Shown here one piece after another: positions 1-64,000 of a DNA stretch of 64,000 nt (the first letter of the stretch is position 1; each line of letters opens with the position of its first letter). Under the pieces are notes generated by a model. That model was not told the origin of the DNA, did no database searches, and saw nothing but the letters and a program-made list of their open reading frames with translations. The DNA lies in the NCBI GenBank assembly GCA_013239625.1, contig MU053881.1, forward strand, positions 15,616,373 to 15,680,372, written 5' to 3'. This DNA comes from Lama guanicoe. Lineage: Eukaryota. Made by a program: the position numbers and the translations under genes.

Positions 1-99
1 GGGCCTGCTCTTTCATAGTGCCCTCTAATTTTGCCTAGCACTTGCCACAGCGAAAAGGCTCACACTCCCCATGTCAGCTCGGACTTAAACTTCTCTTCT

Positions 100-960
100 A
101 CTTCTCACAGCCACGCGAGAACCAAAGTACTACTGCTTGCCCCCCCATCCCCCCAACCACGTCCACTTTGTCAATGGAGAAACTGAGGCTCGGAAGCTCA
201 ATGAGGTCTCTGAGCGCGTGTTTCAACGCCGAGCACCTTGTCCCTTCCCTTGGAAAGGAGACTCAGCCTTCCCGATCCCCGCCGTCCCCGAGGCCACCCG
301 GGCCATGCACCGGCCTCCCCACGCGGCTCCCGCAGTGGCCGCCATATTGGCGGCAACTGGGGAGGCGGCGCGCGGGGTCTAGCCAGGAGCGCGCACTCCC
401 AACGTGTCCCATGCCTCCTCCCGCGGCCCCCGATTCGGCCTGCGTCCCGTTCCCTGACTCCCTGGCCCACCGCCTCGCCTTACTGTGCCCGAAGCCTTCA
501 TAGCGCTCTATCCGCACTCGCCGCCACCCACGAAAAGGAAGTAGCCGCCCTCGCGCAGCCGCTCACCTTGACTTCGTTGACGGAAGTCCCTCCCCTTCGA
601 GGACGCCAGTCTATTGGCTCCTCGGTCTCGCGCTCAATAAGAACTGCTTCTTCATTGGCTTCGGATCCGCCAACCTCTCACAGCCCCGCCTCTCTTCGCG
701 GCGAGACTACAACTCCCAAGAAGCAGCGCGGCTAGACCCGTCTATTACACCGCGAACGTAAGGGAGCGTCAGCACGCGCGTCAAGCCGGGAGCTGCCCAA
801 GAAGTCTCGGTGGGAAGTTCCGCGAGTGTTCCTCATCCCCGTGATGCTTCTGTATATAGAACCAGACCTTGGGTAATCGCGATGTTTATGGGGACATCGC
901 GGCACTTCCTCCCACTCCGGGTCTCTTTTCACCCCGGAGCTCTCGAGCCACGGACCTGAG
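100..960 (-). promoter_or_regulatory. RPL18A CpG-island promoter with TCT/5'-TOP start, YY1-like, CCAAT, GC-box and ZNF143-type motifs
   Basis: CpG-dense. CTTCCTTTT on minus at 533-541; GCCGCCATATTGGCGGC at 338-354; ATTGG boxes near 614 and 655; ACTACAACTCCCAAGAAGC at 706-724. Confidence 0.8.
484..501 (-). CDS. RPL18A: 60S ribosomal protein L18a, coding part of exon 1 (MKASGT); rest of gene lies left of the window
   Basis: Minus strand reads CTTCCTTTTCGTGGGTGGCGGCG...ATG AAG GCT TCG GGC ACA|GTAAGG: 5'-TOP pyrimidine start (~541), the MKASGT N-terminus, then a GT donor at 483. Position next to JAK3 matches human synteny. Confidence 0.93.
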
Positions 961-1449
961 AATTCTCATCTGTAAAATGGAAATACTAGTGTTTTTCTCT
1001 AGAAATGTTGCAATAATCAGATAAAATAACCCGTGTGAAACGTCAGGCACAGAACAGTCAACAATTAACGAGCATTAACATTCATTAAACAATGGAATGC
1101 TAGTTATTATTGTGATTATTGGGAGGAGGTCTGGTTTGTGTTTCAAAGTAGCAGATTCAAACTCCTGCTTGCTTCCAGGACAGATCCTGGCGCAGCGTCT
1201 GACCGGGGCAGGGAGGGTGGTGCTAGAACTGATCTAGGTGCAGCCCCACCTTTGAGGGCCTTCGGGCTCAGCAATTTGCTCGGGCAAAAAGAGGCTCTCC
1301 TGGAGGGGAGACCGAGGGTGGAAAAGGAAAGAACTCACTATGTCAGGCTGTGAAGAAAAACGAAGAGGAAAGGGGATAAATTGGAGGGTTTATTTTAGGA
1401 GGGAGGGCTCTTGGAGGAGGTGACAACTGAGCCCAATTAGAATCTTTCT

Positions 1450-3075
1450 TTTTCAAACTAAATTAATAACAGCTTAATTGATAGACTTCACATACCATAC
1501 AATTCATCCATTTAAATTCAATGGTTTTTACTACAGTGTTTTTTACATTCACAGACACATTCATATATATATATACACACATATATACATACACACACAT
1601 ATATATATTATATAATATGCACAGTTGTGCAACATTACCATAAGCTTTAGAACATTTCCATTATCTCCCACAGAAACCCCTTACCCTTTACAGTCACTTG
1701 CCATTCAAAACTCTGCCTTCTCCAGCCCTAGGCAACTAAGAATCTACTTCCTGCCTCTATGGATTTCCCAATTCTAGACATTTTACATAATTGGAATCAT
1801 ACAAAATGAGATCTTTTGTGATTGGCTTCTTTCACTTAGCATAACGTTTTTAAGGTTCGTTCATATCTTCCCCTAGTTTGTTTTTCTTTTCAACTTTTTA
1901 ATTGAAGTATATAATCAGTTTACAATATGTCAATTTCTGGTGTACAGCATAACTTTTCAGTCATACATATACATACATATATTCGTTTTCATATTATTTT
2001 TAATTATAGATTATTACAAGATATTGAATATAGTTCCCTGTGCTATACAGAATAAATTTGTTTTTTATCTACTTTCTATGTAGTTAATATTTGCAAATCT
2101 TGAACTCTCAGTTTACCCCTTCCCACCCCCTTCCCCCTACCATAAGATTGTTTACTATGTCTGTGAGTCGTTTCTGTTTTGTAGATGAGTCCATTAGTGC
2201 CTTTTCCCTTTTTTTAGATTCCAAATATGAGCGATATCATATGGTATTTTTCTTTCTCTTTCTGACTTACTTGAAGTGACTGTTTCCTAATGTAACATTT
2301 TAATTCATTTAATGATTTTTTTCACTGTATTTTTGAGTTATTTCTGTAGTGGTTGCTCTAGAGCTTACTGCTTACATCTCAGCTTAGAATCTTCTGGGAT
2401 TTATGCTGCCTTAGTTTTAATGAGATATAGAAATAGTGCTATATAGCTCATTTCCTCTTCCCCTTTTGTCTTATTATTATTATTATTGTTATACATAGTA
2501 CATATACATATGTTACAAAACAAATGATACATTGTTATAATTATTACCCCATACAATTCTATGCCTGTTAAGGAATCTGAGAAAATAAAAGAGGGCAAGT
2601 ATATATTTACAGACTTGTTATAGTCATTTTCTCCTTTCGAATTTCTGGTTCTCTTCCTTTGTTTTTGTTGATTAGAGTCACTACCTGCTGTCATTTCCTG
2701 ATTCCAATACAGCTTTGTTCCTCTCGTTTCCTTTATGCTATTATTGTCAAATATATTACATTTCTACATGTGACAGGCCCCCAAATAAAATTAATATATA
2801 TTTTTAGTGTTTTTTTAATCCTGAATTTGAAAAAAATTTGGGGGGGGTGGAATTAGGTTTGATTGATTTATTTACGTGGAGATCTGGAGATTGAACCCAA
2901 GACCATGTGCAAGTTAAGCACCCACTCTACCACTGAGCTATTCCCTCCCCTAATATATATTTTTATACAACTGCTTCTTAAAGTCAGTTAAGAGACAAAA
3001 GGAGAAGAAATATGCATGTACGCTGTTTTTGATAGTTACAGAATTACCTTTATCTGCAGTCTTTAATTTTTCACG
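1450..3075 (-). mobile_element. Nested LINE-1 fragments: old L1M pieces plus an artiodactyl-type L1 3' end at ~1880-2272
   Basis: Typical antisense L1 3'UTR phrases (ggcttctttcacttagcataa; attgaagtat...tttacaat...tttctggtgtacagca; tttttagattccaaatatgagcgatatcatatggtattt). AT-rich. Confidence 0.75.
2829..2950 (-). mobile_element. tRNA-derived SINE (camelid Vic-1-like)
   Basis: Reverse complement GGGGAGGGAATAGCTCAGTGGTAGAG...GGTTCAATCTCC has Pol III A and B boxes and an AT-rich tail. Confidence 0.85.
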
Positions 3076-3807
3076 TGTGTTGGAATCTGGGGTCCTTCTG
3101 TGCTGAAGTCATGAACCCCACACGGAAGGAGATTGGTTAGTGTCCACCGCCATCCTGGCGGAAAATCCGGAGACTTGGTGGGAGAGGAACATGATGGAAG
3201 AAGGGCGGTCAGGGCATCACGCCTGCAAGCCCTGCCTCTGGCCTCCTCCCTGCGCTGACTACCGGGCAAGAGGCAACTCCATCCGAATGGCGCTGCCGTG
3301 AGTGTCCACTAGGTGGCGGCAGAGCCCCTGTTAGTCTCTGCCGGGCGGAAGCCAATAGCCGGGACAAAGGAGTGGGGCAGAATTTAGGTTTAAATCGCAT
3401 CGATGAGATGGTTTCCTGGCGCATCACGGCTCTGGGCCTCAGTTTCCTCATCTGTAAAACGAGGCTAATAGTAGTCCCCAGCTTGCAGGATTGTTGGGAG
3501 GTTTAAATGGCGTATAATTGTTTGGACTGCGGTGGCAGAGGTTCTGCCATTGCTGGTTGCGCCTCTCCCTCTGTGCATGAACTCACTGCTCAGGGATCCA
3601 GTGTCCCCAGGATGCGAGGAGGAAACAAGCAGTGGAAAGAGGTCCTGGAGCCTGGGGCACAAATCGAGTCCTCCGAGGGCAGGAGGGGGTCCAGAGAAGG
3701 GGAATTTCTCCTCTCTCGCAGACAGAGCCCTGGTCTTGAGGCCTGGCCCTTCTATCTCCAAAGCCTGGGTCAGGGTGACCCCAGTAGCTAGAGAGGAGGG
3801 ACAAGCA

Positions 3808-3810
<3 letters not shown>

Positions 3811-3844
<34 letters not shown>
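3811..3844. repeat. (GT)17 microsatellite
   Basis: Perfect GT dinucleotide run. Confidence 0.95.
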
Positions 3845-3845
<1 letters not shown>

Positions 3846-5084
3846 CGTGTGCGTGTCCTGCCTAATGTTTGTTTAAAGGTTTTCTTTCTCTCTCTCATTT
3901 ATTTATTTATTTTTTTGACGTTTTGGCCCTGCCTGGCAAGTGCTGCTGTGGACCCCGCGGCACCCCTGACCCACCCTCTTGCTCCCCTGTGCACCCCTCC
4001 GGGCTGCCCCGACCTCGGGCCACAAAGGAATCTGAGCCGATAAGCTGGTCCTGGACCCGGGTTTCAAGCTGGGCGTCCCTCTGCCTCTGTTTTATCACCA
4101 ATCAGGTGCAGACAACTTCCTGGTTAGATAGGCGCTGGGATCCAGTTTGTTAATCCCGCATCTCTGCCGCACCTCAATCACTGGCACCATGCTACCCTTC
4201 CTGGGCTATCTTGGCTGTCATCATTGGAGCTCCCCTATTCTGCTCACTTCCTTCCCCATCTCTGCTACTGGCACCTCCATCCTTCTAGGGCTCAGCTGGT
4301 CGAAGTCCTGCTCCTGTCCTTTTGGTCCCCCAAACGTCCCCAAGACACCCATTCCCCTGTACCCTAGGTACCACCTCATCCAGGACCTGGCCTCCTGCCC
4401 CCATCCTCCCCTCTTCCTAATTGTTCCTGCTTTCAACCCTCCTAAGGTTCCTCCTCCAGATTCATTCATTCATTCATTGTCTACCGTGAACCAGACACTG
4501 GGAATACTCCCGGCAGCAGGATAACCAAAAACTCCAACCCTGAGGGAGCTGACATACCTACCAATCGGAGAAATGGACAAAAGTGATATAAATAAGAAAA
4601 ACAGTTGCCATGGCAGAGCGAGACATGCGCTCGGGAGAAAAATAAAGTGAAGCAGGCGGTCTCCTTCGGCTCCAGGAAGCTATCTCCTCCCACTCACGCC
4701 TAGGGGCCAGACCGTCATGTTTTTTTTCAGCCTAGGTTTGGCGGGAGGAGTCCTAGGGAACTGTGAGGAGGGGAAGCAAAGCAAGAGGGAGGCTCTTTCT
4801 TCCTGTCACTCACCCTCCCCCAGCTTCAATTCTTCCGCTCTGTGAATGGGGATCACAGTCCACGCGCTAAGATTGTTTTGAGGATTAACTGAGTCGCTGC
4901 GTGTAAGAAGCCTTGGTGGGCACCTGGTGTACCTGTGAGCACCTGATATGTGTTTTCTGTTCTCATTATCAATGATTGTTCTGGTTCATGGTCAAGCTCT
5001 GAACAGCAGCTCTGATAAATCCCATTTCCCCTCCCATCCTACGTAGCTAAACATGTTTCTTTTTTCGAGCAAGTAGTTAATTTT

Positions 5085-5312
5085 TATCTTTTTTTTTTCT
5101 TTTTTACTGAACTAGAGTCAGTTTACAATGTTGTGTTAATTTCTGGTGAACAACATAATGCTCCAGTCATACATATATAATACATATACTCATTTTCATA
5201 TTCTTTTTTCATTATAGGTTACTTCAAGATATTGAATATAGTTCCCTGTGCTATGTAGAAGAAATTTGCTGTTTATTTTATATATAGTAGTTAGTATCTG
5301 CAAATCTCAAAC
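5085..5312 (-). mobile_element. Artiodactyl-type L1 3' end fragment
   Basis: Closely similar to 1890-2105 (cagtttacaat...atttctggtg...caagatattgaatatagttccctgtgctat); poly-T at left end. Confidence 0.75.
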
Positions 5313-5329
5313 TTAACTTTTTAAAAATT

Positions 5330-5354
5330 GATTTTATTTTTTAAATTAGGTTTA

Positions 5355-5386
<32 letters not shown>

Positions 5387-5466
5387 TTTTTAAGGGAGGC
5401 AGTGGGGATTGAATCCAGGACCTCGTGCATGCTAAGTATGCACTCTACCACTGAGCTATACCCTAC
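5330..5466 (-). mobile_element. tRNA-derived SINE with (TA)n tail
   Basis: ggggattgaatccaggacctcgtgcatgctaagtatgcactctaccactgagctataccc. Confidence 0.85.
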
Positions 5467-6014
5467 TCCACCTCGAACTTCACTTTTAAACACTATTAAC
5501 AGATACAAAATTCAACAGGCACAAAAAGTAAACAACATAAACTACCTTCCTCTTTCACCCATCATGGCCCCCTAGTTGCCTTCCCCATGGGAGCAAGTTG
5601 TTTCTGTTTCCCTGCCAAGAGCATCTTTGTCCATATGAGGAAATCCTCATTATCTCTTCTTTTTCTCTGCAGACTGAAGCTTCCTGCCCAGAGAGATTTG
5701 CACCTTGCTTTTTCCTTCACAAAGTATCTGGAAGGTCTTCCCACACTGTCAGCATTGGGATGCCCTATTCTTTTGCATAGCCGTGTAATATTCCATGCTG
5801 ACAATGGCCATTGTTTATTCAATGAATCCCCTGTGGCTGGACATTGAGCTTGCTTCTAACTGAATGCTGTTACAAACAGTGCTTTAAAAAATCAGTAACA
5901 TGATATAGGTATCATTCCTGGAAGGCTCTTTTGCTAGAAGGAGTCTTGCTGAGTTTCAGGGTAATTTCTTCAGCTTCATCTGATCCCCTCCATAGGGCTG
6001 GGTCATTTCCACTC

Positions 6015-6498
6015 TTTTTTTTTGGTTGTCAAATAACCCTTTATTAAATCACTTTTCTCTGTAGTTCTTTACTAGCTGGGCATCCCACCACACCACTGTT
6101 GATGTTATCTATGGTGTCATGAGGGTGGTGGCCATCAACATGGCTGCCCACAGACTGGTCAGGATCTCTTTAATGGTTCCAGAGAGTTCTCTTGCTAAAG
6201 ATCAGTGCCCCATCTGTCAGGCAATATTGACAATCTCATTAAAAGTGATGTGTCCACGGTGCTTAGTGTTTTTCTGCTTTTTTCTGTCTCTTGGTGGTTC
6301 CCTGAGGGCTTTGATGATCAGGGCAGAGGCGGAAGGTACCACCTCAATCTATGTCTGTCTGTTCTAAATGGTCAGTTTCACTGTAATCCTCAGTAAATCT
6401 TCTAATCTCCAGTTGCCTTGGTAGTGTCATCACCAGCCTTTTTTGGAGACAAACCCAGGGGACCGATCTTGGGGGCCAAGGCAGATGTGGCACCAACT
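6015..6498 (-). pseudogene. RPL12P: Processed pseudogene of ribosomal protein L12, 5'-truncated and disabled
   Basis: Minus strand encodes [20 protein letters not shown]..., [27 protein letters not shown]..., [14 protein letters not shown]..., with in-frame stops and indels. Intronless, with AATAAA (6040-6045) and a poly-A remnant (T run 6015-6023). Confidence 0.93.
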
Positions 6499-6685
6499 TG
6501 TTGGCCATTCATATTTCTTCTTTGGTGAAGTGTCTATTCAAATCTGTTGCCCAATTTCTTATTGAGTCATTTGTCTTATATTATTGAGTTATAAGAATTA
6601 TTTATATATTCTAGATACAAGTATTTTGTTTATTTAATATATGTATTGCAAATATTTTCTCCTGATCTGTGTCTTTTTAAAAAAA

Positions 6686-6820
6686 TTTTTTTTTGCAGGA
6701 GAGGTGATTAAGTTTATTTAATATATTTATGTACCATTATTTTTAATGGAGGTATGGGGATTGAACCCAGGACCTTGTGCATGCTAAGCACACACTCTAC
6801 CACTGAGCTATATACTCCCC
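6686..6820 (-). mobile_element. tRNA-derived SINE
   Basis: ggggattgaacccaggaccttgtgcatgctaagcacacactctaccactgagctata. Confidence 0.85.
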
Positions 6821-7659
6821 ACCTCCAATCTGTATCTCACCTTTCTGTTTTCTCAGTGGTGTTATCTGAAGAGCACAATGATAAAGTCTAATTCATCAAT
6901 GTTTTCCAGCTAAGATAACTTTGCCTACCGTAAGTTTGCAAAATTTTTCTACTATGGTTTTTTAAAATGTCTTATAGTTTTAGGTTTTGCATTCAGGTCT
7001 GTGATCGATTTTGAGTTAATTTTGTGTATGACGTGAAGTAAAGATTGATGTTAATTGCTTTCCATATGATGTCTAGTTGTTCCAACACTATCTGTTGAAA
7101 AGACTTTCCTTTCCTCCATTTAATTGTCTCAGTATCTGTGTCAAAAATCAACTGGCTATATTTATATGGGTCTATTACTCTAGTCTATTCTGTTTTGTTG
7201 ATCCATCTTTTCATCAGTACCAAATTGTCTTGATTACTGTAACTCTGTAGTAAGCCTAGAAGTCAGGTAGAATAATTTCATCTTCTTTTTAAAAGTTACC
7301 CTGGCCCTTTTCAGTTCTATAGGAATTTTAAAAGTCATTGACAGTTTCTACCCCCAAAAATTCTGCTGAATTTATATTGGAATTTCACTGAATCTATAGG
7401 TCAGAAGAAGAGAACTGATATCATAATACTATTGAGTTTTCCAATCCATGAACATGGTATATCTTCCTGTTTATTTAAATCTTGATAAATTTCTCTTAGC
7501 AGTATATGTAGCTTTTAGTGTAAAGATCTTAGACTTTTTTTGGTTGGATTTATTCCTAGGTATTTTATCTTTTTTGGTGCTGCTATAAATGGAATTTAAT
7601 TTTTTTTCATTTTTCAATTGTTTTCTGCTATATATAAAAATTCAATTGATTTTTTAAGA

Positions 7660-7738
7660 AATTGGTGGATTGATTTAAAGAGAAGTACTGAGAACCATGC
7701 TATGCATGCACTCTACCACTGAACTATACCCTCCCCCC
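7660..7738 (-). mobile_element. Degenerate, internally deleted tRNA-derived SINE
   Basis: catgcactctaccactgaactataccctcccc. Confidence 0.65.
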
Positions 7739-8188
7739 AAATGAATTTTATATATTAACTTTAAAAATTGAACTTGCTAAATTCATTTATTGGTTCTAGT
7801 AATTGTCACTGGATTCCCTTGGATTTTTTTTACATAAACAAAACATACTTTGTTTAGCATCTGCAGACAGGGACAAATTTACTTCCTCCTTTCCAATCTT
7901 TAAGCCTTTTTTTTCTTGCCTCATTACAATGGCCATGACCTCCAGAACAGTGTTGAATGGAAGAGGTGAGAATGGACATCGTTGTCTTTTCCCCAATCTC
8001 AGGAGGACACAATTCAGTCTTTTACATCAAGTATACTATTACTGGTAGATTTTTTTTTTTGGTAGGTTTTCCTTAGCAGATTGGGGAAGTTCCCATTTAC
8101 ACATGATTTCTAAGAATTTTTATCATGAATGAGTGTTGAATTTTGTCATTTCCTGCATCCATTAAAATAATCATATATTTTCACTGTA

Positions 8189-8392
8189 CAGTTGATCTTT
8201 GAAGAACTCAGAGGTTAGGGGTGCTGACCCCTGTGCAGTCAAATATCTATGGATAACTTTACCGTAAGTCCTCCATATCTGAGGTTCTGCTGATTCAACC
8301 AACTGCAGATTGTGTAGTACATGTTTATCAAAAAATAATTGTGTATAAGTGGAACTTCATGATTCATATCTATGTTATTCAAGGGTCAACCC
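8189..8392. mobile_element. Tigger2-derived MITE (MER8/MER28-like DNA transposon)
   Basis: Terminal inverted repeats cagttgatctttgaa ... ttcaagggtcaacc, a flanking TA, and internal ggttaggggtgctgacccc. Family name from memory. Confidence 0.7.
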
Positions 8393-10199
8393 TACTTTTA
8401 ATTTGCATTTCACCTGTTATGAGAAATGAGCATCTTTTTCTGGGTTTAAGAGCTATTTGTCCTTCATTTTTTTGTAATTTCTGGGTTCATATCCTGCTAA
8501 ATCATTGGCATTTTCTTATTGTCTTCTAGGAACTGCTTATACAGTGAAGATATTTTATTCATGACACTAGTTTACCTTTGTTTCCAGTTTCATTTGTTTA
8601 TTCTTTAACTGTGCTTATGGGCTTTTTGCCAGCAGGAAATTTTGGATGTTTGTATTATGAAGTTTCTAATTTATTCTTGGGCAAGCTCTGGGTTCTGCCG
8701 CCTGGAATCTCCTCATGGAGACTTCATATGCCGCTCTCTGGGGCTGACGGTGCCACCTTTGCCCTGACCCTGTTCTCCTCCTGCTCATTGTCAACAAACC
8801 ACAGTTACAATGTCGATAGAGTTGTCAGGAGCCTAGAAACTCACTGTGGTTGCTGGAAGGCAGGAGCCTCTCTCTCAGGACCAGGGATGAGAGTACACAG
8901 TTACATTCCTCTCTGCTGAAGCCACCCAGGATATGAAAGAAAAATACTATGGCTAAGCCCCCATGCAGCACTTCCTGCCACAAGCCTGCTGTGACTCCCA
9001 CTGTGCTGAGGACACAACCCATACCCCTTCCCTCCACCCACAAGTCCCTACTGCTGCCTCCAACCAAGTCTTAGCACACTGTGTCCCTGCCACCCTGCCC
9101 TTCTCAGGAATACTGTGACTTCATCGAGCGTCTCAGCCTTTGCCTGGGCTCTTCCTTTGCCAGAACTCCCCACATCTGCAGATCACTCTCTGGCTAATGC
9201 TACTTGTCCTTGGATTTCAACAGCAAAATCACTTCATCCAGGAAGCCCTCCCAGACTGAGCATCTCTGCTAGCAGCCTCCCCCAAGGGCCACTGAAACAC
9301 TTATTGGATAATTATTTGTTGCCATCACTCCCACTAGATTGTCAGCTCCACCAGGCAGAGACTAGATCTGCTCTGTCCCCTGCTGTGTCCCCAGTGCCCT
9401 GCACAGAGGAGGTGCCCAATAAGTGTCTATGGGTGATTGAATTAAAGTCAACAAAATACCTACCAAAGCCATTTTTGTGCCAGGACTTGTGATGGGATTA
9501 CAGAGATGAAAGCATCCTCTAAAATCTGTCCCCAAAGCTCTACTTTCTGGGGTTTGTATCCTACTAAGGACCTTGGCCCAGGTCTCACCTGGACAGTGCC
9601 CCCAGCTTCCTCCTCCACCCATGATAGCCTCAGGGGTGTAAAAAAAATCACCAATTGGACCGCCCTGTAATCCAGGCCCTACTGACTGCTCTGCTGTCCC
9701 CCTCACTTCTCACCTTGTCCAACTATGACTTCTGGTCCTTCAACAGCTCAACCTCACTCCCCAGTCAGGGCCTTTGCACTTGCGGTGGGTGCCCTCCACC
9801 AGGAGTCTTCTTTCTTTGTCCTGCTTCAAATCCCTGCTCGAAGGATTATGACTTCTGCACAAAGTCCCCCAACCTCACCACCCCTGGGCCCCAGTCTGTG
9901 CCTGTCCTGACACCTTCGTTTTCTTTATTATCTATAATGATTAATTGCCTCCCTACCAGACCAGATAGTGAGGTGAGCCTGAGGGTCGGTCTGCTTGATT
10001 TTTGCTCTTTCTAGGGCTGGCCTTAGGGCAAGGAGCACAGAAGGGGCCGTTATCATGCCATGGGTGGGTAAACTGAGGCCCTGGGACCTAGGCCCTTGCC
10101 AGGGTCCCACAAGAGTGAGCCTGGAGCTTTTTGAGACCCCAGGTGAGATCTGGGCTCTTCTCTGTGCTGTCACCCCTTCCCTTAGGTCTGGGATCTCCA

Positions 10200-10407
10200 G
10201 CAGCCTGTCTGAGCAGGGCTGCTGCTGCAGAGTCTTCCGGAACTTTCTGCCCCTCCCCGCCCTCGTCCCCCACACAGCCCTGACTTTCGGTAAGTGACAG
10301 CAGCTCAGGAAGCCAAGGGGCCCACACAGGAAGCAGCGAGTGGGACTTTCCTCCCCTGCTGCCCAGCTCTGCCCTCCCTCCGTTGGCCCAGGGTCCCCAT
10401 CCCCAAG
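10200..10407 (+). promoter_or_regulatory. JAK3: JAK3 proximal promoter and non-coding exon 1 (~10323-10407)
   Basis: cacacaggaag...gagtgggactttcc...ccagggtccc...AG|GTAAGA resembles the human JAK3 5'UTR exon. Donor at 10408; ETS CAGGAA motifs; kappaB site 10342-10351. Confidence 0.8.
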
Positions 10408-12346
10408 GTAAGAGCTGGTGGTGCCACATGGCTCTGGCCAGGGGTTGGGGGGAGACTGTGTGGATGGCTGCAGCTGGGGACAAAGGCAAGTTTGCCTTTC
10501 AGGCCTCCGAGGAAACCCGCCAGATGTGAGCTGGGATGGCTGGCTGTGTGGCCTCTGGCAAACCGCTCCCCTCTCTGGGTCTCAGCTTTGTCCTGCATAA
10601 AATGAGGCCTTGAATTCCCAGCTCCCCGGACTTGCGAGAATCATCGCACATGTGCCCAGGGCTTGAGGTCCCTGGGGAGACAGTTCCCAGCTCCCACCCT
10701 TCCAGCCCTCAGGCCAGAGAATAGGTTGACCATCCAGGCATGTGGGACTTTTGGTGTTAAAACAGGGGCATTTTTCTAGGCTCCAAAAACCACCTCTGAC
10801 TTTTTTTGTTTTACTTTCGATATTTTAAAAATCATGTTTTTTAAAGTTTTGTATTAAACAAAAGACGTGCTGTGTGATTCCATTTATATAAAGGCGCAAA
10901 GACAAGATCAGGGCAACTGTCAGAAATAGGATGGTAGTTCCCTCTGTGGGGAGTGACGGGGTCCGCAGAACTCCTGGGGCTGGGAGTGTTTTGATTCCTG
11001 GTCTGGGACTTGGTGACACCAGAGGGGGAAAGTTCTCTTTTCCCCACACCCTCCCTCCCTGACAGTAACCCCCAAACCACTGTGCCAAGGGACCTTCCTG
11101 TCTGATGTAGCTGGTATTTATCAAGTGCTTGCTGGGACTATCACCAAGGATTTGTGCCACTCATTGTGAGTTAAATGAGTTGACAGCTTGGGCTGGGCTC
11201 AGCAAACAACCTTAGGGAAACAGGTAGGAATCAGCCCATTTTACAGCTGGAAAAGTTGCGTCCCAGTAGTGGGAGTCCTGCCCAGGTCACAAAGCCAGGA
11301 TATAGTGGGGCTGGGATTTGAACCCAGAGCCTTGGGTTTTCACCTATCCCCAGTCCCAGGCTTATATTCTGGGCATGTTATAAATCTCATTAATGCTGTC
11401 CACCACCCCTACCCCCAGTGTTATTTTGGAACATAGTCTTTTTTACCCAACATTCTCTTTATATCCTCTTCATTCAGATCAATTTAAGTGGATCTTGTCC
11501 ATTTGTCCCCACTCCCACCCCGTTCCTCACAGGGTTCAAAGCCCAACTTCTTCCTCTACCCAGTCAGGGGTCCTAAGCTCTGGGGTCCTCCCGGGTGACT
11601 GAGATCTGGTAGTTGACTGGTGTGGAATGCCTGGGAATAAGGCTGGCGGTTTTCTCCCAGGGAGGGCTTCCTATTATAGGGACCTAATGGTGGGAGTGAT
11701 GAAGGGAACAGAGGTGGGGGAGCAGGGGAAACAGACACAGAAATCCCTGTCGACTGAGTCATCAGTTTGGGTCTGCCTCCCTCAACGTGCATCACATCAG
11801 GTGCAAAAGCTTCCAGCTCCAGCCCCAGAAGTGCTTGAATCCCCCAGACCCACAGGGAGGGTTGGCCACCCCTAGCTTCTTAAACACCTTTATGCACAAG
11901 CCATCTGCTTTCTGGTCAGCAAATCCCTATATCTGTGATCGATTGCTCCTGCTTGTCTGGAGAAGGGGTTGGAGGAACTGGTATATGGGAAGGCTGGAGA
12001 TTGACTGGAGATGTCTGCCCTGAGCACCATAATAGTCTGGGATGTGAGTTCCCACAAACTGGTGTGAATATATTCCACTCCCCAAGCACAGCCCTCATCT
12101 GGGGGGTTATGGCTCTTCACCCACCTTGCACTCATCTCCCTCTCTCTGTCTCTCTGCATTTCTGTCTTGCTCTTTCTCTGTGTGTGTTTTTGTCCCTCTC
12201 TCCTCCCTCCCTCTCTCTCTGACTTCACCCCTACCTCACCCACAAGCATCTCTGCCCCCTACTCCACTCCCAGAAACGTTGTAGTCTTATCCCCTCTGGC
12301 CGCAACTGAGATGCTGCCTCTTTCTGTGTCCAGGCAGGCTGCAATC

Positions 12347-24581
<12,235 letters not shown>

Positions 24582-24885
24582 TGTCCAGAGGCATGAGATT
24601 TTCGCCTTCCCTGCTTGTCTGGAGGGCGAACCCCATTCACCATCATTTTTATATCTCCTGCACACAGACCTCTGGGTTCTGGTCTCCATGGACTGGCTGT
24701 GTGACTTCGGGCAGGGAGCTGAACCTCTCTGGGTTTCCTGTTTCAGAGACTCCCTCATGGGGCAAATGACATTGCACTTAGGGGCTTGTAGAGCAAGAGT
24801 AGTCTTGTGGCCTTTGAAACTTGTAAAGATTCAAGACAGATGCAATGGTGGGGTCTACTGAGCTCCCCCCACCCCCGAATCAAGG

Positions 24886-24891
24886 AATAAA
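24886..24891 (+). terminator. Candidate JAK3 polyadenylation signal
   Basis: First AATAAA, ~305 nt after the stop codon. Confidence 0.6.
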
Positions 24892-25793
24892 TTTAAGCCT
24901 CTTTCATCTTCCCATCTTCTCATGGCTTGGCCCTGAGCTTCTTATCTCATTTCCAGAAGGAACATTATGTAGCTTTAAATATATGATCTCAGGCTTCTTT
25001 TCCCTCTTCCCTCTTTAGCTGGAGGAAGCCAAGGACAAGAGCAGCTGCCCTGGCTGAAATTCATTTTTGGGGGGAACCTGTGTGACTGGGATTGTGTAAG
25101 AGGCCAGAGAAGGCTGAGGTCCTGGTCGACCCTAACCGAACCTGAGTGTCCCAGGGCTTCAGTTTTTCTGCCTACACACTAGAGCCCTTTCTATCCTGAC
25201 CAGAGGATCGCACAACTGATGACAATGGAGGCTGACAGAAACTTTTCAGCAGTTGAAGGAAGGAAAGGCAGTCTTGGTAGAGGGAACAGCATGGCGAGAG
25301 TAAGGAGGCTCTGAGTATACAGGTTAAGAGCTCAGGTGTTGGAGCCCATGGTTCTGCCACTTATTTGGTCTGTGATGGTGGGTGAGTTGTTTCTCCTCTC
25401 TGAGCCTCTGTTCCATCCTCTTACAATGGGCAATAGTGTTGGCCCTTCGGTGGTACAAAGTCAACTTCTGGAGGCTTGTGAAAAGGCATTTTGTGCAGGT
25501 TAAGCCCCCATTGCTTCTTCACACCTGCCAGCAATGCTTTTCTGCCACTTTTGCCTCTTTGGAAAACTTTTATTCACCTCTCAAAACCCCAGCTATCACC
25601 TCCCTGCAGCTCTCCCTGGGGTTCTCCCACAACTGCCAGCCAGCCCTGTACTTCCTTCTGACCCTTGGACAGGGGTGGGGTCTGCATTCAGCTCTGTCTC
25701 CTCTGACCTGGAGGCTCCTTGAGGGCTGGGTTGGGGTGGGCAGAGAGAGGACTCTGGAAGTGTTTGTTGAATGAATAAAGAAGTTCAGGGGTT

Positions 25794-25950
25794 GGAGGAG
25801 GGTATAGCTCAGTGGTAAAGTGTGTGCTTAGTATGCATGAGGTCTTGGGTTCAATTCTCCAGTACCTCCATTAAAAAGTAATAATAATAAATAAATAAAC
25901 GAACCTAATTACCACCTCCCAAATAATAAAAATATAAAAAGAATAACAAA
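25794..25950 (+). mobile_element. tRNA-derived SINE
   Basis: gagggtatagctcagtggtaaagtgtgtgcttagtatgcatgaggtcttgggttcaattctccagtacctcc with A-rich tail. Confidence 0.88.
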
Positions 25951-26829
25951 TTTTAATGTTCAGTGGAAAGGATGGGTTGTTGCTGGACTTGGGCAGTGGG
26001 GATCCTTAGAGATGTGCAAGCCGGGAAGGAATGTGCTTATGGCTGGGGGAGAGAGATCCCTGGGGGCCACAGACCCCTCAGGGCAGGCTGGCAGCGGAGG
26101 GGCAGGAGGATGGGGTTTGAAGGACAGAAGCCCTCCCCCCAGCCCCAGCTGCTGGCCTTGGCTCAGTCCTGGGGAGCTGATTACAGGCTCTTCTTGGTGG
26201 GTGGAGGGAACAGGCTGCTCTCGGGGGGTCAGAGGGCGAGGCTGGATTAGGAGGGCGAGGCCATGCAGCTGGGTCCAACATCAGTAGAGGCCAGGCTAGT
26301 CCCCTCCACATCTGCTGGAAAGATTAGGAGAGTGACAGAGACAGAGAGAGATAGAGAAGGAGAGAGAAAGGCCAAGACTCAGGGGGAGACAGGCAAGCAA
26401 GGGAGAGACAGAGATAGAGATCTCTGCGCCTACTCTCCTAGCCTAGGTAAAGCTGCCTGCTTTGGTGAAAGGGGGGCGGGATGGCTCTGGGCTCAAGCAA
26501 GAAAGGAGTTTTCAGCTCAGTGTCTCCCCTGAGTTGGGTTGAGTAACCGTCCTCTCTGCCTTAGTTTCCCTCCTTGGTAAAACAGGGTCACAAGGCTTCC
26601 TGGGCTCATACCCGGCAGATGCTGCACGATTGCAGCCGGCTTCATTCTGGGTCCCCCAGACCCTGCCCAGCCCAAGGAGGCCGATGTGGGAGAGGCAGAG
26701 CCGACCAACACGCCAGCCCCAGGGCATACCCAGCCTCTTGTGGTCTTGGGCAAGTGTGGCGTCCCCTCTCTGAGCTTCAATTTTCCTTCTTTGTACAATA
26801 ATAAGGACAAGAAGATTCTGGGCTTCGTG

Positions 26830-27084
26830 TTTTTTTTTAGCAGAGGTACCGGGGATTGAACCCAGGACCTTGTGCATGCTAAGCATGCTCTCTGCCACAC
26901 TCTACCATTGAGCTAGACTCTCCCCCTGAAGACAACAAGATTCTGTAGTGTTTTTTGTTTTTGTTTGGGGGGAGGGAGGAGGTAATTAGGCTTATTTATT
27001 TTTTTATTTAATGGAGGTACTGGGGATTGAACCCAGGACCTCTTGCATGCTAGGCACACATTCTACCACTGAGCTATACCCCTA
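26830..27084 (-). mobile_element. Two adjacent tRNA-derived SINEs (26830-26926 and 26950-27084)
   Basis: Two copies of ggggattgaacccaggacc...ctacca(c/t)tgagcta. Confidence 0.88.
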
Positions 27085-27561
27085 CTCCTACAAGATTCTG
27101 AATGTCCCTGGTCTCAGCTGTCTGCCTGCCTGCCACCAGCATCCTGCGGAATGATTATTTCTCAGTTCATTTCTTTCACCTCTTTAAAATGGTTAAAAAA
27201 AAAAAAAGACTCCACAACCAGTGGTCCCCTGGGAGAGATGTGCCCAAGGAAGGAGGAGAAACCATGGTGGTTTTGCGCTCATTTCAGCCTTTCTATTATC
27301 AGTGTTGTGGCTGGATCAGCTCTTGGAGTTCTTATTACGACTGCAAGATGCCCTTCAGCAACAACCAACAGGAAACTTGGAGAAAATCAAAATGTATTAC
27401 GTACAGGACGTGGAAATTAGACAGCACACCTGGGGCCATAGAACCAGGTCACAGGTAGACAGAGAGCATTATGGGCTTGGGGTCCTGCTTTTATTAGGGT
27501 CAAAAGTGAGGGCCTAGTGTCCCCAGACTCAATCTTTATTGGTGAACTTATTTAAGAAAAG

Positions 27562-27681
27562 TTTTTGGAGGGGAGGTAATTAGGTTTATACATTTATGTT
27601 TTAAATGGAGGTACTGGGGATTGAACCCAGGACCTCATGCATGCTAAGAATGCGCTCTACCACTGAGCTATAACCTGCCCC
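27562..27681 (-). mobile_element. tRNA-derived SINE upstream of INSL3
   Basis: ggaggtactggggattgaacccaggacctcatgcatgctaagaatgcgctctaccactgagctata. Confidence 0.88.
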
Positions 27682-27914
27682 GCCACTGGGGAATTTAAAT
27701 GTGAGAATGGGGATTTCAAACACAAGGAGAGGAAAAATCAAGTGGTGAGTTATGGAAATCAACCAAGATGTCTGAAACAAAGGCAGCTGAGTTGAAGAAG
27801 GTGGCCTGGCTCTGTGTAGTGACATTGGAGGGCCATCTTTGAAGCTAATGCCCCAGCAATCAAAGCTTAAGTCAGGTACTCCTTTTACAAGAAAGAGAAA
27901 ACCCAGCATCAGGG

Positions 27915-28020
27915 GTTCCCTGACCCTGCCCTTGGCCTTGTCCCTGGGCCGATCTCCGAGAATGCTTTGTCCCTTCTCCAAGGCCCCCAGCTGGGGCGGG
28001 CTGGGCTCCTATAACAGGGG
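27915..28020 (+). promoter_or_regulatory. INSL3: INSL3 proximal promoter: SF-1/NR5A1-type sites, GC box, TATA
   Basis: TGACCCTG 27921-27928, GGCCTTG 27934-27940, CCAAGGCC 27978-27985, GGGGCGGG 27993-28000, TATAA 28010-28014. INSL3 is an established SF-1 target in Leydig and theca cells. Confidence 0.8.
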
Positions 28021-28053
28021 GATCCTCACTGGGGCCGGGTACCTCCCGCCGCC

Positions 28054-29331
28054 ATGGACCCCCGCCGGCTCTCCTGGGCGCTGGTGCTGCTGGGCCCGGC
28101 CCTGGAGCTTGCCCTGGGCTCCGCGCCCGCCCAGGAGGCCCCCGAAAAGCTGTGCGGCCACCACTTCGTGCGCGCGCTGGTGCGGCTGTGCGGGGGCCCG
28201 CGCTGGTCCCCCGAGGACGGGCGACCTGTGGCTGGTGGCGACCGTGAGTGAGGGCGGGCGAGGACTGTGCTCTGGGGCCTCTGGGTGTGTTGGGGGTGGG
28301 TGCATGCGGGCGTAGATGGAGATTGGGGCAAGCGGGAGGGTCTGCATGTATGTTCGGGGGTCCACTTGCCAATTGCAGGGTGTGCGGTCCCCTGCCCTGG
28401 GGGAATCAGTGCGAGGCGAACCAGGCAGAATCTTAACAAGTGTACAGTTAGATCTTGTCTTTATTTACAATTTCAATATTTTGAGCATCACGAATTTTTG
28501 TGTTAATTTTGATTTTTAAATATTGCATTAAAACATAATTGATCTTGGTTGTTGAGGTTTTTTGGCGCCCCCTTAAACTGTGCACTGGAGGCCAGAGACT
28601 GGTTCTCCTCGCCCTAGTCCTGGCCCTGGTGCAGAGGGTATCAAACAGGTTTGTGCGCACGTCTGTCACACGCGTGTGTGTCCGGTGTGTGTGAGTCTGT
28701 GTGACACAGGTACAGATGGGTGTGCAGGGGCACACGTGGAGGGGATGTGAGGGTGTGTGCCTGCGTCTATGTGTGCCCACTGCCTGCACACGCTGCACAT
28801 GTATGTTATGTGTCCCCTGTCCCACTGTCCCCTTACTATCTTCTGCTCTGTGAAGTGCCTGTGCGGTCTTATGCTGGGTGGCACATGGGAATGGCCATAG
28901 CTGGGGACTTGAGTGTGGGTGTGGGTGGAGAGTGCACACATCTGGACAGGGGATTCAATCCGTGCCTGCTATACAGTAGGTGCTTCATAAATGGTCAGTC
29001 TACTTATGTGCATGATGAGTGTTTGGTGGGTCACACAGCAGGGTGTGAGCTGCAGTTGTGTGTGCAGTGTATGTGTGGGGTCCTCTGGGGTACCCGCTCC
29101 ATGCTGAATTCCTCCCTGTCCCCAGGTGAGCTGCTACGGTGGCTGGAAGGAAAACATCTCCTCCATGGGCTGGTGGCCAATGGGGACCCCATGCTGATAC
29201 TCGCCTCACCGCCCCTGCCCCAGGCCTCTCACCATCACCACCACCGCCGGGCAGCTGCCACCAACCCTGCCCGCCACTGCTGCCTCAGTGGCTGTACCCG
29301 GCAAGACCTGCTGGCCCTCTGTCCCCACTGA
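28054..29331 (+). CDS. INSL3: Insulin-like 3 (relaxin-like factor) prepropeptide, 131 aa, 2 exons
   Basis: Exons 28054-28243 and 29126-29331 (190+206 nt). Signal peptide, B chain [21 protein letters not shown] peptide, RR cleavage site, A chain [32 protein letters not shown] at 29632-29637. Confidence 0.97.
28397..28628. mobile_element. hAT-type MITE (MER96-like) in the INSL3 intron
   Basis: Imperfect terminal inverted repeats (gcgaggcgaaccag / ctggttctcctcgccctagtcctggccctg) around an AT-rich core with ttttttggcgcccccttaaa. Family name from memory. Confidence 0.6.
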
Positions 29332-30119
29332 ACCCTTCTGGGGCGTGGCTTTGGAGGCACCTGAGACCTAAAGGAATCTGGTCTGGCAAGCTCCTGATGC
29401 CACATAACACCATGAAGCACCATGTCTGGGAGGAGGCTGTTGGTTACCTCTCAAAACAAGGTGCTCACCACCTCCCCCAGGCCACCTGTCCTCTCTGGGG
29501 CCAACTTGGAGGATCCTTGGGTTTTTGGAGACGCCAGATACCAAAGTTCAAACATTCTCACCTCAGAGGAGCCCCAAGTGCCCCACTCCCTTGCATTTGT
29601 TGACACCCCATTTGCTGTCTCCTCCATAGTAAATAAATAAGATGCCTGCAGAATCCAAAGCAACTTTTTGCATTTTCTCAAGACAACGGGACCAGCCACA
29701 GGCCACAGTCAGCCTTCACGTGGGACTGTCCTCCCGGCAGCCACAGACCCACCAACACTTACAGAAACTTAACAATTGGATGGTCATCACAATACAAAGT
29801 AGGGAAGCTGAGGTCTAGGGAGGTAGCTGCTTGCCAAGGTCAGACAAGGAGGGAATGGCCAAGTGCAGGATTTGAAGCCAAGTCTCTGTCATGATTCATG
29901 TGTCATAACCTCACTTAATGCCCACTTATCAGTAGACATACCACACAGCCGTCTGAATGAGTCACAGTAAATATTTATTCATCCAACTCTCACCATTCTT
30001 TTCACTTGCATCCTCCCTTCATCCTGAGATGGGAACTGGACATACGACCCTCTTGAAAAAAATGACAAGGCATTTGAAGACGTCATCTGTTCACATGTAT
30101 ATTAACTTTCCTAAGGCCT

Positions 30120-30500
30120 CTGTAAGCTCTGCCTCCACCTTCACGTCGTCTTCTTTCCTGTGCCTCTCTCTGTGTTCATTTCCTTCTTTTTAAATTTTAT
30201 TTATTTTATTTTGGGGGGGAGTACTTAGGTTTTTATTTATTTTAACAGAAGGACTGGGGATTGAACCCAGGACCTCCTGCATGCTGAGAACACACTCTAC
30301 CACTGAGCTATACTCTCCCCTCTCATTTCTGCCTCTTATAAAGATACTCTTATTGGATTCAGAGCCCACCTCAATCCAAGATGATCACATCTCCATCTCC
30401 ACCTCAATCACATCTGCAAAGACCCTATTTCCAAATAAAGCCATATTCTGAGGTTCTGGGTGAACGTGAAATTTTGTGAGGCACTATTCAATCCAGTACA
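30120..30500 (-). mobile_element. MaLR LTR (MLT1-like) interrupted by a tRNA-derived SINE (30186-30320)
   Basis: attggattcagagcccacc...cacatctgcaaagaccctatttccaaataaag...attcaatccagtaca is a typical MLT1 signature; the SINE sits inside it. Confidence 0.75.
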
Positions 30501-31641
30501 GCTGGGGAGAAGCACGCTCGCCCGAGGGCAATGGGGAGCCACAGACGGTGTGCAATCAGGGGCAGGATGAGTTCAGATCTACCTGGTAGAAACCCCTGCA
30601 GCCCCTGCCTCATCCAGATTTGCCTCCTCTTGCTTGGATGATGCCTCAGCCTCCACCATCCTTCCCAACAGTCCCCACAGGAGCCACAGGGCTTCTTTAA
30701 ACTTAAAAATCAATCATGTCATTTCCTTGCTCCAAAGGTGCCATCACCTTCAAAATAATCCTGTCTCTCTTCACCCCAGCCCACAAAGCCCCACGTGGCT
30801 AGTTGCTGTGACCTCCTGTCCCCTCTTCCTGCATCTCCTCCTCACTCACCAAGCTCCAGCCACAGCCTCCTGGCTGCAATTTGAATGCTTCCAGATCATC
30901 CCACCTCAGGGCCTTGCCGTGCCCTCTGTCTAGAACATCCTTCTTCCACTTCTCCCCAAGGCCATAGCCTCCTCCTTCAGTCCCAGTCCCTTGACCTCCT
31001 GGCTAGCACTTGACCCGATCACTGTGTGTCTTCATTTTAATTCTCCTCAAAGCTCTTACCATTTATGGTAACTTCCTATTTGATAGTTCACAGGTTTGTT
31101 TCATCACAATAAGCTGAGTCAGTGCCCAGTGACCTTTCCCATGGGGCTAGGAGGAGGCGTACAGGGCAAGGTGTTTAGCACACAGTAGGTATACAATCAA
31201 TACTGAAAGAAGGGAGGTAAGGAAGCGGATAGAGAACAACAGAATTGCTGTCTCAGCAGGAGAGGTGAGCCCGGTGAAGAGAGGGGAGGTGGGTGGTGGC
31301 TGGCGTGGGATTCAGAAGATGTCTTGCCAGAAGCAGGTGGGACCAGGCAGCCAGGAGCTGTTTCACCCCTGTGCCAATCTCTCTTGAGCCTGCCATCAGT
31401 CTTGGGAGAGGATGAGCTGGGGGCAATAGGGAGCCATGGAGGGTGTGTGAGCAGGGGAAGGATGATGTCAGACCTGCCTGATAGAAACTTTGATATCCCT
31501 TACTTTATCCATATCCTGTTTTCACTCCTGTGTATTTTCTTCTGGAAATGAGAATTTTATGGATAAATGTAGACTGATCTGTATTAAAACTTGTAAATCA
31601 CTAAAAAAGAAAAAAAAGACCTCTAAGTCTTCACAAAACAT

Positions 31642-31647
31642 TTTATT
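31642..31647 (-). terminator. Candidate B3GNT3 polyadenylation signal
   Basis: AATAAA on minus, ~1 kb after the stop, followed by a U-rich downstream element (A run at 31603-31617 on plus). Confidence 0.6.
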
Positions 31648-32651
31648 CCCTGAGGACCTACTTACTCGCCATGCTCACTCTGACATCTGAGGTTCCCCTC
31701 GCCACTGCCCCAACGCCTGCGAAGCCTAAGTCTCAGGCACCTGTCTGATCCCAGGAGGGCTGGGGGTCAGGGGTTACCAGCTCACCTGGATCTCCTCAAT
31801 CTGAAAGATACACTGGGGTGGGGGCCAGTCCTAGGTCCAGAGAGCTAAGGTCCCCCAAGTACTTGAATCTCCCTCTTTTCTGGGCACTGAGGTGAGTCTG
31901 TGCACATGCTCTGGCCCCAGTACTGTTCCCTGAATTCTTGGGGCACACATGTGTGGAGACTGGGTCCTGCCACGGACTACAGAAATTCTAAGCTCCGTAG
32001 CCTGAGACAGATAACTGCCCAGTGCTTCTACCATTTGAGCACTTGATGCCACAAGCAGGGAGGGGGCGGTCCTGTTCACAGCCCCTCTGGTGGCTCCTAC
32101 CATCTGAGGGGTCCTAGACCTGGGAGGGAGGGAAAACAGAACCCCTCTTTCCCCAGCTGAAAAGTGCTTATCATTTCAGCTACACATGGACCCAGGAGTT
32201 CTCAATTGGCCTTGAACGTGGCCGGCACTCACTCACCATGGCAGGTTCACCACCAAGGAGAGGCTGGTCACTGCTTAGGGTCCAGCCCATGATCAAGGTC
32301 AGGGCTGGGAAGTGGGACATCGCCTGAAATGGAATGGACGCAGCAGCAGCAGCAGCAGCTGGGACCCTGGCAGAAGTGCGTCTGCCATTAGCTGCCAGGG
32401 AAAAAGACGACCCCTCCAGCTGAGAGTCTAGGGAGGATGATGGAACACAGCGTGGGTAGTACTAGGGGGCGGGGTTTGAAGGATGTGTAGGAATTTACCA
32501 GCCAGACAATTCACTCATCTAACCCTCCCTGGTGCTCTCCTAGGCCCCGCCCACTTAGGAGGACAAAGGTCTTAGCTTCCTGGGAGGAAGATGTTGCCCT
32601 TCTCATGGGGATGGAGACAAGAGCCTTGAGGCCTGGGGCCCTGACACCACC

Positions 32652-35203
32652 TCAGTAGATCTGTGTCCGCTTGCCACAGGTGAGGTTGGGCTGGCTCAGC
32701 GCATCCCACATAAGCAGCATCTCATAAGGCAAGAAGCGATGTACCAGCAGCAGCTCTCGGTAGAAGCAGGGGTCAAAGGAGGACAGGCGGCTGGAGGGGG
32801 CCTGAACGCCAGATGTGCGGATACCACTATGTGAAGCAGGCTGCAGGCCCTCCTGCTTCAGGCACATGCCCAGGAAGACATCATCAATGGGGAAGAGTTC
32901 GAGGGTGGGGGCAGCCCGGCGCAGGGCGGTGGCCGTGAAGCGGGACAACAGGAAGCCACCCCCCCCACAGTAGGGTGGGTAGTGTTCCTCCTTTGTCACC
33001 ACCTTTGGCACATAGTACTTGCTCCAGGGAGACCGGATAGGGCCCACATCGTGGATCAGTTGTCCCACGAAGAGGTGGTGGTCGGGGTCATGGTCCTGCA
33101 GGTAGGAGACCATGTTGTCTGTGTGTGCAAAGACGTCATCATCTCCATTGAGCACGAAGCTGGCATTGGTGCACCGCGTCTCCTGCCACTGTAGGAAGAG
33201 CACCTGCAGGTGGGGTGGACAGGGTATGCAAGCATGATGCCTGGGATCATCAGTTTTGGGTCTCTGTTGGCCATCCCAGCCCAGTTAGACCAGGCAAGGC
33301 TAGCCCCACTCTGGGGTGGCCTTTGCAACTAATTGCCCCTCTATGCCACAGTTTCCAATTTACTAGACAGGACTCATTGTAGGAACCGCTTCCAGGTGTT
33401 GGGGATCTACAGAGATGATGCTCCACAAAGCACCAAGAAGTGCTCAAAAATTGTCACATTTACATTTATTGCTATTCCTTCTGACTGCCTGGCCAAGCAC
33501 TGCTGTTAAATAATTACTTATATGATTGTTATTTAACATCTACTTCCCCCACCAAATTCTGGGCTCCTCCTGCATGGGGGCTGTGTCTCTCCTCTGTGTC
33601 ATCTCCCCAGGACTCAGGGTGGGGTCAACATTTCATAGGCACTGGATTCATATTTGTCAAGTTGACGTTATATCACATGCTTGTGTTTTGAGTTAAGAAC
33701 AAGCCATGTTGGGAGGTGCTGAGCTCTCTGCTCACCTTGGCTTCATGACCTCTATAACTTTTGCTGCATGCAGAGCACTGTCCTCAGTGCCCACCCTATC
33801 TTGAATCCCTAATACAATTTTAGGAGGCAGGTGTGGTCCTCAACCCCTTTTACAGATGAGAAAGTAGAGGCTCTCCAGGGAAGGTGCCTTGAGCAAGGTT
33901 ATACAACAGACAAGTTGTAACTCAAGGTCTTGAACCCAGACCTGTCTGTACTTACTATGAGCAGGAACCTGCACTGGCCCCTCAACTCTCGGCTCTACTC
34001 AGCTTGGCCCACTCCCACCTGGGTGGGTCCTTGGAGCCTTCACTTCCTCCTCTGTGAATGCACAGGATTCTCTACCTCTCATGGTTTCCTGTCCACCTAC
34101 TGCACAAATCTGGGCCTCATGGGGAGAGAGACCAGAACAAAGAAATAAAATGTCTGTTCAGTGCTCCCCTGCCCCCACCCCATTGCCAAAGTTATTTGAG
34201 CACTTGGCACTGGTTCAGGTGCCTTAGAAATAATCATCTCATGTAATCCACACAGCATCCTTCAGAGGTGGGTGGGTCAAACTAATATCCCCTTTCCCTG
34301 ATGAGGAGACTGAGGCACAGAGAGGTGAATAGTAATGCAGGACAAACAGCTAGTAAGAAGCAGAGCCTGGATTTGAATTCAGGTCATCAAGCCTTCGAGA
34401 ACCAGGCTTGTAAGCTCCCACCACTCAGTCCCTTCTCCCTGCTCCTCCTAGAGGAAGAAGACTTCAGGTCACCATGAGGACAGTAGAGGGGACGGGGTGA
34501 GGTTGATGGGGGCTTCTGGTCCCCAGGGTCCCTAAGAGGAGGTGGTGGCAATTTGGGCAGGAAGCCTGGGTGGCCCCTATCAGGTTACCGCCCCCCACCC
34601 CGAGCCCACCTGCTTGAGCGTGAGGTTGAAGAATGAGTCATAGAAATCCCACTGCAGGATGTCACCATGGGTCTGCGCCTCTATGGCCAACAGCCGGTTG
34701 ACCTTGCGGGCCTCCAGTGGGTTGGGGTCTGTGCCCACGAGGAAAATGCGGCGCAGCTGGACGCCGTGCACCTGGCGTTCGTGGCCCCACGTGCGCCGCA
34801 CCAGCTCCCGGCGCTCGTAATTCCTGGGCGAGGACTTGATCACTAGCAGCAGGAAGACTGGCTGTGCACACTTGTCCGGCGGCACGTCCAGCAGCAGCTG
34901 GAAGTGGCGGCAGTGTTTGTACAGCAGGAAGTTGCGTATGTGCTGCGGCTGCCCCGCAAAGTCCTGCAGGGCCGCCATGGAGGTGTTGGCCAGGCAGGGG
35001 GCAGGTGGTGGGCGGGAGGGTGGCGAGGGCCAGACCAGAGCCATGGGGGTGACCGGCGGCGCAGACGGCGGCAGAGACAGTGGCTCCTTCAGGCCCAGGC
35101 AGGTGGGTGGTGACGTGTGCAGACTGAAGACGAGGAGGAGGATGAAGGCGCTCAGAGCCACAACCAGGCCCACCTCTACCCGCAGAGGCCGGAGATACCT
35201 CAT
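32652..35203 (-). CDS. B3GNT3: UDP-GlcNAc:betaGal beta-1,3-N-acetylglucosaminyltransferase 3 (GT31 family), 381 aa, 2 coding exons
   Basis: Coding exons 35203-34610 and 33203-32652 (594+552 nt), exon 2 acceptor at 35253. Type II transmembrane anchor; motifs [57 protein letters not shown]. Confidence 0.97.
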
Positions 35204-38200
35204 CCTGGTCAGCGCAGGTTTGGGGTTGGTCTGCAGAGACCGCTGGGCAGCTCCTGCAGACAAACAGTCACTGAAGATGCCGGAAGCTGCCAGATGGGCC
35301 AAGCACTTTTCCTGAGCTATCTGGGACCCCAATACCTGGTGGCAGCTGTACAGTTGCTCTGGTTGGTAAAATATTGAAATTCATCCCCACAGATTACCCA
35401 CCTGCACCTCCTCCAGGACCCCATATTGGCTCTGATGGTTGCCCAGGCCCTTCTGGGGTTCAATATTTACACAGAGAGCTGAGGCATGGTGATGCCTAGG
35501 TAAGCTCCCCAGATGCCATGTGCCTAGAATCCCTCCATCCAACCTGGTCTTCTTCCTGTCTGCCACCTCAGAGATGGCCCAGGAGCCTTCCTGAGGGAGA
35601 CAGAGCACGCCCTTTTTAGCCATTGAGAGCTGCTGGCATCCTTCCAGCATCCCTTTTCTCCCGCCCCACCCACCCCCCCTCTGGGGGGTGGCGCTCTGAG
35701 CTTCTGGGATTCTGCTATAACCATCATTTATTCTTCCTGACTATTTTTAAGGGTCCTGTGAGCTGAGCATGAGCCCTGGCTCTTCACAGACCCCTCAGGC
35801 CCAGCATGTCTCAAAGATATCTTCCTTGGTAAACTCCTATTCATCCTTTAAAACCCATCTCAAATTACTGTCTCTGAGAAGCCCTCTTTGATCCCTCAGG
35901 AAGAGTCCTGTTTTCCTTCTTGGCACCTCTAGCCCCACATCCTTCTCTGGCTCAGTCATGATTCCATGGGGGTATCTGAGTCTGACTTTTTCTTCCCAAG
36001 ATTGAGGGCTTCTTGAGGATCCTGGCACTTTCCAGCATGAGACAGACACATGAGGGAAGCAGGGAGTGTGCAAATGAATTTATGAATAAAAGTACATTCA
36101 TTAAGTTTCTCTCTGGCAAGCTCTTATTTATCCTTCAAAACCCTTCCTCTTAGAAGACTTCCTTTCCCATATCTAGGCAGAGCCCTTGGACTCCTGCCCA
36201 GATCCCTTTCACAGGTTTCCTTGGACTCCCTTAGTGTCCTTTTGTCTGGAAAAAGTGGTATCTGTGCTGTTTCCCAGCCTTAAATTTTAGGATCAATTTT
36301 CCAGTGCAGCATGAAAGTACCAGATTAGACCCAAGGCAGGACTTACCCATTCAGCAAACATTTATTGGCTTACCCCAGCGGGGTGCAGACTCTGGAGCCC
36401 AATTCCTGGATTTAAATCCTGACTCCATCACTCCCTGGTTGTGTGCCCTCCATACTCTGGGCCTCGGTTTCTTCAGCTTTAAAGGGGGCATCTGAACAAT
36501 CCCCAACTCACTAGGTTGTGCAGATGTGAAGGGAGCTCCCAGCACCTAGTACCTAGTGGGCATTCGATGACTGTTTATTGAATGAATATGTGAACTTCAG
36601 CACTTACCTTAGATTGCCTCAGGGTGTCCGTGCTGGTCTGAGGTCTCCTTGTTCTCCCCGCTGGTATCTGAAACATGGTGGGGCAGTCAGTGGATTCTGG
36701 TAGGCCCCTCCAGCTCGAAGCAACCCCACCCAGCTATTGTCAGGGAAGAAGAAAAGAGTAGCTTCCCATTTCAGCAAACTAGTGCTGCTGTTGGGGACGG
36801 GGCCTCCTTTGCTGATCCATGAGGCCATTTCCCCATCACTGTTTCTGCACACTGCTTGGCCAAGGCCTCCCCAGTTAGGCATCTCCAGGAAGCAGGGCTC
36901 AGATCCCACTCTACAAGTTCTGCTGTGTGAACTTGGGAAAGAAGCTTGACCTCTCTGAGCTTCAAAGTAAACTGAGAAGTAAGTCTATGTAAGAGTACTG
37001 TTGGGATTTTAACCTCAAACATACTAGGCATGGTCCTGCCTCAGGATCTTTGCACAGGTTGTCTCCTCTGCCTGCTTTCCCATATTTCCACACAACTCCC
37101 TCCTTCATCTGCATCCTGTCTTTGTTCAAATATCCCCTTCTCAGGGAGACCTCCTCAGGATACACCATCTCACTGGCAGCCCTGATCTCCAATCTTAGCC
37201 CACTTTTTCTTTCTTCCACAGCACTTTTCACCTCCTAAAATACATGATAGAACTTAAAAAATGGACTGTTTCTCATCCAACTTCCCCACCAGAACACGAG
37301 CTCCATGCAGTTATCTCCAGCCCCCAGAACTGTGCTTGGAGCAAAGTAGGTGCTCAATATATGCGTTGAATGAATGAATGAATGAATGAATGCTGGAATA
37401 TCACAGCATCTGAAAAACTACTGACTCTCAGAATGAATTTATACACTCATTCATTCAAGTCAATATTTATTGAGCTTCTGAGTGCCAGACACCTCCTGGG
37501 AGCTGGGGACACAGTGGCACACCGGCACGGGATACCTAAATGTCTCTGTCATGTTGGAACCCACACTCTTGAGGGGGAACAGACACTAAATGAAAATCTC
37601 AATGAAATGATGGGAGGAAACAAGGTCTGGTGGCAGGTGTGGATTTTGATGTCTGGTTGACATATTAAGCTGGGATACGAGTGGCATTGAGAAGCCACCA
37701 TGGCTGAGGTCCAGGGAAAAGATCCCAGGTGGGGGAAAGAGCAGATGCAAAGGCCCTGAAGTGGGACTGAGCTGGTGGAGCCTGAGCAGCTGGGGACCCT
37801 GCCTGCAGGCAGCACGGAGCCTGTCTTGTTGCTGTGGCGTCCCTGGCTGCCAGCCTGGTGGGGGTGGACACTTTCTGGAGGACTAAGAGACGCAAAAAGG
37901 CAAATCACAATCTTGAGAGGAGACCGAACTGACAAATGTGATGCAGGGATGAACAGACTCCTAGAAGGACATTTTCCTGAAGAGGGGCCCGAGTCCAGGG
38001 TGGACCACAAGAAGGCACATTCCCAGGCAAACCTGGCAGATCCTTGAGCTCTAAGGTTGGGAAAGAACTCATGAGCTGCCACAGAAAGACCAAGTCACCA
38101 AAAAGGAAATCAGATTAGAAGTGTCACAGGTGACACTCGTGGCCAGAGACCCACAGATGCTGGAAGGCAAGAGTGTTCCTGGCACCCCAACTCCTGGCCA

Positions 38201-38235
38201 AGGGACACTCTCATTAAGATCCTGTGAAAATTTAA

Positions 38236-38445
38236 GGGGAGGATATAGCTCAGTGGTGGTGTGCACAGTTAGCATGCATGAGGTCCTGGGTTCAATCCCC
38301 CGTACCTCCATTAAAATGAATAAATAAACCTAATTACCCACCTCCCAGAAGTAAACAAATAAGTAAAAATTTTAAAACGTTAAAAAATAAGTTTAAAAAG
38401 TGAAACCTTTAAAAAAAAAAGTACTTTGCAAAAAAGAAAAGAATT
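38236..38445 (+). mobile_element. tRNA-derived SINE with target-site duplication
   Basis: ggggaggatatagctcagtgg...ggttcaatcccc; TSD tgtgaaaattta at 38223-38234 and 38446-38457. Confidence 0.9.
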
Positions 38446-38499
38446 TGTGAAAATTTAGAGGGTGATTCACCCCCAATCCCCTCTGAAGTTAAGGGTCTG

Positions 38500-38732
38500 A
38501 ATCAGTTTTCAGTCAGGAGTTATTCTGCTCCCAAGGGATAGCAGTGTCTGCAGACATTTTTGGCTGTACATGATTTGGGCAGAGTGGAGATATGGGACTG
38601 CTAATGGCAGCATCGAGTGTGTGGAGGCCAGGGATGCAGCTTAAATTAACATCCTAAATGTCACAGGATAACCCCACCACAGAGGATGACCCAGCCCCAA
38701 ATGCTACATTGTCAAGATTGAGAAATCCTGGT
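38500..38732. mobile_element. MER20-like hAT-Charlie DNA transposon
   Basis: gacatttttggctg...ggaggccagggatgcagct...acatcct...cccagccccaaatg...ttgagaaatcctg. Confidence 0.7.
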
Positions 38733-41595
38733 TTAAACAAATACAGAAACCGGAATAGAGAACTCAGAAGGAGGAAGGATCAGAAGAAGATCAGGGACTG
38801 AACAAAGAAGCTTGATACAGGTTTAGATAAATTCATCCTATGGAGCATTTATGAGATTTATTATTGTTTATTTCTATATTACTTCTCTATTTAGGAAACA
38901 TTTATTAAATAATAGGACATCAAAGCTAAATGGCCAAGGATCAGTTTGCTGGGAATGTGTTTGTTAGTTCCAAACAAGAGCTCCAAAACAAAGCTATCTC
39001 AGCAAACAGGAAATTTACAACCCAGCCCAACCTGGGCACTGGGGAGGAAGACGGTGTGAGAAGAGGTAAAATGACTAACCAGCTCATATTACTAAAATCA
39101 GGGTGTCTGGGGTGGCCATTTGGTCTTAAATAATTCCATTAATGCCTGCTCTTTTCCTTGCATTTTCCTTCTTGTTTATTTGTAAGAACTCTTTGCATAT
39201 GGAATGCCTGCTCTTTGTTGGCTACCTGCATTCCTGACTTCTTGCCAGGGCTCTGGTTTCTCTAAATGGAAGGATCTCACAGCAACTCCACCCTCCCAGC
39301 CCCCATGAGGTTCCTGACTGGGGTCTGAGAGCTTAAATATTGGGAGGCAGGGTGGTGATGGAAGCTCACTTCTCCCCCATCTACCAGACTTCTATGAAAG
39401 CATCCAAGATCCCTTTCCCTTTTCTATCCACCAAGGCCCCCGCTAACTCAGGGCCCCTTAAAACTTCAAGCAGGAAATGTCCCCAAACTCACAAGATCCC
39501 ACAACCACACTAGTATAAGAAAGAATCTTTGGGTCCCACTTTCAGCCAGGCTGAGAGAACTGGGGATTCACTGGTCCGGGAAACCTTGCTGGGTGCCTCA
39601 GAGGGCTGCACCCCAGGTAGTCACCAACCTCTCCTTACAGGCCTTACCGTCTGAAGGGACTGGGACCCCATGCCTACTGTGGGAGAGGCTGGGGCTTAAG
39701 CGCTTGGCTTCGCCAGGGAGGGGATGCCTCTTGGCATTACTTCCTCCAAGCAACTGTGCAGCAACTCTGAGGCCTTTGCTGGTGGAGCTGGGTGGTTGAT
39801 GAGAAGTTCTTCTTAGGCCTGCTTCTGATTCCCTGACCCCCACCCAAGATTCTGCCCTCTCCCTTCCCTAGTTCTCATTGTAAAATGGAACTACTGGGCT
39901 TGTGTAAGTCCAAATAGCTGCTCACTCTGAAGTTTGCAGAGTCTGAATAACTCTGGGGGAATCTCCACCTCCATTTTACAGATGAGGAGGTAGAGTTCAG
40001 AGAGTGGTCCCCAAAGTGACCGAGAGGCTGTCTCTCATTACCATAGAAACCCACATTGTCTCCAAATCCTTCAACCTGGAGAAGCGTCTCAGCGGCTCTT
40101 ATCCCAAAACACACATATGAAAACTTTTCACTCATTCACTCAATCATTCAATCATTCATTCAACAAACAGGTTCTGGAGAAACTGAGAAGCCTCAATCCT
40201 GAGCCTGGCCCCCTAGAAGCCCTCAGTCTGGGGGAGACAAATCCAGACACCTGTGTGATCAGGGCTAGGCCAGAAGAAGACACAAGGATATTGAAGCTGA
40301 GGCTTTGAAGAATGCATATGAGTTTACCAAGGGGAGTTCAGGTAGAGAAGAGAGCAAATACAAAAGCAAGGAAGGGGAGTGGAAAGCAAGAGAGAGAAAG
40401 AAAACAAAGCCTATCCAAGGAATTGTGTGTAGTTTATTTTGCTGAAAAGCAGAATTTGGAGAGGGAGTGAGTTCTGAGGCTAGGGGGGTGGGGCCAGGCA
40501 CTGTAAAGGCCTTGAACGCCAGACTGAGAAGTGGGGCTGTTTTCTGGGGGAAAGAGGGAGCCATGAAGGGTGTGGGAGCAGGGAGTAGAGAAGTCAGATT
40601 CCTTGTCGAATGTTCTGTCTTTGCTCTGAGTTAACCTTGGTGGGTTACTTCTCCTTGAGAGTCTGTTTCCTCTCAAGACGTGGAAGTGCTGAGAACACTC
40701 CCCTCCCTGCACACACACTCAATGGGTCACTTCTGACTGAGCAACAAAGGGTTTGTCATGCACTGACTATGCAGCGACAACCTTGGTGACCTTAACTCAT
40801 TATCCTTTGGTGCCATCAGAGCCCCCACTTACAGAAAAGAATATTGAGGTTCAGCATAAAGCAGGATTGGAACCCCAAACTCCAATGGGTGGGGTCTGTC
40901 CACCCCCTAGTTTTCCACGATACAGAGTTGCGGGAGATTCCCCACCTGGACATCAGAGCCTTCCAGAATCTGCCACAAGGAACCATACACTAAACATCTG
41001 ATGAAGGACAGAGAACCCCAGGGCCCAGGCTGGCCATCACTGCCCTGCTGGGCCATCCTGGGGTGAGGTGGGGTGGGGGAGATTGGTGAGTAAATCTACA
41101 AACATGCACGAATCCAACTGTTTAACCTGTTGCACTGACTCATGGGTCATAGAGTATTTACTGAGCACTTACTGGGGATGCAGCCATGGCCAAACCAGCC
41201 CCTCCCTTATGATAGTAATACATGATGTAATGATTAGTTTAGTAGCAACTGTGATAAATGCTGTTGAAGAAGGAGAGATCTGTGGCAGAGGAGGGACCTG
41301 ACTGGCCTGGGGACATCCTGAAGGATGACAGGAAGTCACCTGAGCAGAGTCTTGGGGGAAGGGCGTCCTAGGCAGAGGGCACACTAAGTGCAAAGGCCCT
41401 AAGGCGGGTATTGAAGGGAGAGGAGGTGGTGTGGCTGGAGCAGAGGAAGAGGAGAGAGATGATGCCAGGGTTGCCAGATGATGCCAGGGAGAGGATTGGG
41501 AAATGGGGCAGACCATGAATAAGCTCTTATGTTGCAGGTGAGGAGCAATAAGGAGCTATGGAGAGTGTGTGAGCAGGGACAAGATTGATTTACGC

Positions 41596-41742
41596 TTTTT
41601 TTATTTTCAATTTTTTGGTTTGTTTTCAGGGGAGGGGATAATTAAGTTTATTTATTCATTTATTTTAATAGAGGTACTGGGGATTGAACCCAGGACCTCA
41701 TGCATGCTAGGCATGCACTCTACCACTGAGCTATACCCTCCC
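41596..41742 (-). mobile_element. tRNA-derived SINE
   Basis: Near-consensus copy flanked by tgattta(c/t)gctttt duplication. Confidence 0.9.
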
Positions 41743-42904
41743 TGACCCCTGATTTATGCTTTTAAGAAGTCCTCTGTGGTCATGGAAGGGGAAAGGATAA
41801 TCAAGGCAGGAGTAGGGGCCAGGGCAGAGATAGGCAGAAGAATTTCGGGGCCTGGATAGGAGCTGGCTAGCGAAGGGCAGGAACATGGGTGAGTTCAGCA
41901 AATAGGTTGAAGGAAGTCATCCATGTTTACAGCCTGGATGTGGGGGATGGAGTAGGATGGACCAGGGAGAACAGAATGTGAGATGTCACTGAGCCTTTCA
42001 CATGGGGACGTTATGGGGTAGCAAGTGACCTAACTGTGGTGTCTGGGTCTGGCAGGTAAACCAGGAAGGCCCATCAGGCATTTGATGGACGAGCACATCC
42101 ATATATCGCTTGCACCTGGCAGGGCTTCCTCTGCATTCCTCCTTACCGACCATAGTGCCACTATGTCATAGCAGTGACATCTGGGCTGACTCTCAGGGCC
42201 CCTCACCCTGCACCCTGCAATACCAGCCAATCCTGTTCCGGGCTGTTTGCCCTCCATGCACTGTTGCAATTTCATTACTCAGTGCCTGTTTCCTCCAGTA
42301 CACACAACAAAGCCACTTGTTTTCATTGGCTAAGACTGAAGAGCCTCCCCCTGGGGTTTGCTCAACTTCCTTCTCCCCCAGCCTCAATGACCTCTGCCCC
42401 CTCTTCTCCACTCCAGTCACACCAGCCTCTTCACAGGTACTTTAAACCCCCAGGCTCAGCCCTGCCACAGGGCCTTTGCACCTGCCATTCCATCCACCTG
42501 GGATGCCTTTCCCTCCTGCTCCTCCCTCTGGTTTTCCTTGATCATCAGGCCTCATCTCCTTAGAGGCCCCAATCTCACAGCTAAAACACCCCACCCAGGC
42601 TCTGCTATCCTCTGCTACTCCTACCACCATTGGACAAATCTCACTTCTCTCCTGTCCATCTTCCCCACCAGCCTAGAGCCCCAGAGGCGGGGCCCAGCGT
42701 CTTGTCCCCGACAGCTGTGTGGCCAGGTGACACTCACTGCTGTTTATTGCACAAGGGGAAAATGCTAATAATGACTCACATATTGGCTATTTCCTTATGC
42801 CTCACATCAGCGGCCACTGTTCCCTACCTGGAACCTTGTGGGCCTTGGAGGATGACGGTGATTCAGTCCTGATAAGGCAGAAAGCACATCCGTGGAGCCA
42901 AGAG

Positions 42905-43295
42905 GCATAGAATATTCTTGGTTCCACATATCCCTAATGTGCTAAAGAGCCAGATATTCACAGCACTGAAATATTCATGATGCATTTAATGAGCAAGAAG
43001 CGCTAAATGTTAGTGAAGTGCTAAATATTAATGATCTGCTAAATATGCAGGAGGTATTCAGTATTTATAATGTATGAAATAGTTGTAAGGCAACAATTAA
43101 TAGTTGCAAGGCACATCTGTGATGCATGAATGAATGTTAACATTATCATGATGAATGTGATATGAACAAGCCACTAAACAGCCCTGAAGCATCAATAGAC
43201 ATGGTCACTGAATATTCATGATTTATTGCATATACACACATTACTAAACATTAATACATCATTGAATATTAATGAGACACTAGATGTACAGAAGG
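42905..43295. repeat. Degenerate 18-bp-period AT-rich tandem array
   Basis: Units in 18-nt register at 43002, 43020, 43038, 43056, 43074 and again at 43207, 43225, 43243, 43261, 43279; consensus approx RCTAAATATTAATGANNN. Confidence 0.7.
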
Positions 43296-46054
43296 GGCTG
43301 ACCACTTAGCAGAATTAATAAGGGACCCTGCCTGCTGGTGACAGTGCTCTGGTCCCCCATCCTCTACCTACAGCCCCAAGGGACAGCCAAGGCCTGGTAA
43401 GGCCCCAGGCATGTATGGCTCCAGGCATCTCTGTCCTCCTCATCTTGTTCTTGTCACTGTCCCTTGGGAGGCCAGGAAGGCAGAGAGGCTGAGACACATG
43501 GGGAAGTGAGACTGTCACACAGTCCAGATGGCAAGGCTCCGCCTGCTAGCACCCTTGGGGCCTGGACCAGAACCCCGCTACTGCCCTGCACTAGTCCACA
43601 CACAGTGGGAGCCCACCTGACACTGACTTGGAAGCCTCTGTCACATGATTCCCCATGTGACACCCTCAATTTCCAGATGAGGAAACTGAGGCTTGGAGAG
43701 GGTGAATCCTGGGTCCCTCTCCAGGCCTGTCAGACACACACCCACCTCCCCATCTCCCAACCACAGCCTCGGGGACCCACACGCCTGGGTGCCCCACAAC
43801 CAGCCCAGCCGCTGGAACTCAGTTTCCGAATTCAGAAAATGAGAGCTCATTCCCCACTTCACCCTGCAGCCTTCAGGACAGAGAGAGATGATGGCCTGGG
43901 GGAAGGAAATCCTGGCTACTGACCATCCGCCAACTCAGGGCAGGTAGCTGGGCTCCTATCCCCTCGCCTCAGCATTCTCGTCTGCAAAGCCGGCTGGTGT
44001 CAGCTGCTCACGGTTCACCGCCCCCCTGGTGCTAGATATCAGCTCCACTGCAGTCTTCAGTGCTCCTCCATGCCTCACCTACACTCAGCTGGGCTGTGGA
44101 TGGGGATGGGGGCACGGAATATTCTGGGGCTGCCAAAAAGCAAGGCGAGGGGTAGGGGGTGACAGGAGAACCTCATTTGTGTGCATAATGGCCCAAGCCC
44201 TTGGAAAGGCTAGAGGACCATGCGGTGGCCTCCTCTCCAAGTCACAGATGTATGAAGCACCGCCAATGACGACCAGCAGTTACTGTTAACCACTCGCACA
44301 CCTGCAACTGCTATGCGCTGAGCGTCTGGTTTGTGCCATGCCTTGATCTAGGTTCTGGGCACCCAGCCAAGATGATAGAGGGAAACCACAGTGGAGCTGA
44401 TGGGCTCGTGCAGGACAGAGGCAGCAAATAAGCCAGTTTTCACCAGAGAAGGGCAAGTTCTGGGGTTGGAGATTCAACGACAAGGGAGAGTCGAGAGAGT
44501 GTGAACCACTGGCCTGCGGACGAGCCCCTGTGACTCTTACTGAGCCTCTCAAGGAGGCCCCCGGGTCCAGTTCCCAGGTGGGAAAGGTAGGCACAGGGAG
44601 GGAGCCCACCTACCAGGGAACAGGTGGCTGGGATTTGAGCCCTGAGCAGCTGGACTGGAGAGTGATCCCTCACCAGTTCACACCGGCTTGCCCCTTTTTA
44701 TGAGGAGCATGAGGTACGTACGTAAACAGGGAAAGAAAAGAAGGAAAAGTCCAATAAAGATAATTTCTTAGAAGGGCTTATTATCGGCTGAACCTCCTTT
44801 AGTAAAACGATGTGTGCAAAAAGATTTTATGCAAACATACACCCAACATTTGCTTCAGTGAACCCCTGGGCGTGGAAGAAGTGTTGGGGATGGGGGAAGG
44901 GTAACACACTCCTTTTAGACCCTCAAGTCCTCAGTTTCCAGGTCCCAGGGCTCGTACTGGATGACTCACTGGATGAGCCGAGCTTTCCCCACTGCAGAAA
45001 CTTCCGAGGTCTGGGATGGGTCCAGGAAGGGATCTAGGGCTGGACATAGACCCCTGATTAAATGCCAGCCTGGCCACAGCTGAGCCTCAAAGGGCATCTC
45101 TTTCCTAGATGGGGAAATGAAGGCCGGGGGAGGCAGGCTGTGCATCACAGTTCAGCCTTGGACTCTTCCCGTGATCCTGGGCTGACTCAGGAAATTGGAC
45201 CTCTGGGAAGCTCCTGGAGGACACCCATAACTTCAGCCTGGTCAGGCCTTGTGCCACATTATTTTCTCTCATGCAAAGAGAAACCTCACTAATGACACCC
45301 AACGAGTCATGTAATCAAGATTAGAGTTAACACACCAGGTCATGTACAACCTTTCTACTAAGAGCTTACTTACACTCCACACTTGCAGAAACTGAGAGGT
45401 AGGGCTGTTTGCCTCATTGTTATGGCTAGGTAAACAGGCACACAGAGGCCAAGGAACTCATTCAAGAAAGGTCAAGTGGGAGCCCAATTCCTGCCTTTAA
45501 CTACCCCCTTGGTGGGACCCCCTTCAGTTCGCCATGTTGGTAGTGAATTACCCATCATGGGGGTGGGCAATCAAGTGGAGCCAGACTCCCATCAGGCAGA
45601 GGGACCACAACGGGCATCCTTCCTGGCTCATAAGGAGTAGCGGGCAAGTTGTTGCCCACTCTGGGCCTCAGAGGCCAGTAGCAGGAAAAGATGATACTCG
45701 GTGATGGGTCCCTGGGCCAAGCCAGCATGTCTAGAAATTCCTCAGGCTCTGGTCTGGAGCAGAGAAGGTTCAAGGTCCCTCCTTGGTTCCCCCACACCCA
45801 GAGTACCTTGCAGGAATCAATCTCCTCACCCTGGGTGTGAGGGAGAGGGAAAGGGAGGGTGTCCAGTCTGGGCTGGGCAAACATGAGCTGTCACCTAGGC
45901 AGCTAAGAGAGGGAGGCCCAGTGACTTGACGCAGCGGCCACACCTCTTCCTCTGAATTCTTCAGCCTGGTGTGGTGGTCACCTTGGGAACTGACAGGGCA
46001 GCCAGAAGTGGTGGCACCCTATTTAAAAAAACAACTTTTTTTTAAGGAAAAATG

Positions 46055-46142
46055 AGGTGAGGGATATAGCTCAGTTGGTAGAGTGCATGGTAGCATGCAC
46101 AAGGTACTTGGTTCGATCCCCAGTACCTCCATTAAAAAGAAA
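46055..46142 (+). mobile_element. tRNA-derived SINE
   Basis: gggatatagctcagttggtagagtgcatggtagcatgcacaaggtacttggttcgatccccagtacctcc. Confidence 0.85.
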
Positions 46143-46839
46143 AGAAGTGGTGGTCCCAGGGTCAGCCTCAAAACCAGAGAACTCCCTCTAGGCCCTCAAT
46201 CCCAGATCTGAGTGACAGGAGGCCCTGCCTGGGGCAAGGGCAGGGAAGGGGAGAGGAAGTGGGTCCTCAATTTTCCCATCTGCAGAGTGGCCATGAAAAA
46301 ACAAATCTGACTCAGAGGGAAAGTTGGTCCAGAACCTGGGAAGGTGGCTAATGATGTAATTGTAATAATAATTATTATTAATATAATTAAGGTGATGGCA
46401 GACATTCTGTGGGCCCAAGTGAGTGAACGTCTGACATTTCACTTTCATCACAATTCCATACCATGAAGTCCATTTGACACATAACAAAACTGAAGCTCAG
46501 AGACCTAAAGCCACTTGCTTGAGGTTCCCCAGGGGCCAGAAGTGTCCCATCATAAAAGCTTTCACTGGCTAACACCTCAGACATTCTCACAAAAGCCAAG
46601 TCATTGTCCTCCCTCACAGAGGGGAAACTGAGGTGCATTCAGAGACCAGGAGCAACCAGAAGCAAGCCACACAGCCAGGCAATGGCTGAGCAGGAATCAG
46701 AATCCCAGGGGAACCCGTGAGCTGGGGTCCCCAGGCCAGACCCTGGCCCAGCCCCTGGCAGGGCTGGGGGTCAGCGGTGGTCCCCTCAAGAAACAATAAT
46801 AAACCCAACCTGAGAACCCGGCTGCTGTTCCCAGACTCT

Positions 46840-47660
46840 GCCAATCGGCGCGCTAACAATCTCAAAGAGAACAGTAACAGTAATGGCCGGTGCAGACCAA
46901 GTGCCCTCCGCTCCTCAGTTCAGATCCCACCCTATCCTGGGAGAAGGGAGGGAGGCGGGGGTCCAGGGTCCTTCACTGTGTCCACGGCTGCAACGGGACA
47001 GTGCCCGGGATCAGAGATGCCACAGCCCCAGGTGGCCTCGGTCTCCTCCCATTACCCAGGCGTGAGTGACCGAGCGCACCTTGGGATGCTGGCGACTACT
47101 ATTACCGACAGGTGAGGGCGACGGAGTTACTGAGACCAGGGGCTCCAGGATCTCCCGGCCTCTTCAGGGTAAACGCGGCGGAGACCCGACCCAAGGGACC
47201 TACCAAGGCTTCGCTAGAGCCCCGACTCCCCCACCCCACAACAGGGTTCCGCCAGATCCTCACGGGCTCCCAGTACTCACCCTCAGGCAATTTTCCAGCC
47301 TTTGACCCCTTATACCTAACTCCTCTTGGCTCGCGAGCAGGAGGAAGAGTTTCACCTGAGCTCGAGCCCCCGCCCTTCCCGGCTTTGCTTCTTCCGCCCG
47401 CCCGCGTTCCCTCCCTCCCGCCGGGCCCCCGACTCGCCGCTGTGCCGAGTTTCTCGGGCTCTCCCGCCGGCCCCTCCCTTCTTCCTTCCCCGGCCCCGCC
47501 CCTTCCCCCTCGGGCCAGGTCGCGCCCCAGCGGACCGCTTCCACCCTCCCCTGCCTTTGTCCGGGCTCAGAACCACACCCGGGTCCCGCCCACTCTAGAG
47601 AGTGAGCTCCCCGCGGCTAGAGGTGTGCAAGTATCTCCTTCCTAACCCTGGCCCAGGGCC
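46840..47660 (-). promoter_or_regulatory. B3GNT3: CpG island: probable B3GNT3 promoter and non-coding exon 1
   Basis: CpG- and GC-box-rich. Minus-strand donors CAG|GTGAAA (exon end 47356) and AGG|GTGAGT (exon end 47281). Lies upstream of the exon 2 acceptor at 35253 and downstream of the FCHO1 3' end. Confidence 0.65.
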
Positions 47661-48609
47661 CCGTGCAGGGTTGGTCCAACGTGCGTTCCATGAAGACTGA
47701 CAAGTTGGGCAGGGAGGCAGGTTGAACCCAGGGGCTCTTCAGGTCTTCAGGGAGTTCGAATATTCCAGAACCTGAAAATCTGTGCAGAGCCCCCAGAAAT
47801 CCGGATGCCGTGGGCTGGCATTCGGAAAGTTGCAAGTCAGATTTGAAGATTGTTGGGGTTGGGGTTGGTGAAGATTCGAACCCGGTCAGGTCCGGGCTGC
47901 GTCTGAGTCTCTAGAAGTTTCTAGTTTTAACATGTTAGGGTCCGGAGCTCTGGGGTGGGCCGGGAGAGCCAGGTCCACAGGTGTGAGCCAAGTAATTGTT
48001 CAAGCCATGCCGTGCTTCCTCCCCCATCCCAATTTCTTCCCAAGGAGGAAAAGGGGCAGAACCTGGCTGTGCTTCAGTTTCCTCTTCTGCAAAGTGAAAG
48101 AATGAAGCCCCTGGCTTCTCTGGTTGGCAGAGATCTGGGGAGCAAGTTCAACTCTGAGTGTGTTTAAAGGGCAAAGACATTAAATGTCTGCATCAAATGG
48201 GGGCCCTCAGGCCTGAGAGGCGCTGTGCAGACGTCCGTGAACTTTGGAGTCCACTGAGGTCTTCTGGGTTTTAAGTTCCTCTTTTCCCCCCCGGGGCCCC
48301 CTAGGGTTTCCTGAGTTATGGGTCTCCCAAAGGAGCGGCAATCAAACGCTGTATCTGGTTGCTATGGCCCCACCCATTGGGTTGGCTTCAGGAAAGGGCC
48401 ACTTCCTGTGTCACTACCCCTCTTCCCACAAAAGTGAGCAGGCCCTAATCCCGAGCTCAGGGTGGAGGAAGCATCTGGGGGACACTGGATGGCCCTGCTT
48501 GCAATGTGGAAACTGAGGTCCAATGGGTCAAAATTTCCAATCTCCAGAGTGACTCAAAGAGCTTCCAGGACAGATTTTGGAGATCAAGGGCCTGGGATCA
48601 ATCCAGACT

Positions 48610-49285
48610 AGAATTCTATGACCCAGGAATTCCACTCCTAGGTATCTGCTCAAAAGAATTGAAGATAGGTGTTCAAACAAATCCTTGTACACCATATTCC
48701 CCAGCAGTGCTAGTCGCAATCACCAAAAGGTGGAAACAACCCAGAGGTCCATCAGCAGATGAGTGGATGAACAAAATGTGGTCCATCCCGAGGGGAGGGT
48801 CTAGCTCTGTGGTAGAGTGTGTGCTTAGCATGTATGAGGTCCTGGGTTCAATCCCCTGTACCTCCATTAAAAAATAAATAAACCTAATTGCCTCCCCCAC
48901 CAACAACAAAGAAAGAATAAAATGTGGTCCATCCCTACAGTGGAATCTGATTCAGCCATAACAAGGAGTGAAGCTCTGACACACCCTACAATGGTGGAGG
49001 AACCCCCAAAATAAAATGTCATGATGAATGAAAGAAGCAAGACATGAGGGGCCATGTGACATGGGATCCCATTTAGGTGAATTGTCCAGAACAAGGAAAT
49101 CCATAGAGTCAGAAAGCAGATTAGTGATCACCAGGAGCTGGTGGGAGTTGGAGAATGAGAGTGGGCTTCCTTTTGGGGTGATGGGAATGTTCTGGAACTA
49201 GACAGAGGTGATGGCTACACATTGTGAATGTGCTATATGCCACTGAATTGTTCACCTGAAACTTAATTTTCTGTTATGTGAATTT
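48610..49285 (+). mobile_element. L1M 3' fragment with an inserted tRNA-SINE (48791-48918)
   Basis: tatgacccaggaattccactcctaggtat...tggaaacaacccagaggtccatcagcagatgagtggatgaacaaaatgtgg. SINE flanked by a perfect 17-bp TSD aaaatgtggtccatccc (48773-48789, 48919-48935). Confidence 0.88.
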
Positions 49286-51133
49286 CACCTCAGTTGAAAA
49301 AAAATCCCTAACCCCCTTCACCTGCTGCGGGGTGGTCTCTGGATGGTTATGTAATTGCTTTGTGTCCCAAACTGAGGTTTTGGGGTCTGCCAGGTGTAGG
49401 AGAGGCCATGGTAAACCATCAAGTGACAGACTGCTTGCTTAGGGTTGGCCAGTTAAAGGGGCATCTCACCCTCCCTCCTGGGAGTCACCCTCCCCAGGAG
49501 GCCTGTGTCCCACCAGCTCTGGATGGTGGGACACTTAAGAGGCCACACCCCAAAATGCCATCGTTGTTTTAAACGTTGCCCAGTCTCACTTGTGACGCAA
49601 AGAAAGCAAATTAAAGCCACAGGAGGTGCCATTTCCCTGCCTCTTATCAGTTGGGCAAGAACTCAAACTCAGATTAAGGCTCCGAGCTGAGGAGGTGGTG
49701 GCCAGCAGGCAGCGTCTCCTCTTACAGCGGCCCACGGCACAGAGAGGGCATCCTTAGCCACTTAGCCACGTAGGTCCAGCAAAGGGAGCAAGACGCTTGG
49801 AGGGATCAAAGCTGTTGAGAACGCACATGCGCAAAGACTAGGGATGGAGGGGATGATCCCATAGGCTCAGATGTTGGATTCCAGCTTCTTCATGGAGCTC
49901 ACAGGGTCCCATAGGATGAGTGTGGGCTCTGATCTTGCAGCTGAGGAGCTGAAGGCCTGCCAGGGGAAGGACCCACTTTCACCGGCTCCAAAGTCCTGGC
50001 TGTTTGGGGCAGCAAAGTGCGGGTGCTGGTGCCGTCACTGCCTGAAATGCCCCCAGTTGGTGCAGCAAGTAACGCAGGCATTGTTGATCATGCCCTTGCT
50101 CTGCACTGGACACTCCCAAGATTGCTCCCAACTAGTGAATCCCCTGCCCCCATTTTACAGACGAGGAAACTGAGACATAGCTAGACCCCCACCCCCTTTT
50201 TGGAGGCCAGGGTGCGAGGATCAGCGCACACAGACCAAATCCTGCTTTCTGCTTCCTGAGCTCCATCTGGCCCTGGCTTGGTCCCTGGGATGTGCACGGC
50301 CTCAGGGTTAGGCCCCAAGGTCCCCACATGTCCACTGGGAGTCAGGACTTTCCACCAAGCTCAGACCTGCTCCCCACTACAGTATTCTGGTTACACCTGT
50401 CCTGGGCCCCCCTCAGGCCCCCCTATGCCCGCTTGCACCTGAGGTCCACCCTCCACCCCAGGCCCCCAATAAATAAAAGAATGCCAGCACTTCTGGAGTG
50501 CTTACTCTGTACCAGGTACTTTTTAAAGTGTGTGACCTCCTCACACCCACCCAGTGAAGTGGGTTACAGATGAAGCCTCAGGAGTTCAAGTCATTGGCTC
50601 AAAGTCACACAGCCACTGTTGGCCAAGCAGGCTCTAAACCCAGGCCTTCTGCCTTTCAAGAGCCATGTCCTGCTCACAGCCATGTCTCTTCTTCTTGGCA
50701 TACAGTAGGTGCTCAGTCAATGTTTGTGGACTAATTGCTTTCTCATGGAACTCACAACTCACCATCCTTCTGCCTGGCATGCCCATACCCAGCCTGCAAA
50801 TTCCTACTCAAACCTCAAAGCCCCATTTATAATGCTGTCTCCTTAGGAAGTCTTTCTGGCCCTCCTCTGGATTCCTCTAGTCCTTGTTCCCTTCTGCCAG
50901 CCGAGCTCTGAGGCCACAGGACTAGACTCCGTGGGGCTGGGGTTATCCATGTCTGACTTTTTCTCCCCCAGTATTGCCCTGCACAGCCTAGGTGAGGGTG
51001 CAGGTGGAGATGGAGGGGTAGGGATAAGGGACGCTAAGGATATTAGATCTCCCCTACCCACCCATCTTCTCTTCTTTTCCTTTCTGGCGATGTGAAGGAA
51101 ACTTCCCAGAGCAGGAAAAGTCTTGTTATTTAT

Positions 51134-51158
51134 TTTATTAGAAAATAGAGTGTTTATT
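51134..51158 (-). terminator. FCHO1 polyadenylation signals
   Basis: AATAAA on minus at 51153-51158 and 51134-51139, ~220-245 nt after the stop. Confidence 0.7.
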
Positions 51159-51378
51159 CAAAGAACATTAAAAGGTCAAGGACCTTAGAGTTGGCGTGAG
51201 CAGGAGTGAATCTCAGGCTCAGCCAGACCGAGCATGGAGATCCTCTCCATGGAGTCGGGGCCTCAGGGGAGGCCAGGGTGGGGGACCCCTGGGTCCAGCA
51301 GGAGGGCAGGGAGCAGTCAGCGAGCACCAGGATGCAGTGCAGAGCTGGGGCCAGCGGTGCTGGTCGGCCTCTGCAGGC

Positions 51379-54300
51379 TCAACAGCTCACCAGGTACATC
51401 CCTGTGGGGGCAGGGCTGTGAGGACAGGAAGTGGGGACCCTTGCCCCTACCCTGGGATCCCCCAATCCTCCTCAGAACAGCCCAGTAATTCACTGTTCCT
51501 GCTGCCCTGTGGACCTCAACAGCCCCTGTGGGGGCAGGAGAAAAGGGTTGGGGTGAAGGTGGGGTGGGGCTTCCAGCTCTGTGCCTTGGATTCTTGCAAG
51601 GATGCCCTCCAGGGGACATTTCTTGACCCCTCCCATTGGGGCCCTGACCACCCCTCCCCACCTGTGCCCCGCCATCTTGGGTCTCCAGGCCCCAACACCC
51701 ACCTATCCTCCCCACTCCCAAGTGCCTCCCCCAACCCCTGAACCCTGATAGAAGCAGGGAGTGGGGCTCGGAGCCCGCCATGGTCCTGGCTCCAGGGGTG
51801 CACAGCGGTAGAGCGGGGACGTACCTGTGGCGAACCTCCTCTTTACCAGTGACATGCGGTAGCCGTTGCCCACCAGCTCCAGGTCCACGCCGGACAGAGT
51901 GGCCCCCTCACTGGTGAACTGAGCGGCCACAGGGCTGGGTGTACTAGGCCCCGAGCATGGCTCCCAGCTGGCAGATAGGCGGCCAGAGCCTGGGGAGGCC
52001 TGAGGTCAGCTGTGCCCTGTCCCTGGCCCCAGTCCTGCTGTGACCTGGGCTCCTCCTTGGCCCTACACCTGAGCTCTTTGATCTGTGGCTCTGTGTGTTC
52101 CCTTTTCCTTTGACCCCTTGGGGCTATGTGTGGTTTGCCAATGAATCCTGCCTCAGAGCCTTTGCACCTCCTGTGCTCCGCCCCCCTCTCCTCCAGCTTT
52201 GTCAAAGCCCTTTCAAGCTTTCCTCCATGCCTACACTTCCCTACCCCCAGAACACCCCCAAGATTCCCCTAGTTTAAATAAACCTCTCCCACTTGAGACC
52301 CCCATCTCTCATGCATAACCATAACTCACCCCCTGCCTCAGACACATCCGGAAGCTTCCATAAGAACCGCTTCTCCTCCAGGTTCCTGGCGTCAAGAGAA
52401 GCTTGGTCAGGTCTTCCCCAGAAAGGACATTGGGAGCCCAGGGCCCCAGCTCAGTCAGTTCTCAGCTACATGACCCCAGCAAACCAGGTCCCCTCCCTTG
52501 CCTCAGTTTCCCTGCTTGTGAAACGGGAGTGGGGAATGAAGCAGTTGGTTTCTGAAGGCTCCACAGCCTTGCAGCACTGTTAGATGATGCATTGGGTCCT
52601 ATAAGTCTGGCTTCTTCGTGGCAGGTTCTGCCTTTTGTACAAAACAAAGGCAGTGTTGTGCAGTGACTAAAAACCTGGGGCCACGAGTGGGCAGTTGGGT
52701 CCAAATCCTGGTGGGACCTCTGTGGGCCTCCAATCCCCTTCCATAAATGAGGATGATGATGGCTGGACCCCACCCCTTGAGGGATTGCTAAAAGCCCTGA
52801 GCCTTGTCAGTGTGTGCAGAGCACACAGAACAAGCCTGACATAGAAAGCTCTTGGTGTCATCATAACACCCTGAGCTCTAAGTAAGGTGATCCCACGGTG
52901 AATGGCCAGGCCTAGGATGGACCCTACAGTTGTGGCACCAAAGGGAGGTCTGCTAGATTCTAGGGGCGCTGCTGAGCCTCCCCTGGCCTCCTGCCCGCCC
53001 TCACCAGGTGGCAGCCGGCTGCAAGCGGACATTGGTCACAGGCTCCCCCACAGGCAGCAGGATCTGGACATTGGTGAGCGGCGTCGGCACGGCCGTGGCA
53101 CCGGGCCGGTAGCTGTACTCCACCGAGACCTGAGTGAGGGCTGTCCCGCACTGCCAGTGGGCGCTCAGCTGCAGAGGCACTGACTGGAGACCTGGGCGGG
53201 AGAACTAGGGGGAGCAAGAACAGGAGAGAGGACATAGCTTGGGTCGTTCTGTCCTGCCAGACTGTGCACTATTCAACCACCCTGCCCCTGCCATGCCACC
53301 CTCCAGTCAACCAACCTGATTCTGCACTGCCAATGAAACGTTAAGAAGCTCTCTGAGGATGAGAGGCTGTATTACACCATGTCTCCAGCAGAGGGCAGGA
53401 GAGTGCCCCATTCTAACAAAGTCTTGTGGACAGATGTAAGGGCAGGGTCCTGGGATAGGGCCTCTTCTAATTTGCATAATGGGGCCTTCTGCACCAGTAG
53501 GGGCTTGGCCTTGCTACATTGTCCACCCTGCCTACCTCCTGCAGCTCGCCCAGCTCATCCCGCCTCCATTGCTGCTGCCTGCTTGCCCTTCCCCGGTCCC
53601 ATCCCTCTCCCTGCCGCCTCTGCCCACCCCATACACCTGGCTCACCTGGTATCGCAGCAGCATTACATTGTAGTAGGAGGCGGCTGGATTTTGCTCTGCC
53701 TGGCGCTGCAGGGCCTCAGTCAGAGCTGCCATGTTGAGCCAGAAGTCTTTGGTCTCTGGGTCACTCTGGGAGGGGTCACTGCAGAGACCGGGAATAATCA
53801 CCCCAACCCTCGGGAGATGCCTTCCCAAGGCCCCCAGCATCCCACCTACACCCAGGGCTTCCTAAAGATGCAGAGTCCCTGGCTTAACTTTGGGACCATT
53901 GAAAAATGGACCACCAGGGGAGTGGGCAGTGGGGTGGGAAGCAAAGGAGGGAAGGAAAGTGAGGTTCAGAGAGGGAGAGTGACTTGCCCAGGGTCACACA
54001 GCAAATCCTGGGGAGGCAGAAGAGGAATTCAGAGGTGGGGAGGTTCTGGCCCACACCAGCCTCTGGAACCCCTAACTCTGCCTGCCTACTTTCTCCAACA
54101 GTACCTGAAGAGCAGGTCAGCATTGGGCTGGAAGTGCTCGATGAGGGCTGTGTGCACGAGGCGGAAACTGAGGACGGGTGGGGGTGGGGTCCCGCTGAAC
54201 ACACGCACGATGCCGGCAGGGAAGGTCATGGTCAGCTCCCCAGTTACTCGAGCCAGGCAGCTGGGGTGGGGTTGAGGGAACTGGGCATTGGCTCAAGGCT

Positions 54301-57300
54301 GTGCCTGGCACTTCATCCTCCCTTCTCCTGGCTCTACTCCAGCCTGTGGCTCCGCAGGTCCCTCAGAATCAGCAAAGCTCTGACCATGCCCAGCATGCTT
54401 AGCCTCAACCTCCTCCCCTTATGTCCCTGCCTGGACAGCAATCCAGGCACCTGGAAGAATCCACTTTGGGCTGAGGAGGGCAAGAACACACCCTTCCCTG
54501 GTTCTCTTTTCCCCTCGACCACCAGGAAGCTCAATGTAAAACATTCAATTCTGTAACTTTCCTTAGCTTGGGGTTTGGGGTCTAAGACTCTCCTTCTCTT
54601 GGTGGTTTGATCTTAAGGTCGCTTCTGTTGGGCATTGCCCCTGGATTGTCCTTGACCCCTCAACTCACTCTTAACGCACCCCCTCCATGGCTCTGGCCTC
54701 TGATCTTGCTCCCTTCAGTTTGACGCCCACAGCAGCCTCAGGGAATTTCCTCTAAACCATGGCAACAATGCCAGCTCTGCTCAAATGCCCTCCATGGTTC
54801 CTACAGCCATCAGGCAGGCCTGGATGCTCAGCTCAGTGTCTGAGACTGTTCCATGGTAAAGAGGGTCATGAAATCTACCTGAAACCTGTCCTGCTGGAAC
54901 CCAGATGCATAGCCCCCAGGGAGCCCTGTTTGCCTGTCACCATCTGCCCTGCATTCCCCCACTGTGTACCTGGGGCTGTGGCCACGGAAGTAGGCATGGA
55001 CATACTCAGTGAAGGCGGTGGCTACAGGCAGGGCATCCTGGGAGCCCAGGACCACGGGGCTTGGGCCCCGGGAGACTCCTGGGGGTGACAAGGAAGGAAT
55101 AGGGGACAGACAGAGTGAGCACAGGTCCCAGGCTCCAGAACCCACCCTTTGCCAACGTGGCCTCTGTTGTATCACTCAGCCACCCACCACTGGAGGTGAA
55201 ACTGAGGCCCAGAGAGGGCCCACATACCATGTCCTGTCTGGGATGAGAAGCTGGGCCGTTCTGGGATACAGCTGGGGGCTGAAGAGCCCAAAGGGGAGGG
55301 GCTCAGGGAGCGAGACTAAAAAGGAAGGAGATAGGCCAGTCTGTGAACACCCCAACAGCAGTGCCCACTGCTGATCCTGGAGGGGACCCCTAGCCTGGCT
55401 CCTGCCCCTGCCCCTTGCCCTACCAGGTCCCCGTTGCTGCGCATGAGGGGACAGGATGTCTTCCTGGAGCGGGGTCTCCGGGGTGGGGCTGCCAGGCCCT
55501 CCCTGGCTGCAATGTCAGCAGGTACAGGCATCAAGTCTGAGGAATGAGCACGAGAACAGAGAGGGCTGAGATGCTGCCCTAGGCCTCTCAGATCTCCCAG
55601 GGGAGGACCTCAGCCCCACACTGGGAGTCAGGCTTATGTGGGGAGACCCCCTGACGATCAGAAGTCCTGGGGCTGCAGAGAAGGTGCTGGATAGGATTGC
55701 AGACACCATCTGCAACCCTGACTCTCCCAGACACCAGACTGATGCCTCAATAAGTGGTGGGCTCCCCGTCACTGGGGGCAAGCAAGGGCTGGATGCTCAG
55801 GGGACAGACACGCTAGAGGGGGATTTGGCAGAGGGCTTTTATCCAATATTCAGCAATTCCATGACCTACATCCTCTGGCCTGTGTCTGAGTTGCACCCTT
55901 TTAAATTAACAAAACATGGTGTAACACCTAAGTCCTCCTCCCTCTCCCGATTCTCTAGTGTCCCCGCTTTACTCCGTCTACAAATGTTTACTCACCCACC
56001 TCCCCTCCCACCTACACCCCAGGGTATACTCTCTACCCCAGGGTTCTCAACAGGTTGGATCCTTCTCTGTGGTGAGGCCATCCTGTACACTGAAGGGTGT
56101 TGAACATCATCCCTGGCCTCCACCCCCCAGATGTCATGTGTACCTCCACCCCTCAAGTGGTGACAATCCAATATCTGTGATGACATTGCCAAGTGTCCCC
56201 TGGTGGGCAGAACTGACCCAGTTGAGAACCACAGTTCTATATGTAAAGCTCAGGCAAGTGGTTTACACTCGTGGTCTACACTCACTCCCCTGGGCCCTCC
56301 CTTGAGCCAGCTCCAACCAGGCTCTTTCTTTAACCAGGGATGGTCCCAAACATACGTGGTCACAGCGAGAGTCTACAATCCAAGCAGGCCCCACCCAGCC
56401 TCTGCTCATACTCCTCCCTCCCGTGGCTCTGATCTTGCTGGGGGTAAAACTCACATTTCTCCCTGGGACCACCAGGCCCTGCCTGGTCCTGTCTCCCTGC
56501 CAAGATATTCCCCCTCCTCTCCCTCCTCCGTCATCACTCTGTTCTAGCCACACCAGCTTTCTCGTTGTTCTTCAAAGGGCCTACCCTGCGTCCACCCCAG
56601 GGCCATTGCACTGGCTGTACCCTCTGCTGGGCACACCCTCCCCTCCATGGCCATATGGCTGCATTCTCATCTCCATCAAATCTCAGCTCAGATGTCCCCT
56701 CCTCGAGGAGGTCCTACACTTCTGAGTCTTAACCAGGCCTGCTTCCTCCTGCCTTGTTAAATATCTCATTGTCCCTGTGAGGGTGACGGTTTCTGCCTGC
56801 CTGGGTCCCGGCTGTATCCCCAGCACCCTGTTCAGGCTCTGGCCACGTAAGATGCTCTTTCCTCCCCCATGACTCAGATAACACTCAGTATAGGGGCAGA
56901 GGCACTCACCTCCTCCAGCCACAGCCTCCAGCCTCCAGGGGCCCGGAGATGGAGCAAGGGGCTGTGGCGAGTCTGATGGTGGCAAGGGCTGTGTCCCTCT
57001 GGATTCTGGGGGCGGCGCCCTACAGGGAGGTGGGCTCTGTGGGGTGCCGGGGCGGGGGACCCAGGAATCCGGGGAGGGCCCAGGCACCGCGTGGGACGGT
57101 GAGTCCAGGCCGGAGTCCTCCACATTCTCGGGCGACGAGGAGGAAAAAGGCGAGGGGCTGGAGGTGAAGCCGAGGCTGCTGGAGCCTGGGGAAGGGAAGG
57201 GAAGCAGGGGCGCCGCTCCAGACCGCACTCACACGGAGTCCTGTCCATCCTCCCTCAGGCCACGCCCATGTCAAGGGAGGCCCGCCCCCATTCAAGGTCT

Positions 57301-60300
57301 TGCCCGCCCACCCCGCAGGCCGTGGCCTCCGGTTGCTTCCATCTCCACTTAATGTCTCGCCCATCCACTCACTGTTACCCCCGATTCCCACAAAAGCCGC
57401 ATCTTCTCACCGGCTCCACCCATTCACACTGTGGCCCCGTTCACCGTCATATTGGCCTATAAAGGACCCCCACATCCTCCCTCCAGCCTGGACCACCATC
57501 CAGCCAGCCTGGGCTCCCTACCCCAGCCTCCTACCCTTGCGATGGCCCCACCCATCCTCCTACTGGCCACACCCATGCCCCTGAAGCCCCACCCCATCAC
57601 CTGTAAAATCTTCGTGGTCAAAGGCGGACTCTAGCGGCGGCCCAAAGAGGTTCTTGGAAAACTGCTCATCCGATTGCAGCTTCTCTGCACAGCTGGCGAC
57701 AGAGTGAACAGAGTGAACAGGTGGGTCGTTTTGTTTCCATGCCTCCTCTCATCTCAGGGTCTTTGCACATGTCGTTCTTGGGTCTTGAGCTCGGTCCCCT
57801 CAGCTCTCCCTACAGCCTCTTCAGGGCTCAGCTCAAAGTCCATCCGGCCTCCCCTGCTACCTTTCCACCACGGCCCCAGCCAGAATCGCCCGCTCCTACC
57901 TTCCATCACATTGCCTGCTTTAGTAATTCCTCACAGAACTTGGAAACATCGAATATTCTCTAATTTATTTACTCTTCTTAAAGTCTGAGTCACTAGAATG
58001 TGACTCTGAGGAGGATCTGTCATCGACCTCCAGAACTCAGAAGAGCAAAAGCACCCATCAGGCATTCAATAAATGTTCATCAAATTAATGACTAAATGGC
58101 CCCTCAAAAATGGCACACCCTTAACTTCCTGCCAGGGTAAAAGAAGGGGAGGCAGAGACATGGGGGAGGCAGTAAGGGAGGAGGAGAGAGGAGGTGGCAG
58201 GGACAGCCCCTACCTGCCCACTCATGGTGCAATGTCTCATCCCCGTTGAACCCACCTGCCGGCCCTTGGGGCAGATCGAGGCCTCTGTGGTTTCCCAGCA
58301 GTGTCCCCTACAAGAGATGTACCACCTTGAGCTTTCCCGTTGCCCTGCCTGCACCGGTCCCCACTCCACAGACCAGGAGACCAAGGCTTATAGCTGTCCA
58401 GCCAGCTGCCCAAGGTGACCAGCAAAGCAGGCAGAGAGGGATTCCAACCTGAACCAACCTGTCTGCAGGTTTTGGCTTCTTTCCTGGCCCTAGCTCTCTC
58501 TTTAGGCTCTTATTTAATTCTCATAATGACCCCATTTTATAAAAGGAGACTGAGAGTCAGAGTGGGTAAGCAGCCGGCCCTACGTTACACAGCAGAGCTG
58601 GGATTCGAACCCACACCCACACTCCAGGGCCAGCCTCCCTTCCACGGGTTCCTCGCCAAACTGAAGACCTCTTAAGAGGCTACTCACGTGAAGAATGGCG
58701 TTTCATGGTGCCCTATGGACAAAGGGATAGCATCAGGTCAGAGGGCATCTAGCCAGCCTCACCAGTCCCGGGGGCACCTCCCCTTACACCTCACCCCTGG
58801 GCCAGGAGGAAGGATGAGGCTGCCGGCCGTGGCCCTGAGCTGCGCCACAGCTGCCTCAGGGCTGCAGGCTGCGGCCCGGGGCGGGGCAGGCTTGATGTGC
58901 ACGTAGAATTTGCGGGGCTCCTCGTCATCGAAATCAGAGTCGCTGGATGAGAAGCGGGAGGGCTCTGCTGTGCGTGCACCGTGGTCAAGGGGCCAAGTGG
59001 ATCCCAACACGGGGTCTCCCTCTAGTCAGCCCTCAAATCCATCCCTTCCTGCCCTCTTCAAGGCGCTGCAAAATTCCATCTCTCACCCCTTGCCACCCTT
59101 GTCTTGGCATCATGTTTCTGCCTTTCCCCTCCCCCCAAAAGCCTTCGCATACACATGCTCTGCCCTAACTAGTAAACTTCTATTTAACTGCTAAAACCCA
59201 ACACTGGTGACCTCTCCTTCAGGAGGCTTTCTTGGCTCCCTTCTCTGGGGTAACTCAACCCCCTCTCTCCCTCTTGCTCAGCCCTGACCCCACAGGGCAA
59301 GTGTCTGCATCTGAATCTGTCTGGTCCACCCTGGAGGCTCCCCCCAGGATGTACACAGAGATGGTTGCTAACGGTGGGCGGATCATTGTGAACAGAGCTT
59401 TCTCCTTGCTGTGCCAACAACTGCCACTAGAGGGCGCCAGGAGGATATTGTTCTGGGTCACATCAGGCCGGACTGTGAAACCTTCTTCATCCACCTCTGG
59501 ACACGTCTGGCAGGAACAAGTGGTAAGTTAGGCTCTCATGTACTGAACGTCCCATCTCACCCCACCAGGCTCCCCTCCTTCCTCTGGGCCTCTGACTCAG
59601 ACTGAAAAACAACCCTGACGGCAATAACGATCTTCCCCCCAGGGTGTGGGCAGGTTCTTGGAGGAACAAAACATGCCACTGCCCATCCTGCAGGGCAAAT
59701 TGAGGCTAAGTGGGGACGTTGACCCTTCCTATAAGGTCCATGGGAGCTTGTAGCCGAGGTGGGATTTGAACCTGGTCCCTAAGCTGTGCTATGTGTAGCC
59801 CCTTCAGCTCTAGGCTTGACTTCCAGACTTGGGGGGCCCCCTCCCACCTGCAGCTCAGTCTGGCCCCTCCCATGGTACTCACCCCAGAATCAGCCTCCAG
59901 GGAATCTCTGGGGATGGAGAAAGAGATGTCAGTGTCAGCTCCCCATCTCCTCTGGCCTTCCCCTCGGCCCCTAACACTGGACTCAGAACCTGGGGGCAAC
60001 CCCGGGCTGCTACGTTGTCCTGAACCAGCCCTGCAGGTGGTTGGGCCTTGGGGCTTGCTTGGGGCTGGGGAGGCAGTGAATCTGGAGTTAGCCGAGTATA
60101 GTGGGGGGTGATTCTCAAACAGCTGGCAAGGGGAGGAACCCTAGAGCTAGTTTGAATGTAGAGGCTAAACTTGGCAGGGAAATAATGGGGCTAGCCTGGG
60201 CCAGGGGAATCCTGCGCTAGCCAGAGAAAAAACATGGACATGGAGAAGAATTTGGTACTGGTTTGGGCAGGGAGATTCTTGGGCTTGTCTTGGCAAAGTA

Positions 60301-62469
60301 AGAATTGCTTGGCTACATTAGGTGGGGAAACAGCCAGGCTAGCCTTGACAAAGAGAGAAATCCTGGGCCAGCCCAGGCAGGGGTAATCCTGGGTAGGTCT
60401 GAAACAGGCAGCCCCCAGTTTAGCCTTAGCAAAAGGAAGAATTCTGGACTAGCTTGGGCAGTGGTAATATTGAGCTAGCCTGGGACAGGTGTGCTCCTGG
60501 GCAAGCCTGAGTGGAGGGAATCTGGGGTGAGCCTGAAATAGGAATTCTCCTGGGCTACTCTAAGCAGAGGACTTCCAGGGATCCTGGGCTAGCCTGGGCC
60601 AGGGCTGGGTTGGGGTGCTTCCTCACACAGCTGCAGGTGGCTCCCTCTCCCGCCGGCTCAGTCCTGGGAGGCGAAAGGCCTTGGCTCCCCGTAAACGTTT
60701 CATGGCTGAGGACAGAGGAAGGGGGTGCAGCTGAGCCCTGGGGTTTGCCCTCTTCCCATTCAGATCTGCTTCCCTCATCCCTCTGGTCCAGCCTGGGCAT
60801 CCAGGCCCAGACGTACTTGCCTTCCTGCAGGGCTGCCGCACTGTACGCCTCGAAGTCCAAAGGCCCTGAGACAGAAGATATTGAGAAACTCAGCTGGGCA
60901 GGAGGACTGGGCCTGGGAAGGGTAGCAATATACCCTTGGCCTCACAATAGCACCTAGATCTGAGCTCAAGGCCAGTCAGAGTCCGGGACATGAGCCAAGA
61001 TGTTGAACCAGCCCCAGAGGCGGTCATGAGTGGGATGGGCCAAGGGTTCTGGTCCCACCTTGGACAGTTGCCACCTTGGGATGGACCAGAGGGGGTGATG
61101 CCTGAGTTACTTCTACTTCCAGCATTTCTGGGTGGAACTTTGGGTGGATCAGGGGACAGACCATAAGTCTGCAGTGGACTGTGCCTCAAGTGCAAGGATG
61201 AGGACCTGGGACTTTCTCCCAAGGGTGATGGGAAGCCATAGAGGTTATATGAGCAGGAGCAGGGCATGACAGATCTGGAGCCAGTGAAGGGCAAGAGTGG
61301 GGGCCCACACCAGGAGAAGTGTTCTGAGCCAGCAATGAGCTATAGAGACCCAAGGGAGAAAAGACAGACCCTTGTGGTTAACTCAACCTAGGGATGTCAA
61401 ATATGTACCAGCATTTACTGAGTGCCTACTGTGTGCCAGGCACACACTCTGCCCTTTATCTGCATCAGATTACTGAGCATTTACAACACCATGAGGTGGG
61501 GGTTATTAGCATCCCCAATTTACAGATGAGGAAACTGAGACTCAGAGAAGGCATGACTGACATCCAAGGTCAAACTGTGAGCAACAAAGAAAAGACACAA
61601 ACCCAGATGTGACCCTAAAAATCTTGCTCTCAACTCTTCTTTGACCCTGTATCTTGGACATTTTCAAATTAGTCTTTTGCTCAACAACCCTCAATGGCTC
61701 CTTTGGGCCCTTGGGGTAAAGTCTGAAAGGCTGAGCCTGGCATTCAAGACCCCTGTGGTATCTGGTGGTAAGAGATTTACGCATTAAGATCAGGCATCAA
61801 ATCCTCTTCCTCTGTGGGCTGTTGAGTTAGATCTGTCATCAGCTCATTTTTCTGATGAGGAAAATGAGGCCCAGGAAGGTTCAGTCTCTTGCCTCTTGAG
61901 TTCTGTTTTTCCTCTGGCATTGTGGCTCCACAGCCCAACCTCTACAGATACCCCGACTCACCAGGCTTCTCCCGGCCTGTGCCCTTGCTCTCTGCAAACT
62001 TCCTCAGCAGCATCTCCACACTGACATTTTCTATGTTCTGCTTAAATTCCTCATGCACCTGGGCCAGGCAGATGGAGTGTGTAACCAGGCAGGGCCAGAG
62101 CCCTCTTGCCCGGCACCCACAGCCTTGTTCCCCACCCCTGACCCCACTCACCTGCCCAATCTGCACATGCGTGTCCTCCACTGAGTGGGCATAAGAGCCC
62201 AGCAGGGCCTTCATGTGCCGCAGATGGGCCTCCTCCATGGCTTGAAAGCGCTGAGGTGGGAGGGGAGGGGCAAATGGGAAGGTGAAGCCACAAAGAATGG
62301 CTATGTGACCCAGCCTGACCAATCAGAACCTTCCAACCCTCACTGGCCTCAGTGATTGACTTGGGGAAGAACCCCGGGACTTTTGCTGGAACTATAGGAA
62401 AAAAACACATCCATACCCTGAGTTAATGAGCTGGTGGATGCATGTGGGGGCTGCTTGTGGCTACTTTGC

Positions 62470-62508
<39 letters not shown>

Positions 62509-63757
62509 AGAAAGGCATGTCTCCCTAGGATTAAAGCCCTCAGGGAGAAAAACAGACTTGAGAAGCAGAGAGGCATAACTTCCTGCCAACACCATTTGAG
62601 TACCTGGATCCAGCCATGCCTGATGCCCCTGCCCCCAAACTTTTCAGTTCCCTAAACTTATAAATCTCCTTGTCAGTTTGAATGAAGATTTCTATCACTT
62701 GCAACTTTCTATCACTGCAAAATCAGAAAAAAGTTCTGATTCTTAATCCTGAGATTCTAATCTACCTTTTGAACATTTGATGGACAGAGACCCAGAGAGC
62801 TGTTGTCAAAGGTTGCATAGCTGTGATAGATGGAGGCTGGACCAGGAATCCAGGCTTTTCAGCCACCATGACGTGTCAGGAGACCCTTAGCTTCTAAACC
62901 CTGCCCTGTCTTGTTCTAAAACCTCATCAATAATAATAGAAATAATAATAATATTTCATAGAGTGGATTCTATGCACCTGGTACTAGTCTGAAAACTTCA
63001 CATATAGTGACTCATTTAATCTTCACAACAATTCTATCAGGCAGATATTATTACCGTCCCCATTTTACAGATGGGGAAACTAAGGCACAGAAATGGTTTG
63101 ATTTTTGAAATAATAACAACATCAACGGCAATAACAATAGCTAACTGGCTCTAGAATTCTATAGCTTTAAGCCTGTGATTCTAAGGCTTCTGGGAGTCGG
63201 GGGTTTGGAAAGTTCTGGCTTGAGGCCCATAGCATCCTAGGCCCAAGAATGTGTAGGTCTCCAAGGTACAGATGCCCGGTTCTTACCAGAGCCGAGTCCA
63301 GCATCTTCTGCTCAAAGTCGGCACGGGCTGCGTTGTACTTCTCCACTGAACGCCGCAGGCTCTCTGCTGCCTTCTTGGTCTTGGTCTCTGCCTAGGAGGG
63401 ACAGGGAGGGGATGGGGTTGGGAGGGGAACACTCAAGGCACTTTCCCTGGCCCCATCCCTAGCACATAAACTCCTTGGGGTGTCCAAGGTCATGGTTCCA
63501 TAACATGTTTTCACTCTCCCATCAGGCAGCCCCGCCCACCATCGGCAAATTCCCCAGATGTGTGTGTGCCAGTGGTGGCTGGGGACCTGGAGCCCTGGAC
63601 CCACCTTGTCCATCTCCTTCTGGCTGGTGCTCTCCCTCCGCAGCCGCTCCTGGTCCATGCAACGGTTCAGGTAGTTCTCGCGGGACTTGGGCAGGAGCTG
63701 GCTGACACCGGCAAGGACCTGCACCGCGTCCAGGGTGCCCACTGCTTCCTCTTTGCA
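51379..63757 (-). CDS. FCHO1: F-BAR domain only protein 1 (F-BAR, linker, mu-homology domain), partial: last 22 coding exons, 5' part outside window
   Basis: Exons on minus: 63757-63605, 63391-63287, 62250-62152, 62058-61962, 60865-60821, 60705-60627, 59907-59883, 59506-59449, 58973-58795, 58712-58688, 58307-58256, 57692-57601, 57185-56910, 55536-55424, 55315-55228, 55078-54970, 54260-54105, 53778-53646, 53204-53005, 52385-52330, 51989-51825, 51401-51379. Phases consistent. Motifs [52 protein letters not shown]-terminus [13 protein letters not shown]. Confidence 0.96.
56039..56234. mobile_element. MER20-like DNA transposon in an FCHO1 intron
   Basis: cagggttctcaac...catccctggcctccaccc...gacattgccaagtgtcccctgg...gttgagaaccac. 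Confidence 0.75.
62473..62502. repeat. (AC)15 microsatellite
   Basis: Perfect AC run. Confidence 0.95.
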
Positions 63758-64000
63758 CTGTGAGGGTGGGGAAGGGGGCGCATGGGGGCCACCTGAAGCC
63801 CCTGATGGGGCGCAGGACCTAAGCAGATCCCAGGTGTACAGCGTGAAATTCCCAGCTTCCCAAACTTCTGAGGGATTCCAAGTCCTACAGAGTACTTTTT
63901 CTGAATATTCTATTAATTCCAAAATTTTAAGCTTTTAAAATAGGTAGTATCTACACATAATTCATATTTCAGAAAGTTTTAAGGGGTTAGCTCCGGTAAC

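Follow-up and report, generated by a model that had tools for sequence, protein, structure and literature searches.

The likely 3' untranslated region (3'UTR) of a B3GNT3-type gene in the guanaco carries a decayed copy of a splice-acceptor region of its neighbour JAK3, made up of the end of one JAK3 intron and the start of the pseudokinase exon that follows it. The copy lies in a 64,000-nt stretch of Lama guanicoe DNA, referred to here as the window. The two segments are homologous, their non-repeat part is found at two places in the genome, both leave a shared interspersed repeat at a common breakpoint, and the copying ran from JAK3 to the B3GNT3 side. The best explanation, in which we place considerable confidence, is a single old copying event from JAK3 that was laid down as a patch in the repair of a DNA break and is now a neutral relic. 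The manner of insertion and the neutrality of the copy are the more tentative parts of this reading, neutrality and age being estimated from two sequences and a noisy repeat consensus. The features concerned are as follows.

19148 to 19868, plus strand: JAK3 intron before the copied exon, 721 nt; the frame of the upstream exon ends ...LAYALNYL at 19147
19738 to 19882, plus strand: JAK3 segment that was copied, comprising the final 131 nt of the intron and 14 nt from the start of the exon
19869 to 20001, plus strand: pseudokinase exon of JAK3, 133 nt long and running from phase 0 to 1, with the donor GTAAGT after it
31642 to 31647, minus strand: first canonical AATAAA after the minus-strand stop codon, about 1 kb beyond the copy
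32425 to 32509, plus strand: first part of the copy, an L2-type fragment from JAK3 intron 14, with a strong phrase at 32471-32509 and an eroded left portion at 32425-32470; aligned to 19738-19817
32510 to 32558, plus strand: second part of the copy, the final 49 nt of JAK3 intron 14, which are unique, with branch region, pyrimidine tract and AG; 34/49 identical to 19820-19868
32559 to 32572, plus strand: third part of the copy, 14 nt from the start of the JAK3 exon (EDKGL); 12/14 identical to 19869-19882
32652 to 33113, minus strand: last coding ORF of a Galactosyl_T-family gene (Pfam PF01762, E 1.1e-12), with its stop codon at 32652-32654

The plus-strand gene is JAK3, since a downstream exon scored 118 bits against JAK3 and 88 bits against JAK2 among matches to kinase-domain chains in the PDB; the intron 14 and exon 15 numbering is that of the original prediction. 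The minus-strand gene, in which an upstream ORF also matches Pfam Galactosyl_T (E 3e-14), we take to be B3GNT3, by its position, its C-terminal peptide, the name used in the original prediction and the mammalian gene order JAK3-INSL3-B3GNT3. The copy (32425-32572) is located 80-227 nt beyond this gene's stop codon, antisense to it and before the signal at 31642-31647, and neither TTTATT nor TTTAAT is found on the plus strand between 31648 and 32653. To judge from the poly(A) signals alone, the 3'UTR of the B3GNT3-type gene is probably transcribed through the copy. Of 20 sequencing records containing part of the window none is registered as RNA, and four raw single-cell RNA runs are linked to it by species label alone. 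The interval first assigned to the B3GNT3 3'UTR reached as far as 32680; the copy itself belongs there, whereas 32652-32680 is the end of the minus-strand coding sequence, stop codon included.

The similarity between the two segments was found both by alignment on a fixed diagonal and by comparison of the window against itself. The ungapped identity of 80/102 counted by hand in the original prediction, between 32471-32572 and 19781-19882, was reproduced exactly, and blastn of the window against itself extended it to 82/105 without gaps (32468-32572 vs 19778-19882, E 2.6e-19). A weaker leftward similarity, to about 32424/19737, had also been described and proved to be real: a gapped alignment carries the match across one 3-nt indel to 32425/19738, where a left block (AGTCTAGGGA.GAT) aligns 32425-32438 to 19738-19751 with 13/14 identities at a 3-nt shift. 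With the search limited to diagonals at most 5 away from the core, 4/2000 shuffles reached the score of this block; scored as an unrestricted local alignment, the block lacked significance (49/300 shuffles). Over its whole length the copy is colinear with its source, with 107 of 145 aligned sites identical in 148 alignment columns, and the differences comprise 28 transitions and 10 transversions over those 145 sites, a transition excess as expected for true homology. The Kimura two-parameter (K2P) distance between the copies is 0.34 overall and 0.27 in the core.

The acceptor lies inside the match. As had been claimed from hand alignment and confirmed here by reading the sequence, CTTAG/GA.GA.AAAGGTCT occurs in both copies and EDKGL is translated from both; the two differences from JAK3 within the exonic part of the copy are both transitions at third codon positions. 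Similarity was not detected beyond 32572/19882, 14 nt into the JAK3 exon, where the right flank was scored as well by 868/2000 and 134/300 shuffles. These same counts led us to reject an apparent rightward extension through CCCT.CTCATGG..ATG after a gap of 24-27 nt. We likewise rejected a larger tandem duplication with a 12.69-kb unit; past 32572 the sequence is that of the coding exon belonging to the minus-strand gene, and no further colinear match to JAK3 was found.

Comparison of the whole window with itself returned 88 non-self pairs at E<=1e-6, and the 3'UTR of the B3GNT3-type gene takes part in just one of them, the pair with JAK3. As a separate observation, 85 of the 88 pairs belong to a single short-repeat family; apart from these stand the pair between JAK3 and the B3GNT3 side, the pair 1881-2106/5089-5313 and one 40-nt pair.

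A substantial part of the copy is derived from an interspersed repeat. The phrase TTTGAAG.ATGTGTAGGA.TT.ACCAG belongs to a dispersed family, with 11 genomic matches at <=1 mismatch (two of them being the window copies) vs 0 for a reversed control, and the family motif gave 43 genomic matches vs 0 in the control at <=2 mismatches. We take the family to be L2-type (LINE-2). A profile built from 30 genomic loci of the family and searched with nhmmer matched JAK3 at 19729-19817 (model positions 272-358, E 7.9e-7) and the B3GNT3-side copy at 32471-32509 (model positions 322-360, E 8.4e-4), so that the two segments leave the repeat at near-identical model positions, 358 and 360 respectively. The JAK3 intron at 19148-19868 consists largely of three L2-type pieces found by nhmmer (19247-19314, 19380-19661 and 19729-19817), and the first 85 nt of the copy resemble in this respect the L2-type fragments present in introns and 3'UTRs, including most of the JAK3 intron itself. 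The original prediction had assigned only about the first 30 nt to an L2-type phrase, which is too low: by the profile matches and the shuffles of the left block, approximately 85 nt of the copy (32425-32509), or about 57% of it, are repeat-derived.

That two members of one interspersed repeat were inserted independently, the exon part included, so that no duplication ever took place, is in our estimation exceedingly improbable. Such a history would account for the first 85 nt, and further fragments of the L2-type family do lie within the window, but it fails at the breakpoint and beyond. The nine other genomic members recovered by the phrase search match the window only over 32464-32509, and all nine that were inspected continue with ...CCAGGCAGA.AAGG..., unlike both window copies. 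The remaining 63 nt of the copy (49 of intron and 14 of exon) are identical to JAK3 at 46/63 sites (binomial P 1.9e-14), and patterns with 24 and 25 fixed bases, searched at <=3 mismatches through the 2.05-Gb assembly, placed this part at just two genomic positions, both in the window (controls 0 and 1), although such patterns are blind to copies whose fixed positions differ by more than about 12%, for example those of a small and very old repeat family. The final 14 nt, moreover, are JAK3 coding sequence, with an exon boundary older than the four JAK paralogues. Within the sensitivity of the pattern searches, the two-copy 63 nt, the divergent continuations in 9/9 family members and the JAK3 coding end refute an origin as two members of a repeat family.

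An 18-base pattern (<=1 mismatch) gave 8 further genomic matches vs 1 in the control, with dissimilar flanks in all; an acceptor pattern gave 22 further genomic matches vs 40 in the control, with unrelated flanks; and a DNA search of the whole genome with a 161-nt stretch returned only itself, missing even the JAK3 copy, and being too insensitive at 78% identity carries no evidential weight. The L2 fragment on the B3GNT3 side came second-hand within the JAK3 piece and not by retrotransposition. A single repeat family with many equally good matches over the full length, the outcome which the original prediction had named as fatal to its proposal of a local duplication, was looked for and did not appear; the duplication is instead supported by the two-copy 63 nt, the common repeat breakpoint and the colinearity of intron and exon. 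The further statement that everything outside the L2-type phrase is specific to JAK3 stands for the last 63 nt, which are two-copy genome-wide, and falls for the rest, given that the repeat takes up about 85 nt instead of 30.

The direction of copying can be read from the age of the exon boundary. A protein search of the genome with the copied exon found four places, namely the window and three JAK paralogues, and in 4/4 of the JAK paralogues of the genome one and the same Glu codon is immediately preceded by AG. Since the acceptor falls at the same codon in all four, the exon start predates the JAK paralogues; JAK3 is therefore the source and the piece on the B3GNT3 side the derived copy. In a comparison with the family consensus over 76 sites, 43 were identical in all three sequences, 15 were shared and derived, 6 were private to the copy, 5 were private to JAK3 and 7 were different in all, although the consensus is noisy, family copies agreeing with it at just about 57% of the sites beyond the search pattern. 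Because the 15 shared-derived sites outnumber the 6 and 5 private changes, copying would have taken place long after the repeat became established in the intron. Taken with the same caution, the 15 shared-derived sites and the 6 vs 5 private changes indicate common descent at equal rates, and the equal private counts give no hint of slower evolution in the repeat part of either copy. Two metagenome scans contributed nothing: a back-translated C-terminal peptide of the minus-strand gene had 0 matches, and a repeat-junction phrase matched one contig, in its 23-nt pattern alone, which we attribute to chance. In a literature search for JAK3, B3GNT3 and INSL3 together, the titles concerned GWAS, copy-number, QTL and expression studies, and among the matches listed none suggested a duplicate.

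We propose that about 148 nt of JAK3 were copied in one old event and placed, with their orientation kept, 12.7 kb downstream. The copied piece would have comprised the tail of the L2-type fragment, 49 unique intron bases with the acceptor AG and 14 exon bases, and nearby DNA or unspliced JAK3 RNA may have served as the template with which a DNA break was mended. Since then the copy would have drifted at about the rate of its source and without function, transcribed only as a passenger of the 3'UTR. A short templated patch at a break is favoured because the piece runs unspliced from intron into exon and lacks a poly(A) tail. A template switch at the DNA level, during replication or repair, would fit equally well.

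Passages of the review of templated sequence insertions by Onozawa and Aplan (PMC5110952) distinguish two classes that bear on this proposal. Class 1 insertions, which are mediated by LINE-1, are described there as carrying a poly(A) tract at their 3' junction together with a target-site duplication of 5 bp or longer. The B3GNT3-side copy agrees poorly with such an origin: no A-run follows 32572, and inspection by eye revealed no repeat of at least 5 bp across the two junctions, traces that age could have erased. Class 2 insertions are described as patches of DNA breaks whose template can be intronic, which have no poly(A) tract and which are recognised, relative to the empty site, by microhomology, microdeletion or untemplated bases at the junctions (PMC5110952), and the copy resembles them in being short, templated elsewhere, free of a poly(A) tract or evident target-site duplication and a single insertion. 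The class 2 insertions of the review, however, are recent human polymorphisms with junctions that can be read against an empty allele (PMC5110952), whereas the copy is old (K2P 0.27-0.34), lies merely 12.7 kb away from the JAK3 segment, oriented alike, and has junctions that are not readable. The copy also has the marks of a duplicated (unprocessed) gene fragment, with contiguous intron and exon in the order of the parent and with the JAK3 parent as the original. Like unprocessed pseudogene fragments and small intrachromosomal duplicates, it is near its parent, on the same strand and decayed; unlike unprocessed pseudogene fragments, it spans only about 148 nt with 14 nt of exon and sits inside the 3'UTR of another gene rather than between genes.

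Three functional readings of the copy were weighed against its being a relic. The one that fares best, although still unlikely, is that the copy has been co-opted as a cis element of the 3'UTR of the B3GNT3-type gene, for example as a site for a protein or an miRNA, independently of JAK3. Its place near the stop codon would suit such a role, and the L2 phrase is the best-kept part of the copy (34/39 identical, vs 73/106 in the remainder), a difference for which we found no explanation. Against it, the phrase in the copy is presumably not the part of L2 that gives rise to the known L2 miRNAs, and Rfam scans of both copies matched no family, returning only sub-threshold chance rows outside the copies. 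It has been reported that L2 fragments in 3'UTRs can act as miRNA target sites (PMC6433296).

A considerably less probable function, to which we assign very little weight, is the antisense idea of the original prediction, in which the mRNA of the B3GNT3-type gene would pair with the branch region, pyrimidine tract and acceptor in JAK3, mask them and alter the inclusion of the pseudokinase exon. The copy, as part of the mRNA or of its nuclear precursor, might then have been kept as a trans-acting antisense splice mask, arisen from a 150-nt repair patch, that tunes exon inclusion wherever the convergent neighbours are co-expressed. Its position inside a likely 3'UTR and a complementarity of about 145 nt (107/145 identical on the same strand), which counts as extended, would permit such pairing, and the predicted duplex of -173.6 kcal/mol compares with -61.3 +/- 6.2 kcal/mol for 200 shuffles, a net gain of -96.9 kcal/mol over the two self-folds (a perfect antisense would reach -304.7 kcal/mol). 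The strength of the predicted duplex is, however, an automatic result of the 74-78% identity. Perfect pairing extends over at most 11 nt, or 13 nt when G:U pairs are allowed; the private changes, 6 in the copy vs 5 in JAK3, leave the complementarity without sign of upkeep; and a 3'UTR in the cytoplasm is badly placed to pair with an intron in the nucleus. The trans-NATs (natural antisense RNAs in trans) derived from pseudogenes (PMC2984423) offer a precedent, being likewise gene fragments read from the opposite strand into RNA complementary to the parent transcript. Unlike them, the copy is complementary to an intron and acceptor and not to mature mRNA, and at only 74-78%.

The last reading concerns the plus strand and the following feature.

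32559 to 32679, plus strand: candidate pseudo-exon, 121 nt; frame 0 open, one stop in frame 1, three stops in frame 2

The sequence features described for it in the original prediction, a stop-free 121-nt frame, a CAG/GTGAGG donor and an exon-like phase, are all present, and its caution that the phase match could be chance was apt, such a match being a 1 in 3 event. That transcripts reading through from JAK3 or the relaxin-like gene are spliced to the AG at 32557-32558 and out at CAG/GTGAGG (32679/32680), using a 121-nt cassette in the exon's phase, would draw on this AG, a tract with 18/25 pyrimidines, the open frame 0 and the donor-like site (CAGGTGAGG), but is scarcely credible, given that the donor is antisense to minus-strand coding sequence, as the reverse complement of that gene's Leu-Thr-Cys codons, that 40 stop-free codons are unremarkable in GC-rich DNA, that an extra, new AG has arisen 15 nt upstream of the copied one and that plus-strand poly(A) signals at 29632, 30434 and 31583 lie ahead of the site. 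On present sequence evidence, antisense and pseudo-exon functions of the copy thus both appear improbable.

In summary, the likeliest reading of the JAK3-derived piece is an ordinary and tidy one, the neutral relic of a small templated insertion or duplication. The pseudokinase exons of JAK3 are medically important, and a natural modulator of their splicing would be of interest if true; as found, the copy matters little, and it would matter more only if it were constrained across species, or paired or spliced in RNA. As an example that is clean and can be dated, it illustrates how a small part of a gene, with a working splice acceptor and a second-hand repeat, can land in the 3'UTR of a neighbour, and also that transposition is not the only way for a repeat fragment to reach a UTR.

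The JAK3 intron that precedes the pseudokinase exon (19148-19868, 721 nt) consists mostly of three pieces of the L2-type repeat family, and only 51 nt lie between the end of the last piece (19817) and the JAK3 acceptor. All three are on the same strand:

19247-19314, same strand, L2-type piece
19380-19661, same strand, L2-type piece
19729-19817, same strand, L2-type piece

Between JAK3 and the minus-strand gene sits a plus-strand relaxin/insulin-like gene (28000-29650), which we take to be INSL3 from the end of its open reading frame (...[18 protein letters not shown]); a Pfam search with a 65-aa piece of this gene returned no match. The coding sequence of the minus-strand, Galactosyl_T-family gene (32652-35203) was found by ORF listing and Pfam to fall into two separate open frames, about 1.4 kb apart:

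34580-35203, minus strand, Galactosyl_T-family open frame
about 33200-32652, minus strand, Galactosyl_T-family open frame

An intron apparently interrupts the coding region after ...NLTLKQ. About 290 nt beyond the stop codon there is a short plus-strand (CAG)n run (32343-32361), which reads as CUG in the minus-strand 3'UTR.

Sampled words from 31000-33100 were shared with two sets of sequencing runs. Six studies contributed 14 small runs under a single organism label, and in every one of these exactly 0.51 of the words were present. In six larger runs with another label the share was 0.74-0.95. These shares may point to capture, to an incomplete transcript, or to a close relative.

Comparison of the window with itself showed one more direct match between two copies (1881-2106 vs 5089-5313; 79.7% over 231 nt, E 5.8e-48), located upstream within the JAK3 region. 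The two copies may belong to a repeat family or may have arisen by a further local duplication. Nearly all self-matches were due to a single short interspersed repeat, present in about 14 copies on both strands with pairwise identities of 72-95%:

Short-repeat copies 1-7: 2829-2951, 5317-5481, 6673-6828, 17942-18042, 21737-21825, 25780-25943, 26830-26925
Short-repeat copies 8-14: 26951-27091, 27551-27684, 30184-30322, 38235-38377, 41603-41752, 46054-46146, 48790-48917

The L2-type pieces are much older than this short interspersed repeat.
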